DNA from: Clostridiales bacterium
Lineage (GTDB): Bacteria > Bacillota > Clostridia > Christensenellales > CAG-138
Direction: 5' to 3'
DNA length: 64,000 bases
NCBI GenBank assembly: GCA_004556165.1
Contig: SFIR01000006.1
Coordinates: 854 to 64,853, forward strand
Below the pieces are notes generated by a model that searched no databases, was not told the origin of the DNA, and saw only the letters and a program-made list of their open reading frames with translations. Below are positions 1-64,000 of this stretch, piece by piece (position 1 is the first letter of the stretch; each line of letters opens with the position of its first letter). Both the position numbers and the translations under genes were made by a program.

Positions 1-1016
1 GTGAGGAATGGAGACAGGGAAGTGAAATCCATGAAGCATCCGCCGAGCAGGGAGAGCACAAGCGCAATAACGGGTGCGGCAATATCAATACGCCCGGAAC
101 CGCCGAAACGGGAGAACAGCATGCAAAGCCCGGATACACATAAGCAGTAGGCGATCAGAGCAATGCAGAAGGAGAAGGTCAGGGCTGATGCAAAGCAGCA
201 GGCGATTATGCCGACTGCAAGAGCGGAGAGGAAAAGGCTCAGGAAATCGCTGACCGTGCCTATGAGCATACCCTTATCGGCAGAGTACAGCCGCTTTGAA
301 GCAAGCCTTGCTTCCGGCTTAGTCATACTGCGTGAAAGCGATAGAAGCAGCAGCATTATTACGAGTGCGGTAAAGCCCGGGTACCCTGCAAAGCCCCTTC
401 CGAACAGTGCCGATGAGGCATCGGCGCCGCTCTGACCGATGGATTCCACAGTGTATAGGGTCGGTGCAGAGGCATCATAGAGCTTTAGCTGCTCATTAAG
501 CCTAAATTCGGCATCCGGAATACCCTCCTTTTCAAGCTCCGAAACGGTGCGGACATATACACGCATAGAAAGGAGCTTGCCGGCTATCAGCTCGCGTATG
601 GCTTCCGATGAGACCGACTTAGGCGCAGTCCTTATGATAAAGACCTCGGAAGCGTCGGTGCTTTCGGAATATAGGCTCTCGTCATAGCCGGGGAGTATCA
701 CGAGCATGGCTTCGGTGTGACCGCCGAGAAGCTTCTTTTCGGCAGAATCCCTATCGCTTGAAAAGCTAAGCGAAACGCCGTCGGCAGAAGCGAGAGAATC
801 AAGAAATGCCGCGGAATTATCGGAGCAGCATTCATCAACGCAGACGATGCTTACTCTGTCGGGCTTCACTGCTGAGAGCGCGAGCGAACAGATGAAGAAT
901 GCTGCGGCAGTCAGAATCAGTGCTGCCGGTATCATGGGGATACCGCCGAAAAGCACGATGATTTTTTTGACGGACAGCGCGAGCGAACGGAAGGCCGGAT
1001 CAAAAAGCTTTTTCAT
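1..1016 (-). CDS. ABC-2 type transporter permease (3' end runs off the window)
   Basis: My own translation from ATG 1016-1014 (MKKLFDPAFRSLALSVKKIIVLFGG...) stays open to position 1. It has TM1, a large loop, then a hydrophobic multi-TM block. ATGA start/stop overlap with the upstream permease gene. Absent from the ORF track because it is truncated. Confidence 0.6.
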   Translation of the reverse strand, partial: MKKLFDPAFRSLALSVKKIIVLFGGIPMIPAALILTAAAFFICSLALSAVKPDRVSIVCVDECCSDNSAAFLDSLASADGVSLSFSSDRDSAEKKLLGGHTEAMLVILPGYDESLYSESTDASEVFIIRTAPKSVSSEAIRELIAGKLLSMRVYVRTVSELEKEGIPDAEFRLNEQLKLYDASAPTLYTVESIGQSGADASSALFGRGFAGYPGFTALVIMLLLLSLSRSMTKPEARLASKRLYSADKGMLIGTVSDFLSLFLSALAVGIIACCFASALTFSFCIALIAYCLCVSGLCMLFSRFGGSGRIDIAAPVIALVLSLLGGCFMDFTSLSPFL

Positions 1017-2191
1017 GCACGCCTCCTCAGTTTAACGCCCAAGAGCGTGATGATGGTGAATACTGCGCCCGCACATATCGCCGGGAGCAGAAGCGAAAGA
1101 ATATCGGATATGCTGCTGCCCATGGCGGCAAGGTACATGCCCTGAAGACTGTAATACGGCAGGCTGAAGCGCGAAAGGCTTTGCAGGAATTCCGGCATCA
1201 GCTCATACGGGTACAGCGCTCCGCCGAGCACGAGCATAAGTATAATGATGATGATGCCGAGAAGCTGGCTGCGAGCAGAACTGCGTGCAAGGCTAAGAAG
1301 CATGCCGAAGAATGCGCAGCTTACGAGGAAAAGTATGAATAATATCAACAGCGTTTTCGGCATTTCTCCCGTTCCGAGGATTATGAGCAAGAGAAGAACG
1401 GGTATTGCGGCAACGGAAAATGCGGTGATGAATTTTGAAACAAGAAGCGTAAAATGGCTGCCGCCTGCGGCGCGGAAACGCGGAAGTATCCCGAGGTCGT
1501 ATTCTTCGGGTACTGATCTGAATACGCAGAGCGGTATGAACATAAGAAGCATCGAGCAGATTCCGGACGCAAAGAAGAGCCTGCTCGAATTGATACTGCT
1601 TTCAAGACCGGTATCAAGGTCAAAGTAATCGAGCCTCGAAAGACAGTCGTATATCAGATTATCGGAGTATTCGTCGAGCACTGTACAGTAGTTTTCATAG
1701 CTCATTTCGCCGTATTTAACGAGCCCTGCGGAATAATAAACGCGCTGATTCTGATTTATTATATCGAGTATTGAAAGCAATGCGGATTTGACGATCGCTG
1801 CCTCGGTGGGCATGTCGGAATTTAGAACGACGCGCACATCCGTATCGAGCATGTAGTATAGATCGTAAAAATATCCCTCGGGGATGCTGAGTACGACGGC
1901 ACAGCCGCGGCTGCACAGCTCCTCATCGGTCTCCCCTTCGCCATCCATGACCTCGCTGAAAATATCCAGCTCGCTCAAAATATTGACCGCAATCCGGGTG
2001 AGAATGGTGTCGTCCTCATCGCGTACCGCGATGGGGAAGGGTTCAATATAGCTGCGCTTTTCGGAGAGGGAGCCCATGCCGAGAAACATCAGAAAAACGA
2101 GAAGGATGGGGACGAACGGGAACAGAAGGCTTTTGATACCGCCTCCGGTAAGAAGCCTAATATCCTTTTTTATGCATGCAAAAAGCTTCAT
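1013..2191 (-). CDS. ABC-2 type transporter permease
   Basis: 392-aa ORF with an N-terminal TM, a ~170-aa extracytoplasmic loop and 5 C-terminal TMs. Start overlaps the ATPase stop and stop overlaps the next permease start. Confidence 0.7.
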   Translation of the reverse strand: MKLFACIKKDIRLLTGGGIKSLLFPFVPILLVFLMFLGMGSLSEKRSYIEPFPIAVRDEDDTILTRIAVNILSELDIFSEVMDGEGETDEELCSRGCAVVLSIPEGYFYDLYYMLDTDVRVVLNSDMPTEAAIVKSALLSILDIINQNQRVYYSAGLVKYGEMSYENYCTVLDEYSDNLIYDCLSRLDYFDLDTGLESSINSSRLFFASGICSMLLMFIPLCVFRSVPEEYDLGILPRFRAAGGSHFTLLVSKFITAFSVAAIPVLLLLIILGTGEMPKTLLILFILFLVSCAFFGMLLSLARSSARSQLLGIIIIILMLVLGGALYPYELMPEFLQSLSRFSLPYYSLQGMYLAAMGSSISDILSLLLPAICAGAVFTIITLLGVKLRRRA

Positions 2192-2826
2192 TCGCCGTCC
2201 TCAGCTCCAAGGAGGATACCGTTTCTGAGTTCAACCGTTCTGTCGCAAACGGCATCGAGATCGCTTCTATTGTGGCTAATCAGCACGATTGAAGTGCCGA
2301 GCTCCTTCAGAGCCTTGATACAGCCGAGCATGATGCCGACGGAATGGGTATCCGCGCCGACGGTCGGTTCATCGAGCAGCAGAATATCGGGCGTGCGAAT
2401 GAGTGAAACTGCCATATTAAGCCTGCGCTTCATACCGCCCGAGTAGGTCTCAACACGCTTTTTCGCACTGCTTTCAAGATTGAAAATACGCAGCATCTCA
2501 TTTACACGATTCCTTTCGGCATTGCCGAAAAAACCGTCAGCTTCGGCGAAGAATTCAAGATTCTGCTTGCCGGTCAGTGATGGGTACAGCGCAATATCCT
2601 GCGGCACGATGCGGATTTCGGCACCGGGCGCAGCGGCTCTTGTGCCCTGCTGAGGACGCAGTATTCCTGCCATAACGGAAAGAAGGGTGCTCTTGCCGGC
2701 GGCGTTTTCACCGCGTATGCCGAGCACCTCTCCCGGGTACAGTCCGACAGAAACCCCGTTGAGAACGGGGTTTCCATCAAAGCTGACATGTATGTCGTTA
2801 AGACTTAAAACGACTTTTTCATTCAT
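2188..2826 (-). CDS. ABC transporter ATP-binding protein
   Basis: Walker A GENAAGKST, signature YSGGMKRR, Walker B LLLDEPT. The longest ORF begins at TTG 2850, inside the upstream gene; ATG 2826 (MNEKVV) is preferred. Confidence 0.9.
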   Translation of the reverse strand: MNEKVVLSLNDIHVSFDGNPVLNGVSVGLYPGEVLGIRGENAAGKSTLLSVMAGILRPQQGTRAAAPGAEIRIVPQDIALYPSLTGKQNLEFFAEADGFFGNAERNRVNEMLRIFNLESSAKKRVETYSGGMKRRLNMAVSLIRTPDILLLDEPTVGADTHSVGIMLGCIKALKELGTSIVLISHNRSDLDAVCDRTVELRNGILLGAEDGE

Positions 2827-2839
2827 ATTATTTGCAGTA

Positions 2840-4567
2840 TTACCAGCCAAACCCGAATCCGCCGCTCAGAAGACCGGAGATCTGGCCGATCAGCTCACCG
2901 TAGAGGTAATCATAAACGAACTCATCAACGAAATCCTGAATATCCTCTTCGCTGGTCAGATCGACTTCCTTTATATTCTTTGGAAGCGAAACGTCCGTGC
3001 CCTCGGTGGATTCTATCAAGAAGGAGAATGTCTCTCCGTCGGCAACGACCTTAAAATCATGCTCGGTGGTATCGCCGTCCTTGTCAACGTCAAGACTGAT
3101 GGTAATATCCTCATCAATCAAGTGCAGCTCAAGGCTTCCGCAGTAGAGGCCGAGAGGCGAGCGTGAACCGAAGTCGAGCTCGAATGAAAGCTCAGCATAT
3201 GTTTCATTATAATCAATGTTCTTGACGACACCTTCGCCCTCGAGCTTTTTGCCGGAGAAGGTGGCTTCGATATCGCAAACCGAAGAGTATTCAAGGTTAT
3301 CGTCAACGCTGTCAAAGCTGTTATCGTAATAGCCTTCAAACGCCATAATGCGAATCTCCTTGCCCTTCCGGCGCATAAAGCATCCGAAAGCCGAGCCGCC
3401 CTCGCCTTCATAGGCGCTTTCGGTTATGACACGCTGCATAACGATATCCTTGCCCTTTACGGCGATTTCGATGGTGATCTCATGTTCGTCAAAGAAATCG
3501 GATATTTCAGCGGCTTCATCGCGCAAACAGTCGAAAAACTCCGAAACATCATCATATAGGCTTCCGTCACGCATGCAGTAGGCATTGACGATTTGATAGA
3601 GGTAGGAATCCTTGTCATTTTCGATATAGTCGATAAGACGGCAGATTACCGCGTATACGTCATCACCGGTGGGCTTGATGGTATAGAGTGAAACCTTGCA
3701 GGTATCGTCGCCGCCGAAGATGCTTAGTTTGACATTCTTGGTTATCTCGGTATTGCTCTCATTTGCGATGCCGCAGAAGATACCGACGATGTCGAGCAGG
3801 GTCTTCTTAATATCCTTGGAATCGAATGCTTTGAGATCAAGCTCCTCGTCCGTATCGAGGATTTCGCCGAGATCGTCGTAATTGATGCGGAAGAGCTTTT
3901 TCTCGAAATCGGGAACGCAGATGCCGATGGACTTTTTGTCGCGCCGGAGATATACGCTCGTCAGCGTATTGCCGGAAAAACCGGGCTCGAGACAGAAGAG
4001 GTAACCGTCCTTCTCCAGTGCAATTTCGAAATCGAATTCCAATTGCTTCAGGATGTATTCGACAGTACTGTCATCAATCAGGTCGGTCTTTTTGAAGCTT
4101 AAAGCATTGGTGCTGGACACAATGCCATCGGGATCCGCAATCTCTTCCGTGAAGTCGTAAACGGTCCTGAACATATTCTTTTCGCATGCTTCGAGCTTAT
4201 TTACGGAGTCGGGCATCAGGGCGATATAGTCGCCGCTTGCGAATACCGTTACAACAACTGCGATAACAACTGCGACTGCGACCACAGCGGAAATGATGCC
4301 GGCCAGCATTTTGCCGGAGATCTTAGCGCGAGGCGCACGAGGCTCGGGGTTACCGTAGGAAGGCGTATAGCCGGTATCGGGCTGATCAGGCTGAACGGGC
4401 TGAACAGGTTCTTCGGGCTGATCCGGCTGAACGGGCTGAACAGGTTCCTCGGGCTGCCGGCAGCCGGAATCCTGATTGCTTGCTGCGGGATTTGCTCTGG
4501 TACCGCACATGGGGCAGAAACCTGCATCATCCGGAAGCTGCTGTCCGCAATTGGCACAGAATTTCAT
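2840..4567 (-). CDS. zinc-ribbon domain membrane protein with a large acidic extracytoplasmic domain (function unknown)
   Basis: MKFCANCGQQLPDDAGFCPMCG (2x CxxC), a Pro/Gln linker with an exact EEPVQPVQPDQP duplication, one TM (MLAGIISAVVAVAVVIAVVVTVFA), then a ~440-aa Asp/Glu-rich domain with no motif I recognise. First gene of the ABC-2 operon. Confidence 0.8.
   Translation of the reverse strand: MKFCANCGQQLPDDAGFCPMCGTRANPAASNQDSGCRQPEEPVQPVQPDQPEEPVQPVQPDQPDTGYTPSYGNPEPRAPRAKISGKMLAGIISAVVAVAVVIAVVVTVFASGDYIALMPDSVNKLEACEKNMFRTVYDFTEEIADPDGIVSSTNALSFKKTDLIDDSTVEYILKQLEFDFEIALEKDGYLFCLEPGFSGNTLTSVYLRRDKKSIGICVPDFEKKLFRINYDDLGEILDTDEELDLKAFDSKDIKKTLLDIVGIFCGIANESNTEITKNVKLSIFGGDDTCKVSLYTIKPTGDDVYAVICRLIDYIENDKDSYLYQIVNAYCMRDGSLYDDVSEFFDCLRDEAAEISDFFDEHEITIEIAVKGKDIVMQRVITESAYEGEGGSAFGCFMRRKGKEIRIMAFEGYYDNSFDSVDDNLEYSSVCDIEATFSGKKLEGEGVVKNIDYNETYAELSFELDFGSRSPLGLYCGSLELHLIDEDITISLDVDKDGDTTEHDFKVVADGETFSFLIESTEGTDVSLPKNIKEVDLTSEEDIQDFVDEFVYDYLYGELIGQISGLLSGGFGFGW
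4378..4449. repeat. in-frame 36-bp tandem duplication (2 copies, 2 mismatches)
   Basis: CGGGCTGATC(A/C)GGCTGAACGGGCTGAACAGGTTC(T/C)T twice. Encodes EEPVQPVQPDQP x2 in the zinc-ribbon protein linker. Confidence 0.9.
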
Positions 4568-4639
4568 CGTTTTTACTCTCCTTTTTTGAATTAAATTGTA
4601 AAACTATCCAAGCAAAGAAAATGTATCAATGCTTAAAAT

Positions 4640-4668
4640 ATTTTACACTGACATAATGCGGATGTCAA
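4640..4668 (-). promoter_or_regulatory. sigma-A-type promoter of the zinc-ribbon/ABC-2 operon
   Basis: Minus strand reads TTGACA-17 nt-TAAAAT, ~70 nt upstream of ATG 4567. Confidence 0.55.
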
Positions 4669-4753
4669 CACATTTTTGCCATATTTTCACAGAAAAATCC
4701 AATCTATGCCAAATACTTCAACAATGAGTCAGGAACCGAAAGCAATACGCATA

Positions 4754-4783
4754 TTGACAAAAAACAAAGCATACGATTATAAT
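4754..4783 (+). promoter_or_regulatory. promoter of lipoprotein paralog A
   Basis: TTGACA-18 nt-TATAAT, followed by a GGCTGC-TTCG-GCAGCC hairpin and the SD. Confidence 0.6.
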
Positions 4784-4829
4784 GTCCGGTATAATTGAGG
4801 CTGCTTCGGCAGCCGGAAAGAGGAAGACA

Positions 4830-5510
4830 ATGAGAAAACTTTCAATGCTTATCGCATTGGTCATTGCAGCCGTAATGTGTTTATCCGCGGCGGCATGCGG
4901 TGCGGAGCCTGAGAAAGCAATAATCGGTACATGGAAGGCACAGATTGATCTGACCGATTTTATGAACGATCATATCTCCGAGGCAATGGGCGGCAAAAGG
5001 CCGGAGAAAACGGCAAAGGCTGTCTTTACGCTCGTAGCCGTATTTAATAAGGATACAACCGTAACGCTGAGCTTCGACAATGAAGAAATGAATTCCTCAC
5101 TTTCCAAGTATTTTGATTCTCTCTATGATTACATGGTCGAGAGCGTCTATGATAAATTCATGTCGGATCCCGAATACGGCTATGCCTCGCGCGAGGAATT
5201 GGACGAAGTTTTCGAATTGCTGGGCATTGATATAGATGCGCTTGTCGAGCAGTCGCTTTCTTCGCTCAATGCGAATCAGTTCTTCCCCGAGGACTTTGCG
5301 CTAATAGAGAACGGAAAATACAGGCTTGAGGATGGGAAGCTGTTCATCTCCGAAAACGGAGAGGATTTCGATCCCGAGCATTACTTCTTATTTGAGCTGT
5401 CGGGCCGCAGGCTCAAAATCACCGGTATCTGCGGAGGCTTTGACTTTACCTCTTCGGATTTCGATATTGACGAGGCGCTGCCGATAGTGTTCAAAAAGCA
5501 ATGGAAATAG
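4830..5510 (+). CDS. lipoprotein, unknown function (paralog A)
   Basis: MRKLSMLIALVIAAVMCLSAAACG signal/lipobox, SD GGAAAGAGGA 8 nt upstream. The ORF-track start 4782 lies inside the -10 box of the promoter at 4754-4783. Shares IIGTWKAQIDLTDFMN and LPIVF motifs with the next gene. Confidence 0.75.
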   Translation: MRKLSMLIALVIAAVMCLSAAACGAEPEKAIIGTWKAQIDLTDFMNDHISEAMGGKRPEKTAKAVFTLVAVFNKDTTVTLSFDNEEMNSSLSKYFDSLYDYMVESVYDKFMSDPEYGYASREELDEVFELLGIDIDALVEQSLSSLNANQFFPEDFALIENGKYRLEDGKLFISENGEDFDPEHYFLFELSGRRLKITGICGGFDFTSSDFDIDEALPIVFKKQWK

Positions 5511-5558
5511 CTTCAGGAACAGCGTGTAAATATATCCATGCACTGCTTTGAGAATCGG

Positions 5559-5587
5559 TTGACTTATCTTTTACCGAAGCGTATAAT
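5559..5587 (+). promoter_or_regulatory. promoter of lipoprotein paralog B
   Basis: TTGACT-17 nt-TATAAT, followed by a homologous leader hairpin (GGCGGC-ATCT-GTCGCC) and an identical CCGGAAAGAGGA SD region. Confidence 0.6.
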
Positions 5588-5632
5588 AGTGCGGTATGAA
5601 TTGGCGGCATCTGTCGCCGGAAAGAGGAATTT

Positions 5633-6367
5633 ATGAAAAAACTGTCCAAGATTTTTGCGCTGCTGCTTGCTTTAGTCATGCTTGCAGCTGTAGTTGCCTG
5701 CGAGAATGCAGGGAATCCCACTGAGAATCCGACCGCAGAACCCACACCCGAACCCACTCCCGAGCCCACTCCCGAGCCCACATTGGAGCCCGCACTCCAG
5801 ATCCTGGGAACATGGAATGGTTCGATCGACTTTACCGATATGGTAAACAAATCCTTTGAAGAAGAGTTTGGTGCCGCTCCGACCACCGAAGAAAGAATGA
5901 TAATGAATGTATCGCTGACCTTTAAGGATGACGGAACGGTCGGTATCGAATATGATACCGAAGCGATAGCGAGTTCTTTCGAAGCATATATGAGCTCCAT
6001 TATTGATTTCATTAAGGATGCCGTGTATCAGCAGCTTATTGCTCAGGGCATAGGAACGAGCGTGGAAGAGATTGATGCATTTATGGAAAGCATTGGCTAT
6101 ACCATGGATCAGTTCATTCAGGAAACTTTCGGCGCACTCGATTTCGCAAGCCTCATTTCCGAAGATGGGCTCCCGAGCAGCAATGTCTACAAGATTGAGG
6201 ATGGCAAGCTCTACATGGAAGACAGCGTGGAAGAATATCAGGAAGGGAATTACGCCGAGTTCACAATCAATGCAAGTACCCTTACCTTCACCGAAATCTA
6301 TGAGGACGGCAAGCCCACTGAGGAAATGCGTGAGATTCTGCCGCTCGTATTCGATAGGGTTGGATAA
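5633..6367 (+). CDS. lipoprotein, unknown function (paralog B)
   Basis: MKKLSKIFALLLALVMLAAVVACEN lipobox, (PTPE)n linker, ILGTWNGSIDFTDMVN and LPLVF motifs parallel to paralog A. Same SD context. Confidence 0.8.
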   Translation: MKKLSKIFALLLALVMLAAVVACENAGNPTENPTAEPTPEPTPEPTPEPTLEPALQILGTWNGSIDFTDMVNKSFEEEFGAAPTTEERMIMNVSLTFKDDGTVGIEYDTEAIASSFEAYMSSIIDFIKDAVYQQLIAQGIGTSVEEIDAFMESIGYTMDQFIQETFGALDFASLISEDGLPSSNVYKIEDGKLYMEDSVEEYQEGNYAEFTINASTLTFTEIYEDGKPTEEMREILPLVFDRVG

Positions 6368-6395
6368 TTCAAAACATTAAAAGGATTGCATGAAA

Positions 6396-6435
6396 CTGCG
6401 TCGGTCGGGATCCGATCGGCGCAGCTTTTCTTTTC
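6396..6435. terminator. bidirectional rho-independent terminator (lipoprotein B / thioesterase convergent pair)
   Basis: 13-bp stem CTGCGTCGGTCGG-GAT-CCGATCGGCGCAG (2 G-U pairs) followed by CTTTTCTTTTC. A-rich on the other side. Confidence 0.6.
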
Positions 6436-6445
6436 ATTATTATTT

Positions 6446-6838
6446 CTATTGCTTTGCAGCGAGCTTTGCTTCCGTTTTTTTCATGAACCTATCATTGGAA
6501 ATTATGAAGCGTTCGTGAGTTCCGCTGCCTATTCTGCCGCATTCATCGTATGCTTCGACTCGGAATATGAGCTTTCTTCCGTCAATGCCGATAAGCTCGC
6601 TTTCAAAGCGCACGCGCATACCGAGGGGCGTCGCTGCTTCATGCGAAACGTCAAGATGCGTTCCGACAGTGCCGCAGCCTTCGTCAAGATATGGCTGTAC
6701 GCTTCTGAGTGCAGCCATTTCCATGAATGCAAGCATCATCGGAGTTGCGAATACCTCAAGCGCACCGCTTCCTATGCGCGCTGCGGTCAGCTCCTTTGTA
6801 ACGATGCATTCCTCATGCCCTTTAATGCCGATCTCCAT
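6446..6838 (-). CDS. hotdog-fold thioesterase family protein (FlK/YbgC-like)
   Basis: MEIGIKGHEECIVTKELTAARIGSGALEVFATPMMLAFMEMAA...GTHLDVSHEAATPLGMRV...DGRKLIFRV matches the thioesterase pattern as I recall it. SD GAGAGGG precedes ATG 6838. The longer ORF to 6952 would overlap the divergent GNAT gene. Confidence 0.8.
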   Translation of the reverse strand: MEIGIKGHEECIVTKELTAARIGSGALEVFATPMMLAFMEMAALRSVQPYLDEGCGTVGTHLDVSHEAATPLGMRVRFESELIGIDGRKLIFRVEAYDECGRIGSGTHERFIISNDRFMKKTEAKLAAKQ

Positions 6839-6926
6839 GTTTTTATCCCTCTCTTTCCGTCCGAATTTCAAATACGGACAAACTATGGTATAATAAATAA
6901 AAGTAATAACCCCGAAAGGAGCTGCC

Positions 6927-7424
6927 ATGGAAAAGATAGGTCTAATACCCATGACAAGGGAGCTATGCCGTGAATTCTACCGTGAATTCGAAAACGATCC
7001 GATGGTATTCATGGATAATTTCGTGACATATGAGTACAGCGAGGCGCGCGCCGATGCTTATTTTTATAAGCAGCAGGCAAAGGGCAGGCTGTATTTTGCT
7101 ATTATGGCGGATTCCGCTCCGGTCGGTGAACTCATCCTTAAAGATATAGATAGTATCAAGCATGAGTGTACCCTCAGCATACACCTAAGAAATGATTCCG
7201 TCAAGGGCAGGGGCTACGGCATTGAGGCGGAGAGGCTTGCGCTTGAATATGCATTCACTTATCTCGGCATGAATGCTGTCAATGCGGATACAATAATCAA
7301 GAATACGCGCAGCCGTCATGTGCTGGAAAAGCTTGGGTTTTCCTATCTCGGCAGGGAAGGGGATTTTGACCGTTTCAGGTTTGCCCGTGGAGACTATTAT
7401 AAGGGTAAAGCCGATAATGATTAA
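6927..7424 (+). CDS. GNAT family N-acetyltransferase
   Basis: 165 aa. The ...GELILKDID...LRNDSVKGRGYGIEAERLALEYAF... motif (R/Q-x-x-G-x-G/A acetyl-CoA loop) is typical of RimJ/RimL-like GNATs. SD AAAGGAG. Confidence 0.8.
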   Translation: MEKIGLIPMTRELCREFYREFENDPMVFMDNFVTYEYSEARADAYFYKQQAKGRLYFAIMADSAPVGELILKDIDSIKHECTLSIHLRNDSVKGRGYGIEAERLALEYAFTYLGMNAVNADTIIKNTRSRHVLEKLGFSYLGREGDFDRFRFARGDYYKGKADND

Positions 7425-7486
7425 GCATTTTACACAATGTCTCAATTCTGACATATAATATCCATTTTTCAGACAAAAGAAACGTA

Positions 7487-7515
7487 TTGAATTCTGAAAG
7501 TATAGATTGTATAAT
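7487..7515 (+). promoter_or_regulatory. promoter of the DegV gene
   Basis: TTGAAT-17 nt-TATAAT. ~85-nt leader containing a GGACGGG-TCT-GCCCGTCC hairpin next to the SD. Confidence 0.5.
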
Positions 7516-7604
7516 TTGGCTGATTGGCGGGATAATTCTCCGGTCGATTAGGGGGAACAAATTAACAAGAGGACGGGTCTGCCCGTCCGGAGAAAGGTGC
7601 TTTT

Positions 7605-8507
7605 ATGGAAAAGAAATTTGTTCTTTCGTGCGAGTCCACCGTTGATATGCCGTACAGCTATATCAACGGCAGGGAAATCCCGGTGATCTTCTATACTTAC
7701 GTTGTAGACGGTGAGGAATATGTTGATGATATGTGCCGCACTCCCGGCGCAATAGAGGAATTTTATGCGAGGCTGGAGGCGGGAAAGCTGCCGTCCACCT
7801 CGCAGATACCCATACAGCGCTATGCTGATTTCTTCAGCGATGTTCTCAAAACTCATGAAGGAGATCTGCTTCACATCGCTTTCGGTTCGGGTCTGACGCC
7901 CTCCGTGCAGAATGCCGAAGCGGCGGCAAAGAGCGTTATGGAGGCGAATCCGGGCAGAAGGATAATCGTGATAGATTCCTACTGCGGTTCATCGGGCTAC
8001 GGTATGCTCGTTGATTATGCCGCCGATATGCGTGATGACGGAAGGACTCTTGAGGAAACAGAGAATTGGGTCAATGCTCATCGCCGCAATATCCATCATC
8101 AGTTCTATTCCACGGAGCTTAAATACTTCCGCCGCAGCGGAAGGGTTTCGGGGCCGACGGCTGTTATAGCGTCCATCTTAGGCATATGCCCCATTATGAG
8201 GCTTGATGTAAACGGAAAGATAATTGCTTACGATAAGGTAAAGGGCAAGGCGAATGCAATCAAGCGCACGCTCGATATGATGGCGGAGCATGCGGAGAAT
8301 GGGGAAGAGTATGCCGGAAAATGCTATATCTGCCATTCGAATTGCATTGATATGGCGGAGAAAACCAAGGAAGCCCTGCTCTCAAGATTCAAGAACGTGA
8401 AGGAGGTCCGAATTTGCGATATAGGTTCTGTAATCGCATCGCACTGCGGACCGGGGACGGTTGCCGTTTTCTTCCTCGGCGATGAGCGCGCACCGTATAA
8501 AAAATGA
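7605..8507 (+). CDS. DegV family fatty-acid-binding protein
   Basis: 300 aa; FVLSCESTVDMP N-terminus and overall DegV-like pattern. Own promoter and terminator. Confidence 0.85.
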   Translation: MEKKFVLSCESTVDMPYSYINGREIPVIFYTYVVDGEEYVDDMCRTPGAIEEFYARLEAGKLPSTSQIPIQRYADFFSDVLKTHEGDLLHIAFGSGLTPSVQNAEAAAKSVMEANPGRRIIVIDSYCGSSGYGMLVDYAADMRDDGRTLEETENWVNAHRRNIHHQFYSTELKYFRRSGRVSGPTAVIASILGICPIMRLDVNGKIIAYDKVKGKANAIKRTLDMMAEHAENGEEYAGKCYICHSNCIDMAEKTKEALLSRFKNVKEVRICDIGSVIASHCGPGTVAVFFLGDERAPYKK

Positions 8508-8533
8508 CAGTATAATATGCTATTGCTTTGAAA

Positions 8534-8560
8534 GACCGGGTCACTGCCCGGTTTTTCTTT
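8534..8560 (+). terminator. terminator after the DegV gene
   Basis: ACCGGG-TCACTG-CCCGGT followed by TTTTCTTT. Confidence 0.6.
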
Positions 8561-8762
8561 ATGCTTTCAAGATCGCATATTAAATATGCTGGTTCGATAT
8601 TAACCGAGCCGGAAGATGCGGAAAATTCTGCTGCGAACATGAATTGCTACAAGCTTGCCATACATTTGCCCAATTTTGCCGAAAAGCTGAAAACACTATA
8701 AAAAATCCTATATTCGCACGCTGAAATAAAACTTAATAGTGCGAAAAAAAGCGTTAAAACTG

Positions 8763-8791
8763 TTGACAATGAAAAATGCATAAGTTATAAT
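8763..8791 (+). promoter_or_regulatory. promoter of the expanded opp-like operon
   Basis: Perfect TTGACA-17 nt-TATAAT, ~240 nt upstream of ATG 9034. Confidence 0.6.
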
Positions 8792-9033
8792 TATGTGACT
8801 ACTTAAAAGGTCGGGTTATTTTCGGGTACGATTTTGCACCTGATTTGGTCGATCCTTTATATCTCATTCTCGTATTTTTCGTTCCTGAGCGGAGGCTTTG
8901 CGGTTCTTATGTTGCCGAGGCTGCATTGTTCCTATCTATCGGAAATGAAGAATGCCCGGTGAGGTTCATGGTAGTTATACCAACCCTCTGCGCAGATGCG
9001 CAAAAGAATTATTTTAGGAGGATAAAGCAAAAC

Positions 9034-11730
9034 ATGAACACAAAGAGATTCTTTGCACTGCTGCTGGCTCTCGTTATGGTTATGGCTCTTGTCGCTTGCG
9101 GTAAGAAAGGCGACAACACTCCCGATCCTAACGCGACCCCTGACCCCAATGCAAACGTGACTCCCAACCCTGAAGAGCCCACCGATGAGCCCTCCGGTGA
9201 TCCTACTGTGGAACCCACTCAGGCTCCCGAAGCATCAAGACCCAAGCCCACCGCTGAACCCGGTGAAAACGGCATTGAGTATCCCGAATTCGATGTCGGC
9301 GGTGTTGTTGCAAACCTCGGTTCTTCTGACGGCGGCGAAGTCAGCTATGATGTATATGCAGGTGTGGAAGGTAAGGACTATACCGACCCCAAGTATTACA
9401 CCTATCGTGACTATACCACTTCCACCTCCGGTCTGAACTGGAGCCCCCTCCAGTGGGAGACCAACGAAGATAGTGCTATCCTTGACTACATCACCGATGG
9501 TTTCTATAACTTTGCTCTTAATGCAACCGCTGATGGTTGGGCAGTAACCATGAACATGGCTGCTGAAATGGCAGAGGATGTAACCGCTCAGTATGTCGGC
9601 CAGTATGGCATTCAGGAAGGCGATGTCGGTAAGGCATGGAGGATTCCCCTCAACCAGCTCGCAGCTTGGGAAGACGGTACCCCCATCAATGCTGATACCT
9701 ATATCTATTCTTATCAGCAGCTCCTCGATCCTATTCAGCTGAACAGGCGTGCTGACTCCCTCTATGCAGGCGAATCCCGCGTTTACGGCGCAAAGGAATA
9801 CTTCTATGCCGGCACCACCAATTTCAATGAGTGCGCAGGCCAGTATGCATTTGCAGACCTCGTAAAGGGCGAAGATGGCAACTACTATTCTCCCGACGGC
9901 AACGCAATGTACTGGGCAGTTAACTTCCCCCTCAATGAATATCTCGGCGGCAACACCCTCGTTGCATATGTCGATAATTACGGCGATGCATACTTCGGAA
10001 TGGAGACCTGGGAAGATCTCGTTGCTCTCGTTGACGAGAACGGCCTTGTACCCATCAACGATGAGACCTATGCTCTCTTCGCACCCGTAACCTGCAGCAA
10101 TCCCGCATGGGGCGAGACCGAAGATGACCTCGGCAACTATTTTGTTGCGGAGATCAACTACGGCGAATATTCCTGGGACGATGTCGGTATCATCAAGACC
10201 GGCGATTATGAGCTCGTATTCGTATATGTAACTCCTATCGCTGATCCTAACTACTACATCCCCTATTACATGAGCTCCACCTACCTCGTATACGAGCCCC
10301 TCTTCGAGAGCTGCAAGACCTACACCGATGCTAACGGCAACGTTACCGATGATCCTTCAAAGGCAGTCAACGTAACCAACGTTTACGGCACCGATCTTCA
10401 GTACACCATGTCCTATGGTCCTTACAAACTCTCCACCTTCCAGCTCGATAAGGAATACAAGCTCACCCGTAACGAGAATTGGTACGGCTACAAGGACGGC
10501 AAGCATCTCGGCCAGTATCAGATGGACGAAATGGTTGTTACCGTTGTTGAGAATACGGCAACCGCTCTCATGCTCTTCGAGCAGGGCAACCTCGACAACA
10601 CCGGCCTCACCGCTGATGATATGGAGAAGTACGGCACCAGCCAGTACATCCGTTACAACCCCCAGAGCTACACCACCAAGCTGACCTTCAACACTGACGA
10701 AGAAGCTCTCGCAGAGCGTGGCACCCAGATCCTCGGCAACCTCTATTTCCGTAAGGGCTTCTCCCTTGCAATCAACAGGGCTGAGTATGTTCAGAAGCAC
10801 ACCTCCGCAGCATCCGCCGGTTATGGTCTGCTCAACTACATGTATGTTTACGATCCCTTCACCGGTGCTTCCTATCGTGGAAACGACGCCGCTAAGGACG
10901 CTCTCTGCTGCCTCTATGGCCTCACCTACGGCGAGGACGGCGAGTATGAAGATATTGAAGATGCATACGATGCAATCACCGGTTACGATATGGAAGCCGC
11001 TCGTGAGTGCATGAATATCGCAGCAACCCAGGCTGTCAACGATGGTCTCTGGGATGGCACCTCCAATATCGAGCTCACCCTCAGCGTATATCAGTCCACC
11101 GATGACTATGTTAAGATGTTCAACTTCTTCAAGGTAGCTCTTGAGGAAGCTTGCGTAGGCACTCCCCTTGAAGGCAAGGTAACCCTTGTTATGAAGGCTG
11201 ATGAGGACTACTATGAGACCATGTATTCCGGTCTTACCGACATCATCTTCTCCACTTGGGGCGGCGCAACCTATGGCGGCTTCACTCTCCTCTATGAGTG
11301 CTACGCTGACGCAGGCATCAACAGCGATCCCAACCAGATGGAGTATGGCTTCGACACCAGCAAGGTTAAGGTCACCATGACCATCAACGGCGTTGAGTTC
11401 ACCGAATCCCTCCAGGATTGGGCACGTTGGTTCGACGCTGATGACATTACCATCGTTTCCAACGACGGTTCCGTCACCCTTGCACCGTTTGCAGATTATG
11501 ATGCAGACTCCCGCTGCGCAATGTTCGCAAAGCTTGAGTATGTATACCTTGCAAACTACGCCACCACCCCCATCTACTACAGGAACTCTGCATTCCTCGT
11601 ATCCCAGAAGGGCGACTATGCAGTACAGCTCTACACTGACCTTATCGGCTTCGCCGGTATGCAGTTCTACACCTTCAATTACGATGATACCGAATGGGCA
11701 AACGTAGTTGCAGGCGGTCTGACCTACTAA
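9034..11730 (+). CDS. ABC transporter substrate-binding lipoprotein, family 5 (OppA/DppA-like), unusually large (~898 aa)
   Basis: AGGAGG SD then MNTKRFFALLLALVMVMALVACGKKG lipobox, a Pro/Thr/Asp linker, then a family-5 SBP-like body. First gene of the opp-like operon. The ORF-track start 8845 has no SD. Confidence 0.85.
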   Translation: MNTKRFFALLLALVMVMALVACGKKGDNTPDPNATPDPNANVTPNPEEPTDEPSGDPTVEPTQAPEASRPKPTAEPGENGIEYPEFDVGGVVANLGSSDGGEVSYDVYAGVEGKDYTDPKYYTYRDYTTSTSGLNWSPLQWETNEDSAILDYITDGFYNFALNATADGWAVTMNMAAEMAEDVTAQYVGQYGIQEGDVGKAWRIPLNQLAAWEDGTPINADTYIYSYQQLLDPIQLNRRADSLYAGESRVYGAKEYFYAGTTNFNECAGQYAFADLVKGEDGNYYSPDGNAMYWAVNFPLNEYLGGNTLVAYVDNYGDAYFGMETWEDLVALVDENGLVPINDETYALFAPVTCSNPAWGETEDDLGNYFVAEINYGEYSWDDVGIIKTGDYELVFVYVTPIADPNYYIPYYMSSTYLVYEPLFESCKTYTDANGNVTDDPSKAVNVTNVYGTDLQYTMSYGPYKLSTFQLDKEYKLTRNENWYGYKDGKHLGQYQMDEMVVTVVENTATALMLFEQGNLDNTGLTADDMEKYGTSQYIRYNPQSYTTKLTFNTDEEALAERGTQILGNLYFRKGFSLAINRAEYVQKHTSAASAGYGLLNYMYVYDPFTGASYRGNDAAKDALCCLYGLTYGEDGEYEDIEDAYDAITGYDMEAARECMNIAATQAVNDGLWDGTSNIELTLSVYQSTDDYVKMFNFFKVALEEACVGTPLEGKVTLVMKADEDYYETMYSGLTDIIFSTWGGATYGGFTLLYECYADAGINSDPNQMEYGFDTSKVKVTMTINGVEFTESLQDWARWFDADDITIVSNDGSVTLAPFADYDADSRCAMFAKLEYVYLANYATTPIYYRNSAFLVSQKGDYAVQLYTDLIGFAGMQFYTFNYDDTEWANVVAGGLTY

Positions 11731-11763
11731 TTCTTATAGATCAGATTATCTGTTAACAACAAA

Positions 11764-11801
11764 ATTACGCAATCATGAGCTTCGGCTCATGATTGCGTAA
11801 T
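11764..11801 (+). promoter_or_regulatory. perfect 17-bp stem-loop between the SBP and permease genes (mRNA stabiliser / attenuator)
   Basis: ATTACGCAATCATGAGC-TTCG-GCTCATGATTGCGTAAT. No T-tract follows. Confidence 0.6.
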
Positions 11802-11978
11802 GACTTGAATGGAAATTTCCATGAGGCTAAACGAACTATTATTAGTGCGTAGACTTGATGGGGAATCTCCGTACGAGCTTTTGATCCATCAGGTGAACTT
11901 CAGATTCAGACAAATATGGCTCTTCAAAAGCCGTAGACATATATACTTTCTAATCTCTCTTGAAAGGTAAAACAGGCT

Positions 11979-12932
11979 ATGCTCAAATACGTTTTGAAGC
12001 GAATCGGATTGATGGTCTTTACTTTTTTGATCATCGTAACGATATGCTTTATTCTTGTCAAGTTGCTTCCTCTGCCTGCTATCAAAGAACTCGGTAAAGA
12101 TACGCAGACCATTCTGAGGAAACGTGAAGCAATGGGCTATAATAAACCGATTATGGTCCAATACTGGCGCTACTGGACGCATCTTATCAAAGGTGACATG
12201 GGCGTCGGTGAACAGATGTACGCGGCACTGAATGTATGGGATGTCATGATGCAGAAGATCCCGTATACAATTGTTGTCAATCTGTATTCAATTCTGATAG
12301 CAATTCCGCTTGGCTTGATCTTAGGTATCTTTGCCGCACTTAAGAAAAACAAATGGCAGGATCACTTGCTTTCAACATTGGTTATGGTCTTCATTTCGGT
12401 ACCTTCCTATGTTTATGCATTCTTGGTACAGTATTTGTTGTGCTATAAAGCAGGCTGGTTTCCTATGCTTGTCGCACCGGAATCCGAAGCAACGCTGTTC
12501 AGCTGGAAGATGTTCGTATCAATGTGTCCTGCTATCATTTCCCTCGGCTTCGGTACTGTTGCCGGTCTGACTCGTTTCACCCGTGCAGAGCTTGCCGAAG
12601 TTCTTACCGGTGACTATCTGCTGCTTGCGCGAACCAAGGGCCTTACGAGAAATCAGGCTATCATTCGCCATGCTCTTCGTAACGCCATGGTACCCATCGT
12701 TCCTATGATACTTTCTCAGTTCGTTGGTATTCTCGGCGGTTCGCTCATCATTGAGCAGATTTTCAGTATCCCGGGCATCGGTAAGCTTTATATCACATCA
12801 ATTCAGGTTCGTGACTATAACTTCTTCATGGCTGACACCGTATTCTATACCTTGATCGGCCTTGCTTCCGGTCTTGTAATGGACCTCAGTTACGGCTTCA
12901 TTGATCCGAGAATCAGGATGGGAGAGCGCTAA
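11979..12932 (+). CDS. ABC transporter permease (OppB/DppB-like)
   Basis: 317 aa. MLKYVLKRIGLMVFTFLIIVTICFILV N-terminus and an EAA-like loop (LARTKGLTRNQAIIRHALRNA) typical of OppB. Confidence 0.9.
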   Translation: MLKYVLKRIGLMVFTFLIIVTICFILVKLLPLPAIKELGKDTQTILRKREAMGYNKPIMVQYWRYWTHLIKGDMGVGEQMYAALNVWDVMMQKIPYTIVVNLYSILIAIPLGLILGIFAALKKNKWQDHLLSTLVMVFISVPSYVYAFLVQYLLCYKAGWFPMLVAPESEATLFSWKMFVSMCPAIISLGFGTVAGLTRFTRAELAEVLTGDYLLLARTKGLTRNQAIIRHALRNAMVPIVPMILSQFVGILGGSLIIEQIFSIPGIGKLYITSIQVRDYNFFMADTVFYTLIGLASGLVMDLSYGFIDPRIRMGER

Positions 12933-12933
12933 T

Positions 12934-14556
12934 ATGGAAACAAAAAAGAATGATTACATGAACATACCGGCGGATCGGTTTGAACCTGCCGTCAGGGATG
13001 AGAAGATCTTCGATAAGAAGTTTGAATCAAAACCCATCGGCTATTTCAAGGATGCAATGATCCGCTTTGCCAAGAACAAAAGCTCCTTGGTCGCTGCTTT
13101 CATAATTGCAATCCTGCTTTTGTTCGCTATCATCGTTCCGTTTTTCTCCAAATACAGCGTTGACGCAAAATCGAAGGAAAACGACTCGGCATATTCTCAG
13201 GTGCTTCCCAAGAGCACGCTCTTTGCATGGGCAGGCTGGGACGGCTGCAAAAAGGATAAGAAAACTCAGGGCGGTTATGACTACCTGAACTCAATCGGTC
13301 AGGAAGTATACACCCTGAACGATGAAGGTGAAAGGGTTGCCAACGAAGATGCCATGGCAATCAAGAAGGTTTACGGCTCTTTCATCGATGAGCTTACCGG
13401 CGAGAAATTCTATAATGTATACGTAGATTCATACGCAAAGGTCGGCTTCATGTTCAAAGACCTGAGCGAAGCCGAGTATAAGGCGCTACAGGCATACCAG
13501 AATGAAACCGGTATCCAGGTAATGTACCCCATTCCCGCAACCTATAAGACCAATTTCTCCGCTGTCAGCTCTGCAAACGTATGGTATAAGCTGGCTAATG
13601 AAGTTGAGACCTCGACCGGTGAAGCTGCCGAACATGATGAGGACGGCAATCCCATCTATGAAGCAAATTACCGCACTAAGGAGAATAAGAATGCTGCCGA
13701 CTATGACAGCATTCGCATAAGTGATGAGCCCGAAGCTGACGGCAAGTGGGCAGTGTACGCTGTCAAGAACCAGTCCGGCTACAAAGTCCGTGTTCTTTAC
13801 AGTGAATACTACTACTACGAGCGCTACGTTGAGTCCGGAAATGTTAAGGGCTTCTACCCCTACCATCTCTTCGGCACCAACCAGTTCGGTCAGGATATCT
13901 TTGTTTGCCTTGCATCCGGCGCAAGACTTTCATTCATCCTTGCTTTCTCCGTATCCGCTATCAACTTCATCATCGGTATCGCATACGGCTCCATCGAAGG
14001 TTACTATGGCGGCGCTATCGACCTCATTCTTGAGCGTGTATCCGATATTCTGAGTTCGGTACCCTTCGTCGTTGTTGCAACCCTGTTCAACCTGCATTTG
14101 GCAGATAGGGTCGGGCCTTTGGTCAGCTTGCTGTTCGCGTTCGTGCTAACGGGTTGGACCGGCATTGCATACCGCGTCAGGACTCAGTTCTATCGCTTCA
14201 AGGGTTCCGAGTATGTTCTTGCAGCTCGCACCCTCGGCGCAAGCGACTCAAGGCTGATCTTCCGCCACATTCTTCCCAACTCCTTAGGTACTATCATTAC
14301 CGCTACGATCCTGATTATTCCCGGCGTTATCTTCAGTGAATCCATGCTGTCCTATTTGAACATCATCGACCTGCAGACCTCCGGTATGACTTCAATCGGT
14401 ACCATGCTCAGCGGCGGTAATGCATTGCTCAGCACTTATCCGCACATCATCTTCTTCCCCGCACTGTTCATCGCTCTGTTGGAGATATCCTTCAACCTGT
14501 TCGGTAACGGCTTGAGAGATGCATTCAATCCTTCACTGAGAGGAGCTGACGAATAA
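12934..14556 (+). CDS. ABC transporter permease (OppC/DppC-like) with a ~240-aa extracytoplasmic insertion
   Basis: ATG 12934 right after the OppB stop. TM1, a long hydrophilic segment, then LFGTNQFGQDIF and an OppC core with EAA loop (AARTLGASDSRLIFRHILPN). Confidence 0.85.
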   Translation: METKKNDYMNIPADRFEPAVRDEKIFDKKFESKPIGYFKDAMIRFAKNKSSLVAAFIIAILLLFAIIVPFFSKYSVDAKSKENDSAYSQVLPKSTLFAWAGWDGCKKDKKTQGGYDYLNSIGQEVYTLNDEGERVANEDAMAIKKVYGSFIDELTGEKFYNVYVDSYAKVGFMFKDLSEAEYKALQAYQNETGIQVMYPIPATYKTNFSAVSSANVWYKLANEVETSTGEAAEHDEDGNPIYEANYRTKENKNAADYDSIRISDEPEADGKWAVYAVKNQSGYKVRVLYSEYYYYERYVESGNVKGFYPYHLFGTNQFGQDIFVCLASGARLSFILAFSVSAINFIIGIAYGSIEGYYGGAIDLILERVSDILSSVPFVVVATLFNLHLADRVGPLVSLLFAFVLTGWTGIAYRVRTQFYRFKGSEYVLAARTLGASDSRLIFRHILPNSLGTIITATILIIPGVIFSESMLSYLNIIDLQTSGMTSIGTMLSGGNALLSTYPHIIFFPALFIALLEISFNLFGNGLRDAFNPSLRGADE

Positions 14557-16709
14557 TGGCAGAAAAGAAACTTGAAGTAAAAGATTTAACTATTTCGTTT
14601 AAAACAACCAACGGTAAGGTACAGGCAGTACGCGATGTAAGCTTTGATCTGTATTCCGGAGAAACCCTCGCTATCGTCGGTGAGTCCGGCTCCGGCAAGT
14701 CCGTTACCAGCCGTGCCATCATGGGTATTCTTGCCGGCAACGCCATCAAAGAGGGCGGTAAGATTTTGTACGGCGATAAGGATCTCATGAAGACCCCCGA
14801 GGACGAATTCCATAAGGTTCGCGGAGATAAGATAGCAATGGTCTTCCAGGATCCGCTGTCCAGTCTGAACCCGATTATGAGGATCGGCAAGCAGCTGACC
14901 GAGGCAATGCTTCTTAAGAACAAGGCTTCGAGGAAGCAGAGCCGAAAGGACATGAATACCATGTTCAAAGCCCTCGGCGAGCGCATGCGCGGAGCCGGCG
15001 TTCAGGATGCAGACAAGTCCCTTGCTGAGTTCAAAAAGTTTGTAATGACTCAGTGCAGGATTGAAACCGCATATTCCGCAGCCTATGCAGCAGCTCAGGA
15101 AGCCGACGCTATAACGGACAACATGATCCTGTATCTTAAGAATAAGTCGGGATCATCCGCTCTTCAGGATGCTTCGACTCTGATTGCAGCTGCAAAGAGG
15201 ACAAAGAATCACTTCGTTGTAGACAGTGATTATGATGTTCTTGTTAATAATCTTAACCGGCTGAAGGCTACTCTCAAGACCGAGATTAAGAAGGTTGACT
15301 TTACCGAGAGCATTGCTGTTCTCAACAACATATCAGCTATTGTCAAAAAGGCTGTTGCCAAGGAGCGTCTTAATACCTTTACCCTTGGTTACTATCTCAC
15401 CTACTGCGACAAGCAGATCCCCGATATGGAGATCGGTCAGCTGAATGCGATGACAAGGCAGAGGCTTGAAACGGAGTTTATGAATGAATTCCTCCGCAAG
15501 ACTGAGCTTGCCGCCAAGCATTCCATGGAAATCACCGATGCTGCCCGCCGTGATGCGATAGCTGTTTTGACCGAGCTGCTCCCCGTGGTAGATAATGATG
15601 ATCCCAAGAAGGCAGAAGTCATTGAAGCTACCAAGAAGATGAAGGCAAAGGTCGCTATCTGCATTGATCCTCTCGAAGTGGATAAGGACAGCCTCACCTA
15701 TACCTTCCCGACCTCAATGGATTATGCAATCGACCTCTACTTCGGCGGTGCGAAGAAGAATGCAAAGGAAGAAAGGCGTTATAACCGTTCCTACGCGAAG
15801 CATGAGGCCATCATTGCAAGGGGCAAGACTCCTGATTGGGAAGTCATTCCCGCTTCCTATGTTGACCTTGATGCCGCAAGAAGGGATATTGCAGATACCG
15901 TGAAGGAGCTTATCGCTCATATGCAGGCTCAGCTTGATGCAAATGCAAATCCCGATTTCGCGGCAAGAGCAAATGAAATCATAGATTTCCTCAAGGAAAA
16001 AGCGCAGGATTCCGTAAACAAGATAACCAGAGGCGCAGCCCGTGAGAAGGCTATCAAGCTAATGGAGAGCGTAGGTATTGATGATCCCCGCCGCAGGTTC
16101 AAGCAGTATCCGTTTGAGTTCTCCGGCGGTATGCGCCAGCGTATCGTTATCGCTATCGCTCTTACGGCTAACCCCGATATTCTGATCTGTGATGAGCCCA
16201 CCACCGCTCTTGACGTTACCATTCAGGCTCAGATCCTTGAGCTCATCAATAAGCTCAAGAAGGATAGGGATCTCTCCGTTATCTTCATCACCCATGACCT
16301 CGGCGTTGTTGCCAACATGGCTGATAGGGTAGCCGTAATGTATGCAGGCAAGATCGTAGAATACGGCACTGCTTCCGATATCTTCTATAATCCTGCTCAT
16401 CCGTACACTTGGGCGTTGCTTTCCTCCGTTCCCGATCTCGAGACCAAGGAAAAGCTCGAGTCCATTCCCGGTACTCCTCCTAACATGATTTATCCGCCCA
16501 AGGGCGATGCTTTTGCAGCGAGAAATAAGTATGCTCTCAAGATCGACTTTGAAGAGCAGCCCCCCATGTTCAAGATTAGCGATACTCACTATGCTGCGAC
16601 ATGGCTCCTGCATCCCAATGCGCCCCATATTGATCCTCCCAAGGTAATCACCGAAAGGATCCAGAGAATGCACCATCAACATGAAACTGAAGGAGGCGAA
16701 AACAAATGA
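14556..16709 (+). CDS. ABC transporter ATP-binding protein (OppD-like) with a ~360-aa helical insertion
   Basis: Walker A GESGSGKS (aa 42-49), Q-loop MVFQDP (aa ~95-100), signature FSGGMRQR only at aa ~522, Walker B LICDEPTTALD, C-terminal oligopeptide-ABC tail (YNPAHPYTWALLSSVP). TAATG overlap with OppC. Confidence 0.85.
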   Translation: MAEKKLEVKDLTISFKTTNGKVQAVRDVSFDLYSGETLAIVGESGSGKSVTSRAIMGILAGNAIKEGGKILYGDKDLMKTPEDEFHKVRGDKIAMVFQDPLSSLNPIMRIGKQLTEAMLLKNKASRKQSRKDMNTMFKALGERMRGAGVQDADKSLAEFKKFVMTQCRIETAYSAAYAAAQEADAITDNMILYLKNKSGSSALQDASTLIAAAKRTKNHFVVDSDYDVLVNNLNRLKATLKTEIKKVDFTESIAVLNNISAIVKKAVAKERLNTFTLGYYLTYCDKQIPDMEIGQLNAMTRQRLETEFMNEFLRKTELAAKHSMEITDAARRDAIAVLTELLPVVDNDDPKKAEVIEATKKMKAKVAICIDPLEVDKDSLTYTFPTSMDYAIDLYFGGAKKNAKEERRYNRSYAKHEAIIARGKTPDWEVIPASYVDLDAARRDIADTVKELIAHMQAQLDANANPDFAARANEIIDFLKEKAQDSVNKITRGAAREKAIKLMESVGIDDPRRRFKQYPFEFSGGMRQRIVIAIALTANPDILICDEPTTALDVTIQAQILELINKLKKDRDLSVIFITHDLGVVANMADRVAVMYAGKIVEYGTASDIFYNPAHPYTWALLSSVPDLETKEKLESIPGTPPNMIYPPKGDAFAARNKYALKIDFEEQPPMFKISDTHYAATWLLHPNAPHIDPPKVITERIQRMHHQHETEGGENK

Positions 16710-17815
16710 GTGTAAATGAAAATGATGTTTTGCTCAAGGTAGAACACCTTTGCATGTATTTCGGCCCCAAGAAGGCTGTGAACGATGTTTCCTTCGATAT
16801 TCATCGCGGTGAAGTTTTCGGCCTCGTCGGCGAATCCGGCTGCGGTAAGACCACTACCGGCCGTACCATAATCAAGCTGTATAATGCAACCTCCGGTAAT
16901 GTTTATTTCAAAGGCCGCCGTATCGTAGCAGGAACGAAATCCTATAAGGATGAGATTAAGAAGCTCCGTGCTAAAAAGAAGCAGTCCAAGGATCAGAATG
17001 AGATTGCGGAATGCAATGAGCGCATTGCGGAGCTTAAAAAGGAGATCGAGCTTGCAAAGCATGACCAGAAGAATTGCGATAAGGATTACCGCAAGGATAT
17101 GGCAGCAGCCGGCACTCCCGTTCGTAAGGGTGAACGTCTTGTCACCAAGATACAGATGATCTATCAGGACCCCGTTGCATCTCTTGACCCCCGTATGACG
17201 GTTGAGGAGATAATCGCCGAGGGCCTGAAGATTCAAGGAATTAAGGACAAGAAGTACATAAGAGAACAGGTCATTGAAATGCTTGAAACCGTTGGTCTTG
17301 TTCGTGAGCATGCCACCCGTTATCCTCATGAGTTCTCCGGCGGTCAGCGTCAGCGTATAGGTATCGCGCGCTCCATCATCATGAAGCCCGAGATGATAAT
17401 TGCCGACGAACCCATTTCGGCTCTTGACGTTTCTATTCGTGCGCAGGTCATCAATCTGCTAAATGATCTCAGGGAGTCAATGGGCCTCACGATCATGTTC
17501 ATAGCGCATGACCTCTCCGTCGTCAAGTACTTCTCCGATCGCATCGGCGTCATGTACTTCGGTGATATGGTTGAGCTTGCAGATTCCGATGAGCTGTTCA
17601 AGCATCCTCTGCATCCCTACACCCGTTCGCTGCTCTCAGCTATTCCTCTCCCCGATCCCGAGATGGAAAAGAACCGCGTGCGTATTCGTTATAACCCCAA
17701 GGTCGATCACGAGTACACCACAGAGGTTCCCGAGTTCCGCGAGGTCTGCCCCGGGCATTTCGTCCGCTGCACCATGAAGGAATACGAGAAGTATCTCCAG
17801 CAGGTAAAAGAATAA
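16706..17815 (+). CDS. ABC transporter ATP-binding protein (OppF-like) with a ~60-aa charged insertion
   Basis: Walker A GESGCGKTT, Q-loop IYQDP displaced to aa ~152-156, FSGGQRQR, IADEPISALD, HPLHPYTRSLLSAIP tail. ATGA overlap with OppD. Confidence 0.9.
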   Translation: MSVNENDVLLKVEHLCMYFGPKKAVNDVSFDIHRGEVFGLVGESGCGKTTTGRTIIKLYNATSGNVYFKGRRIVAGTKSYKDEIKKLRAKKKQSKDQNEIAECNERIAELKKEIELAKHDQKNCDKDYRKDMAAAGTPVRKGERLVTKIQMIYQDPVASLDPRMTVEEIIAEGLKIQGIKDKKYIREQVIEMLETVGLVREHATRYPHEFSGGQRQRIGIARSIIMKPEMIIADEPISALDVSIRAQVINLLNDLRESMGLTIMFIAHDLSVVKYFSDRIGVMYFGDMVELADSDELFKHPLHPYTRSLLSAIPLPDPEMEKNRVRIRYNPKVDHEYTTEVPEFREVCPGHFVRCTMKEYEKYLQQVKE

Positions 17816-17817
17816 TT

Positions 17818-17866
17818 TGAATTCTTCGGGCGCAGCATAAACATATAATGCTGCGCCCGAATTCTA
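17818..17866 (+). terminator. terminator of the opp-like operon
   Basis: CGGGCGCAGCAT-N9-ATGCTGCGCCCG core, extended by flanking GAATTC arms. Confidence 0.55.
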
Positions 17867-17876
17867 TCTTAACAAC

Positions 17877-18311
17877 ATGGAAAAAGAAAAGAAAGAAAGA
17901 AAAAATCATCCGCTGCTGCTGAGGTATCTCATATCCTTTGCCGTCGCTGCACTCATGGCACTCGGAGTTATGAGTATTAGGGGTCTGTTTTCAGGCGAAG
18001 AAATGAGCCTGTATGATACCTATAAGGCACTTTGCGACGGCTTTTTTGTCGCAGGAATTCTGATGCTGTGCTTCGGCTGTATTGTTTTCGTGGCGCAGGA
18101 AGGCGCATTTGATGCGCTGCGCTTCGTCGGTCACAGCCTGATTGGTCTGCTTAAAAAAAGAAGGCCGGGCGAAAAAAGCGAGACCTATGCGGATTATAAG
18201 GAAAAGCTCGCTAAAAAAGGAAAAGGCAAGTTCTTTTATATGATCATTGTCGGAGCGGTTTTCGTTGCTGTGGCAGCGATATTCCTGCTCCTGTCGGAAA
18301 GCCTATTGTGA
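17877..18311 (+). CDS. small membrane protein (DUF3899-like)
   Basis: 144 aa with 3-4 TMs and a central EGAFDALRFVGHSLIGLLKKRR segment resembling DUF3899 as I recall it. Terminator follows. Confidence 0.55.
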   Translation: MEKEKKERKNHPLLLRYLISFAVAALMALGVMSIRGLFSGEEMSLYDTYKALCDGFFVAGILMLCFGCIVFVAQEGAFDALRFVGHSLIGLLKKRRPGEKSETYADYKEKLAKKGKGKFFYMIIVGAVFVAVAAIFLLLSESLL

Positions 18312-18327
18312 TTAAACCAAAATAACT

Positions 18328-18363
18328 GCGAGCCGTCCGAAGTTCTCGGGCGGCTCGCTTTTT
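18328..18363. terminator. terminator between the convergent DUF3899-like and amylase genes
   Basis: GCGAGCCGTCCG-AAGTTCT-CGGGCGGCTCGC followed by TTTTT. Confidence 0.65.
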
Positions 18364-18389
18364 GCTTGCAGAAATATTTTGCGATGAAA

Positions 18390-19919
18390 TCAGTTGAGAA
18401 TAGCAATGCCCCAAGGATCAAGCTTCAAGGTGCTGCCGTTGTAGGTAATGCCGCTGCCCTGATTGATGTTTGCATCGAGTATGCCGGCAAGTGAAAGACC
18501 AGTTAAAGATACGGACTTTGCTTCACGGCACAGGTTAAGAACGATGGTTATTGTGCTTCCGTTCCAAGTCCTCTCAATAATGCAGATATCGCTGTCCTCC
18601 TGCTCGATAATGCTTGATGTGCCTCGCGCAATCTCGGGGAAAGCGTTCCTAAGAGCATTGGCATTCCCGATATAGTTAAGGAGCGAGTTATCGTCAGCAA
18701 GAAGCTCTTTTACGCTGCCAAGCGGATACTTTGCTTCAGTAGCGCCGGGAGGAGCGTATGTCACCTTGGTAATATCATCCCAATACATTCCGATTCGTTT
18801 GTTGGGATCATTGCCCGAGCCTACAAGACCGCATTCGTCGCCGTAGTAGAAATACGTACCGCCGCGCATCATGGCAAGCATGCCGTATGCCGCCTTGACG
18901 CGAGGCATATCGTACAGCCCCATAATTCCGTTGAAACGCTCCGTATCGTGGTTGTCAATGAAAGGCGCCATGAGCGCATCGGTTCCAAAGCGTTCTTCCA
19001 GGTGGGTTGTGAGATACGCATAGCTGTCTCCGCGATCGGTCGTGGTTTCATCGAGAATCCCTGCGATGATACCCTTGCCGTTATTGCCTGTGGACATCGG
19101 GAAATAGAAGAAACTGTCTATTCCGCTGCGGTAGTATGAGGCGATTGTGGCTTCGTCCGCCCAGCATTCACCGACGATATAGCAGTCGGGCTTAATAATG
19201 GATTTCGCTTCGGCATTGAGCCAGCTCAGGAATTCGATGTTTCTTTCAGAGCTTCCGGTGTAGTAGCTCGTTACGGCATCAAGGCGGAATCCGTCAACGC
19301 CCATATCCAACCAAAAGCGCATTATATCGGAGATTTCGGCTCTGACATCGGGATTATCGAGATTCAGGTCGGGCATGGTCGAAACAAAGCGGCATTCAAA
19401 ATAGCTTCCGTTAATCTTTTCGTAACCGCTTCCGCCGGTATCGCTCCAATTATAGTAGTCGCGGTACTCGGCATCGGGGCCGGTTTTGCTGTTCCGGAAC
19501 CATGGATGCTCGTTTGATGTGTGGTTGACAACAAGATCGAGAATGACATCAATATTCAGCTCATGCGCCCTATCAAGGAAAACCTTGAAATCATCAAGCG
19601 TACCGTACTGAGGATCAACGTCATAATAATCGGTAATATCGTATTTGTGATACGAGGGCGAGGGCATTATGGGCATGAGCCATATGCCTGTAAATCCAAG
19701 ATCACGGACATATTCGAGCTTATCGGCTGCACCCTTGAAATCACCGATGCGGTCACCGTCCGAATCCGCAAAGGAATAGATGAAAATCTCGTACCAGTTG
19801 CGGACATTATCATCCGGGATGTTTTCCTGTAAGGCTGCCGGTTTGGAGCAGCCGGCAAAGCCGCACGCGCTGATGCATAGAGCAGTAAGCAGTATAAAGG
19901 CAATTATTCTTCTTTTCAT
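18390..19919 (-). CDS. GH13 alpha-amylase family lipoprotein (extracellular alpha-glucan hydrolase)
   Basis: Lipobox LTALCISACG. GH13 regions DLVVNHTS, GVDGFRLDAV, IVGECW, FIDNHDTERF. Confidence 0.9.
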   Translation of the reverse strand: MKRRIIAFILLTALCISACGFAGCSKPAALQENIPDDNVRNWYEIFIYSFADSDGDRIGDFKGAADKLEYVRDLGFTGIWLMPIMPSPSYHKYDITDYYDVDPQYGTLDDFKVFLDRAHELNIDVILDLVVNHTSNEHPWFRNSKTGPDAEYRDYYNWSDTGGSGYEKINGSYFECRFVSTMPDLNLDNPDVRAEISDIMRFWLDMGVDGFRLDAVTSYYTGSSERNIEFLSWLNAEAKSIIKPDCYIVGECWADEATIASYYRSGIDSFFYFPMSTGNNGKGIIAGILDETTTDRGDSYAYLTTHLEERFGTDALMAPFIDNHDTERFNGIMGLYDMPRVKAAYGMLAMMRGGTYFYYGDECGLVGSGNDPNKRIGMYWDDITKVTYAPPGATEAKYPLGSVKELLADDNSLLNYIGNANALRNAFPEIARGTSSIIEQEDSDICIIERTWNGSTITIVLNLCREAKSVSLTGLSLAGILDANINQGSGITYNGSTLKLDPWGIAILN

Positions 19920-19923
19920 TACA

Positions 19924-20781
19924 TTATCCTTTCACGGAACCGGCGGTAAGACCGTTCACGAGGTATTTTACGAGGCAGAAATAGAGAATAACGATGGGAA
20001 CCGCGATGAATACGGAGCCTGCCGCAAAGCGCGCGAAATGCGTTTCAGGCAGACTGAAAAGACCCACTGCGACAGTCCAGAGGTTTCTGTCCTTGAGAAG
20101 GAGCTTGGGAAGAAGCACATCGCTCCACGGCCATGCAAACTGGGTGAGCACGGTATAGACTATCATGGGTTTGCTTAGCGGCAGCGTTATTCTCGTAAAC
20201 ACCTGAAGCTGAGTACAGCCGTCAAGCCTTGCAGCCTCATAGATATTGTTGGGGATGGAATCGAAGTACCCCTTCTGCACCATGTACGCAGCAGGAGCAG
20301 TCGAAGCGTAGAAAAAGATAAGCGCAGTGAGCTTGTTCACAAGGTTTAGCTGCGTCATTATGATATAAACGGCGGTGAGCCCCATGAACCCGGGGAACAT
20401 GCCGAGAACGAGCGTGGTCTTTTTGAGAGCATCCCTGCCCTTGAAACGGAAACGGGACATGACATACCCCGTCAGGATAACGAGTATGGTGCCGAGTATG
20501 CAGCTTCCGCTCGCGACATAGAGGGTATTGAAAAACCACTTCTTATACGGATAAAGCCCGTTTACATCATCGGTAAAGAGACTGATGAAGGTGTCAAGGC
20601 TGAAAGCCTTGGGGAAGAACCCCTTGAAGTCATATAGGCTTCCGGATTTTGACAGTGAGGCGAGTATCAGCCAAAGACAGGGGAAAAGGAATACCACGCT
20701 CATGAATATGAGCAGAAAATATGTAAAGAAATTATCTGCGAGCTTGCGTGGCACAAGCTTTTTTCTTTTTTTAGTACTCAT
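19924..20781 (-). CDS. carbohydrate ABC transporter permease (MalG-like)
   Basis: 285 aa, 6 TMs, EAA loop (YEAARLDGCTQLQVFTRITLPLSKP). Confidence 0.9.
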   Translation of the reverse strand: MSTKKRKKLVPRKLADNFFTYFLLIFMSVVFLFPCLWLILASLSKSGSLYDFKGFFPKAFSLDTFISLFTDDVNGLYPYKKWFFNTLYVASGSCILGTILVILTGYVMSRFRFKGRDALKKTTLVLGMFPGFMGLTAVYIIMTQLNLVNKLTALIFFYASTAPAAYMVQKGYFDSIPNNIYEAARLDGCTQLQVFTRITLPLSKPMIVYTVLTQFAWPWSDVLLPKLLLKDRNLWTVAVGLFSLPETHFARFAAGSVFIAVPIVILYFCLVKYLVNGLTAGSVKG

Positions 20782-22106
20782 TGATAGGTGTCCTCCTGCT
20801 TATAGGCTGCCGAGCGCACATATACCGAAAGCGATGCTATCGCGGTGACAATGAAGATAACAAGACTGATCGCTGCGCCGATGGAGTAATAATTGTTATC
20901 GACCGACAGCTTATACAGCCAGTTTATCAAAAGATCGGTATCGCTTGCAAGGAAGTAATCAGCGTAATTGGAAATCACTCCGCTTCTCAGGAAGAAGAAA
21001 ATACCGAAATTATTGAAATTACCGACAAACTGGCCGATCAGAACCGGAGTTGTGGAGAAAACAACGAACGGAAGCGTTATCTTTCTGAACTGCTGGAAGG
21101 GAGAAGCTCCGTCGAGAGAAGCAGCTTCGTACAGATCGGTATTGATGTTTGAGAGAATTCCGGTGGTCATAAGCATGATGGAGGGGGTGCTTATCCACGC
21201 ATTGACAAACAGACCGATGCAGCGCGCCCACCATTTTGCCGAAGCATCGTTAGTGAGGAAAAATATCTTCTGGAAACCGGCTTCGGCAATGTAATAGTTG
21301 ATGGGGCCGGACTGCGAGAACATGAATTTGAAGCCGAGCATTGAAATAAAGCCCGGTATCGCATATGCAAGGATCGGGAATGCGCGCCAGAATTTAGAAC
21401 CGCGCACATTGCGCTTGTTGAGCAGCAATGCCATTCCGAGACCGAGCACGAAGTTTAGTGCGGTCGAGGCAACGGCCCAAAGCACATTCCATACGAATAT
21501 GCGCCCGAAGGTCGACCCGATTTTGCCGAGGCTGAATATCTTCTTCCATGCCGAGAGCGACCAATCCGCAAGCACGGGGTGTACGACATCGCCGCCGAGG
21601 TTAGTAAACGCCATGCATATCATGAAGACGATGGGCAGTACGGTGAAGATGCATACGCCTATGATGGGAAATATGAGCGCAGTGGTGTGAAATTTATCAT
21701 CCGCGATAGTCAGGAGCGTACGCTTGAATTTGCGCGGACTGCGGCCGCTTTCGACCTCATGCGCGGTGAAAATCACATCCTTGATATTCGAAATATGGAC
21801 GACAACAGCGAATATCAGGACGAATATGGACATGAGTCCGAGTATCAGCATGGTGAGCGAATTATCGCCCGCGCGTCCGAGCCACAGATCCTCTTCAACG
21901 GTACCGAGGGTAAAGAACCCGATAATGTTTTTGATTCCGCTCGTTGCAAAATAGTAGACGAAAAAAGCAAAGGCGGATAGGTATACCAAACCCTTGACTA
22001 TCTGGCCGTAGCAGAGCTGCCCGGCTCCCATGATCAGCGCGGAAAGCTTTACCTGAAACGGAGACCTCAGATAGCTTTTCCACGCTGAACGTACTTTTGC
22101 TCCCAT
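20778..22106 (-). CDS. carbohydrate ABC transporter permease (MalF-like)
   Basis: 442 aa, 8 TMs, EAA loop (YEAASLDGASPFQQFRKITLPF). Overlaps the MalG-like start. Confidence 0.9.
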   Translation of the reverse strand: MGAKVRSAWKSYLRSPFQVKLSALIMGAGQLCYGQIVKGLVYLSAFAFFVYYFATSGIKNIIGFFTLGTVEEDLWLGRAGDNSLTMLILGLMSIFVLIFAVVVHISNIKDVIFTAHEVESGRSPRKFKRTLLTIADDKFHTTALIFPIIGVCIFTVLPIVFMICMAFTNLGGDVVHPVLADWSLSAWKKIFSLGKIGSTFGRIFVWNVLWAVASTALNFVLGLGMALLLNKRNVRGSKFWRAFPILAYAIPGFISMLGFKFMFSQSGPINYYIAEAGFQKIFFLTNDASAKWWARCIGLFVNAWISTPSIMLMTTGILSNINTDLYEAASLDGASPFQQFRKITLPFVVFSTTPVLIGQFVGNFNNFGIFFFLRSGVISNYADYFLASDTDLLINWLYKLSVDNNYYSIGAAISLVIFIVTAIASLSVYVRSAAYKQEDTYQ

Positions 22107-22120
22107 ATGAGACCTCCTTC

Positions 22121-23620
22121 TTATGCGAGGGTATCTATTGCGTCTCTGATTTGCTGAACAAGCCTGTCAAGACCTGCCTTGATGAGCTCGGGAGTATCAT
22201 AAAGCCTGTCCTCGCCGCGCCCTTCGCGGTACGGATCCGTGGAAAGATCGATTAAGAAGGATTCGGCGGGAGTCCAGATCTGGCCGACCTCCGTGATTGC
22301 CGGCATTATGCTGATAAGACCGCGGTCAAGCTTGTCAAAGAGAATACCGACGGTGGGATCGCTCTTTGCAACCTCAGCGGCTGCGTCGTCACGGGCAGGA
22401 GTAATGCCGAGGTCGGCATTGCGCTGCATGACCTGCTCGTAGCTTGCCGCAAATTCGATGAATGCGAGGGAAGCATTGGGACATTTGGTATATGAGGAAA
22501 TGCCGTAGCCGTTGATGCCGCCCATCATCATGGTTTCGGTCGTGAGGGAATCCATATCGGTGATGGTATCCTGCCAATTATCGGCTGTGAGGTCGCCGCT
22601 CTTGGGAAGACGGGGAACATTGACCATCTTTAGGTCGGCATATGCGCTTTCCTCGGTCCAATTACCTGTATTGACCATGGAACGAATGAACATCGTGTAA
22701 ACATCGGGGGTGGTGACGGTGCAGAGCATCACCTTGTCGGCAAGGTACTGATACGCAGCGGATGCGAAGGTCTTATCGAGAACCTCGGTATTATCCATTT
22801 CGCCCGCCCACTGCTGGATCATGTAGGCTCCCTTATCGGCGTCGCCTGCGTTAAGACCTATATCCTTAGCATCCGTACCGTTGCTGCCGAATACATAAGC
22901 GCCGAAGGTCATGAGGTAACCGCTCATAAAATAGGTATCGACGGTCTCATCGAGATAACCGTACTGAGTGGGCATATTGCCCTCCTTGCAGACCTCGGAA
23001 TAGGCATAGAGAGCGGTATAGGTCTCAAAAAAGTCGGGAATATCGTTATTGTTGATATCCCAATCGGTCTTCCAGTTCTCGGGGAGGCTGGATTCAATGT
23101 AGTAAAGCATACCGGACTGTACGTTTACGGGTATACCGCAATAGAAGTTTTCGCCGTCGATATTTATGGTATATGCATTCCATGCGCTCTCGGGGATATG
23201 GGAATAGCTTTCCATACTCTTTACGGGAAGCGGCAGGATATGCTTGTTATTTGCATATTTCATAATGATGTCGTTTGCCTGATACCATACATCGGGACCG
23301 TAGCCGTAAGGGCCGTCGGTTGCGAGGTCGGAATACTGGTCGATATTCATGCGCTCTGCGGAAATGCCCTTATCCTTATAGGCTTCATTGAAAGCCTCGA
23401 TGAGCTTGTCAACATATCCGATCTCAATAGCGGTATCGTTTTCAAGAACCTTGACGACTGCACCCTTTTCAAGCTCACCGGTGAAACGGGACATTACCTG
23501 CTCGTAAAGCTCGGAGACCTCTCCATCGGGCGTGGGGTTGCTGACGCCGGTTTCACCGCATCCGACGATTACGGCTGCAGCAAGGATGAGTGCAAGAAAG
23601 ATAGCAAAAAACTTTTTCAT
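22121..23620 (-). CDS. carbohydrate (maltodextrin-type) ABC substrate-binding lipoprotein
   Basis: SD GGAGGAAAA then MKKFFAIFLALILAAAVIVGCGE lipobox. Family-1 SBP-like body. The ORF-track start 23731 lies inside the upstream GH13 gene. Confidence 0.85.
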   Translation of the reverse strand: MKKFFAIFLALILAAAVIVGCGETGVSNPTPDGEVSELYEQVMSRFTGELEKGAVVKVLENDTAIEIGYVDKLIEAFNEAYKDKGISAERMNIDQYSDLATDGPYGYGPDVWYQANDIIMKYANNKHILPLPVKSMESYSHIPESAWNAYTINIDGENFYCGIPVNVQSGMLYYIESSLPENWKTDWDINNNDIPDFFETYTALYAYSEVCKEGNMPTQYGYLDETVDTYFMSGYLMTFGAYVFGSNGTDAKDIGLNAGDADKGAYMIQQWAGEMDNTEVLDKTFASAAYQYLADKVMLCTVTTPDVYTMFIRSMVNTGNWTEESAYADLKMVNVPRLPKSGDLTADNWQDTITDMDSLTTETMMMGGINGYGISSYTKCPNASLAFIEFAASYEQVMQRNADLGITPARDDAAAEVAKSDPTVGILFDKLDRGLISIMPAITEVGQIWTPAESFLIDLSTDPYREGRGEDRLYDTPELIKAGLDRLVQQIRDAIDTLA

Positions 23621-23633
23621 GGTATTTTCCTCC

Positions 23634-25265
23634 TTAAATCTCCATGATCTTGTATTCATAAGGCGGAATCCCCGCCCTTGTTTCGTTGTTGGGGTTGACC
23701 TTGAGGACGAGCTTCTGGCTTTCGGCTGCACGAATGATGGTGATTACGCCATCCGATTCGTTTATTGAAAAGCTTCCGACGGAAAGAGCAGGCTGCTTTT
23801 TGAACTCAATCAACTCCTTAATCGCCTTCCACAGCGGAGTGGCGGTATAGTCATGCTCCCAGTCGAAGCAGCGGCGGCAGTCGGGATCATAACCGCCCGA
23901 AAGCCCTATCTCGTCACCGTAATAAACGGAGGGTATGCCCGGATAGAAGAACATAATCGCCATTGCCGAGCGCAGCTTCCGTTCATCCCCCTTGACTCGT
24001 GAAAGAAAACGGTCGGTATCGTGGCTGTCCAAAAGATTCAGCATTTTTTCACTTGCCGGCATGCTGAAGGCATGATACAGCCTGACAAGCCTGTCGCGGA
24101 AGGCTGAGGCATCAATGGTATTGAATGCGAAAAGATCAAGACATGCTTTGGTGAAGCCGTAGTTCATAACTCCGTCGTATTCGTCACCGTTCAGATACCA
24201 GTTCTGCCTATGCCAGTCTTCACCTATGATAATAACATCGGGCTTCTCGCGCACGAGCGACTCACGGTACGCACGCAGGAAACGGTGGCTGATCTCGTCG
24301 GAGACATCCAGCCTCCATGCATCAACGCCGTAATCACGCATCCAATCGATGCAAAGATCGGTGAAGTATTCTATAACCTCGGGGTTTGCGGTATTGAGCT
24401 TCGGCATCGCTTTGACGCTGGAGAAGGTGCGGTAGCTGCCATCGGGATTCCACACGAACCAGTCGTAATACTTCGATGCTTTGCCGAGCTTTTGCGCATC
24501 TAAGAAGAATGGGTGCTTCCAGGAAAGATGATTGAATACTCCGTCAAGCATGATGCGGATACCGTTTTTATGCGCTTCATTTATTAAATCGCGCAGCGCT
24601 TCGTTGCCGCCGAATTCAGGATCGACATTCTCATAATCAACGGTTTCGTACTTATGATTGGTCGGTGAACAGAAGATGGGGTTAAGATAGATAAAATTCA
24701 CGCCCAGCTCGACGAGATAGGGGAGATGCTCGGTAATGCCGACAAGGTCACCGCCGTAAAAGCTCTTGGGCGTGGGGATCTCGCCCCATTCGGCATTGAC
24801 ATAGCTCATATCCTTGTCATGAGAACCGATGGCAAAGCGTTCGGGGAAGATCTGGTACCCGACAGCGGTTCTGACCCAATCGGGCACCGTCATCATGTCG
24901 CAGGGGAACTGCGCGCAGCACTCAAAATAGTTGAAATACGCAAGGCTGTGGTCAAAGGTATCGGTGAGCCCTTCCTCGGAGAGATAGCGCACACAGCCAT
25001 CCGCACAGCTCAGCTCAAAGATATAGGCAAAGCGTATATCGGTGCGCGGCACGGATGCGTAGAAATATTCAAATTCGGAATCGCTGAAGCGAATTTCCAT
25101 CTCCGCTTCATCACGGCGGAGATACCATTCATCCTTATTGCAGAGGTAAAGAAGCTTTGCACGGAGTACTGTAAAGCGCTCCGCACGGAAACGGACATGC
25201 ATTTGCCCGTTCAGGGCGCAAACATCGAGCGGACCCGGGGTGTGTAAAACGGAAGACGAATTCAA
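23634..25265 (-). CDS. intracellular GH13 alpha-glycosidase (neopullulanase / cyclomaltodextrinase / maltogenic amylase type)
   Basis: No signal peptide. N-terminal Ig-like amylase domain. GH13 regions DGVFNH, GVDAWRLDVSDE, IIGEDWH, LLDSHDTDR. Confidence 0.9.
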   Translation of the reverse strand: MNSSSVLHTPGPLDVCALNGQMHVRFRAERFTVLRAKLLYLCNKDEWYLRRDEAEMEIRFSDSEFEYFYASVPRTDIRFAYIFELSCADGCVRYLSEEGLTDTFDHSLAYFNYFECCAQFPCDMMTVPDWVRTAVGYQIFPERFAIGSHDKDMSYVNAEWGEIPTPKSFYGGDLVGITEHLPYLVELGVNFIYLNPIFCSPTNHKYETVDYENVDPEFGGNEALRDLINEAHKNGIRIMLDGVFNHLSWKHPFFLDAQKLGKASKYYDWFVWNPDGSYRTFSSVKAMPKLNTANPEVIEYFTDLCIDWMRDYGVDAWRLDVSDEISHRFLRAYRESLVREKPDVIIIGEDWHRQNWYLNGDEYDGVMNYGFTKACLDLFAFNTIDASAFRDRLVRLYHAFSMPASEKMLNLLDSHDTDRFLSRVKGDERKLRSAMAIMFFYPGIPSVYYGDEIGLSGGYDPDCRRCFDWEHDYTATPLWKAIKELIEFKKQPALSVGSFSINESDGVITIIRAAESQKLVLKVNPNNETRAGIPPYEYKIMEI

Positions 25266-25275
25266 GGCGGTTTCC

Positions 25276-26028
25276 TCACTTAATCAGAATATGGTGGGAT
25301 TCGAAGGGGATGGATTTGCGCTCAAGCGCGAGGTAGAATACCTCTATGGCGCTGCGCGCGTAGGCTTCATAATCGAACCCTTCGCCCAGTTTTATCAAAA
25401 CGGTGTCCGGTTCATCGAAGGAAGCAGCTTCCTTCGGCGTAAGGACAACGTCAAATATGCTTGCTGTTTTATCCGCTTGCTTGCCGCAATGGAATCTTTC
25501 GGCAATGAGCCCGGCTTTTTTCTTAGCTGAGGCTGCAAGGAATTTGGCTTTGATATGCTCCATATCGAAGGCAATGCTGAAAAAAAGATAGTCGGTAATA
25601 TCACCTTCGAGATATATCAGGGGAACAAAGGTATTGTCGCCGACGCATGAAAATTCATCGGCTGAAATGTCGAGCGCAAAGATAGCATCAACATTCGGAT
25701 CGTTTCTATATGTGCAGCTTTCGGTGAGAATTGTGAGCCTGCGCCCGTACTTTTCCGCCTCCGCTGCCAATGCGCGGATAATCGCGAGCTTATGCTCGCT
25801 GTTTTCGGGATGAGGGCAATAGACCCCGAGATTTCCCGTATTGCCGAGGGCGAGAGCCTTCGCAACGGAATGGGGGGCATAACCGACCATGTTCGCATAG
25901 TGAAGCACTTTTTTCCGCGTTGCTTCACTGATGGACTGCTTGGTGGAATTATTCAGAACATAGGATACCGTTGCGGTGGATACTCCGCATGCAGCAGCGA
26001 TATCTTTTATCGTGACCTTAGTATTCAT
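25276..26028 (-). CDS. LacI-family transcriptional regulator, short form (~250 aa)
   Basis: MNTKVTIKDIAAACGVSTATVSYVLNN...VLHYANMVGYAPHSVAKAL is a canonical LacI HTH plus hinge. The effector domain is shorter than the usual ~330-aa proteins. The ATG sits 2 nt after a terminator T-tract, with no SD. Confidence 0.75.
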   Translation of the reverse strand: MNTKVTIKDIAAACGVSTATVSYVLNNSTKQSISEATRKKVLHYANMVGYAPHSVAKALALGNTGNLGVYCPHPENSEHKLAIIRALAAEAEKYGRRLTILTESCTYRNDPNVDAIFALDISADEFSCVGDNTFVPLIYLEGDITDYLFFSIAFDMEHIKAKFLAASAKKKAGLIAERFHCGKQADKTASIFDVVLTPKEAASFDEPDTVLIKLGEGFDYEAYARSAIEVFYLALERKSIPFESHHILIK

Positions 26029-26030
26029 AA

Positions 26031-26072
26031 GAAAAAAGGGACGCTCCGGGAAAAATCCCGGCAATGCGTCCC
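26031..26072 (-). terminator. terminator after the surface lipoprotein gene, abutting the LacI start
   Basis: Minus strand reads GGGACGC..CCGGG-ATTTTT-CCCGG..GCGTCCC followed by TTTTTTC, then TT and the ATG of the LacI gene. Confidence 0.6.
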
Positions 26073-26082
26073 AATGGTTTTG

Positions 26083-27366
26083 TTACTCAGCTTCGTTAAC
26101 GGTTACGACACCGGTTGCAGGATCAAGGACGATGGTATAGGTACCGACATCGACCATGATGTTGTTGCCATCCTCAGCACCGAACCAGAATTCGTTTGCA
26201 ACGCGGCCTGCACAGCCGTATACGCACTTGAATGCGACCTGACCGTTGGTCCAGTCAGCGGTGTCGGCTTCGGTGAAGGTAACGGTAAGAGCATAGGTGC
26301 CGTCATCCTGAGCGACCATCATGTAGTTGGTGTTCTCGGCATTGGCATCGCCTGCCCATGCGCCGTTGCCGCAGGTGCCGACAACATAGTAGTTGGGAGC
26401 AGCCGCAACGATCTCGCCCTTGAGGGTGGGTACACCGTCAACGAGCTCGAGCTCGATGAAGAACATATAGTGCCCTTCTTCAGCAATAACGATGTTGCCG
26501 TCGGGGCTGGAGTACCAAGCATCGGTAGCGCAGTTCTTAACGCCGAATTCTCCGCCGGCGGGAACGTCGGCTTCGCAGTACCAGATAAGATCATCGCCGT
26601 TGCGGGTCATGTCCTGGCCTGCCCAGTCATTGAAGGAAGCCCAAAGCTTCATATCGTACTGGATCTCCTGGGGAGCATCCGCCTCATGGAGATACTCATA
26701 GGAGAGGGAGCAGAGAGCAAGCTCTTCGGCATCGGTGACGAGGGTCAGACGATAGAAACCATCCTGAGTGACCTTGATGTTTGCGCCGGTATCGAATACA
26801 TTGCCGCCGCCTACGAGAACAGCGTTCTCGGACTTGTCCGCAAGATGGGAAGCATCAATGCTTGCGGTGTTGTCCCATGCATAGCCTTCGCCGATGACTG
26901 CGATTTTGAATTCATCGCCGTTGTAGAGGTTGACCTCGATGGTGAAGGTGTTGAATGCATCTGCGGACTTGGTGAGGAGAAAGTCATCCTGCGGCCAGAT
27001 CCTGCCCCAGGAGTTCTCGGGATAGCCGCGCAGAGAGCCTGCGAGCATCCAGGGACGTTCATCAACCTTGTTGGACTTCCATGCTACGAATACGGAAGTA
27101 TCCTCGGTGATGGCCTGAGTGAAATCAAAGGGAACGAGTAGAGCAGGGGTTGCATAGAAGCCCTGTATGTCATAGCCTTCCTTTGTCAGCTCGGGCTGCT
27201 CAATGGTCTCGCCGCTCTTGACTTCGACCTGCTTAATAGCGGTAACTCCGTCGCTCTCATAGAAGGTAACGGTTACCTTGGGCGTACCTGATTCGCATGC
27301 GCAGAACGCAGCGGCAAGCACTACTGCCATAACGAGACAGAAAATGTTCAGAAGCTTTTTGGTCAT
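26083..27366 (-). CDS. surface lipoprotein with one Listeria-Bacteroides (Flg_new) repeat and three aromatic-rich CBM-like modules (putative alpha-glucan binding)
   Basis: Lipobox AAFCACESG. KVTVTFYESDG...KEGYDIQGFYATP...FDFTQAITEDTSVFVAW fits the Flg_new consensus. Three W/Y-rich ~90-aa modules follow. Own promoter, terminator and SD GGAGGAACA. Confidence 0.7.
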   Translation of the reverse strand: MTKKLLNIFCLVMAVVLAAAFCACESGTPKVTVTFYESDGVTAIKQVEVKSGETIEQPELTKEGYDIQGFYATPALLVPFDFTQAITEDTSVFVAWKSNKVDERPWMLAGSLRGYPENSWGRIWPQDDFLLTKSADAFNTFTIEVNLYNGDEFKIAVIGEGYAWDNTASIDASHLADKSENAVLVGGGNVFDTGANIKVTQDGFYRLTLVTDAEELALCSLSYEYLHEADAPQEIQYDMKLWASFNDWAGQDMTRNGDDLIWYCEADVPAGGEFGVKNCATDAWYSSPDGNIVIAEEGHYMFFIELELVDGVPTLKGEIVAAAPNYYVVGTCGNGAWAGDANAENTNYMMVAQDDGTYALTVTFTEADTADWTNGQVAFKCVYGCAGRVANEFWFGAEDGNNIMVDVGTYTIVLDPATGVVTVNEAE

Positions 27367-27434
27367 TTTGTGTTCCTCCGAAAATGATTTGCTTTTTGGG
27401 GCAATTTGCAGCGGTCAGGCTGCCCCATATCCAC

Positions 27435-27446
27435 TTAACCGCTTAA
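27435..27446. promoter_or_regulatory. candidate LacI-family operator
   Basis: Imperfect palindrome TTAACCGCTTAA (10 of 12 positions symmetric, CG centre) located 9-20 nt downstream of the -10 box, over the predicted TSS. Confidence 0.35.
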
Positions 27447-27454
27447 GCAGTTTT

Positions 27455-27483
27455 ATTATAATGTCACCTAAAAGTATTGTCAA
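27455..27483 (-). promoter_or_regulatory. promoter of the surface lipoprotein / starch locus
   Basis: Minus strand reads TTGACA-17 nt-TATAAT. Confidence 0.6.
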
Positions 27484-27563
27484 GCATAAAATAGCAAAAA
27501 TTGCCGTAATTTTTCCAATAAAATATCAAAATCAGGCATTATCCCGCAGGGCCGAGACGGCGC

Positions 27564-27592
27564 TTGACTGCACGGCTCGTCCGTGCTATTAT
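27564..27592 (+). promoter_or_regulatory. promoter of the CARF-nuclease gene with an inverted repeat in the spacer
   Basis: TTGACT-17 nt-TATTAT. The spacer contains the perfect inverted repeat GCACGG-N5-CCGTGC (27570-27586). Confidence 0.55.
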
Positions 27593-27624
27593 TATATATA
27601 AACAGGCATGTTTGAGGTGGGAAA

Positions 27625-28866
27625 ATGACTATCGTCGAGTTTTTTGATCTTGCACCTATCGAGAATATCATTTCAAGCCTGACGATGCAGGTGGATAAGG
27701 CTGTTTTCGTCGGAGCTTCAAAGGCCATGCGCAAGCGTGGGGAGCTGTTGAGAAAATTCCTTGCGGATAAGGGCAGAGATATAGAATTTGAATATGTTAT
27801 CATAAATAAATATGATCTCAGCGGCATCGTTGCCGCACTGAGCAGGATTGTCGAGAATGAGGCGGAGCCCGTATTCGATCTCAACGGCGGAGAGGATCTG
27901 CTGCTCGTTGCAATGGGTATAGTCTATGAACGTTACAGGGATAAAAAGCATATCGAGATGCACCGCTACAACATTAAGACCGGAACCGTTACCGACTGCG
28001 ACGATGACGGAAAGGTATTCCCCGAAGCTCACTATAAGCTGTCCGTTGATGACAATATCCGCCTTAACGGCGGTGCGATACGCTATGCCGCCGACGGTAT
28101 GGGCGGAACCTTTGATTGGAAGATTGACGAAGAATTCAGGGCGGACGTCCTGAAGCTGTGGGAAATATGCAAGCGTGCGCCGAACGAGTGGAATAAACGT
28201 ATAGGAATCATGCATGAAGCGGAATGCAGACGCTTTACTGACGCATCGCAGCTGAACATTTCAATAGACAAGGGGTATCTTGTCAGCAAGGCTTCCGGCG
28301 CGGATAAGCTTAAACAGCTCAATGCGTTTCTTGATGAGCTTGATTCCATCGGTGCTGTAAAGGATCTCGTCCGAACCGAAAATGAAATAAGCTACCGATA
28401 TAAAGACATCAGGCTCAGGAACTGCCTGAGAAAGGAAGGCACGGTACTGGAGCTTACAACTCTTATAGCCTCATCCGAGCTAATGGACCGCAGCGGCGAA
28501 AGGCTGTACAACGATGCGATGAACGGGGTAGTCATAGATTGGGACGGCGTGCTCCATTCGCATGGTCGGGATACGTCCGATGTCGAAAACGAAATAGATG
28601 TATTTTTGATGAAAGGGCTTGTGCCAATACTCATCTCCTGCAAAAATGGCATGACCGATACGGATGAGCTCTATAAGCTCCAGACCGTTGCAAACAGGTT
28701 CGGGGGCGGATACGCAAAAAAGGTACTTATTACGACCTACCTTCGCAAGAGCGAGAGGAGCCTTGAATCATTAAAACAGCGCGCAAAGGAAATGAAGATA
28801 CGGCTTATCGAGAACGTCCATTCTATGAGCTTTGAGGAATTCAAAAATAAACTAAAAAACCTGTGA
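27625..28866 (+). CDS. CARF domain + PD-(D/E)xK nuclease-like protein (DUF1887 / Card1-Can2-like), orphan
   Basis: N-terminal Rossmann-like part with DLAPIENI and FDLNGGEDLL loops. C-terminal GTVLELTT...NEIDVFLMKGLVPILISCKNG...YKLQ restriction-endonuclease-like block. SD GAGGTGG. Own promoter and terminator. Confidence 0.6.
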   Translation: MTIVEFFDLAPIENIISSLTMQVDKAVFVGASKAMRKRGELLRKFLADKGRDIEFEYVIINKYDLSGIVAALSRIVENEAEPVFDLNGGEDLLLVAMGIVYERYRDKKHIEMHRYNIKTGTVTDCDDDGKVFPEAHYKLSVDDNIRLNGGAIRYAADGMGGTFDWKIDEEFRADVLKLWEICKRAPNEWNKRIGIMHEAECRRFTDASQLNISIDKGYLVSKASGADKLKQLNAFLDELDSIGAVKDLVRTENEISYRYKDIRLRNCLRKEGTVLELTTLIASSELMDRSGERLYNDAMNGVVIDWDGVLHSHGRDTSDVENEIDVFLMKGLVPILISCKNGMTDTDELYKLQTVANRFGGGYAKKVLITTYLRKSERSLESLKQRAKEMKIRLIENVHSMSFEEFKNKLKNL

Positions 28867-28874
28867 AGGATATG

Positions 28875-28905
28875 AAAAAGCTCTTCAATCGAGAGCTTTT
28901 TGCCG
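28875..28905 (+). terminator. terminator of the CARF-nuclease gene
   Basis: AAAAGCTCT-TCAATC-GAGAGCTTTT followed by T. Confidence 0.55.
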
Positions 28906-29203
28906 AATAAAAATCAGGGGCATATGTATCCCGTGACGGACTTCAAGCAAGGGTATGCGGAAGCGGATAACCCTGTTTTTGTGTTACCGGCTATGCACTG
29001 CGGTAAAACAGCGTACTGAGCCTAAAAATGAAATGCATCCTCCGTTTTCTCGATTCTCACAGCGAACGATTCTTTGATGCAAGGTCATCCATGCGCCCTT
29101 TAGGAAGCGGCTTGAGCTCAATTATCATTTTGGCAGCATGGCGATTATCCATTTAATATGCTGTCTCTTTGATGTCACGTCCATATTTATTTACCGAAAT
29201 TAA

Positions 29204-29235
29204 AAGCAAAGCCCTCGGTTAAGGGGACTTTGCTT
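29204..29235 (-). terminator. terminator of the LRR surface protein gene
   Basis: Minus strand reads AAGCAAAGTCCCC-TTAACCG-AGGGCTTTGCTT followed by TTAATTT. Confidence 0.55.
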
Positions 29236-29298
29236 ATTTAATAATTAACTTATTGTATCTTCATATTGCGCCGATTGCAAACCGCCGCAATATCAGGC

Positions 29299-30900
29299 TC
29301 AGTGCTTTTTCCTTGCGATAATCGCGCCGCCTGCGAGGATTGCGGCAACACCGAGTATGCTCAGGCTGACAGCGCCCGTGGGGGGAACGCCGGGATCGGA
29401 GGGATCACCGGGTTCGGGAGTATAAACGGGCTCGTCGGTAGCGCCGGGTTCAGGGGTCTCAATGGGCGCCTCGGTGGGCTCGGTTTCGTCCGCTTCGAAA
29501 ACTGCGTACAGGGTGTAAGGGGTTCTTTGCTCGTAAGGAAGGCGTGCCTCGGTGGATACTTCGTTGCCGTCGGCATCCAGCCAGCAGACAAAGCGGTTGC
29601 CCTCTTCGGGAGTAGCTTCAAAGAAGTTGATTGCGCCCCATGTTTCGGGATCGACTTCAAAGCCGATTGCCACATAGCCGTTTCCTTCGGATTCAAGAGA
29701 GACGATGTATTCGCCGTCCCACTGGTTGTTGACATGCCATAAGATATCGGTAAGCATGTTGCCGGTACAATAGAACTGCGCGAGTTCGCAGGCAGCCGAT
29801 ACGTCAATCTCGGTGAGATTGTTGTTCACGCACTCAACAGAGATGAGCCTTTCACAGCCTGTAAGGTCAAGCGTTTCAAGCTCGCAATCGTTTACGATAA
29901 CGAACTGTATCCACGGACAGTTGGTAAAGTCAAGCTCTCTTATGGGGTTGTTGCTGCAATTAAGCTGGTAGAGGCCCGTGCATCCCGTCACATCGAGCTC
30001 GGTGATTCCGGTGTTTGTACAGTCGATCTGCAAATTGCTGTCGCAGACGGGAAGCAATAGATATTCAAGCGGCATATCCCTGCAAGTGAGTGCGGTCATG
30101 CACTCGCAGTTGCGCGCGTCAACCTTGGTGATATTGGTGCCGGTAATATTTATCTCATTGATGGACCAGAGACGGGTGAAGTCGATATCGTCATCGCCGA
30201 CACCGGTATTGTTGACATTGAGAATCTCAAGCTGGAGGTCAAAAGCGGAAATGTCGAGATCTTCGATGCCGGGGTTGTCGGAAACATTGAGGGTCTTTAT
30301 GGATTCACAGTCCGCAAGGCCAACGATACTGTCGGAATTCAGATTGTTGCCGAAAATATCAAGCTGGTACATATTGAAACAGCAGGAAACATTGACGGAC
30401 TCCAGATTGGAATATGCGATATGGACTGCGTTAAGGCCCGTACAGAACGAGAAATCCGCGCCGGGGATGTCGCAGCTGGAAAGGAATACGCTCTGAAGGT
30501 ATTCGCATTCGCTGAAATCAACATTGCCCTCGAGTCTACAGGAAAAGCCGTTGTCCAATGCAACAAAACGCATTTCACCATCGATCTCCTCCCAGTAAAC
30601 GCCGTAGCTGGTGGTTCCCCATGGATACTCAACGCTGTAAAGCCACGTTGCGGGGTCCTCGGGATTATATACACCGGGATTGATAGCTTCGCCGTTCTTC
30701 ACGCCGGAAGAATTGACGGTTTCCATGAATACAACGAGCTTTTGGTAATCGTTGTCATTGTAACCTGCGGGCGTTGCGAAATCGGCGGTCGTTTCCGCAA
30801 ACGCATGTTGGGGCATTAGGGAAACTGCGGACATCAGAAGCGCTGCTGCCATGACTGCAACTGTCAACAGAGCAACCAATTTCTTTTGTGGAACCTTCAT
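29299..30900 (-). CDS. cell-wall-anchored leucine-rich-repeat surface protein (xPxTG sortase substrate)
   Basis: SD AGGAGG then MKVPQKKLVALLTVAVMAAALLMSAVS...AFA signal. About 14 Cys-containing 22-aa LRRs (LTELDVTGCTGLYQLNCSNNPIRELDF...), one Flg_new-like repeat, a Pro/Thr/Glu stalk, then VPPTG + TM + RKKH sorting signal. Confidence 0.8.
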   Translation of the reverse strand: MKVPQKKLVALLTVAVMAAALLMSAVSLMPQHAFAETTADFATPAGYNDNDYQKLVVFMETVNSSGVKNGEAINPGVYNPEDPATWLYSVEYPWGTTSYGVYWEEIDGEMRFVALDNGFSCRLEGNVDFSECEYLQSVFLSSCDIPGADFSFCTGLNAVHIAYSNLESVNVSCCFNMYQLDIFGNNLNSDSIVGLADCESIKTLNVSDNPGIEDLDISAFDLQLEILNVNNTGVGDDDIDFTRLWSINEINITGTNITKVDARNCECMTALTCRDMPLEYLLLPVCDSNLQIDCTNTGITELDVTGCTGLYQLNCSNNPIRELDFTNCPWIQFVIVNDCELETLDLTGCERLISVECVNNNLTEIDVSAACELAQFYCTGNMLTDILWHVNNQWDGEYIVSLESEGNGYVAIGFEVDPETWGAINFFEATPEEGNRFVCWLDADGNEVSTEARLPYEQRTPYTLYAVFEADETEPTEAPIETPEPGATDEPVYTPEPGDPSDPGVPPTGAVSLSILGVAAILAGGAIIARKKH

Positions 30901-31066
30901 ATTATACCTCCTGTTATTTAATGAATTTGATATGTTTGTGCTAACCAAACATTATCAATCCATTGCTATGAACAAATTATATCTTTTTCAGGGGGCTTTG
31001 TCAATGGCTTTTTTGGAAAAAATATGCTATCATACCGTTATGAATATGTGAAGGGAGAGAAATGAT

Positions 31067-32158
31067 TTGCTGCATTATAAACCGCTTTCGCTCTATGAAG
31101 CATATTTCTTTTTGCAGAGCATGGCAAACGGTTTTTCCGTTGAGGAATACTTTGAACGCCTCAAGCATCGTCATCCTGCCTGCCGCAGTATCTACAACGA
31201 CTATGAAGGCAGCTTAAAAATGCTCTATGAGCGGCTGGGAAGCGTCTTAAATGACGATGCTGCGGAGATTATTGATAAGCTGTTCACTTCGCTTTCAAAC
31301 GGCTCGAAAGCGAATCGCCTTAATGCGCCTTGCCTTTGCTCGCTGTTTGCTGATGCAATGAGTGCTTTCAGATTCACCGATTATGATGAATTCAGGGCCT
31401 ATCTATACGGTTTTTCGGAAAATGTTCCGGCTCTAATAATTGAAAACGTTTCCGGCGAAACGGTATCGGGCGAATGCGACGCTTCGATGGTTTTTGACGC
31501 GGTCACCGCTTCCGCTCTGCCGCAGAAGAGCAAAAACAACATTATCGCAGCCGCGCTCAACCCCGGAAAATTCATAGATTCGCTTATCGAACTGCTGATC
31601 CCCGTGGCAGAGGAGTATGAGCGCTGTGAGGAAATATGGTCGCCGTTCATAGAGATTTTTCGGGACGACTATCAAAAGTTTGATTCCGAAGCCGATATGA
31701 TGCGAAGCAAGTTCAACTATTCTTGCGATGAGGGGAGCGAGTTTAATTTTTTTCCATCGGTCACAGCGTTTTATCACTGCGATGTGTTCACAGGTATTCC
31801 GAAACCGGGCGAGAAAAAGCTGACGACGGCGTTGATAGGCGTGCTTTACGATACCTTCCAGCGGCAATCCGAAAGTACCGATAACGATGAGAACGAGGTT
31901 GCACGCCTGATGAGCATTTTGGGCGAACCAAGCCGGTTCAAAATCATTCTCCGCCTCATGAACAGCCCGGCGTATGTAGGTGAGCTTGCAAAATGCGTGA
32001 ACCTTGCTCCGTGCACCGTTTCACAGCACTTGAGCGTTCTCACAGGCGCAAAGCTCGTCACTTCCGTTGACAGCGGCAGGCGTGTCTATCATTCAATAAA
32101 CCACGAAAAGGTTGATAAATTCGTCGATGCAATATACTCGATGCTAAGATCAAAATAA
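31067..32158 (+). CDS. ArsR/SmtB-family HTH regulator with a ~270-aa N-terminal domain of unknown function
   Basis: C-terminal LMSILGEPSRFKIILRLMNSPAYVGELAKCVNLAPCTVSQHLSVLTGAKLV...GRRVYHSIN is a typical ArsR wHTH. TTG start 7 nt after AAGGGAGAGA. Divergent from the LRR gene. Confidence 0.65.
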   Translation: MLHYKPLSLYEAYFFLQSMANGFSVEEYFERLKHRHPACRSIYNDYEGSLKMLYERLGSVLNDDAAEIIDKLFTSLSNGSKANRLNAPCLCSLFADAMSAFRFTDYDEFRAYLYGFSENVPALIIENVSGETVSGECDASMVFDAVTASALPQKSKNNIIAAALNPGKFIDSLIELLIPVAEEYERCEEIWSPFIEIFRDDYQKFDSEADMMRSKFNYSCDEGSEFNFFPSVTAFYHCDVFTGIPKPGEKKLTTALIGVLYDTFQRQSESTDNDENEVARLMSILGEPSRFKIILRLMNSPAYVGELAKCVNLAPCTVSQHLSVLTGAKLVTSVDSGRRVYHSINHEKVDKFVDAIYSMLRSK

Positions 32159-32194
32159 CCGGTTTGCTATACGGACGGGAACAGCATAATAGGG

Positions 32195-32225
32195 ACTGCC
32201 GGCTAAGCCGGTAGTTTCTCTTTGC
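32195..32225 (+). terminator. terminator of the ArsR-like gene
   Basis: ACTGCCGGC-TAA-GCCGGTAGT followed by TTCTCTTT. Confidence 0.5.
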
Positions 32226-32287
32226 AGCTGATTTCGCATGTATTATGACGTTGCCTTTTTCTTATCTTGCACCGAGACCTCAAAAGC

Positions 32288-32327
32288 AAAACAGGGCCAA
32301 ACATAGCTGCTTGACCCTGTTTTTGTA
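32288..32327 (-). terminator. terminator of glsA (possibly bidirectional)
   Basis: ACAGGG...CCCTGT stem flanked by T-runs on both strands (TTTTGTATT / TTTTGCTTTTG). Confidence 0.45.
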
Positions 32328-32333
32328 TTCGGA

Positions 32334-33251
32334 TTAGAAAATGCTCAGATACAGCCGTTTGCTCAGCTTTTCAAGGAGCTTGATGCCGGCAATGCTGTTG
32401 CCCTTATCGTCAAGCCCGGGGGAGTAGATACCGATGCCCATACGGGTCGGCACGACTGCCATTATGCCTCCGCCAACGCCGCTCTTTGCCGGTACGCCCA
32501 CGCGCACGGCGAAATCACCGCTTCCGTCATACATTCCGCAGGTCATTAGGATTGCGTTGACATAATGGGCATATTCATGGTTGAATATGCGCTTATATGT
32601 CCCTGCGACCTTGCCGCGGTTTGAGAGCACGAACCCTATATGCGCAAGATCCTTGCTGCTGACGGAGATGGAGCATGCTTTGAAATAGAGATCCAGAACA
32701 TCCTCAACCTCATCGGTTAACATGCCGTAGGTCTTGAGCATGAAGGCGAGCGCACGGTTTTTGTTGCCCGTCATCTTTTCGCTGCGGTAGACGCTTTCGT
32801 TAAGCTCAATATTCGGATTGCAGGCAAGCTCGCGCGTAAGCGAGAGAAGACGGTTGAATTTATCGTTGTAGTCATCACCCTTTATGAGATTGCACATCGC
32901 GATAGCCCCCATATTCACCATGGGGTTGATATGCTCGCTCAAAAGGGCCTGATCGGATACGTTTATAGCGTCAAAGGGCTTACCGGTGGCTTCGACGCCG
33001 ACCTTGCTTCTGACGACCTCCTCGCCGTTATCCATGAGCGCGAGCAGGAGCAGTATCGGCTTTACAATGCTCTGTATAGTGAAGCATTTATTGTAGTCGC
33101 CTGCGCATGCGGAGCGGCCATCGCTGCTCAGAATGTATGCGCCGAAATCTCCCATATCGGCGTTTGCCAGTTCGGGTATGTACGCAGCAAGCCGGCCCGA
33201 GCGCGTATACGGCCTGCATTCCTCCAAAAGCTGTTCAAGCAGTTCTTCCAT
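32334..33251 (-). CDS. glsA: glutaminase A
   Basis: 305 aa. GRLAAYIPELANAD...FTIQSIVKPI...GKPFDAI...NPMVNMGAI...VPAKSGVGGGI match the glutaminase family pattern. Confidence 0.9.
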   Translation of the reverse strand: MEELLEQLLEECRPYTRSGRLAAYIPELANADMGDFGAYILSSDGRSACAGDYNKCFTIQSIVKPILLLLALMDNGEEVVRSKVGVEATGKPFDAINVSDQALLSEHINPMVNMGAIAMCNLIKGDDYNDKFNRLLSLTRELACNPNIELNESVYRSEKMTGNKNRALAFMLKTYGMLTDEVEDVLDLYFKACSISVSSKDLAHIGFVLSNRGKVAGTYKRIFNHEYAHYVNAILMTCGMYDGSGDFAVRVGVPAKSGVGGGIMAVVPTRMGIGIYSPGLDDKGNSIAGIKLLEKLSKRLYLSIF

Positions 33252-33394
33252 ATTATTACTTCCTTATTCCTTTCAACCAATGTATTGTAATTCAATTTAT
33301 CGACTCTGTCAACATAATTTTTTAAGCAAATACGGTTATTTTTGCTTTTATTGCCCTGCATGGGGCGCTAAAACCATAAAAGCCATAAATATAC

Positions 33395-33423
33395 TTGCCC
33401 TATCTGCAAAAAACAACTATAAT
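33395..33423 (+). promoter_or_regulatory. promoter of buk
   Basis: TTGCCC-17 nt-TATAAT, ~65 nt upstream of ATG 33489. Confidence 0.5.
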
Positions 33424-33488
33424 ACCAAAGAATGGAATATGCTTTTGCATACCGATTTTTCAATGTAAGCGAAAGGAATGGTAAAACC

Positions 33489-34568
33489 ATGGAGAATTAT
33501 CGCATTCTTGTTATCAACCCCGGCTCAACCTCCACGAAGGTCGGAGTATTCGAGGGCGAGACCTGCCTGTATGAGGGCACCGTTCGCCACAGCAGGGAAG
33601 AACTGGATAAGTTCCCCGGCATCATCGATCAGGCTCCCATGCGTATGGAGCTTATCAAGAGCCAGCTCAAGGAAAATAATATTGATCTCGCATCTATCGA
33701 CGGCTTCATCGGCAGGGGCGGTATCGTAAAGCCCATGCTCAGCGGAACCTATACCGTAAATGATAAGCTGCTCTATGACCTCGAAAACCTGCCCTCCGCA
33801 CTCTCCCATGCCTCCTGCCTCGGCGGAGTATTTGCAAGGGAGCTGGGCGAGGAATACAATAAACCCTATTTTATTGCCGATCCCGTCGTCGTTGACGAGC
33901 GCACTCCAATCGCCAAGCTCACCGGTCTTCCCGGCGTCGAGCGTCCCTGCGTATTCCACTGCCTCAACCAGAAGGCGGTTGTAAGGCGTTTCTGCAAGGA
34001 GAACGGCAAAAAATTCGATGAGGCAAACGTCATCGTGGCGCATATGGGCGGCGGCATCACCGTAGGCGCACATTGCCGCGGTATGGTCATTGACGTCAAT
34101 GACGGCATAAACGGCGAAGGCCCGTACAGCCCCGAGCGTCTCGGCGGCATGCCCGTAACGGTTGTGCTCGATCTTCTCAAGGAAGGCAAGTATACCATTG
34201 AACAGATGGGCAAGCTCTGCTCCAAGGCAGGGGGCTTTGTCGCCCACTTCGGAACTAATTCCGCTCTTGAAGTCGAGAACCGTGCGCTTGCAGGCGATGA
34301 GCAGGCAAAGCTCGTCTTTGACGGCGTGGGCTACAATGTCGCAAAGACCATCGGCTCCATGGCTGCCGTCCTCAAGGGTGAGGTCGATGCCGTTATCCTG
34401 ACCGGCGGACTTGCATACAGCAAGTATCTCTGCAATTATATCAAGGAAATGATAGGCTTTATCGCTCCCGTATGCGTCTATCCCGGTGAGGGCGAGCTTG
34501 AGGCTCTGGCTGCAAGCGCAATCAGGGTACTCTCCGGCGAGGAGAAAGCAAAGGAATATCAGGGCTGA
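33489..34568 (+). CDS. buk: butyrate kinase
   Basis: MENYRILVINPGSTSTKVGVFEG...GRGGIVKP...VAHMGGGITVGAH...ILTGGLAYS is the ASKHA/butyrate kinase signature. The promoter at 33395-33423 places the TSS downstream of ORF-track start 33432. Confidence 0.9.
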   Translation: MENYRILVINPGSTSTKVGVFEGETCLYEGTVRHSREELDKFPGIIDQAPMRMELIKSQLKENNIDLASIDGFIGRGGIVKPMLSGTYTVNDKLLYDLENLPSALSHASCLGGVFARELGEEYNKPYFIADPVVVDERTPIAKLTGLPGVERPCVFHCLNQKAVVRRFCKENGKKFDEANVIVAHMGGGITVGAHCRGMVIDVNDGINGEGPYSPERLGGMPVTVVLDLLKEGKYTIEQMGKLCSKAGGFVAHFGTNSALEVENRALAGDEQAKLVFDGVGYNVAKTIGSMAAVLKGEVDAVILTGGLAYSKYLCNYIKEMIGFIAPVCVYPGEGELEALAASAIRVLSGEEKAKEYQG

Positions 34569-34586
34569 TTTTAGCTCAATAATAGA

Positions 34587-34627
34587 AATGACGGTATCGC
34601 GTTCTGCGGTGCCGTCATTTTATGTTT
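34587..34627. terminator. terminator between convergent buk and the ABC ATPase gene
   Basis: AATGACGGTATCGC-GTTCT-GCGGTGCCGTCATT followed by TTATGTTT. Confidence 0.6.
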
Positions 34628-34644
34628 AATGAGGAGTACGGATT

Positions 34645-35226
34645 TTACAATGAAACGGATTTATTGCAGCCAAGCAGCCCGACTTCGGTCTCATCATGAG
34701 TGATGATAAGAACGGTGTCAAAGCATTCTCGGATGAGCGAAGCGGTTTTCTTTTTGAGCTCCGCATCAAGACCGGTAAACGGCTCATCGAGTATGAGAAG
34801 GTCTCCGCCGAACAGAAGCGCGCGCGCAACAGCGACCCTGCGCTGCTGACCGCCGGAGAGCTCGGAAGGATATTTGTCTTGATATTCCGAAAGCCCGAGC
34901 GCAGATAGGATATGATCGGCCTTTGCGGCGGCGTCCGGCTCGTTCTGCGCAGGGAGAAGCACATTTTTCCTGACGGTATACCATGGGAAGAGCCTGTTCT
35001 CCTGAAAGACTGCGGAAATCCTTACCCCGTCAAGCCCGATAATTTCGCCTTTTGCGGGCTTTTCAAGCCCAAGCAGCAGCCGCATAACGGTGGTTTTGCC
35101 GATACCGCTCTCTCCGGTCAGCGCAATTATATCGCCTTTTACGATATTAAGGGAAAAATTATTGAGTACGGCTCGTGAAGAGGCCTCCGATGCGTATGAA
35201 AAGCATATGTTTTTAAGCTCTATCAC
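34645..35226 (-). CDS. ABC transporter ATP-binding protein (NitT/TauT family), compact 193 aa
   Basis: Walker A GESGIGKTT, Q-loop VFQE, LSGGQQRRVAVARAL, LILDEPFTGLD. Confidence 0.85.
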   Translation of the reverse strand: MIELKNICFSYASEASSRAVLNNFSLNIVKGDIIALTGESGIGKTTVMRLLLGLEKPAKGEIIGLDGVRISAVFQENRLFPWYTVRKNVLLPAQNEPDAAAKADHILSALGLSEYQDKYPSELSGGQQRRVAVARALLFGGDLLILDEPFTGLDAELKKKTASLIRECFDTVLIITHDETEVGLLGCNKSVSL

Positions 35227-36008
35227 GGCTTTTCCCTCCTGATCGGTGCATGACCAGCTCTTTTCTTCGATGAATTCAGCAAGGCAAGCATCAGCTTTTC
35301 AAGCGCGATGCTCATAATTACTATTGCTGCCGTCCATGCAAAAAGCTCGGGGATTTCAAGATAGATTTTACATTCATAGATAGCCCTGCCGATGCTGAGC
35401 TTGCTGCTCGCAATGACCTCGGCGGCGACGCAGGATTTCCACGCAAAGCCGAAGCCGGCAGTTGCGGCCGAGACGAGATGAGGACGCAGCGCAGGGATAT
35501 GCACGCTTCGGAGGGTCTGAAAGCCCGAAAGCTTAAAGACCTTTGCGGTTTCAATAAGCTCCTTGGGAGCTGCTTCGATGCCGTCATGCACATTTGTCCA
35601 CGAGATAGGAAGCACCATCAGGAACGCGATGAACATAGGCGCAATGCTTGCCGACATATAGAGCAGCACGAGCACTATGAATGAGGTCACAGGCGTTGCC
35701 TTTATGAGGCTGCGAAGCGGAGAGAGAAATGACGAGAGAAAGCTGAATTTTGCCGTGAGTATTCCGAGGACTATGCCGCCGAGCATTCCGAGGGCAAAGC
35801 CGAAGATGACGCGCAGCATGGTGGATGCAAGGCTAAGCCAGAATTCAGCCGTCTTTACCAGCTCAAAAAGCGTTGCAAGAACGATAAAAGGCCCCGGGAA
35901 CAGGAATCTGTTCCCGATGGCCCAGGATACGATCTGCCAAATGAGCAGCCACGCAGCTAAAATAACCATGCTGCGCAGCAGCTTATTTTTTATGATAGGC
36001 TTATTCAC
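35223..36008 (-). CDS. ABC transporter permease (NitT/TauT family)
   Basis: 6-TM permease with an EAA-like loop (ETAKVFKLSGFQTLRSVHIPALRP). I prefer GTG 36008, which overlaps the SBP stop (GGTGAATAA). The start is uncertain; ATG 35969 is an alternative. Confidence 0.75.
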   Translation of the reverse strand: MNKPIIKNKLLRSMVILAAWLLIWQIVSWAIGNRFLFPGPFIVLATLFELVKTAEFWLSLASTMLRVIFGFALGMLGGIVLGILTAKFSFLSSFLSPLRSLIKATPVTSFIVLVLLYMSASIAPMFIAFLMVLPISWTNVHDGIEAAPKELIETAKVFKLSGFQTLRSVHIPALRPHLVSAATAGFGFAWKSCVAAEVIASSKLSIGRAIYECKIYLEIPELFAWTAAIVIMSIALEKLMLALLNSSKKRAGHAPIRREKP

Positions 36009-36948
36009 CGTAGTAGAAATCGTCTTCGGGAAGCGCTCCGCCGACGCTCTTGGCGTTTGCGTCAAAGAGCACGGTGAGCATATTATTAACTGCACTCTTC
36101 ATGTCGGCCCCGGTGATGAATACGATATTGCAGTTCGGGATAGCCTTCTTTGCGATTGCTTCGGAGGGCAGGATACCGGCTTCGACGATAAGCGCTGCCG
36201 CGTCATCAATATTATTCACAACGAATTCGCTGCTTGCCTTATAATCCTTAAGAAGCTGCTTGATGGCGGCAGGATGCTCATTGACAAAGCCCTTTCTTGC
36301 GATGAGCACGCCCTGAACGAGCTGAGTATCGCAAACCTTATTCCATTCCGCAGTCAGGTCGAGCGCGATGCGGAGGTCGGGATTCTGAGCCATGGTGGCG
36401 GTGACATTGGGTTCGGGCAGCATGCCGACGGTCTCCTCGCCGGAAGCAAGGAGGGTGCCGAGAGCCGCATGCTCAGCCTGATAGGTGACTTCGACCTCAT
36501 CCTTGATACCGTTCTTCTCGAGAAGATAATTGAGAATGTATTCGGGGGTGGAGGCTTCGCCCGTTGCGCCGATGCTCATGCCTGCAAGGTCCGTGAAGCT
36601 TTGTATGGTATTGCCGTTTTCGAGAACGTACAGTACGCCGAGGGTAGTGACACCGAGTACTACGACATCCTTGTCGAGCTTGCTGTAAAGAACAGAAGCC
36701 AGGTTGACGGGTACGGCCGCAACATCAATCTCGTTATTGATGAATTTTGCAGTAACGTTATCGGGTGCGCTTTCGATGGTAATATCGTAATTCGGGTAGT
36801 CCTCACCCATGAGCTTAACGATTCCCATACCGGTAGGACCCTTGAGGGCAGCGATACGGATGGCGGTGTCGTCCTCTTTCATGCAGCCAACGGTCATCAG
36901 ACCGATGAGCATGATGAGTACGAGCATAAATGATATAGCTTTTTTCAT
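36001..36948 (-). CDS. ABC substrate-binding lipoprotein (NMT1/THI5-SsuA-like)
   Basis: MKKAISFMLVLIMLIGLMTVGCMKEDD lipobox, SD GAAGGGAG. The promoter at 36983-37011 excludes ORF-track start 37011. Confidence 0.8.
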   Translation of the reverse strand: MKKAISFMLVLIMLIGLMTVGCMKEDDTAIRIAALKGPTGMGIVKLMGEDYPNYDITIESAPDNVTAKFINNEIDVAAVPVNLASVLYSKLDKDVVVLGVTTLGVLYVLENGNTIQSFTDLAGMSIGATGEASTPEYILNYLLEKNGIKDEVEVTYQAEHAALGTLLASGEETVGMLPEPNVTATMAQNPDLRIALDLTAEWNKVCDTQLVQGVLIARKGFVNEHPAAIKQLLKDYKASSEFVVNNIDDAAALIVEAGILPSEAIAKKAIPNCNIVFITGADMKSAVNNMLTVLFDANAKSVGGALPEDDFYYGE

Positions 36949-36982
36949 AACAAATACTCCCTTCGTGTTTGTTTCTTCGCTA

Positions 36983-37011
36983 ATTATAGTGTGGAAAGGC
37001 CTTGCGGTCAA
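36983..37011 (-). promoter_or_regulatory. promoter of the NitT/TauT-type ABC operon
   Basis: Minus strand reads TTGACC-17 nt-TATAAT. Short (~35 nt) leader. Confidence 0.55.
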
Positions 37012-37242
37012 TCAAAAAGGACAGCTTGCTCAAATATATTTGAATCGGAATAGATAAATTTTTCCTAAAAAATACATGTAAAAACGAGCTTTTAGGAATC
37101 AAGCCGATGGGAATACGCAACAGAATCTCAAAACTGTGCCGCGAGAAACATTATATAAATTCGCAAAATACGGTTGCATAATTCTGTAAATGGTGTATAA
37201 TATAACCTAACATAAAATGAAAGCTGCCTCATATATTGGCGC

Positions 37243-37932
37243 ATGATAAATTCTATCTGCCGGTATGGGAACTATGTTCATGCGGGCAGGATAGTATGTA
37301 AAATGAAACAGAGCGGCAGGAATCCGATCCTTGCAGCCCGATGCGCTGCACTTGGATATATACGGGAAAAGCTTTATCCCCATGCAATGCTTTCCGATCT
37401 GAAAATAAGTATTAAGCGCCTGACGGGAAATTGCGGCGATAAAGGCATGGATTTAAGCTATCCTCTTACCCATAGAATGGGGGAGAATGCTGCGGCTGTC
37501 CCGAAGGACGGGACGGAGCTTTCGGTAAATACAGGTGATGATACAAATCCGGTTTTTGATAGAATATACATCAATAACGGTTATGTCGTTTTTCACATCG
37601 GAGATGATTTTCTTTTGAGCGAAGCCGAGAAGCTTTCAAAAAGCTATCCGCTCGGAGAGCCTGCGGAGATTATACGCGTCCCCGAGAGCATGGAGTATGC
37701 GCATGCGAGGCTGCTTATGTATGCCCGTTCGGATTGCGAAAAAGGGCTCTTGCCGCGCATGCATGCTGCGGCGGTACTGCTGTTCGCTTCCCTTGACAGG
37801 GAGGAAAAAGAAAAAATGCGTATTCTCCGAGCAGGAGTGCGCGAGGTCATCTCCGCTATGGATGAGGCAGGATGCGACCCCGCAGCGGCACGTGCATTTG
37901 CAGCAATACTAAATATGAATATTATAAGGTAA
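37243..37932 (+). CDS. ArgRS-derived protein lacking the catalytic core (Arg_tRNA_synt_N-like + DALR-like segments); start uncertain
   Basis: FDRIYINNGYVVFHIGDDFL resembles the ArgRS N-domain (..IAGPGFINFFL..). MEYAHARLLMYAR resembles the DALR-domain YAHARI motif. No HIGH/KMSK motifs. No clear SD at 37243; ATG 37303 is an alternative. Confidence 0.4.
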   Translation: MINSICRYGNYVHAGRIVCKMKQSGRNPILAARCAALGYIREKLYPHAMLSDLKISIKRLTGNCGDKGMDLSYPLTHRMGENAAAVPKDGTELSVNTGDDTNPVFDRIYINNGYVVFHIGDDFLLSEAEKLSKSYPLGEPAEIIRVPESMEYAHARLLMYARSDCEKGLLPRMHAAAVLLFASLDREEKEKMRILRAGVREVISAMDEAGCDPAAARAFAAILNMNIIR

Positions 37933-37953
37933 AACGAACAAGGAGGAGCTATT

Positions 37954-38613
37954 ATGCAGATTAAATGGTATGGACATTCATGTTTTCTTCTGACCGATTC
38001 GAACGGAGTCAGAATACTTACCGACCCGTTCTCTCCCAAGACCATGTTTGAGCTTCCGGCAATAGAGGCGGATGCTGTCACGGTCAGTCACGATCATGAT
38101 GACCATAATTATATCAGTGCGGTCGTCGGCAGCACTAAACTGATACGCACCGCAGATGAGTTTGAGGTCGGAGGAGTCAAGATAAAGGGTTTCATGACCT
38201 ATCATGACACCATGAAGGGCACTCTCCGCGGCACCAATATCATGTACAGATTTGAGATGGACGGTATGAAGGTACTGCATTGCGGCGACCTCGGCGAGCA
38301 TCTTGACGATGAGGCAATAGAAAAAATCGGCAAGATAGATATTCTGCTTGTACCCATAGGGGCAATCTATACAATAGACGACCTTGAAGCAAGGGAGCTT
38401 GCAAACAGGCTTCATGCAAGGGTCGTTATCCCCATGCATTATAGGAATCCTAAGCTCAGCTTCGAGCTTTGTCCGCTCGAACCGTTTGTTGAGGCAGTCC
38501 GCCACTGCGAGGTCTACAAGATGGGTGAATGCCTTATCAATATCATGCCCGAATCCCTCGGCAAGGACAGGGTGATTATTCCGAGACCGTTTAACCCGGC
38601 GGTGGACGAATAA
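37954..38613 (+). CDS. MBL-fold metal-dependent hydrolase (UPF0173-like)
   Basis: MQIKWYGHSCFLLTDSNGVRILTDP...VSHDHDDH...HCGDLGH pattern. SD AGGAGG. Confidence 0.8.
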   Translation: MQIKWYGHSCFLLTDSNGVRILTDPFSPKTMFELPAIEADAVTVSHDHDDHNYISAVVGSTKLIRTADEFEVGGVKIKGFMTYHDTMKGTLRGTNIMYRFEMDGMKVLHCGDLGEHLDDEAIEKIGKIDILLVPIGAIYTIDDLEARELANRLHARVVIPMHYRNPKLSFELCPLEPFVEAVRHCEVYKMGECLINIMPESLGKDRVIIPRPFNPAVDE

Positions 38614-38679
38614 AAAATCCGGCATAAACCGGATAGATTGACGCTAATGACGTATCGGAGCCTCGCTTCGATACGTTTT

Positions 38680-39222
38680 TCAGTTCCTGTTCACAAGCTT
38701 TCGGCGGAGCTCCTTATCAAAGACACGAGCGAGAAAATCATAGAGCAGGATGAATGCGCTGAAAGCGGCTTCGGCTATCAGGACTATTATCCAGTATTCG
38801 ACAGCATACGAATCAATCAGCGCTATTATATCCATATTCATAAGGAACAATGCGACGAGCAGCAGTATCCCGGCGAGAATATTGCAGCCTATCAGCTTCA
38901 TGAGGAACGCAAAGAGCTTGGACGGTATCTTATCGCATATGAATTTGATGAAGCAGTATGAACCGAATACGGAAGCATACGCGGCACAGAAGCTTTTATC
39001 GGGGATGATAAGAAAGCTCAACAGAGCGGTGGCGGCATAGCTCAAAAGAGCATAGAAGAAGCCCTTTTTCTCGTTAAGCGGTATCCAGAGCAAAAGCGAT
39101 GTTAGGAAAAGAAGCGCAAGGCGCGAGGTGTTTAGAATTGATGCGGCATACAGAAACAGCACGCTGAGCGCAGTGCTCATCGCAGCAAGTGCAAGCTTTG
39201 TTGTATTGGATACGCTCCTCAT
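38680..39222 (-). CDS. small polytopic membrane protein (~180 aa, 5 TM), third gene of the DUF5685/J-protein operon
   Basis: ATG 39222 with SD GAGGA overlapping the J-protein stop. The upstream part of the 255-aa ORF overlaps the J-protein gene in another frame. The TKLALAAMSTALSVLFLY start resembles ECF-S/Gx-type small transporters (weak). Confidence 0.6.
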   Translation of the reverse strand: MRSVSNTTKLALAAMSTALSVLFLYAASILNTSRLALLFLTSLLLWIPLNEKKGFFYALLSYAATALLSFLIIPDKSFCAAYASVFGSYCFIKFICDKIPSKLFAFLMKLIGCNILAGILLLVALFLMNMDIIALIDSYAVEYWIIVLIAEAAFSAFILLYDFLARVFDKELRRKLVNRN

Positions 39223-39232
39223 ACCGTCATCC

Positions 39233-39889
39233 TCAGCAGCAGCGGCAAAGGTCTCCGCCCATGCATTCGCAGCAGGTATCCGCGCACCAGAGCGTGGAGC
39301 AGATATTGCAGGCGGTATCGCAGGAATCGGAGCTTGACGTATTTGTGCCGGCGGAGGAATGGTATGACCTCGAACCCCTCCGCATGAGCACATCGTAGGA
39401 TTGGCGGTATTCGGAATTACTGGGGTCCATGCGGCAGGCGGTCTCAAGGCTCTGGCGTGCTGACATGTAGTCGCCGCGTCTGAACTGGGTTATGCCGTAG
39501 AGATAGTACCATTCCGCGGTTCGGTTGGACATGGCGTTGAGCATTGCAAGCGCTTCCTGAAGCTTATTCTGATTGAGAAGCTCGCGAATGCGGTTGTACT
39601 CATTGGCATACGCCCCTGAATAGCTGCCGGAAAAACCGCCGGAGTAGCTGCGTGACGAGCCGCCGGAATAGCTGCCCGAGCTTCCGGAGGAATACGAGCC
39701 TTCCTTGCGCATCTTAGTGATGGTATCATAGGCTTCGTTGATCTCCTTCATCTTCTCGTCGGCGAGATCATGCAGGGGACTGTCGGTATACCTGTCCGGA
39801 TGATACTTTTTGACAAGCTCGAGATAGGCAGCGCGGATCTCCTTGTCCGTTGCCGATTCTGATACTCCAAGCACTTCGTAAGGGTTCAT
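39233..39889 (-). CDS. J-domain protein with G/S/Y-rich linker, TPR-like hairpin and Cys-rich C-terminal tail
   Basis: MNPYEVLGVSESATDKEIRAAYLELVKKYHPDR (HPD motif), a (SGSYSGG)n linker, and the tail CDTACNICSTLWCADTCCECMGGDLCRCC. Confidence 0.85.
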   Translation of the reverse strand: MNPYEVLGVSESATDKEIRAAYLELVKKYHPDRYTDSPLHDLADEKMKEINEAYDTITKMRKEGSYSSGSSGSYSGGSSRSYSGGFSGSYSGAYANEYNRIRELLNQNKLQEALAMLNAMSNRTAEWYYLYGITQFRRGDYMSARQSLETACRMDPSNSEYRQSYDVLMRRGSRSYHSSAGTNTSSSDSCDTACNICSTLWCADTCCECMGGDLCRCC

Positions 39890-40740
39890 TTTTTGGGTGC
39901 ATCCTTTCGCAAAGATTCGGTTCTGCCAATACAGTTATCCAATGCGGCGAAAAGCCCCTCGGTAATGATATTGGCAGTGATCGCGTTATCATGCTTGGTA
40001 TTCAGCAGATCATACGCGGAAACAGCATTGTTTATAGAAATATTTATAAGAAATTCGGCGTCCTTCCCGACCGTGCCGGATAGAAGAAAGGGATTGTACA
40101 GCCCGTGCTTTTTATCCTTCTCCATATCGTCAAAAGCGTCGATGAGGTATATGAATCTGCCGATATTAAGCCCAAGGTCTCGGAGAATAAGTGAAGTTTC
40201 GGCCCCAAAGTCCTTATAGGCAAGCAGCACCTCGGCAAGCAGCTCGCCGAAAGCATTGGCAGGTATATCGGGGTCGGACTCCCTGCGAGCTTCGATCTCC
40301 GCAAGCTCCCGGAGCTTCTTTTTCAGTATCGAATCAACCGCAGGGAAGTTCTTTTTCGCCTTTTTGTAGGCAGGAAGCAGCGGAGGCTTTGCGGCAGCCC
40401 GAAGCTTTTTACCATCCGCAATGTCATCATCCAGCTTGTATTTTGCAAGAAGCACGCACACTGCGGCGGCGTAACCGAGAGCCGGGGAAGCTTCCTTGAT
40501 AATAGGCTTCTTTTTTCCGAGCGGCTTGAAGGGGCAGTGCGCAATCTCCGAGCTTACGCTTTCATCTTCAAGGGAACCAAGCATTATCGCGAGGAAGGTA
40601 CAGTCGTAGCTTAGGCACGCTCTGGCGGCAAGCCCGTATTCGCGGCCGAGCCGAGCGCAGAGTCCGCAGTACCAAGCATCATATCTCAGCTTTTCACGCA
40701 CCCGGAGCTCGGGGATATTGGGCCTGATGTATCCGAACAA
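39886..40740 (-). CDS. DUF5685-like protein with squalene/phytoene-synthase-like Asp-rich motifs
   Basis: TTG 40740 follows GGAGGG by 4 nt and gives the (M)FGYIRPN start typical of this family. ATG 40812 lies upstream of the predicted TSS. Motifs KLDDDIADG and RDLGLNIGRFIYLIDAFDDMEKDKKHGLYNP. ATGA overlap with the J-protein start. Confidence 0.7.
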   Translation of the reverse strand: MFGYIRPNIPELRVREKLRYDAWYCGLCARLGREYGLAARACLSYDCTFLAIMLGSLEDESVSSEIAHCPFKPLGKKKPIIKEASPALGYAAAVCVLLAKYKLDDDIADGKKLRAAAKPPLLPAYKKAKKNFPAVDSILKKKLRELAEIEARRESDPDIPANAFGELLAEVLLAYKDFGAETSLILRDLGLNIGRFIYLIDAFDDMEKDKKHGLYNPFLLSGTVGKDAEFLINISINNAVSAYDLLNTKHDNAITANIITEGLFAALDNCIGRTESLRKDAPKK

Positions 40741-40794
40741 TTTTCCCTCCGAACAAGAAGAAATGCTTTGCGGAGAATTTCCGTATTCAATATT

Positions 40795-40823
40795 ATTATA
40801 GACTATTTGCACATCTTTTTCAA
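40795..40823 (-). promoter_or_regulatory. promoter of the DUF5685/J-protein operon
   Basis: Minus strand reads TTGAAA-17 nt-TATAAT, ~50 nt upstream of TTG 40740. Confidence 0.5.
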
Positions 40824-40991
40824 CGAGTAAATATGCACAATTGCAAAAAAAAGGCCTATTTGCAGGACATTAACAAAATTTTGCCGTTTTTTTTCCAAAT
40901 TCTCAAAAAAAGGTATTTCTTTTTTTGCAGGAGTATGGTATTATTGATGCATAAGGTCTAAAGACCAAAACTCAATAGGAGGATAAATACA

Positions 40992-42125
40992 ATGAAAAAA
41001 TTGCTGGCAGTATTGCTTGCAGCACTCATGATCGTTCCTTTCCTCACCGCTTGCGGTGCAAAGGAATATGAGATTGCCCTCATTACCGATAAGGGCAACA
41101 TCGATGACAAGAGCTTCAATCAGGGCGCTTGGGAGGGCGTCGTTGCATATGCAGAAGCTAACAGCATCTCCCATAAGTACTATAAGCCCGAAGATGCAAC
41201 CGATGAAGCATACCTCGCAGCTATCGACCTCGCAGTCGAGTCCGGCGCAAAGGTTGTTGTATGCCCCGGCTTCCTCTTTGAACCGTCCGTATACGAGGCA
41301 CAGACCAAGTATCCCGAGGTAAAGTTCATCATTCTTGACGGCGCACCCCGCACCGCTGACTATTCCGACGCTAAAACCGCTGAAAACACCGCTTCCATCA
41401 AGTATGCTGAGGAGCAGTCCGGTTATCTTGTAGGTTATGCAGCAGTTAAGGATGGCTACCGTGCTCTCGGCTTCATGGGCGGCATGGCAGTGCCCGCTGT
41501 TCAGGCATTCGGTTACGGCTATCTCCAGGGCATCGAAGCAGCAGCTGCTGAGCTCGGCCTTGCAGCAGGCGACATCACCGTTAAGTATCACTACACCGGA
41601 AACTTCGATGAGTCTGATATCAATAAGGCAACCGCAGCAGCAATGTATGAATCCGGCATCGAAGTTATCTTCGCATGCGGCGGCAGCGTAGGTAAGTCCG
41701 TTATGTCCGCAGCAAATGAAGCAGGCAAGAAGGTCATCGGCGTAGACGTTGACCAGAGGTATGAGAGCGAGACCGTCATCACCTCCGCAACCAAGGGCCT
41801 TGCAGCTTCCGTACAGGCAGTCCTTAAGTCCATCTATGAGACCAATGACTTCGCTACCTATGCAGGAAAGACCACCTACTTCAACGCTGCAAACAACGGC
41901 GTAGGTCTTCCCACTACCGTTATCGGCGATGAGAACGGCAATGCATTCGATAGGTTCAACACCTTCACCGTAGAAGCTTACAATGAGATCTTTGCAAAGC
42001 TCGCTGATGGCAGCGTCAGCCCCGTCAGGGAGCTCCAGATTGCTAATGCAGAAGGTTATGCAACCGCTGAAGAGCTCACCAACGGCCTCGGCCTCACCAT
42101 TATTGCAGTTGAGTGCGTTCAGTAA
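40992..42125 (+). CDS. BMP-family (PnrA/Med-like) nucleoside ABC substrate-binding lipoprotein
   Basis: SD AGGAGG, MKKLLAVLLAALMIVPFLTACGAKE lipobox, ALITDKGNIDDKSFNQGAWEG signature of basic membrane protein SBPs. Confidence 0.9.
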   Translation: MKKLLAVLLAALMIVPFLTACGAKEYEIALITDKGNIDDKSFNQGAWEGVVAYAEANSISHKYYKPEDATDEAYLAAIDLAVESGAKVVVCPGFLFEPSVYEAQTKYPEVKFIILDGAPRTADYSDAKTAENTASIKYAEEQSGYLVGYAAVKDGYRALGFMGGMAVPAVQAFGYGYLQGIEAAAAELGLAAGDITVKYHYTGNFDESDINKATAAAMYESGIEVIFACGGSVGKSVMSAANEAGKKVIGVDVDQRYESETVITSATKGLAASVQAVLKSIYETNDFATYAGKTTYFNAANNGVGLPTTVIGDENGNAFDRFNTFTVEAYNEIFAKLADGSVSPVRELQIANAEGYATAEELTNGLGLTIIAVECVQ

Positions 42126-42153
42126 TTGAATTGATCCGTTAAGTCGGAAAACA

Positions 42154-42175
42154 GGGGAAGGGGCGACCCTTCCCC
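42154..42175 (+). promoter_or_regulatory. GNRA-capped stem-loop just after the BMP SBP gene
   Basis: GGGGAAGGG-GCGA-CCCTTCCCC. Confidence 0.5.
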
Positions 42176-42253
42176 AAAGCTATTATATCGGTTCCGATTT
42201 CCTATGCCCATCGGAAGAAATGGAGCACACCTCGGGTATATGCGCCATGGTTT

Positions 42254-42276
42254 GCTTTCGCTTGCGAAAGCTTTTT
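42254..42276 (+). terminator. intra-operon terminator/attenuator between the SBP and ATPase genes
   Basis: GCTTTCGC-TT-GCGAAAGC followed by TTTTT. Confidence 0.55.
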
Positions 42277-42365
42277 GCTTAGAATAAACTCATTTTATAG
42301 CTCAATGCATGATGCTTCGTGCCGTAAGCTATAAAATGCAGAAGTGCAGAAAAGGAAGGTGCTTA

Positions 42366-43913
42366 GTGGAAAATTATGTAATTGAAATGGTCCACATCAC
42401 AAAGAGATTCCCGGGTATCGTCGCAAATGATGATATCACGCTTAACTTAAAGCGCGGTGAGATTCATGCGCTGCTCGGTGAAAACGGTGCGGGCAAGAGT
42501 ACCCTCATGAGCGTGCTGTTCGGCCTTTACAACCCTGAAGAGGGCGAGATAAGGATGAACGGGCAGCCCGTCACTATCCATGACCCGAATGACGCTACTG
42601 CATTGGGTATAGGTATGGTGCATCAGCACTTCAAACTGGTGGAATGCTTCACCGTGCTGCAAAACATTATTCTCGGAGTTGAACCGAATAAGTCGGGCTT
42701 CCTCAGTATGGGCGAAGCGAGAAAAAAGGTCGTTGAACTGAGCGAAAAATACGGCCTTCAGATCGATCCCGATGCGGTTATCGAGGATATCACAGTCGGC
42801 ATGCAGCAGCGTACCGAGATACTGAAGATGCTTTATCGTGACAACGACATACTCATTTTTGATGAGCCGACCGCTGTTCTTACGCCGCAGGAGATCACCG
42901 AGCTGATGGATATTATCCGCTCATTCGCAAAGGAAGGAAAATCCATCCTCTTTATTTCTCATAAACTGAATGAGATTATGCAGGTGGCAGACCGCTGCAC
43001 CGTGCTTCGCAAGGGAAAGTGCGTCGGCACTGTCAACGTTTGCGATACCACTCCCGAGGAGCTGAGCCGCATGATGGTCGGCAGGGATGTCCAGCTCAAG
43101 GTCAGCAAGGACGAGGCGCATCCGGGCGATTCGGTGCTTTCGGTTCGAGACCTCAAGGTACCTTCGAAGGTGCATAAGGGTAAGAATGCGGTAAACGGAG
43201 TTTCCTTCGATGTCAGAGAAGGCGAGATAGTCTGTATCGCAGGCATTGACGGCAACGGCCAGTCGGAGCTTGTGTCGGCGATTACGGGTCTGGACAAGCC
43301 CAACGGCGGAAGCATTACCCTCGGAGGCACAAACATCACCCGTGCTCCGATAAGAAAGCGCAGCAAGCTCGGTATGAGCCATATCCCGGAGGATAGGCAT
43401 AAGCACGGTCTGGTGCTTGATTTTAATCTTGCAAACAATATGGTGCTTCAGCGTTACTGGGAGCCCGAGTTCATGCGCTTCGGTTTCATTAAGAAAGCAC
43501 CCATAAGAAAGTATTCGGATGAGCTGATAGAGCGTTTCGATGTGCGCAGCGGCGAGGGCTCCGATTCCATCGTGCGCAGCATGTCCGGCGGCAACCAGCA
43601 GAAGGCCATAGTCGCAAGGGAAATGGATAGGGAGCATAAGCTTCTTGTGGCTGTCCAGCCCACGCGTGGCCTCGATGTCGGCGCAATTGAATATATTCAC
43701 AAATGTATCGTTCGTGAGCGTGACGAGGGCAGAGCGGTTCTGCTCGTATCCTTCGAGCTTGACGAGGTAATGAACCTTGCCGACAGAATACTTGTAATGT
43801 ACGGCGGCGAGATCGTCGGAGAGCTTGACCCAAAGAAGACCGATGTTGAAGAGGTCGGTCTGTACATGGCAGGCAACAAGCGCAATACCGGCAGCAAGGA
43901 GGCACAGGCATGA
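42366..43913 (+). CDS. ABC transporter ATP-binding protein, duplicated ATPase (nucleoside/sugar type)
   Basis: Two NBDs: GENGAGKST ... FDEPTAVL and a second with MSGGNQQKAIVARE. GTG 42366 lies 6 nt after AAGGAAGGTG. Confidence 0.9.
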   Translation: MENYVIEMVHITKRFPGIVANDDITLNLKRGEIHALLGENGAGKSTLMSVLFGLYNPEEGEIRMNGQPVTIHDPNDATALGIGMVHQHFKLVECFTVLQNIILGVEPNKSGFLSMGEARKKVVELSEKYGLQIDPDAVIEDITVGMQQRTEILKMLYRDNDILIFDEPTAVLTPQEITELMDIIRSFAKEGKSILFISHKLNEIMQVADRCTVLRKGKCVGTVNVCDTTPEELSRMMVGRDVQLKVSKDEAHPGDSVLSVRDLKVPSKVHKGKNAVNGVSFDVREGEIVCIAGIDGNGQSELVSAITGLDKPNGGSITLGGTNITRAPIRKRSKLGMSHIPEDRHKHGLVLDFNLANNMVLQRYWEPEFMRFGFIKKAPIRKYSDELIERFDVRSGEGSDSIVRSMSGGNQQKAIVAREMDREHKLLVAVQPTRGLDVGAIEYIHKCIVRERDEGRAVLLVSFELDEVMNLADRILVMYGGEIVGELDPKKTDVEEVGLYMAGNKRNTGSKEAQA

Positions 43914-45088
43914 GCTTTTGGAACAAAAACGTTAAACCTCTTTTGATGAGCATACTGCCATCGGTAGTTGCAATCCTGATCGGCTTGCTATTCGGCCTCT
44001 TGGTCATGATCTTTGCTTCGCCGGGAGATGCTCCGATGGGCTTCTATACGGTGCTTACGAGAGGCATTTCAAAATTCAGTGATGTGCTCTATTATGCGAC
44101 ACCGATAATTATGACAGGTCTTTCCGTCGGCTTTGCTTACAGAATGGGTCTTTTCAATATCGGAGCATCGGGCCAGTTCACGATGGGAATATTTGCGGCT
44201 CTGCTCGTATCCTTCTTTTTACCGCTGAAATCTCCTGCAAGCTGGATCGTTGCATGCGTTGCGGCGATCGCTGCCGGGGCGATTTGGGGATCAATCCCGG
44301 GCTTTTTCAAGGCCCTGCTCAATATTAACGAGGTAATCACCTCCATCATGTTCAATTATATCGGCATGTATGTAGTTGATTATCTTATAAGCAACAGCTC
44401 CACCATGTATTTTGCAACAAAGGCGAGGACTAATTACATCTCCGCCGAGGCGCAGCTGCCCGCTTTGTGGTCGGGCACAAATCTGAATGTCGGGATCATC
44501 ATTGCTGTTGTGCTCGCCGTGATTCTTTTCGTTGTTCTGTTCTACACCACCTTCGGCTATGAGCTTCGGGCAACGGGATTCAATAAGGACGCTGCGAAGT
44601 ATGCAGGCATGAGCAGCAAGCGCAATATCATAATCACCATGGCTATCGCAGGCGCTCTTGCGGGTCTCGGCGGTGCGCTGTGCATATTGGCACCCTCCAC
44701 CGTTGTAGGTTCGAGCGTCACATATGAGCCGATAAATGTCATAAGGAATGAGGGCTTCAACGGAATCGCAGTAGCTCTTCTCGGCTGCTCGCATCCGATA
44801 GGCATCGTATTCTCTGCAATCTTTGTCTCATACATCCAGAGGGGCGGCACCGGCGCAGTTGCGTATAAACCCGAGATAATAGATGTTGTGCTCGCGTTCA
44901 TCATCTATTTCTCCGCATTTGCAATGGTAGTCAGAGAGATAGTTTCGGGGAAACGCAAAAAGAAGAAAAGCGCTCCGGCACCCGGTGCGGTGATAGATGC
45001 CGTACCTCCCGGACCTAACGATACCGCCATGCAGGATCAAACAGGTACAGGATTGATGCCTGAAGCTGAGGAAAGGGGCGAAGAATAA
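43910..45088 (+). CDS. ABC transporter permease (BMP/nucleoside system)
   Basis: 392 aa, ~9 TMs, overlapping start with the ATPase stop. Charged ~50-aa C-terminal tail. Confidence 0.85.
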   Translation: MSFWNKNVKPLLMSILPSVVAILIGLLFGLLVMIFASPGDAPMGFYTVLTRGISKFSDVLYYATPIIMTGLSVGFAYRMGLFNIGASGQFTMGIFAALLVSFFLPLKSPASWIVACVAAIAAGAIWGSIPGFFKALLNINEVITSIMFNYIGMYVVDYLISNSSTMYFATKARTNYISAEAQLPALWSGTNLNVGIIIAVVLAVILFVVLFYTTFGYELRATGFNKDAAKYAGMSSKRNIIITMAIAGALAGLGGALCILAPSTVVGSSVTYEPINVIRNEGFNGIAVALLGCSHPIGIVFSAIFVSYIQRGGTGAVAYKPEIIDVVLAFIIYFSAFAMVVREIVSGKRKKKKSAPAPGAVIDAVPPGPNDTAMQDQTGTGLMPEAEERGEE

Positions 45089-46050
45089 TGAACGTTGTTT
45101 ATTTCCTTGTACAGAATACTCTTCCCGTCGCAATACCCCTGCTTCTGACAGCACTCGGCGGAATGTTTTCGGAGCGCAGCGGCGTTATTAACCTCGCACT
45201 TGAGGGAATCATGCTGTTCGGCGCATTCTTCGGCTGCCTTACAACCTATTATATCGGATCGGCAATGAATCCCCAGCTGGTTCTCATCATTGCCCTCTTA
45301 GTTGCAGCGCTCGCCGGCGCAATCTATTCGCTTGCACTGTCGTTTGCCGCCGTGAATATGAAAGCGGATCAGACGATCGTGGGAACGGCAATGAATATGC
45401 TCGTTCCCGCAATGGTTCTGCTCATAAGCAAAATGTTCTTCATGAGCGACGGCATAACTACATCGGTAAACTTATATATTCAGAAGATACCGCTTCTCGG
45501 TGATATTCCCGTTATCGGTCAGCTCTTCTTCCAAAAGACATATCTGACCGTCTATATCGGCATCGCTGTTCTGGTCATTGCCCAGATCTTGCTTTATAAG
45601 ACCAAATTCGGTCTCAGGCTCCGTGCCTGCGGTGAACATCCTCAGGCAGCGGATTCAGTCGGCATCAATGTATATAGGATGCGTTACGCAGGCGTAACGA
45701 TCTCGGGCATACTCGGAGGCCTCGGCGGATTCGCATACGCTGTCGGCATCATGGATGGCAACTGCAACGGCCATACGGGTGTGGCAGGCTTCGGCTTCCT
45801 CGCTCTCGCGGTCATGATATTCGGCCAGTGGAAACCCATAAGGATTTTGCTCGCCGCGCTGTTCTTCGCTTTCCTCAGGCAGCTTTCGAATTCCGTTATG
45901 CTGATTCCGTTCCTGTACAATCTCAATATCCCGAAGGTCGTCTATAGCATTCTGCCCTATGTCGCGACAATGGTTGTCCTTGCATTCACCTCCAAGAAGT
46001 CAAGAGCACCCAAGGCGGAGGGCATTCCGTACGACAAGGGAAGCAGATAA
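45088..46050 (+). CDS. ABC transporter permease (BMP/nucleoside system)
   Basis: 320 aa polytopic protein. TAATG overlap with the previous permease. Confidence 0.85.
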   Translation: MNVVYFLVQNTLPVAIPLLLTALGGMFSERSGVINLALEGIMLFGAFFGCLTTYYIGSAMNPQLVLIIALLVAALAGAIYSLALSFAAVNMKADQTIVGTAMNMLVPAMVLLISKMFFMSDGITTSVNLYIQKIPLLGDIPVIGQLFFQKTYLTVYIGIAVLVIAQILLYKTKFGLRLRACGEHPQAADSVGINVYRMRYAGVTISGILGGLGGFAYAVGIMDGNCNGHTGVAGFGFLALAVMIFGQWKPIRILLAALFFAFLRQLSNSVMLIPFLYNLNIPKVVYSILPYVATMVVLAFTSKKSRAPKAEGIPYDKGSR

Positions 46051-46068
46051 TCGGGAAGGGCAATACTT

Positions 46069-46638
46069 ATGGCAAAGCTGTATTTCCGCTACGGCGCGAT
46101 GAGTTCATCCAAGACCGCTCAGGCGATCATGGTCAAGTATAATTACGGAGAGCGCGGCCAGAAGGCGATACTGACAAAGCCCTCCATTGACACGCGTGAC
46201 GGCGTACACAGCGTTAAGTCGCGCTGCGGACTCGAGGATCAATGCGTGCTCTTCGATGAGCTGCCCATGGAAGCGATAAAGCGTGGGGAATATAACTGCG
46301 TTATCGTAGATGAAGCGCAGTTCCTCAGCCGCGACCAGGTTATGGTTCTCGTGGATTTAGTTGACAACTACGGCGTACCTGTGATATGCTATGGACTACG
46401 GACTGATTTTCAGGGGAATTTCTTTGAAGGCAGTCACTATCTTATGGCTTTTGCCGACACAATCGAGGAGATAAAAACCATCTGCTGGTGCGGCAGAAAA
46501 GCGATAATGAATGCAAGGCTCGACGGTAAGGGCGGTATAACCAAGGTCGGCGAGCAGGTCGTCCTCGGTGCGGACGATAAATACATCGGCCTCTGCCGCA
46601 AGCACTGGGCGGAGGGAAAGATCAGCAAGGACGGGTGA
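46069..46638 (+). CDS. tdk: thymidine kinase
   Basis: MAKLYFRYGAMSSSKT P-loop, VDEAQF, and a C-terminal zinc ribbon CWCGRKA...CRKHW. Confidence 0.9.
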   Translation: MAKLYFRYGAMSSSKTAQAIMVKYNYGERGQKAILTKPSIDTRDGVHSVKSRCGLEDQCVLFDELPMEAIKRGEYNCVIVDEAQFLSRDQVMVLVDLVDNYGVPVICYGLRTDFQGNFFEGSHYLMAFADTIEEIKTICWCGRKAIMNARLDGKGGITKVGEQVVLGADDKYIGLCRKHWAEGKISKDG

Positions 46639-46676
46639 ATAATAGCTTCCCCGGTTCCTTGGGAAACAGGTGGAAA

Positions 46677-47096
46677 ATGAGATTTTACATTGCAACAGGC
46701 TTGTCAAATGCCGAAAGGGCGAAAACGCTCGCAGGCGTACTGACCCGTAACGGTCATGAATTTACCTATAACTGGACGGAGCATGGCGATATCCGCAGCG
46801 AGGGTGAGGACAGGATGACCGAGGTAGCATTCTCCGAGGTACGCGCGGTGCGCGATGCGGAGATGTTCATTGCGCTTCTTCCCGGCGGCTGCGGTACCCA
46901 TACCGAGATTGGCATTGCCATCGCTTCAAGGAGCAATAAGCGCGTCATCCTATGGAGCGAAACGGGCGATGAATTCACAAAACCCGACCGCTGCTGTACT
47001 TTCTATTTCCATCCGGCAGTCGAAAGGATATGCTGTCCGTTTGAGGAGCTTATCTCAAAGCTTGATGCGGACAGGATCGACACGAGCCTCAGCTGA
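46677..47096 (+). CDS. nucleoside 2-deoxyribosyltransferase-like protein
   Basis: MRFYIATGL...AEMFIALLPGGCGTHTEIGIAIA fits the NDT/Rcl-fold pattern (..GT..E.G.A..). SD GGTGG precedes ATG 46677. Confidence 0.6.
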   Translation: MRFYIATGLSNAERAKTLAGVLTRNGHEFTYNWTEHGDIRSEGEDRMTEVAFSEVRAVRDAEMFIALLPGGCGTHTEIGIAIASRSNKRVILWSETGDEFTKPDRCCTFYFHPAVERICCPFEELISKLDADRIDTSLS

Positions 47097-47117
47097 TAAC
47101 CGAATAAGTAAAAAATG

Positions 47118-47147
47118 ACCGCAGAGGCAGCTGCCTCTGCGGTTTTC
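47118..47147. terminator. bidirectional terminator (nucleoside operon / PPIase convergent pair)
   Basis: Perfect palindrome ACCGCAGAGGCAG|CTGCCTCTGCGGT flanked by AAAAAT and TTTTC. Confidence 0.7.
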
Positions 47148-47164
47148 GTATGCTGTAATAGCTT

Positions 47165-47833
47165 TTAATTTGCAGGGTAATGATCGGGTTCGGGGAACTC
47201 GGGGCCCTGAATGGTGATGGTCTTTATCACAACATCTTCATAGGGCTTGTTGCTTGAGTTAACGGCAACGCCCGCAATCCTGTCAACAACGTCCATGCCT
47301 TCAAGAACCATGCCGAATGCCGCATAGCTTCCGTCAAGGAAGATTGAATCCTCATGAACGATGAAGAACTGGCTGCCTGCGCTATTGAAGTAGGGGTCGC
47401 CCCTCCTTGCCATGGAGATTACGCCGCGGGTGTGGGAAAGGTTGTTTTCAAAGCCGTTAACTGCAAATTCACCCTTGATGCAGTAGCCGGGGCCGCCCCT
47501 GCCGGTGCCTTCGGGGTCACCGCCCTGGATCATAAAGCCCGATATGACGCGGTGGAAGATAACTCCGTCATAGAAGCCCTTGCGCGCAAGGCTGCAGAAA
47601 TTGTAAACGCTCTGAGGCGCAATGTCGGGGTAGAGCTCAAGCTTGATGATGCCGCCGTCCATCATTTCAATGGTCGCATAGACCTTGCCGTCATCAACGG
47701 CATCGGTGGGCGCAGCGGTGGGTTCGTTGGTGGGGGGTTGGGTATTGTTCATTTCTTTTTCTCCTTTTTCGCATGCGGTAAATATGATGCATAGCATCGC
47801 AGACGCTAAAATAAATGCAAGCAGTTTCTTCAT
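47165..47833 (-). CDS. cyclophilin-type peptidyl-prolyl cis-trans isomerase, lipoprotein
   Basis: Lipobox IFTACEKG. FHRVISGFMIQGGDP and GSQFFI cyclophilin motifs. Confidence 0.9.
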   Translation of the reverse strand: MKKLLAFILASAMLCIIFTACEKGEKEMNNTQPPTNEPTAAPTDAVDDGKVYATIEMMDGGIIKLELYPDIAPQSVYNFCSLARKGFYDGVIFHRVISGFMIQGGDPEGTGRGGPGYCIKGEFAVNGFENNLSHTRGVISMARRGDPYFNSAGSQFFIVHEDSIFLDGSYAAFGMVLEGMDVVDRIAGVAVNSSNKPYEDVVIKTITIQGPEFPEPDHYPAN

Positions 47834-47851
47834 AAATATCTCCTTATTGCT

Positions 47852-49876
<2,025 letters not shown>

Positions 49877-50148
49877 AAAAGAATCCTCCTTTGAACGGGA
49901 CATGTGGGGACGCGGAAAAAGTATGTCCGAATTTATACCCATAATATAATACCATAGTTTATAGTTTGCCGCAAACAGTTTTTTTATCGAAGCAGCGTAG
50001 CGGAAATGAGCAAAATACTTATGCGGAATAAGCGAAAATCCAATCTCGGCAAAGAAAAAAACATCTCTGCGATTTTACCCCAAAAAAGATTTTATGTTCC
50101 TCCTGATTAAAAACATTTCAAAATGCATGAATAACCGGCATGAAGCAC

Positions 50149-50177
50149 TTGCCCAAAAAGGCGAAATGTGCTAATAT
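50149..50177 (+). promoter_or_regulatory. promoter of the DUF815-like ATPase gene
   Basis: TTGCCC-17 nt-TAATAT with a TGn extended -10. Confidence 0.45.
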
Positions 50178-50211
50178 CTCTGTAATACGTCGAATCTTCG
50201 GAGGCTTGGCC

Positions 50212-51525
50212 ATGCTCGATAAATGGGAATATCTGAATGAAATCTTGGACATCATTGATACGGCAGCAAATTCCGTTTCGCTTTTGGGCGGCAAAGGCAT
50301 ATTTGAAAGGGACGCTTCGGGGGAAAACCCGTTGTCGCTGTACGTCAGTGCGCTTTCTTCAGGTGATATCCGCGAAGCAAAGCGCATGCTTTCACGCTTT
50401 GAATCGGAGCTTGTCACGGGGGCGCACAGAAGGGTGAGCGGCGATCTTCTGACAGATGCAATCCTCGATACCATCCTGCTGAGTGAGAACCGCTTTGCGC
50501 TTCTCGCTGCTAAGGGCCTGATGGATCAATCGCTGTTTTCCGCGGTTCAGAGGGAGCTTACCGCACTCGAAAGGCTTAATTCCCTTTCAAGCGAAGATTT
50601 TTACCTTCCGCTCGCTGAACTGATTCGGGGCAAGAATTCTGCTCCGGATGCCGCTGCGCTTGCGGCTTCCGCCGCTTGGGGCGGAGGAAGCGTGCACCGT
50701 ATGCCGAAGGAAAGCACATCAAGGCGCGAGCTTATGCTCCTGCCGAGCGCGGTACCGGGAATTGAAAGGCAGTACGGCGAATTCGAGCTTACCGGAAGCT
50801 ATTTTGCCGATGAGGCTCTTGAGGAGATGTATCATCGCTTCGTGAATGAGGATGACTGGGCAAGCCTCGCGGACAGCCTCTGGTCCTTCCATGCAGGCTA
50901 CGGTACGGGCGACTTCCTCAAATACCGTAATTTCCGCTTCGACGGCAGGCTTTCGCCTCTTCCCGATCTCAGGGGAGGGGAATTCGTGCAGCTGTATGCC
51001 GATGAGTACCGTGTGCTGCTTCAGAATGCCATAGAATTCATGCGCGATGAGAGCGCAAAGCCCATGCTGCTCTGCGGCGGCGAGGGCATGGGCAAAACCA
51101 CGATGATGCTTGAGCTTACTGATGAACTGCCGAAGCTCAGGCTTGTGCTTGTGACGGGCGGTATTGATAAGCTGAATGATCTGTTTGATATTCTGCGCGA
51201 TCAGCCGAGTAAATTCATGGTGCTTGTCGATAATGCAGCGGAAGCGCTTACACTCACGGTATCCGAACCGCTGATACCCAATAACGTGCTTCTTGCTGCG
51301 TGCAGCCGTGAGGAGATAGGAAGGAGCCTGTTTGAGGTCACAGTGAAAATTCCGCAGATGCAGCTCGGCGATGAGGTGCGCTGTGTGGAAAAATTCCTCA
51401 GTGAACAGAATATAACCCTATCGCAGGAGATTATCCGAAATGCCTGCATGGATTATAAAGCCGATACCGGCAGGGAATTCAGCGTGGTCAGCGCAAGGGC
51501 GGCAGCGGAGATGCTGCGGTCATAA
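50212..51525 (+). CDS. AAA-type ATP-binding protein (DUF815-like) with a long N-terminal region
   Basis: P-loop CGGEGMGKTT, Walker B FMVLVDN. GGAGG lies 7 nt before ATG 50212. The promoter at 50149-50177 lies downstream of ORF-track start 50140. Confidence 0.6.
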   Translation: MLDKWEYLNEILDIIDTAANSVSLLGGKGIFERDASGENPLSLYVSALSSGDIREAKRMLSRFESELVTGAHRRVSGDLLTDAILDTILLSENRFALLAAKGLMDQSLFSAVQRELTALERLNSLSSEDFYLPLAELIRGKNSAPDAAALAASAAWGGGSVHRMPKESTSRRELMLLPSAVPGIERQYGEFELTGSYFADEALEEMYHRFVNEDDWASLADSLWSFHAGYGTGDFLKYRNFRFDGRLSPLPDLRGGEFVQLYADEYRVLLQNAIEFMRDESAKPMLLCGGEGMGKTTMMLELTDELPKLRLVLVTGGIDKLNDLFDILRDQPSKFMVLVDNAAEALTLTVSEPLIPNNVLLAACSREEIGRSLFEVTVKIPQMQLGDEVRCVEKFLSEQNITLSQEIIRNACMDYKADTGREFSVVSARAAAEMLRS

Positions 51526-51539
51526 GAATATATATAACG

Positions 51540-51572
51540 AGCAGCTGCAACGGAATGCAGCTGCTTTTGCGT
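51540..51572. terminator. terminator between the convergent DUF815-like and asparaginase genes
   Basis: AGCAGCTGCA-ACGGAA-TGCAGCTGCT followed by TTTGCGTT. Confidence 0.6.
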
Positions 51573-51603
51573 TAAAAAGGGTATTGAAGCGCGAACCCGT
51601 CCG

Positions 51604-52590
51604 CTACCTTGTCACCGAAAGCTCGCCGACAAGGTTTTTCTGCATGAGCTTTCTGACTTCGTCCATATCCTTGGTATGCCCGAGCACCCACATAAGCTTA
51701 GTGATGGAGGCTTCCGTGGTCATATCGCCTGCTGAGATAATGCCCATCTCCTTGAGAGGACGGCTGACCTCATAGATATCAGGAGTACTCTGCTCATACA
51801 GGCATTGGCTTGTAAGGACGACGGGAATACCGCTCGTCATAAGCTCCTTTATGGATTCAAGATGGTTGCGGCGGATGGAATGCATGCCTCCAAGCCCGAA
51901 GGCTTCCACGACGACGCCTTTGATATCGCAGTTCTTCAGCGAATCGAGCACCTTGGGGGTTAGACCGGGGATGAGCTTGATGAGTGCGACACGGGGATCT
52001 ATCTCGGTTGAGAATACGAAATCCTCCCTGTGCGGAGGTTCGGAGAGCGCGAGCATCCTGCCGTCGCTGACCGTACCGATATAGGGATAATTTATGGATT
52101 CAAATGCGTTCAGCGAGGTTGTCCTCGTCTTGACCGCGCGGCAGCCAAGCATGAGCGAATTGCCGAAGCAGATGTACACGCCCCCTGCGAGCGAGGTCGC
52201 GGCAATGATGGCATTTTCAAGATTGCGCCTGCCGTCGGAATCGGGGTAGACCGCAGGGTATTGCGCGCCGGTCAGCACAACGGGTATTTTGATGCCGGCG
52301 AGCATAAAGCTCAGCATGCTTGCTGTATATGCCATGGTGTCCGTCCCGTGGGTGAGAACGATGCCGTCAGCCGTCTTTGCCGCTTCATACACGGCATTAG
52401 CGATTGTGATCCATTCCTCGGGCTGGATATTCGATGAATCCATGCTGAACAGATCGACAGCGGAGATATTCGATCTATGGTAACCGATGAGCTCGAGAAG
52501 CTGATGCGCATTCAGCTCCGGTTTAAGACCGTTCTCGGTGGGAACGCATGCTATCGTTCCTCCCGTGGAGATTAAGCAGATATTCTTCAT
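51604..52590 (-). CDS. L-asparaginase (type I family)
   Basis: ISTGGTIA catalytic Thr motif, HGTDTM second motif, 328 aa. Confidence 0.85.
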   Translation of the reverse strand: MKNICLISTGGTIACVPTENGLKPELNAHQLLELIGYHRSNISAVDLFSMDSSNIQPEEWITIANAVYEAAKTADGIVLTHGTDTMAYTASMLSFMLAGIKIPVVLTGAQYPAVYPDSDGRRNLENAIIAATSLAGGVYICFGNSLMLGCRAVKTRTTSLNAFESINYPYIGTVSDGRMLALSEPPHREDFVFSTEIDPRVALIKLIPGLTPKVLDSLKNCDIKGVVVEAFGLGGMHSIRRNHLESIKELMTSGIPVVLTSQCLYEQSTPDIYEVSRPLKEMGIISAGDMTTEASITKLMWVLGHTKDMDEVRKLMQKNLVGELSVTR

Positions 52591-52607
52591 ATGTATTTCC
52601 TGATTTT

Positions 52608-53702
52608 TTACGATTCAAACGGGAAAGGGAACCCTGTAAGCCCGAGCTTGTCACGGACGCCTGCCATTTCACGCTGAATATTTTCATCAACAGGTACACC
52701 CTTATCCTTGCGGTCGAGCCATGTAAGGTATTCCTTTTCGCCTGCGGTATAGATGCGGTCATGGCCGGGAGCTTTCTTGGAGGCACGGAGTCCGCGCAGT
52801 ATTTCGCCTGCGGTATGCTTGAATTCATCGGTACCTATCATGAATTCGGGATTGAACACGAGGAAGAAATGCCCGAGGCCGTGGGGACGAGGTGAACCAT
52901 CCTCGTTGATACCGGAGAGCTGATGCATGAAATGTCCCCCTGCGAGCGCAGCGGAAAGTATTTCGATAACGGTCGCATAACCGTAGCCCTTGTAGCCTCC
53001 GATGGGGACAAACGATGCTTCGCCCCTAAGGAGTGCTTTAAGTATCTCCTCACTGTTGGTCATGTACTTGCCGTCGCTACCGAGAACCGTACCTTCGGGG
53101 GTAGGCTCACCCTTACGGGCGAGGACTTCAACAGTACCGCGCTGGATGGTCGATGTCGCGCAGTCGATGACGAACGGGAAGTCTTCATCGGTGGGGATAC
53201 CTACGGTTATGGGGTTGGTACCTATCATTGGCTCGACGCCGAAGGTCGGCGCGATGCTCGGACGGGCATTCGTACCCATGATGCAGACAAGATCTTCCTT
53301 TGTTGCCATGGTCGCCCAATAGCCTGCAATGCCGAAGTGGCTGGAATTGCGGATGGCGCCCATGCTCATGCCATAGGTCTTTGCCTTTTTGATAAGCTCC
53401 GTCATCATCCTGTGGCTTGCTACCATTCCGAGACCGTCGTGAGCATCGTACAAAAGCGAGATCGGAGTTTCCTTCAGAACCTCTATCTCCGTTACGGGCT
53501 TCAGGATACCCTGCTCAAACCTGTCGATATAGATGGGCTTGAAACGGTTGCAGCCGTGGCTTTCGATGCCGCGGCGGTCGCTTTCCATTAGAACATCGGC
53601 GCAGATGGCGGCATCCTCTTCGGGTACGCCGTAGCCCATAAATGCCTTCTTCATGAATTCACCCATGAAATCCCATGGGATATAGGGCCTTGTTTCGGTC
53701 AT
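52608..53702 (-). CDS. Ldh2-family (malate/L-lactate/ureidoglycolate-type) NAD(P)H oxidoreductase
   Basis: ESDRRGIESHGCNRF, NSSHFGIAGYW and GYKGYG motifs of the Ldh_2 family. SD GGAGGA precedes ATG 53702. Confidence 0.8.
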   Translation of the reverse strand: MTETRPYIPWDFMGEFMKKAFMGYGVPEEDAAICADVLMESDRRGIESHGCNRFKPIYIDRFEQGILKPVTEIEVLKETPISLLYDAHDGLGMVASHRMMTELIKKAKTYGMSMGAIRNSSHFGIAGYWATMATKEDLVCIMGTNARPSIAPTFGVEPMIGTNPITVGIPTDEDFPFVIDCATSTIQRGTVEVLARKGEPTPEGTVLGSDGKYMTNSEEILKALLRGEASFVPIGGYKGYGYATVIEILSAALAGGHFMHQLSGINEDGSPRPHGLGHFFLVFNPEFMIGTDEFKHTAGEILRGLRASKKAPGHDRIYTAGEKEYLTWLDRKDKGVPVDENIQREMAGVRDKLGLTGFPFPFES

Positions 53703-53831
53703 GTGATCCTCCGTAGATTTTTTATCGGGGCTTGTATATATGGTACTATACCATAGTGCGGATAAAATTAACAGTATCAAAACAGGCAGAATGTGCTCGC
53801 ATTTTGAGGAAACACACTCTGCCGCAGATAA

Positions 53832-55007
53832 TCAAGCATAGGGCCTGTCGAAGCTGGCAACGACATAGTATTTTGCATCGTCCCATTCGGATACGGCGGA
53901 ATTCAGCTTTTCGGTGATTTCGTCCTCCTTGAGCTTCAGATCAAAGGGAATTACCACATCGAAAATGAGATTTGTGTGCGTGGGGCCGGGGACAACCCTG
54001 AAATCGTGCAGTGAAAGCTCGGGGGAGATCCCGTGAAGGACGTTTACGGTCTTTGCTTTAAGCTCGGCAACTTTTTCGTCATTTGACCGTGTCGGGTCAA
54101 GGTGGATGGTGACGAGGCATTCAAGCTCCTTAGAAAGCAGGCGCTCCGCATTGTCGATGATGTCATGCATGGCGAAGATGTCGGAATCCTCATATACGGG
54201 CATCTCGGCATGGAGCGAGATCATAAGCCTTCCGGGGCCGTAGTCGTGGACGATAAGATCATGAATACCCGTTATCTCGGGGAATTCCTCAATAAGCTTC
54301 TGTATTCTTTCGATGAATTCACGATCGGGGGCCTGGCCGAGCAGGGGCGTGATGGTCTCCTGCAGCGCACGGATGCCGGAATAGATGACGAAGGCCGCAA
54401 CGAGAACACCGCAGTAACCGTCGATATTGATCTTGAAGAAATGTGCGATAAGGCTCGAAACGAGTACAACGCTTGTTGCGATGCAGTCGGAGCAGGAGTC
54501 GAGCGCGGTCGCGCCGAGGGTCGCGGATTTAATCTTCTTTCCGATGGATTTGTTGTAGAAGACCATGTAGAGCTTAACGAGTATTGAACATACGAGGATG
54601 GCCGCCGTCAGCACCGAGAATTCTATGGGCTCCGGGCTGATGATTTTGGATATCGAACTCTTTGCAAGCTCAAAGCCCATAAGGATAATCGCTGCGGAAA
54701 CGAGCAGACCTGCGATGTATTCTATCCTGCCGTGACCGAAGGGATGCTTGGTATCGGGCTTCTGCCGCGCAAGGCGAAAGCCCAAAAGAGTGATTATGGA
54801 GCTTCCGGCATCGGCAAGGTTGTTGAATGCATCCGCCGTGATGGAAACCGATTTTGCAAGGGTACCGGCAAGGAATTTGCCGATGAATAAAAGAATATTC
54901 AGAAAAATCCCGAAGCCTCCGCAGAGTACGCCGTAAGAGCTGCGCACGGCGGGGGATTCGTAGTTTTTATAGTCCTTAATAAAAATGCGTGATAGAAGCT
55001 TTATCAT
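53832..55007 (-). CDS. cation diffusion facilitator family transporter
   Basis: 6 TMs with SITADAFNNLADA and HPFGHGRIEY motifs, plus a C-terminal cytoplasmic CDF domain. Confidence 0.85.
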   Translation of the reverse strand: MIKLLSRIFIKDYKNYESPAVRSSYGVLCGGFGIFLNILLFIGKFLAGTLAKSVSITADAFNNLADAGSSIITLLGFRLARQKPDTKHPFGHGRIEYIAGLLVSAAIILMGFELAKSSISKIISPEPIEFSVLTAAILVCSILVKLYMVFYNKSIGKKIKSATLGATALDSCSDCIATSVVLVSSLIAHFFKINIDGYCGVLVAAFVIYSGIRALQETITPLLGQAPDREFIERIQKLIEEFPEITGIHDLIVHDYGPGRLMISLHAEMPVYEDSDIFAMHDIIDNAERLLSKELECLVTIHLDPTRSNDEKVAELKAKTVNVLHGISPELSLHDFRVVPGPTHTNLIFDVVIPFDLKLKEDEITEKLNSAVSEWDDAKYYVVASFDRPYA

Positions 55008-55011
55008 TTGG

Positions 55012-56082
55012 TTAACGGTTATCTCCTGTTATTTCATCTATGCATTCGAGCACCTCGTCTGTACCGTCGAGGGTGCTGTCCTTTTTCATACGGGCAATGA
55101 ATTCATCACGATTCTCGTACAGCTCATTTATGTCGTGAACGAGCCTTTCGGGTGTAATATCCTCCTGCAAAAGGGTCATGCTGTACCCCTTTTTGGCGGC
55201 ATAAGCGGCGTTGAGAAGCTGATCGCCGCGGCTTGCGCCCTTGGGAAGGGGTACGAGCAGGGTGGGCTTGTTGAGCGAAAGGAATTCAAAGAGCGCGTTT
55301 GCTCCGGCACGGCTGACTATCACGGCCGTAGCAGCCAGAATATCGGGCAGCTCGGGGCCGATGTACTCATATTGACGGTAGGACGGAATATTTATGCTTT
55401 CATCGACCTTGTCCTTGCCGCAGAGGTGGACGACATCATAGCGCGCGGTAATGGTATCGAGCGAAGCCCTGATGGCATCGTTGAGCGCGGAAGCGCCGAG
55501 GCTTCCGCCCATGACGAGGATAATGGGCTTTTCTCCGGAGAAGCCCAAAAAATCAAGACCGCGGACGCGGCTTCCGGAGAAAAGCTCGCGGCGTATGGGC
55601 GTACCGGTATGGATTCCCTTTTTGCCGACGTATTGAAGTGTATCATCAAAGGTTACGAGCACCCTGTCAGCATATTTTGCGGCGAGCTTGTTTGCAAGGC
55701 CGGGAGTGAAATCCGATTCATGGCAGAGCACCGGGCATTTGCCTTTTGCCGCCATAACTACGGGTACGCTCACAAATCCTCCCTTTGAAAATACGAGATC
55801 GGGCTTGACCTCTTTGATTATCCGCTTTGCTTCCGAAATCCCTTTCAGAACCTTGAAGGGGTCGGTCAGGTTCTTCAGCGAGAAATAACGCCTTAGCTTG
55901 CCTGCTTCAATCGAATGAAAGATGACATCGCCCTGCTCCGCAATGAGCCTGTGCTCTATGCCGTCAGCCTGACCGACATAGTGAATTTCAAATCCGCGTT
56001 CGCGAAGCCCGGGAAGCAGTGCGATATTGGGGGTAACATGCCCTGCGGAGCCTCCGCCGGTGAGAATGATTTTTTTGCTCAT
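55012..56082 (-). CDS. murG: UDP-N-acetylglucosamine--N-acetylmuramyl-(pentapeptide) pyrophosphoryl-undecaprenol GlcNAc transferase
   Basis: MSKKIILTGGGSAGHVTPNIAL G-loop and C-terminal SRAGANALFE motif. SD GGAGA. Confidence 0.9.
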   Translation of the reverse strand: MSKKIILTGGGSAGHVTPNIALLPGLRERGFEIHYVGQADGIEHRLIAEQGDVIFHSIEAGKLRRYFSLKNLTDPFKVLKGISEAKRIIKEVKPDLVFSKGGFVSVPVVMAAKGKCPVLCHESDFTPGLANKLAAKYADRVLVTFDDTLQYVGKKGIHTGTPIRRELFSGSRVRGLDFLGFSGEKPIILVMGGSLGASALNDAIRASLDTITARYDVVHLCGKDKVDESINIPSYRQYEYIGPELPDILAATAVIVSRAGANALFEFLSLNKPTLLVPLPKGASRGDQLLNAAYAAKKGYSMTLLQEDITPERLVHDINELYENRDEFIARMKKDSTLDGTDEVLECIDEITGDNR

Positions 56083-56351
56083 AAATATCTCCGAGGTTTT
56101 TTTGATTATATGCCGAAATGTACCGTCTTTGAACAGCACATGGGGGATTACCGACCGATATGCTAATTATATCAGAAAACTTCCGAAAAGCAATATTGAT
56201 AATCAAAGCCCGGGAACATGCTGAGGAACAAAACATATGTTATTTTCCTTACAAAAACACCTTTCGGACGGATAACTGCATCTGGAGTACGGCTGCAGTT
56301 ATATTTATGTTGACTTTTTCGCAATAATAGATTAGTATTGTATATGTATAA

Positions 56352-57620
56352 TTGTCTAATATGATCTGTTCGGGCAATTTCTTCTCAATTCCGGCTGAGC
56401 AGAAACTGCCGAAGGAGTTAATTACGGAAAAGTTTTCATTCAAAAAAAGCATTATATCCCTTGTGGTCGGGCTTGCGACCGCTCTTTTGGGTGTGTTCTT
56501 ATTGCCCGAAGCATATATTATAGGCGGTATTGCCGTTGCGGCGACGGGCATAGCATGGGGCATCAGCTATGCTGCGATCGGGGCTATCCCCTGCGCTTTA
56601 GCCCTTATTATCAATAATATCAATTATCCGACGGCACTTGCATGCGCTCTCGGCGGTTTTGTGCTTCTTCTTGCGATACTGGTCGTATGCTTCAGAAAGC
56701 GTGTGGCTTACAGGTATATAGCCATGGCCTTGGCAGCGCTCACCTTTGCTGCGCTGTATCTGTATTTCTGCCTTCCCTCCGTTCTGGCAGGGGAAGCACC
56801 GTATGCGGGTTTGCGCGATTACTTCCTGTATCTCGATGAGCAGTATAAGCTCTATGTTCCCGATGTTGAGACGAACTTTGCTCTGTATGCCGAGAATCTC
56901 GATACCATCCTTTACGGCTCATTCTTCATCGTCTCCGAGCTTGTGGGCTTCCTTGCGGTTGTTCTCTGTAAGCTTTACTGCAAATGCTTCAGGGCCGATG
57001 TTAAGCCCATGGCGAAATTTGCCGAATGGGAGATAGCAAAGAGCCTTCGCATCGGTATTCCCGTGCTTGCTGCCGGCTGCATCATACTGTATGCAGCAAA
57101 TTACTATCTTGCCGATGTCGTCACATTCTCCCTTGCAGCTCTGATATTCCCGCTTTTGTTCATCGAAGGCGTTTCGTATATCAGCTTTATGTTCACCTCC
57201 ACTATCGCCAATACGAAGCGGAAGCGCAGCAAGGGGTTGGTATACATGGTGGAAATATTCATGGCTATCCTGCTGCCGGGCATTTTCATATGCTTCGGAC
57301 TTATCGAGCTGTACGCAAAGCGCAGGCCTAAGATTCGAAAAATGAATGACCGCATCCGCGAAGCCTTCGAGAAGGCGGAGAGGGAAAAATCCGATGTTGT
57401 TACCGTTGATTTCGGCGACGGCAGGGGCCCGCAGATCATCGCAACGAGAAAGCGTGGGGAGGATATTTTCTTCGATACGGATGATGAGACGAAAAAAACG
57501 GACGGGGACGGCAAGGAAGCCGATAAGGACAAAGAAGAAAAAGAAGATATAAAAGATAAAGAAAACAGCGATACGAACGAAAAAAACGACAATGATCAGG
57601 ATGACTGCCGAAAGGAGTAA
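56352..57620 (+). CDS. YybS-like (DUF2232) polytopic membrane protein with a ~100-aa charged C-terminal tail; start uncertain
   Basis: ~8 TMs. Position immediately upstream of rplI-dnaB, as in the Bacillus yybS-gdpP-rplI-dnaC locus. Tail rich in D/E/K. TTG 56352 or ATG 56361. Confidence 0.55.
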   Translation: MSNMICSGNFFSIPAEQKLPKELITEKFSFKKSIISLVVGLATALLGVFLLPEAYIIGGIAVAATGIAWGISYAAIGAIPCALALIINNINYPTALACALGGFVLLLAILVVCFRKRVAYRYIAMALAALTFAALYLYFCLPSVLAGEAPYAGLRDYFLYLDEQYKLYVPDVETNFALYAENLDTILYGSFFIVSELVGFLAVVLCKLYCKCFRADVKPMAKFAEWEIAKSLRIGIPVLAAGCIILYAANYYLADVVTFSLAALIFPLLFIEGVSYISFMFTSTIANTKRKRSKGLVYMVEIFMAILLPGIFICFGLIELYAKRRPKIRKMNDRIREAFEKAEREKSDVVTVDFGDGRGPQIIATRKRGEDIFFDTDDETKKTDGDGKEADKDKEEKEDIKDKENSDTNEKNDNDQDDCRKE

Positions 57621-57625
57621 CGACA

Positions 57626-58078
57626 ATGAAAGTAATGCTCAAACAGGATGTTCACGGAACGGGAAAAGCCGGCGACATCGTTGATGTCAGCGACGGTTAC
57701 GCAAATAATTTCCTAATTCCGAGGAAATTGGCGATACCTGCCAATGCCGAGACGATCAATGCAGCCAATATCAAAAAGGCCGCCGCAAAGCACCGCGTTG
57801 AGGTTCAGCGCAGGAATGCAAAGGCGCTTGCTTCGAATATGTCCGGCTATACCGTAAAGGTCTATGCCAAATGCGGCGATAACGGCAGGCTCTTCGGCGC
57901 GATTACCGGCAAGGAGATCGCCGCCGCACTCAGCGAACAGTACGATATAAGCCTCGATAAGAAAAAAATAAGGCTGGACGAGCCTATTAAAGCAATCGGC
58001 AGTTACAGCGTGGTTGCTCATATGTTCGAGCAGACCGACGCCAAATTCACCGTTGATGTACTGCCGCTCGAAAACTGA
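57626..58078 (+). CDS. rplI: 50S ribosomal protein L9
   Basis: MKVMLKQDVHGTGKAGDIVDVSDGYANNFLIPRKLA is the L9 N-terminal signature. Confidence 0.95.
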   Translation: MKVMLKQDVHGTGKAGDIVDVSDGYANNFLIPRKLAIPANAETINAANIKKAAAKHRVEVQRRNAKALASNMSGYTVKVYAKCGDNGRLFGAITGKEIAAALSEQYDISLDKKKIRLDEPIKAIGSYSVVAHMFEQTDAKFTVDVLPLEN

Positions 58079-58097
58079 CGGCTGACCGTTAGGACGT

Positions 58098-59432
58098 ATG
58101 GAAGAGAACGAAAGACAGATCCCACATAGTACCGATGCGGAAAAGTCCGTACTCGGCAGCATCCTGCTTTCATCCGTTGCGGCGGAGAAAGCGCTTGAGG
58201 TGCTGCAGGCGGCGGACTTTTATTCGATTGCGCACCGCGACATCTTCACCGCAATGGAGAAGCTGTATAATGCCGGCAAGCTCATAGATACCGTAACGCT
58301 CATGGATATGCTCGAAAAGCTCGGCAAGCTCGATTCCGCAGGCGGACTCAGCTATATTTCCGAGCTTGCGCTCTATACCCCGAGCCCTTCAAATATCGAT
58401 CACTATATTAAGATCGTCGAAAACCATTCCGTCCGCAGAAGGCTTATGTCCGTGGGCGCGGAGATAACGCAGGATGCAGTGGAGAATACCAAGGATACCG
58501 AGGCAATAGTAGAGAGCGCCGAGCGCAGAATATACGATATTGCAAGGCGCAAATCCTCCGATTCCATGGAGCTTATCGGCTCGGTTTATTCGCGCGTCTA
58601 TACCCAGATAGGCGAATTCATGCAGATGGATGGCAAGCGGACGGGCATTGCGACGGGTCTTATCGACCTTGACGATGTGACCTCCGGCCTGCATAAGAGC
58701 GACCTTGTTATTATCGCAGCACGCCCTGCCATGGGTAAGTCCGCATTCGCGCTAAATATCGCGTCCAATGCCGCAATAAGGGAGAAAGCGACCGTTGCGA
58801 TATTCAGCCTCGAAATGAGCAAGGAACAGCTCGTCATGCGTATCATGTCGAGCGAAACGGAAATAAATCTGCAAAAGCTTCGCACGGGCGACCTCGGAGC
58901 GACCGAGATACTGAGGATTGCGGATAAATTCAATACCGTAGGCGAAGCCAATATCTTCATCGACGATACCCCCGGCGTATCCGTTGCGGAGGTTAGATCG
59001 AAGTGCAGGCGTATTCAGGCGATACACGGCCTTGATATCGTTATTATCGACTATCTGCAGCTCATGCAGTCCACCAGCAAACGTGATTCAAGGGTGCTTG
59101 AGATTTCCGAAATGACGAGAGGGCTTAAGATACTTGCAAGAGAATTGAATGTTGTCGTAATAGTTCTTTCGCAGCTCTCGCGTGAACCCGATAAGCGAAA
59201 GGATCATACCCCTCTGATGAGCGACCTCAGGGAGAGCGGCTCCATCGAGCAGGATGCCGATATGATAATGATGCTCTACCGTCCTGCCGTTTATCCCGAT
59301 ACCGAGGAATCCATGAACGGAGATAACACCTCATACATCAACCTCATAAAGCATAGGAACGGCGCAACTGCGAATATCAAAGCGCTTTGGCTCCCCGAGC
59401 AGACGAGGTTCACAAACCTTGCAAGCGAATAA
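58098..59432 (+). CDS. dnaB: replicative DNA helicase
   Basis: PHSTDAEKSVLGSILL N-domain, Walker A ARPAMGKSAF, IIDYLQLM, SQLSR, SGSIEQDAD motifs. Confidence 0.95.
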   Translation: MEENERQIPHSTDAEKSVLGSILLSSVAAEKALEVLQAADFYSIAHRDIFTAMEKLYNAGKLIDTVTLMDMLEKLGKLDSAGGLSYISELALYTPSPSNIDHYIKIVENHSVRRRLMSVGAEITQDAVENTKDTEAIVESAERRIYDIARRKSSDSMELIGSVYSRVYTQIGEFMQMDGKRTGIATGLIDLDDVTSGLHKSDLVIIAARPAMGKSAFALNIASNAAIREKATVAIFSLEMSKEQLVMRIMSSETEINLQKLRTGDLGATEILRIADKFNTVGEANIFIDDTPGVSVAEVRSKCRRIQAIHGLDIVIIDYLQLMQSTSKRDSRVLEISEMTRGLKILARELNVVVIVLSQLSREPDKRKDHTPLMSDLRESGSIEQDADMIMMLYRPAVYPDTEESMNGDNTSYINLIKHRNGATANIKALWLPEQTRFTNLASE

Positions 59433-59451
59433 ACATACAAAATACATCTCT

Positions 59452-59487
59452 GCGCTCCGCATCGAATGGGTGCGGAGCGTTTGTATT
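59452..59487 (+). terminator. terminator after dnaB
   Basis: GCGCTCCGCA-N9-TGCGGAGCG followed by TTTGTATT. Confidence 0.6.
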
Positions 59488-59612
59488 CTAAAAGCTTCGA
59501 TCTCTTTTCACACTTTAATCTTTATTATTTTGTATAATTTCACATCCGCCCATCAATAAGCAAAATCCTTATAAGGTTTAACAAAACTGCCACAATCAGA
59601 TGGCTTTTTATA

Positions 59613-59641
59613 TTGACAAAAACTAAGAAACCAAATATGAT
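59613..59641 (+). promoter_or_regulatory. promoter of the duplicated Cys-rich lipoprotein gene
   Basis: TTGACA-17 nt-TATGAT, ~75 nt upstream of ATG 59720. Confidence 0.5.
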
Positions 59642-59719
59642 GAATACATCATGCCGATACGGTCTTTTGCGGAGATACGCAGAGGTATAGTATTGCCTAT
59701 TGACATTTAGGAGGAAAAA

Positions 59720-61078
59720 ATGAAACAAATCAGATCAATCACCGCCTTGATTCTTGCGTCGATTATGGCGCTTGCCATGTTCGGCGGCTGCGCCGGGGAC
59801 AACTCCGAGGACCCCACCCCGTCCCCCGATACGGAGATTCCGGCATCGGAAGAACCCACCGAAGTACCCACGGAAGAGCCTACCGAAGTACCTACGGAAG
59901 AACCAACCCCGGAGCCGGAGGGCGAAACATATGAGGTTCATGGAGTTGAAGCGGATTTCAATTTCGAGTATTTCGATGATACGGGAGATGAAGAATTGTT
60001 TGCGTTTTCGGCAGCAGTACCCTTGCCCGTCGGCTGGGAGCTCAGGGACGAACCAACGGAAGATTGCTTCCCGTTCCGAAATTTGGCTTACCCTAATAAC
60101 GACCGCAAGTGCATATATGATGCTGAGGGCAACTGCGTGGGCGTCGTTGCCGGATTCGGCTATGAGCCTTCCGGGTATGAGGAGCAAAAGTATTATCCGG
60201 CGACATTTGGGCATATATCCTATGTTGCGCTCGATGAGTGGTGCGTGTCCGCAGAATGTGATCCTTCCTGCCTCAGTACAATCTCGGTTTGCTTCTATGA
60301 TATGCAGCAATGGTGCGAACCGGAGTATGAGATAACCGAACCCGAGGTATACAATCCGACAATCATTGTGGAAAATCTCGAGACGCATTGCTATATCTCA
60401 ATTGAGTTCCTGCATGGACTTTTGAGCACGGAAACGATTGCTGAAATAGCCGAATCCGCCGTTGTTTATTCCTACGGTGACCCGTCGAAGTCCGAAAGAA
60501 AAACGTATGAGGTTCGTGGAGTTGAAGCGGATTTTAATTTCGAATACTTGAGTGCTGATGAACCGTTTGCGTTCTCGGCAGCAGTACCCTTGCCCGTCGG
60601 CTGGGAGCTCAGGGACGAACCCACGGAAGACGGCTTCCCGTTCCGGGCATTGCTTCCCGTTCCGGATAGGTCTTATAATGACTACAAATGCATATACGAT
60701 GCCGAGGGTAACTTCGTTGGCGTTGTTGCCGGATATGCTTGCGAGCTGGCCGAGGACGACGAGATGTTTGATAATCTTGTGGCAAGGTATTCCAATGCGG
60801 CATTTGGAAATACTACATGCATTGCGCTCAATGAGAAATGCGTGCCCGCCGAATGTGATCCATCCTGTCTCAATACGATTTCCTTCACCTACTATGGGCC
60901 GCAGATGTTCGCGCCGGCGTATACAGCATCAGAATTTACGGTATGCAACCCGACAATCATTTCGGAGAATCTCGAAACGCATTGCTATATAGTAATTGAG
61001 TTCCTGCACGGGCTTATCAGCGAAGAAACGATTACTGAAATAGCCCAATCCGCAATAGTCCATCCGGGCATTAACTGA
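59720..61078 (+). CDS. Cys-rich lipoprotein built from two tandem ~192-aa repeats (function unknown)
   Basis: SD AGGAGG, MKQIRSITALILASIMALAMFGGCAG lipobox, (EEPTEVPT)n linker, then two homologous units each starting TYEV(H/R)GVEADFNFEY and ending ITEIA(E/Q)SA(V/I)V. Confidence 0.75.
   Translation: MKQIRSITALILASIMALAMFGGCAGDNSEDPTPSPDTEIPASEEPTEVPTEEPTEVPTEEPTPEPEGETYEVHGVEADFNFEYFDDTGDEELFAFSAAVPLPVGWELRDEPTEDCFPFRNLAYPNNDRKCIYDAEGNCVGVVAGFGYEPSGYEEQKYYPATFGHISYVALDEWCVSAECDPSCLSTISVCFYDMQQWCEPEYEITEPEVYNPTIIVENLETHCYISIEFLHGLLSTETIAEIAESAVVYSYGDPSKSERKTYEVRGVEADFNFEYLSADEPFAFSAAVPLPVGWELRDEPTEDGFPFRALLPVPDRSYNDYKCIYDAEGNFVGVVAGYACELAEDDEMFDNLVARYSNAAFGNTTCIALNEKCVPAECDPSCLNTISFTYYGPQMFAPAYTASEFTVCNPTIISENLETHCYIVIEFLHGLISEETITEIAQSAIVHPGIN
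59927..61075 (+). repeat. in-frame tandem duplication of a 576-bp (192-codon) unit inside the lipoprotein gene
   Basis: Unit A 59927-60502, unit B 60503-61075. Stretches such as GCAGCAGTACCCTTGCCCGTCGGCTGGGAGCTCAGGGACGAACC are identical in both. Confidence 0.9.
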
Positions 61079-61150
61079 AAATAACCGCATTATTCTCCGA
61101 TTCTTAAATCAAGGCGCAGCAGGTTCAGCCCCGAGCATACTCGGTTTTCG

Positions 61151-61194
61151 GACTTTCAAGCCGAATCGCCGCTTTGACCTTCAAGCCTAATCGC
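61151..61194. repeat. 19-nt direct repeat, 2 copies, 25-nt period
   Basis: GACTTTCAAGCCGAATCGC (61151-61169) and GACCTTCAAGCCTAATCGC (61176-61194), 17 of 19 identical, in the convergent intergenic region. Confidence 0.6.
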
Positions 61195-61200
61195 TTCGAT

Positions 61201-61248
61201 AAAATGAAGAAAGCGCCGCTTTCCGTGTTGACCACGAAGAGCGGCGCT
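61201..61248 (-). terminator. terminator of proS
   Basis: Minus strand reads AGCGCCGCT-(19-nt loop with inner CACG/CGTG pairing)-AGCGGCGCT followed by TTCTTCATTTT. Confidence 0.5.
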
Positions 61249-61321
61249 CTTAGCTGCTTTTATGATAATAAATAGGAGCTAACCTCGTGTTATAACTGCT
61301 CCGAATACCGGTGCAGAGCTG

Positions 61322-63067
61322 TCACTTCATAACTGCCTCATGGCTGAACTTTGCGAGCATTTCGTCCACCATGGTCTTGACGGTATCGACGACGGTATCA
61401 AGCGCCATATCCTGCTTGAAGGATTTATCACGGAGGGAAACCTCTGCAACACCTCTTCCGCAGGTCTTGGGGCTGACGGTGATGCGGACGGGGCAGCCCA
61501 AGAGGTCTGCATCGGAGAACATGAAGCCTGCGCTGACGGGACGGTCATCGAAGAGCACTTCAACTTCCTTTGCCTGAAGCTCGTCATAGATGCGGTTGGC
61601 TTCTTTGGAAACCTGCTCGTTATCGCTCCTCAGCGCACAGATATGTACCTGCCAGGGCGCGATGGAGATGGGCCAGATGGGGCCGTAATCATCTCTGCGC
61701 GCTTCGCATACGGAGGCGGCAAGCCTGCCGACACCTATGCCGTAGCAGCCCATGATGGGGGTCTGCATGACGCCGTTCTTATCGGAATAGCGCATGCCCA
61801 TGGATTCGGTGTACTTGGTGCCGAGCTGGAAGATATTGCCGACCTCGATACCGCGTGTGGTGCGTATGCTCTTTTTGCCGCATTTGGGGCAAATCGCGCC
61901 CTGATAGGTCTTGGCGACATCAATATAAACGGTGTCGGTGGGGAGATCGCGCTCGGGGGTCATGCCGGTATAGTGGAAACCGACCTTATTCGCACCGCAT
62001 ACGAGGTTATGCGCGTGGGCGAGGGAACGGTCGAAGATAACGGTTGCTTTTGCATTGAAGCCGAGAGGCCCGATAAAGCCGTAGGCGACATCGGAGGGGC
62101 TGTTCTCATCTGCGACCTCGGGATGGACCTCGCTCTTGAGGAAGTTGCGGAGCTTGACCTCGTTGACCTCAAGATCACCGCGGAGGAATACGACGACAAG
62201 CCCGTCATCGGTATCCTTGCGGTAGAGGACTGCCTTGCAGGTATCCTTTTCGGTGACGTTCAAAAGAGCACAGATCTCTTCTATCGTCTTGCTGTCCGGA
62301 GTGGGTACCATGGTGAGCTCGGCGTCTTCACGCGCCTCGTTCTCGACGATGCAGGGAGCGACCTCCATATTGGAACGAAAATCGCATTCATCACAGACAA
62401 CGAGGGTATCCTCGCCGATCTCGGTGGGAAGCATGAATTCATCGGCGATCTTGCCGCCCATCATGCCGGAGTCGCTCTGAACGGCGAAAACCTCGGGCAC
62501 GCCGCAGCGCGCGAAGATACGGTTGTATGCTTCGTAGCATTTTTTATAGAATACCTCAAGATCTTCCTGAGTGGTATGGAATGAGTAAGCATCCTTCATC
62601 GTGAATTCGCGCACGCGGATAAGGCCGCCCCTTGCGCGGGGCTCATCACGGAATTTGGTCTGGATCTGATAAATCATAAAGGGATAATCGGAATACGACT
62701 GAGCGACGTTGCGTGCAAGATGCACCGCTGCTTCCTCATGGGTCATACCGAGGACCATATCGTTTCCGCCCCTGTCCTTGAAGCGCAGAAGCTCGCTGCC
62801 GACGCTATCCCATCTGCCGGATTCCTTCCAAAGGTCGGCAGGCATCGCCACGGGGAACATGACCTCCTGACCGCCGAGACGGTCCATTTCGTCACGGAGT
62901 ATCGCTTCGATCTTGGAGGTGATGCGCTTGGTCGGAGTAAAGAGTGAGTAAATCCCGTTGCCGACGCCCTTGATGTATCCGCCGCGAAGCATCAGTATCT
63001 GGCTTGCGATCTGGCAGTCCGCCGGGGTCTCCTTGAAACGCAGACCGAGAAGTTGGCTCATTTTCAT
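61322..63067 (-). CDS. proS: proline--tRNA ligase (bacterial type with INS editing domain)
   Basis: MKMSQLLGLRFKETPADCQIASQILMLRGGYI N-terminus, class II motifs (FRDEPRARGGLIRVREF; GCYGIGVGR). Start could be 63067, 63061 or 63088. Confidence 0.9.
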   Translation of the reverse strand: MKMSQLLGLRFKETPADCQIASQILMLRGGYIKGVGNGIYSLFTPTKRITSKIEAILRDEMDRLGGQEVMFPVAMPADLWKESGRWDSVGSELLRFKDRGGNDMVLGMTHEEAAVHLARNVAQSYSDYPFMIYQIQTKFRDEPRARGGLIRVREFTMKDAYSFHTTQEDLEVFYKKCYEAYNRIFARCGVPEVFAVQSDSGMMGGKIADEFMLPTEIGEDTLVVCDECDFRSNMEVAPCIVENEAREDAELTMVPTPDSKTIEEICALLNVTEKDTCKAVLYRKDTDDGLVVVFLRGDLEVNEVKLRNFLKSEVHPEVADENSPSDVAYGFIGPLGFNAKATVIFDRSLAHAHNLVCGANKVGFHYTGMTPERDLPTDTVYIDVAKTYQGAICPKCGKKSIRTTRGIEVGNIFQLGTKYTESMGMRYSDKNGVMQTPIMGCYGIGVGRLAASVCEARRDDYGPIWPISIAPWQVHICALRSDNEQVSKEANRIYDELQAKEVEVLFDDRPVSAGFMFSDADLLGCPVRITVSPKTCGRGVAEVSLRDKSFKQDMALDTVVDTVKTMVDEMLAKFSHEAVMK

Positions 63068-63131
63068 AGTATTTATACGCCTTTCCATAAAAACTTATGT
63101 AATTACCATCAGTCGGGAATTATCCCGATAG

Positions 63132-63160
63132 ATGATAACAGATGTTTATTTTCTTGTCAA
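63132..63160 (-). promoter_or_regulatory. promoter of proS
   Basis: Minus strand reads TTGACA-17 nt-TATCAT. The short leader contains a TCGGGA-TAAT-TCCCGA hairpin. Confidence 0.5.
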
Positions 63161-63270
63161 GCAAAATGAGGATGACTGTTCTGACAATGCCGAGCTTACG
63201 CATTCCTTCATAAACGGAGGCTGAGTTTTCTAAGTTAAAATCACTTTTTATTTCACTTTTTAGGAGCATT

Positions 63271-63309
63271 CAATACAAAAGCACTGCTGACGAGTCGAAA
63301 GCAGTGCTT
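63271..63309 (-). terminator. terminator of the zinc-ribbon small-protein transcription unit
   Basis: Minus strand reads AAGCACTGCT-N11-AGCAGTGCTT followed by TTGTATTG. Confidence 0.6.
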
Positions 63310-63389
63310 ATCTTTACAGATTCTATTTACATTATTCCACGAACGAAAAATATATTAGCCCTTCTCGTTATAGTTGCTTGCAAGAAGGT

Positions 63390-63578
63390 TCATGGCAGTG
63401 AACAGCTTGTGTAAGTAAACAAACGGACCGACCAATATGTATCTGCGCCAAAGTTATACGAAATGCCTCTCCGCGTTAATTCTTTGCCGATTCTCGCAGA
63501 AATCTTGTGATAACATACAAAAACAGCAATTCCACAAGTCAGCCATGAAAATATAAACGTCAACAGACAAAAATGCAT
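63390..63578 (-). CDS. possible small membrane protein (62 aa)
   Basis: One hydrophobic helix. GGAAAG lies 6 nt before the ATG. Sits between the zinc-ribbon gene and the shared terminator. No recognisable motif. Confidence 0.3.
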   Translation of the reverse strand: MHFCLLTFIFSWLTCGIAVFVCYHKISARIGKELTRRGISYNFGADTYWSVRLFTYTSCSLP

Positions 63579-63602
63579 GGTTTTCTTTCCGTCATGCCTA
63601 CG

Positions 63603-63938
63603 TCATGCATTTTCATTTTTGCATAACAAACAGATACCTGCTATAAAACTTACGAATAATAAAGTGCAAACTTTCAGACCGGTTCCGATGGGCTTGTTGT
63701 CTCGCATGCGGTTGAAAATAGAAATAGTGATGGGCAAGCACCAAGCCAACGGCAGCAGCATCCAACCCTGAGCAATGCAACCAAAGATCAAAAAGACTTT
63801 GATTACAGTATTCATAGTGTCATCTTCGCTAACCTGATTTGCAACGGAAGAAGCCGGCTGCTCTACACTGCACCCACATTTAACGCAAATCACGGCTTCA
63901 TCGTGAATCTGAGCACCACAGTGAACACAATACTTCAT
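63603..63938 (-). CDS. zinc-ribbon domain small membrane protein (111 aa)
   Basis: MKYCVHCGAQIHDEAVICVKCG (2x CxxC), then 2-3 TMs. SD AAGAAGG. Confidence 0.6.
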   Translation of the reverse strand: MKYCVHCGAQIHDEAVICVKCGCSVEQPASSVANQVSEDDTMNTVIKVFLIFGCIAQGWMLLPLAWCLPITISIFNRMRDNKPIGTGLKVCTLLFVSFIAGICLLCKNENA

Positions 63939-64000
63939 ATTTTACCTTCTTTCATTCCACATCCAAAATTATATCTTGACATATTCTAACATAATAATCA

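Follow-up and report, generated by a model that had tools for sequence, protein, structure and literature searches.

ComQ, PalQ and StheQ, which are trans-IDS-like enzymes, act on the protein encoded by the gene next to their own and attach a prenyl group to a residue at or near its C-terminus (PMC13290415; PMC10853753; bioRxiv 10.64898/2026.08.29.745113; PMC4008528). Trp is the target of every characterised trans-IDS-like peptide prenyltransferase (PMC13290415), and ComQ is recognised by Pfam PF00348 (PMC4008528). The DUF5685 protein encoded in the window (i.e., the whole stretch of 64 kb that was analysed), together with the J/TPR/Cys-string protein encoded next to it, resembles the pairs ComQ/ComX, PalQ/PalX and StheQ/StheX in several respects: in a predicted all-alpha trans-prenyl-synthase fold with the first Asp-rich motif, and in an adjacent gene for a putative substrate on the same strand, sometimes overlapping, such that the ComQ-type combination of a trans-IDS fold and a neighbouring candidate partner is found here as well. 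The Cys tail of the partner is a candidate for the modified residue at or near the substrate C-terminus, and an acceptor other than IPP is proposed for DUF5685. The differences are as follows: DUF5685 matches PF18937 only, whereas ComQ matches PF00348; the known members prenylate Trp, whereas a Trp is present within the last 30 residues of only 14 of the 73 partners, i.e., a conserved acceptor Trp is lacking there; the substrates of the known members are short secreted pheromones or RiPP precursors, whereas the partner of DUF5685 is a cytoplasmic J/TPR protein of 200 aa; DUF5685 possesses an additional N-terminal three-Cys module and keeps the full second Asp motif; and, unlike ComQ/ComX, the DUF5685 module is not accompanied by ComP/ComA genes. 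That DUF5685 and its partner form a ComQ/ComX-like enzyme-substrate pair in which the Cys string is alkylated is, by analogy, possible, and it is the reading that we tentatively prefer. The operon, widespread in Clostridia and unstudied, may provide bacteria with a new means of anchoring a protein by a lipid.

Concerning lipidated proteins of eukaryotes, J proteins of type I (Ydj1/DNAJA) are farnesylated and the CC ends of Rab proteins are geranylgeranylated by protein prenyltransferases, which are alpha-alpha barrel heterodimers unrelated in fold. The partner of DUF5685 shares with them, as an analogy only, the C-terminal Cys on a J protein, the CC end and possibly a metal-activated thiol. 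The cysteine string protein (DNAJC5) likewise combines an N-terminal J domain with a dense Cys string, which anchors it to membranes; however, it is eukaryotic, its string is internal and S-palmitoylated by DHHC enzymes, and homology does not extend beyond the J domain. In proteobacteria, DjlA is a membrane-anchored J protein. If the tail of the partner were prenylated, bacteria would own a route to protein S-prenylation derived from another fold than that of the eukaryotic enzymes, Firmicutes would possess a membrane-anchored J protein in place of DjlA, and this lipid-anchored protein would be the counterpart in prokaryotes of farnesylated Ydj1 or the cysteine string protein.

In the window, a near-consensus promoter and a terminator bracket three genes on the minus strand (Table 1). 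The TTG start codon of the DUF5685 gene is preceded by GGAGGG, its stop codon shares an ATGA with the start of the J-protein gene, and the GAGGA motif of the membrane-protein gene overlaps the stop codon of the latter. The first-pass annotation had described this unit with its TTGAAA-17-TATAAT promoter, and its coordinates, overlaps and SD motifs all agreed with the window on rechecking. The same applies to the DUF5685 motifs that it had listed (KLDDDIADG at aa 102-110, RDLGLNIGRFIYLIDAFDDMEKDKKHGLYNP at aa 187-217, and an N-terminal Cys cluster with WYCGLC at aa 23, YDC at aa 45 and HCP at aa 68) and to the features of the J protein (HPD, an S/G/Y linker at aa 63-96, a TPR-like hairpin, exactly 10 Cys in the last 29 residues, and the CRCC end). 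The length of 284 aa is also that annotated by NCBI for the DUF5685 protein; a longer open reading frame of 308 aa starts at GTG 40812 within the promoter and is thus regarded as an over-call. An Rfam scan of the window returned no RNA family.

Table 1. Features of the DUF5685 operon, with positions in the window
Feature	Position	Strand	Remarks
Promoter TTGAAA-17-TATAAT, sigma-70-type	40795..40823	-	11/12 consensus positions; ~55 nt upstream of TTG start
DUF5685 gene, 284 aa	39886..40740	-	Pfam PF18937; predicted remote trans-IDS-like isoprenoid-synthase-fold protein
C25-G-L-C28, part of invariant three-Cys site	40657..40668	-	with C69 at 40534-40536 and D46
First Asp-rich motif D105-D106-x-x-D109	40414..40428	-	C-terminal end of predicted helix D; aligns to FARM DDxx(xx)D of trans-IDS
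Second Asp-rich motif D201-A-x-(D)-D205-x-x-x-D209	40114..40140	-	end of predicted helix H
J/TPR/Cys-string protein gene, 218 aa	39233..39889	-	PF00226; ATGA overlap with DUF5685
J domain, aa 1-65, HPD at aa 30-32	39695..39889	-	PF00226, E=1.1e-16
TPR-like helical hairpin, aa 97-165	39395..39601	-	TPR matches aa 98-163, below Pfam cut-offs but concordant
Cys-string tail, aa 190-218, 10 Cys, ends CRCC	39236..39322	-	54/73 tails of partners end in CC
Membrane protein gene, polytopic, 180 aa	38680..39222	-	weakly ECF-S-component-like
Terminator-like hairpin and T-run closing operon	38617..38634	-	—

The match to PF18937 (DUF5685) is full-length (residues 1-266, E=1e-72, 245 bits against a Pfam cut-off of 26.7). 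The family comprises 6,488 clusters at 50% identity and is common in gut and rumen Clostridia. In the literature, "DUF5685" appears in one in-silico paper without functional content and "PF18937" in none, and surveys and reviews of J proteins do not mention the architecture of the partner. Conservation was counted in 190 DUF5685 homologues of 30-85% identity. The first-pass annotation had made its reading depend on the invariance of both Asp motifs, which was borne out with one exception: D105 and D109 are conserved in 99%, D201 and D205 in 100% and D209 in 98% of these sequences, whereas D106 is D in 57% and N in 23%. N216 is conserved in 100%, and D105, D109, D201, D205, D209 and N216 are also retained in the clade whose partners are devoid of a J domain. 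C25, C28 and C69 (100%) and D46 (98%) are conserved to the same degree; this three-Cys site is situated in the family-specific N-terminal 83 aa, which hhalign could not align to trans-IDS and in which a GGKRxR IPP motif was not seen by eye. At the sequence level, searches of Pfam, NCBIfam and PDB sequences yielded no match of DUF5685 to any characterised enzyme family, and the family profile matched in PDB only designed helical repeats at E>0.1.

The AF2 model of DUF5685 (pLDDT 94.5, pTM 0.91) is in accordance with the terpenoid-synthase fold that had been suggested from the motifs: the best 50 Foldseek matches in PDB are without exception isoprenoid enzymes, and almost every one has the trans-prenyl synthase fold. 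MoeN5, a prenyltransferase, is the top match (TM 0.53-0.60, prob 1.0), and the other leading matches are octaprenyl synthase (OPPS), hexaprenyl synthase (HexPPS) and the Trp-prenyltransferase Ord1; for this group, to which GGPP synthases also belong, the profile alignment has both Asp motifs in register with DUF5685. The matches share 10-17% identity with the model at TM 0.5-0.6, and each score is modest by itself (best Foldseek E-value 1.6e-3, hhalign probability <5%). With single sequences (E. coli IspA or Pantoea CrtB), hhalign detected nothing, so that family alignments built from plasmid records were used instead, and for trans-IDS as well as for PSY only the local mode was informative, not the global one. 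Against trans-IDS, DUF5685 reached a score of 26.0 (E 0.0086). With the alignment reversed, the score was 13.8, and 40 block shuffles gave 13.2 ± 2.0 (maximum 19.0); trans-IDS versus PSY, used as positive control, reached a value comparable to that of DUF5685 (30.1). One single alignment, of DUF5685 84-209 to CrtE 73-238, places D105/D106/D109 on the FARM and D201/D205 on the SARM DDxxD. The model contains three helices between the two motif-bearing helices, and the motifs are separated by around 96 residues, compared to around 140 in IspA. DUF5685 differs from trans-prenyl synthases in the part that corresponds to helices A-C, which is replaced. According to the model, DUF5685 thus belongs, as a remote member, to the superfamily with the isoprenoid (terpenoid) synthase alpha-fold, and in the alignments both of its Asp-rich motifs appear in register with the Mg/diphosphate motifs of this superfamily, by which a large family without assigned function would be placed in the prenyl-synthase superfamily with its catalytic motifs intact.

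The first-pass annotation had compared the two motifs to those of the head-to-head squalene/phytoene synthases (PF00494), which belong to the same superfamily. The part of this likeness that concerns the second motif stands insofar as the LGxxxQ...D...D...G.xYxP match, as given there, is the best local alignment of DUF5685 with PSY (DUF5685 157-219 to CrtB 135-191), in which D201/D205 align to the second PSY motif. The alignment is weak (score 20.1, E 0.065), however, with an indel of one residue in the G..Y.P spacing, trans-IDS scores higher, DUF5685 does not match PF00494 at E<=1, and no SQS, PSY or CrtM chain is found among the best 50 fold matches. PF00348 is not matched at E<=1 either, which places DUF5685 outside trans-IDS proper. 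By fold and profile, its nearest relatives are the head-to-tail trans-prenyl synthases and the trans-IDS-like prenyltransferases, not the head-to-head SQS/PSY enzymes. DUF5685 might also be a decayed synthase that acts as a binding protein in a non-enzymatic pair, with acidic residues serving protein-protein or cation binding only, and both the missing IPP motif and the lack of sequence-level matches to characterised enzyme families would fit this. We consider it very improbable: the Asp-rich motifs are normally lost in decayed synthase subunits, such as the small subunits of heteromeric hexaprenyl and heptaprenyl synthases, whereas in DUF5685 five Asp and one Asn are 98-100% conserved in catalytic register among 190 sequences of at least 30% identity.

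Gene order was counted in two independent sets of 80 loci each, one from genomes and one from metagenomes. In the former, the Cys-tail gene is situated immediately downstream of DUF5685 in 79 of 80 loci, mostly with a 4-bp overlap; in the latter this is the case in 69 of 76 evaluable loci, two further loci contain one inserted gene, and in three more the partner is a TPR and Cys-string protein without J domain. Taken together, around 150 of the 156 evaluable loci have a Cys-tail gene behind DUF5685, i.e., the two genes are coupled and their pairing is obligate. With this constant partner identified, the "domain of unknown function" becomes part of an enzyme-substrate hypothesis that can be tested directly. 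The order of all three genes, for which recurrence across Clostridia had been expected, was found again in both sets. Beyond the triad there are no conserved neighbours: MATE-type genes adjoin the module in only 5 of 160 loci, no isoprenoid pathway gene is situated near it in the first 80 loci, and tblastn with E. coli IspA and Pantoea CrtB detected no relative in the window or in the loci L001-L162. An apparent fusion of DUF5685 and the J protein in one locus (L061) was rejected, as the "fusion" spans a masked stretch of N.

With its J domain and HPD motif, the J protein of the window belongs to the class C J-domain proteins. It is not a canonical class A DnaJ, as TIGR02349 is matched with 62.8 bits against a cut-off of 377 and by the J domain only, and CxxCxGxG repeats are absent from the Cys tail. 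The TPR-like hairpin exhibits conserved AEWYYLYG and P-N-x-EY columns. The last 30 aa of the partners contain a median of 9 Cys, compared to 1 elsewhere; the core pattern of the tail is C-x2-C-x2-L-x-C-x-D/N-x-C-C, with L and then W/I/M as conserved hydrophobic positions within the string, and 54 of 73 tails end in CC. The HPD motif is kept in 63 of 73 orthologues and lost in 10, in which the tail is intact, and in three loci (L142, L152 and L157) the J domain is deleted, whereas the TPR part is retained and the Cys string expanded. As the tail persists after loss of HPD or of the J domain, the tail and not the chaperone activity is the core partner of DUF5685. The designation "chaperone cofactor" given to this protein at first thus lays too much weight on the J domain.

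A run of Cys of this density (8-11 in around 28 aa, with CC, CxC and CxxC spacings) would be just as usual in a metal-thiolate or Fe-S site. Similar to HscB/IscU, a metallothionein-like or Fe-S tail might load or repair a metal site formed by the three Cys of DUF5685 via J domain and DnaK, or the pair might be a redox or metal sensor. This seems quite unlikely to us, even though the Cys spacings, the three invariant Cys and the Asp of DUF5685, the anaerobic life of the clostridial hosts and a weak NCBIfam similarity of the partner to HscB (via the J domain alone) would agree with it: since the tail is kept or expanded where HPD or J domain is gone, DnaK-driven transfer cannot be the core function; hydrophobic positions in the string and its strict C-terminal placement are unusual for metal clusters; and the invariance of the Asp motifs, which points to DUF5685 as a diphosphate-utilising enzyme, is left unexplained. 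If the tail binds metal, the module would still represent a specialised J protein of a new kind, linked to an enzyme of the isoprenoid fold.

Concerning the preferred enzyme-substrate pair, fold, motif register, conservation, pairing, tail retention and the dedication of the membrane protein were computed here, and from them we infer a donor, an acceptor, a chemistry, a role of the three-Cys site and a membrane destination. DUF5685 would be a soluble Mg2+-dependent enzyme derived from trans-prenyl diphosphate synthases, whose two Asp-rich motifs bind an allylic prenyl diphosphate. The IPP site would have been lost, with the module of three invariant Cys, probably a metal site, in its place, and the prenyl group would be moved to the C-terminal Cys string of the partner instead of to IPP; the TPR hairpin may be the docking element for DUF5685. 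The thioether-lipidated tail would keep the partner at the membrane, at or in the S-component-like third protein, and in most lineages the J domain on the tail protein would bring DnaK to that site. Thiol-alkylating enzymes such as protein farnesyltransferase, MetH and BHMT use a Zn site with Cys ligands; the three-Cys site of DUF5685 may, however, be purely structural. Alkylation is favoured by the conservation of the tail at the extreme C-terminus with its frequent CC ends, by the constant pairing, and by the retention of the residues in catalytic register. As all characterised trans-IDS-like peptide prenyltransferases target Trp, which is rare in these tails, Cys alkylation would be unprecedented for this fold. 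Further points against this reading are the modest scores of the fold and profile comparisons, the lack of isoprenoid pathway genes near the module in the first 80 loci and of IspA or CrtB relatives in the window and in L001-L162, and a Cys density that would suit a metal site equally well. If true, DUF5685 would be the first Cys-directed trans-IDS-like prenyltransferase and the first case of native bacterial cytoplasmic protein prenylation, and such an enzyme would be a useful tool for protein lipidation, the known ones being limited to Trp. Lipid anchoring of the partner, as had been suggested in the first-pass annotation, is plausible and is sharpened by the ComQ/PalQ precedent. The entire system, in which an enzyme derived from trans-prenyl synthases with a Cys3 metal site would S-prenylate the string and yield a lipid-anchored J protein by which DnaK is drawn to the membrane across thousands of lineages of Clostridia, appears doubtful as a whole.

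The 180-aa membrane protein has no match in Pfam or NCBIfam. Instead of the clean five-TM layout initially assigned to it, its AF2 model (pLDDT 88.5) exhibits about six helices and a short one. Its best and only fold resemblance in PDB is to ECF S components of the RibU type, similar in size and helical layout, with weak scores (Foldseek E 0.5, TM 0.5, prob 0.89); EcfT and EcfA genes are absent among the conserved neighbours of the module. A CAAX-processing enzyme (Rce1/CPBP, PF02517; ICMT, PF04140) was rejected, as neither family is matched at E<=1. One source names a homologue of the membrane protein DUF2232. The gene adjoins the module in 52 of 80 and 51 of 80 loci of the two sets and is lacking from roughly one quarter to one third of the loci, among them all those of the Christensenellaceae type that are devoid of it (L016-L054). 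Four of four distant homologues that were looked up starting from the membrane protein are situated behind DUF5685-DnaJ, i.e., the membrane protein is dedicated to this module.

This dedication and the resemblance to small-molecule-binding S components would also suit a DUF5685 that synthesises or modifies a small molecule, be it a membrane isoprenoid or another diphosphate-activated compound, which the membrane protein binds, with the TPR/Cys-string protein as a non-substrate subunit, scaffold or holdase. The isoprenoid fold with its invariant Asp motifs agrees with this, MoeN5, the best structural neighbour, acts on a lipid-linked small molecule, and parallels exist in OR-PSY and J20-DXS, in which Cys-rich and J proteins control isoprenoid enzymes (the plant OR protein stabilises phytoene synthase), and in the non-catalytic subunits of heteromeric prenyl synthases. 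However, such a function is unlikely: it leaves unexplained why the Cys string at the extreme C-terminus, CC-ended in most partners, is their most conserved part; the membrane protein, absent from so many loci, cannot be essential to the chemistry; and its S-component match is weak and unaccompanied by adjacent ECF T or A genes.

Concerning the partner tails, an extension of the form CEC.GGDLI..CC is confined to loci in which the membrane protein is adjacent (41/41) and occurs in none of the 22 loci without it; these loci represent few clades, and the link between tail extension and membrane protein is no more than suggestive.

The minus-strand segment 38617-40823 constitutes, in the window sequence, a single compact operon from a promoter to a terminator-like hairpin. 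Its three genes encode a DUF5685 protein (Pfam PF18937, E=1e-72), a protein with a J domain (E=1.1e-16) and TPR matches under threshold, and a membrane protein without a Pfam match; an NCBIfam search of the three gave nothing further. Public records (uncultured Eubacteriales/Clostridiales MAGs) name them 'DUF5685 family protein', 'DnaJ domain-containing protein' and 'hypothetical protein'. When rechecked on the window, the motifs quoted in the first-pass annotation all lie at the residue numbers given there, and the J-protein tail indeed contains exactly 10 Cys among the last 29 residues. Concerning the start of DUF5685, many database entries (e.g., the cluster representative P0001) begin at GTG 40812 (308 aa), which falls within the -35/-10 promoter; the TTG of the NCBI call is likely the true start.

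Features of the operon and its surroundings (window positions)
Feature	Position	Strand	Remarks
Promoter TTGAAA-17-TATAAT	40823-40795	-	11/12 consensus positions match
DUF5685 gene	39886-40740	-	TTG start behind GGAGGG; 284 aa
J-protein gene	39233-39889	-	ATG overlaps DUF5685 stop (ATGA); 218 aa
Membrane protein gene	38680-39222	-	GAGGA overlaps J stop; 180 aa
Hairpin, 13-bp stem	38649-38677		directly after membrane-protein stop codon
Terminator-like hairpin and T-run	38634-38617	-	
MBL-fold gene	37954-38613	+	convergent to the operon
Nucleoside-salvage cluster	40992-46638		divergent from the operon

The neighbours (MBL-fold hydrolase, PnrA-type ABC transporter, thymidine kinase) are ordinary and unrelated. 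The 13-bp-stem hairpin is situated between the convergent MBL-fold gene and the operon, and the two hairpins together could form a bidirectional terminator. On the other side, genes for a nucleoside ABC transporter of the PnrA/Bmp type, namely a binding protein, a double ATPase and two permeases, precede thymidine kinase; together they form an ordinary cluster for nucleoside salvage, whose association with the module is not conserved. An Rfam scan of the window gave no match.

An AlphaFold2 model of DUF5685, built from a 44-sequence alignment (pLDDT 94.5, pTM 0.91), was compared with the PDB, and isoprenoid enzymes account for 50/50 among the matches listed, nearly all of them all-alpha prenyl synthases or prenyltransferases. 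MoeN5 prenyltransferase ranks first (E 1.6e-3, TM 0.53-0.57), followed by octaprenyl, hexaprenyl, solanesyl, GGPP and FPP synthases and by the Trp-prenyltransferase Ord1; the scores of this predicted fold are singly modest, yet the list is unanimous. In the model, each Asp motif closes a long helix (86-108 and 180-204) at its C-terminal end, and three helices lie between the two, from which we infer the helix order D-E-F-G-H of trans-prenyl synthases.

Since a profile search of PDB sequences with DUF5685 found nothing and single IspA or CrtB sequences gave no signal in hhalign, family profiles were made from annotated plasmid records, comprising 10 trans-isoprenyl diphosphate synthases (trans-IDS, including CrtE, IspA and IspB) and 10 squalene/phytoene synthases (SQS/PSY, including CrtB, HpnC and HpnD), and compared with an alignment of 190 DUF5685 sequences. 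Against trans-IDS, a single local alignment (DUF5685 84-209 to CrtE 73-238) reached a score of 26.0 (E 0.0086), compared with 13.8 for the reversed control and 13.2 ± 2.0 (max 19.0) for 40 block-shuffles; because the positive control, trans-IDS against PSY as established superfamily members, scored only 30.1 at this profile size, the signal is of the expected order. In the same alignment, D105-D106-x-x-D109 falls on the first Asp-rich motif and L-G-R-x-I-Y-L-I-D201-A-x-x-D205 on the second, L-G-x-A-F-Q-x-x-D-D-x-x-D. By fold and motif register, DUF5685 thus belongs to the isoprenoid-synthase superfamily, as the first-pass annotation had proposed; its assignment to an SQS/PSY-like sub-family did not hold, as the resemblance to SQS/PSY is weaker (20.1, E 0.065; DUF5685 157-219 to CrtB 135-191) and the protein falls into neither PF00348 nor PF00494 (SQS/PSY). 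This alignment, the best local one against SQS/PSY, is the one proposed there for the second PSY motif. At 50% identity (E<=1e-3) the family falls into 6,488 clusters, and every one of the best 150 is 256-353 aa long with a single domain; no paper found discusses the function of the family. A subset (P0140, P0151, P0153, P0222, P0231, P0241, P0246-P0248, P0253) ends in a recurring motif, (D/N/H/E)GS(I/L) or ESI, absent from the window protein.

Among the 190 homologues (30-85% identity), Y24, C25, C28, C69, G194, Y198, D201, D205 and N216 are 100% conserved, and D46, D105, D109, E150 and D209 98-99%, such that both Asp motifs noted earlier are retained throughout this set. Synthase subunits that have decayed to a non-catalytic state normally do not keep these Asp residues, so their invariance argues for a working diphosphate/Mg site, and it speaks against a non-enzymatic pair of DUF5685 and its partner, which we regard as very improbable. 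The N-terminal 83 residues gave no alignment to trans-IDS, and no GGKRxR IPP-binding motif was seen in them by eye; instead, they hold the invariant three-Cys (+Asp) site (C25, C28 and C69, with D46), which suggests an acceptor other than IPP. Sequence and model accordingly predict that DUF5685 is an isoprenoid-fold enzyme that uses a diphosphate, lacks an IPP site and carries this additional Cys3 site.

The expected synteny with the J gene was borne out in both sets of loci. In 79/80 genome loci (31-60% identity; Christensenellales, Oscillospirales, Acutalibacteraceae, Faecalispora and others) a J-domain gene lies directly 3' of DUF5685, with a 4-bp overlap in most; in the remaining locus the contig ends within DUF5685. 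Tractable hosts that have the module include C. difficile R20291, Caproiciproducens and Faecalispora. Among 80 metagenome loci obtained via a divergent query, 76 were evaluable downstream: the J gene is adjacent in 69 and follows one inserted MATE gene in 2, a J-less partner is present in 3, and no partner is found nearby in 2. A 493-aa DUF5685-J fusion (L061, 4974-6455) is an artefact, its frame running through masked N (XXXXXX) at the gene junction.

Among J-domain proteins, the one in the window falls into class C. The constant partner of DUF5685 is the TPR and Cys-string module. The last 30 residues contain a median of 9 Cys (vs 1 in the remainder), with the core pattern C-x2-C-x2-L-x-C-x-(D/N)-x-C-C and a CC terminus in 54/73 tails. 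HPD is lost in 10/73 partners (one Acutalibacteraceae clade and L063), whose tails are among the best conserved, and the J-less partners (L142, L152, L157; 142-150 aa) combine a TPR hairpin with an expanded string (…CCCCCGDDCCSDLCTLYICDSCCECFGGDLCTCF); in these loci the membrane protein gene comes next. J function is therefore dispensable, at least twice, the tail never, and the weight formerly placed on the J domain was excessive. This dispensability also weakens the reading of the tail as a metal or Fe-S binder serving the Cys3 site, which appears rather unlikely. The tail is unmentioned in the J-protein literature checked.

The third gene likewise proved part of the triad, being adjacent in 52/80 genome and 51/80 metagenome loci; it is missing from Christensenellaceae-type loci, where tails are shorter. 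Its family exceeds 1,000 members and lacks a Pfam model. Look-ups that started from the membrane protein placed 4/4 distant members (18-26% identity) behind DUF5685-DnaJ, so the protein is dedicated to the module. The only fold resemblance of its AF2 model (pLDDT 88.5) is a weak one to ECF S components (E 0.5, TM 0.5). Besides the triad, no other conserved genes surround the module, and tblastn with IspA and CrtB found no prenyl/phytoene synthase relative in the window or in loci L001-L162.

Translation of DUF5685 is coupled to that of a protein for which the C-terminal Cys string is indispensable. In the best reading, which we hold only tentatively, DUF5685 would alkylate this string with a prenyl group, and the lipidated tail would tether the protein, in most cases with a J domain and thereby DnaK, to the membrane or to the product of the third gene. 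Zn activates a thiol in farnesyltransferase, MetH and BHMT, and the Cys3 site might act similarly. By analogy, the lipidation idea of the first-pass annotation finds a concrete precedent in ComQ/ComX, PalQ/PalX and StheQ/StheX, in which the protein encoded by the adjacent gene is prenylated, at its C-terminus or on a residue close by, by a trans-IDS-like enzyme (PMC13290415; PMC10853753; bioRxiv 10.64898/2026.08.29.745113; PMC4008528); enzyme fold and an adjacent partner gene are shared. However, every enzyme of this type characterised so far is specific for Trp (PMC13290415), and Trp, the defining acceptor of the ComQ family, occurs in only 14/73 tails. A small-molecule isoprenoid enzyme, for which the partner would serve as scaffold or holdase, is conceivable but seems unlikely.

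Concerning further genes near the module, a MATE-family transporter gene separates DUF5685 from the J gene in L150 (2638-4062) and L158 (3713-5170) and follows DUF5685, with the partner missing, in L130 (3928-5283) and L134 (3874-5223); in L081 a MATE/Polysacc_synt/MurJ-type gene precedes the module. With only 5/160 loci overall, this association is probably incidental. In 22 of the first 80 loci (L045, 4045-4500, and 21 others of Christensenellaceae type), a ~150-aa protein is encoded ~0.5-1 kb upstream of DUF5685 that has a hydrophobic stretch at its N-terminus and a zinc ribbon at its C-terminus (CPQC...CTNC; Pfam Zn_ribbon just below cut-off); it is clade-specific and turned up once among the false positives of the membrane-protein profile. 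Four loci of Oscillospiraceae type (L177-L180) were retrieved by way of the membrane protein; downstream, each of them has an RpiR-type regulator, an HI0933-like flavoprotein and cmk, with plsC next in 3/4. Three of them (L177 995-1231, L178 859-1095, L180 642-878, all minus strand; absent in L179) carry divergently upstream of DUF5685 a 78-aa ORF without Pfam match.
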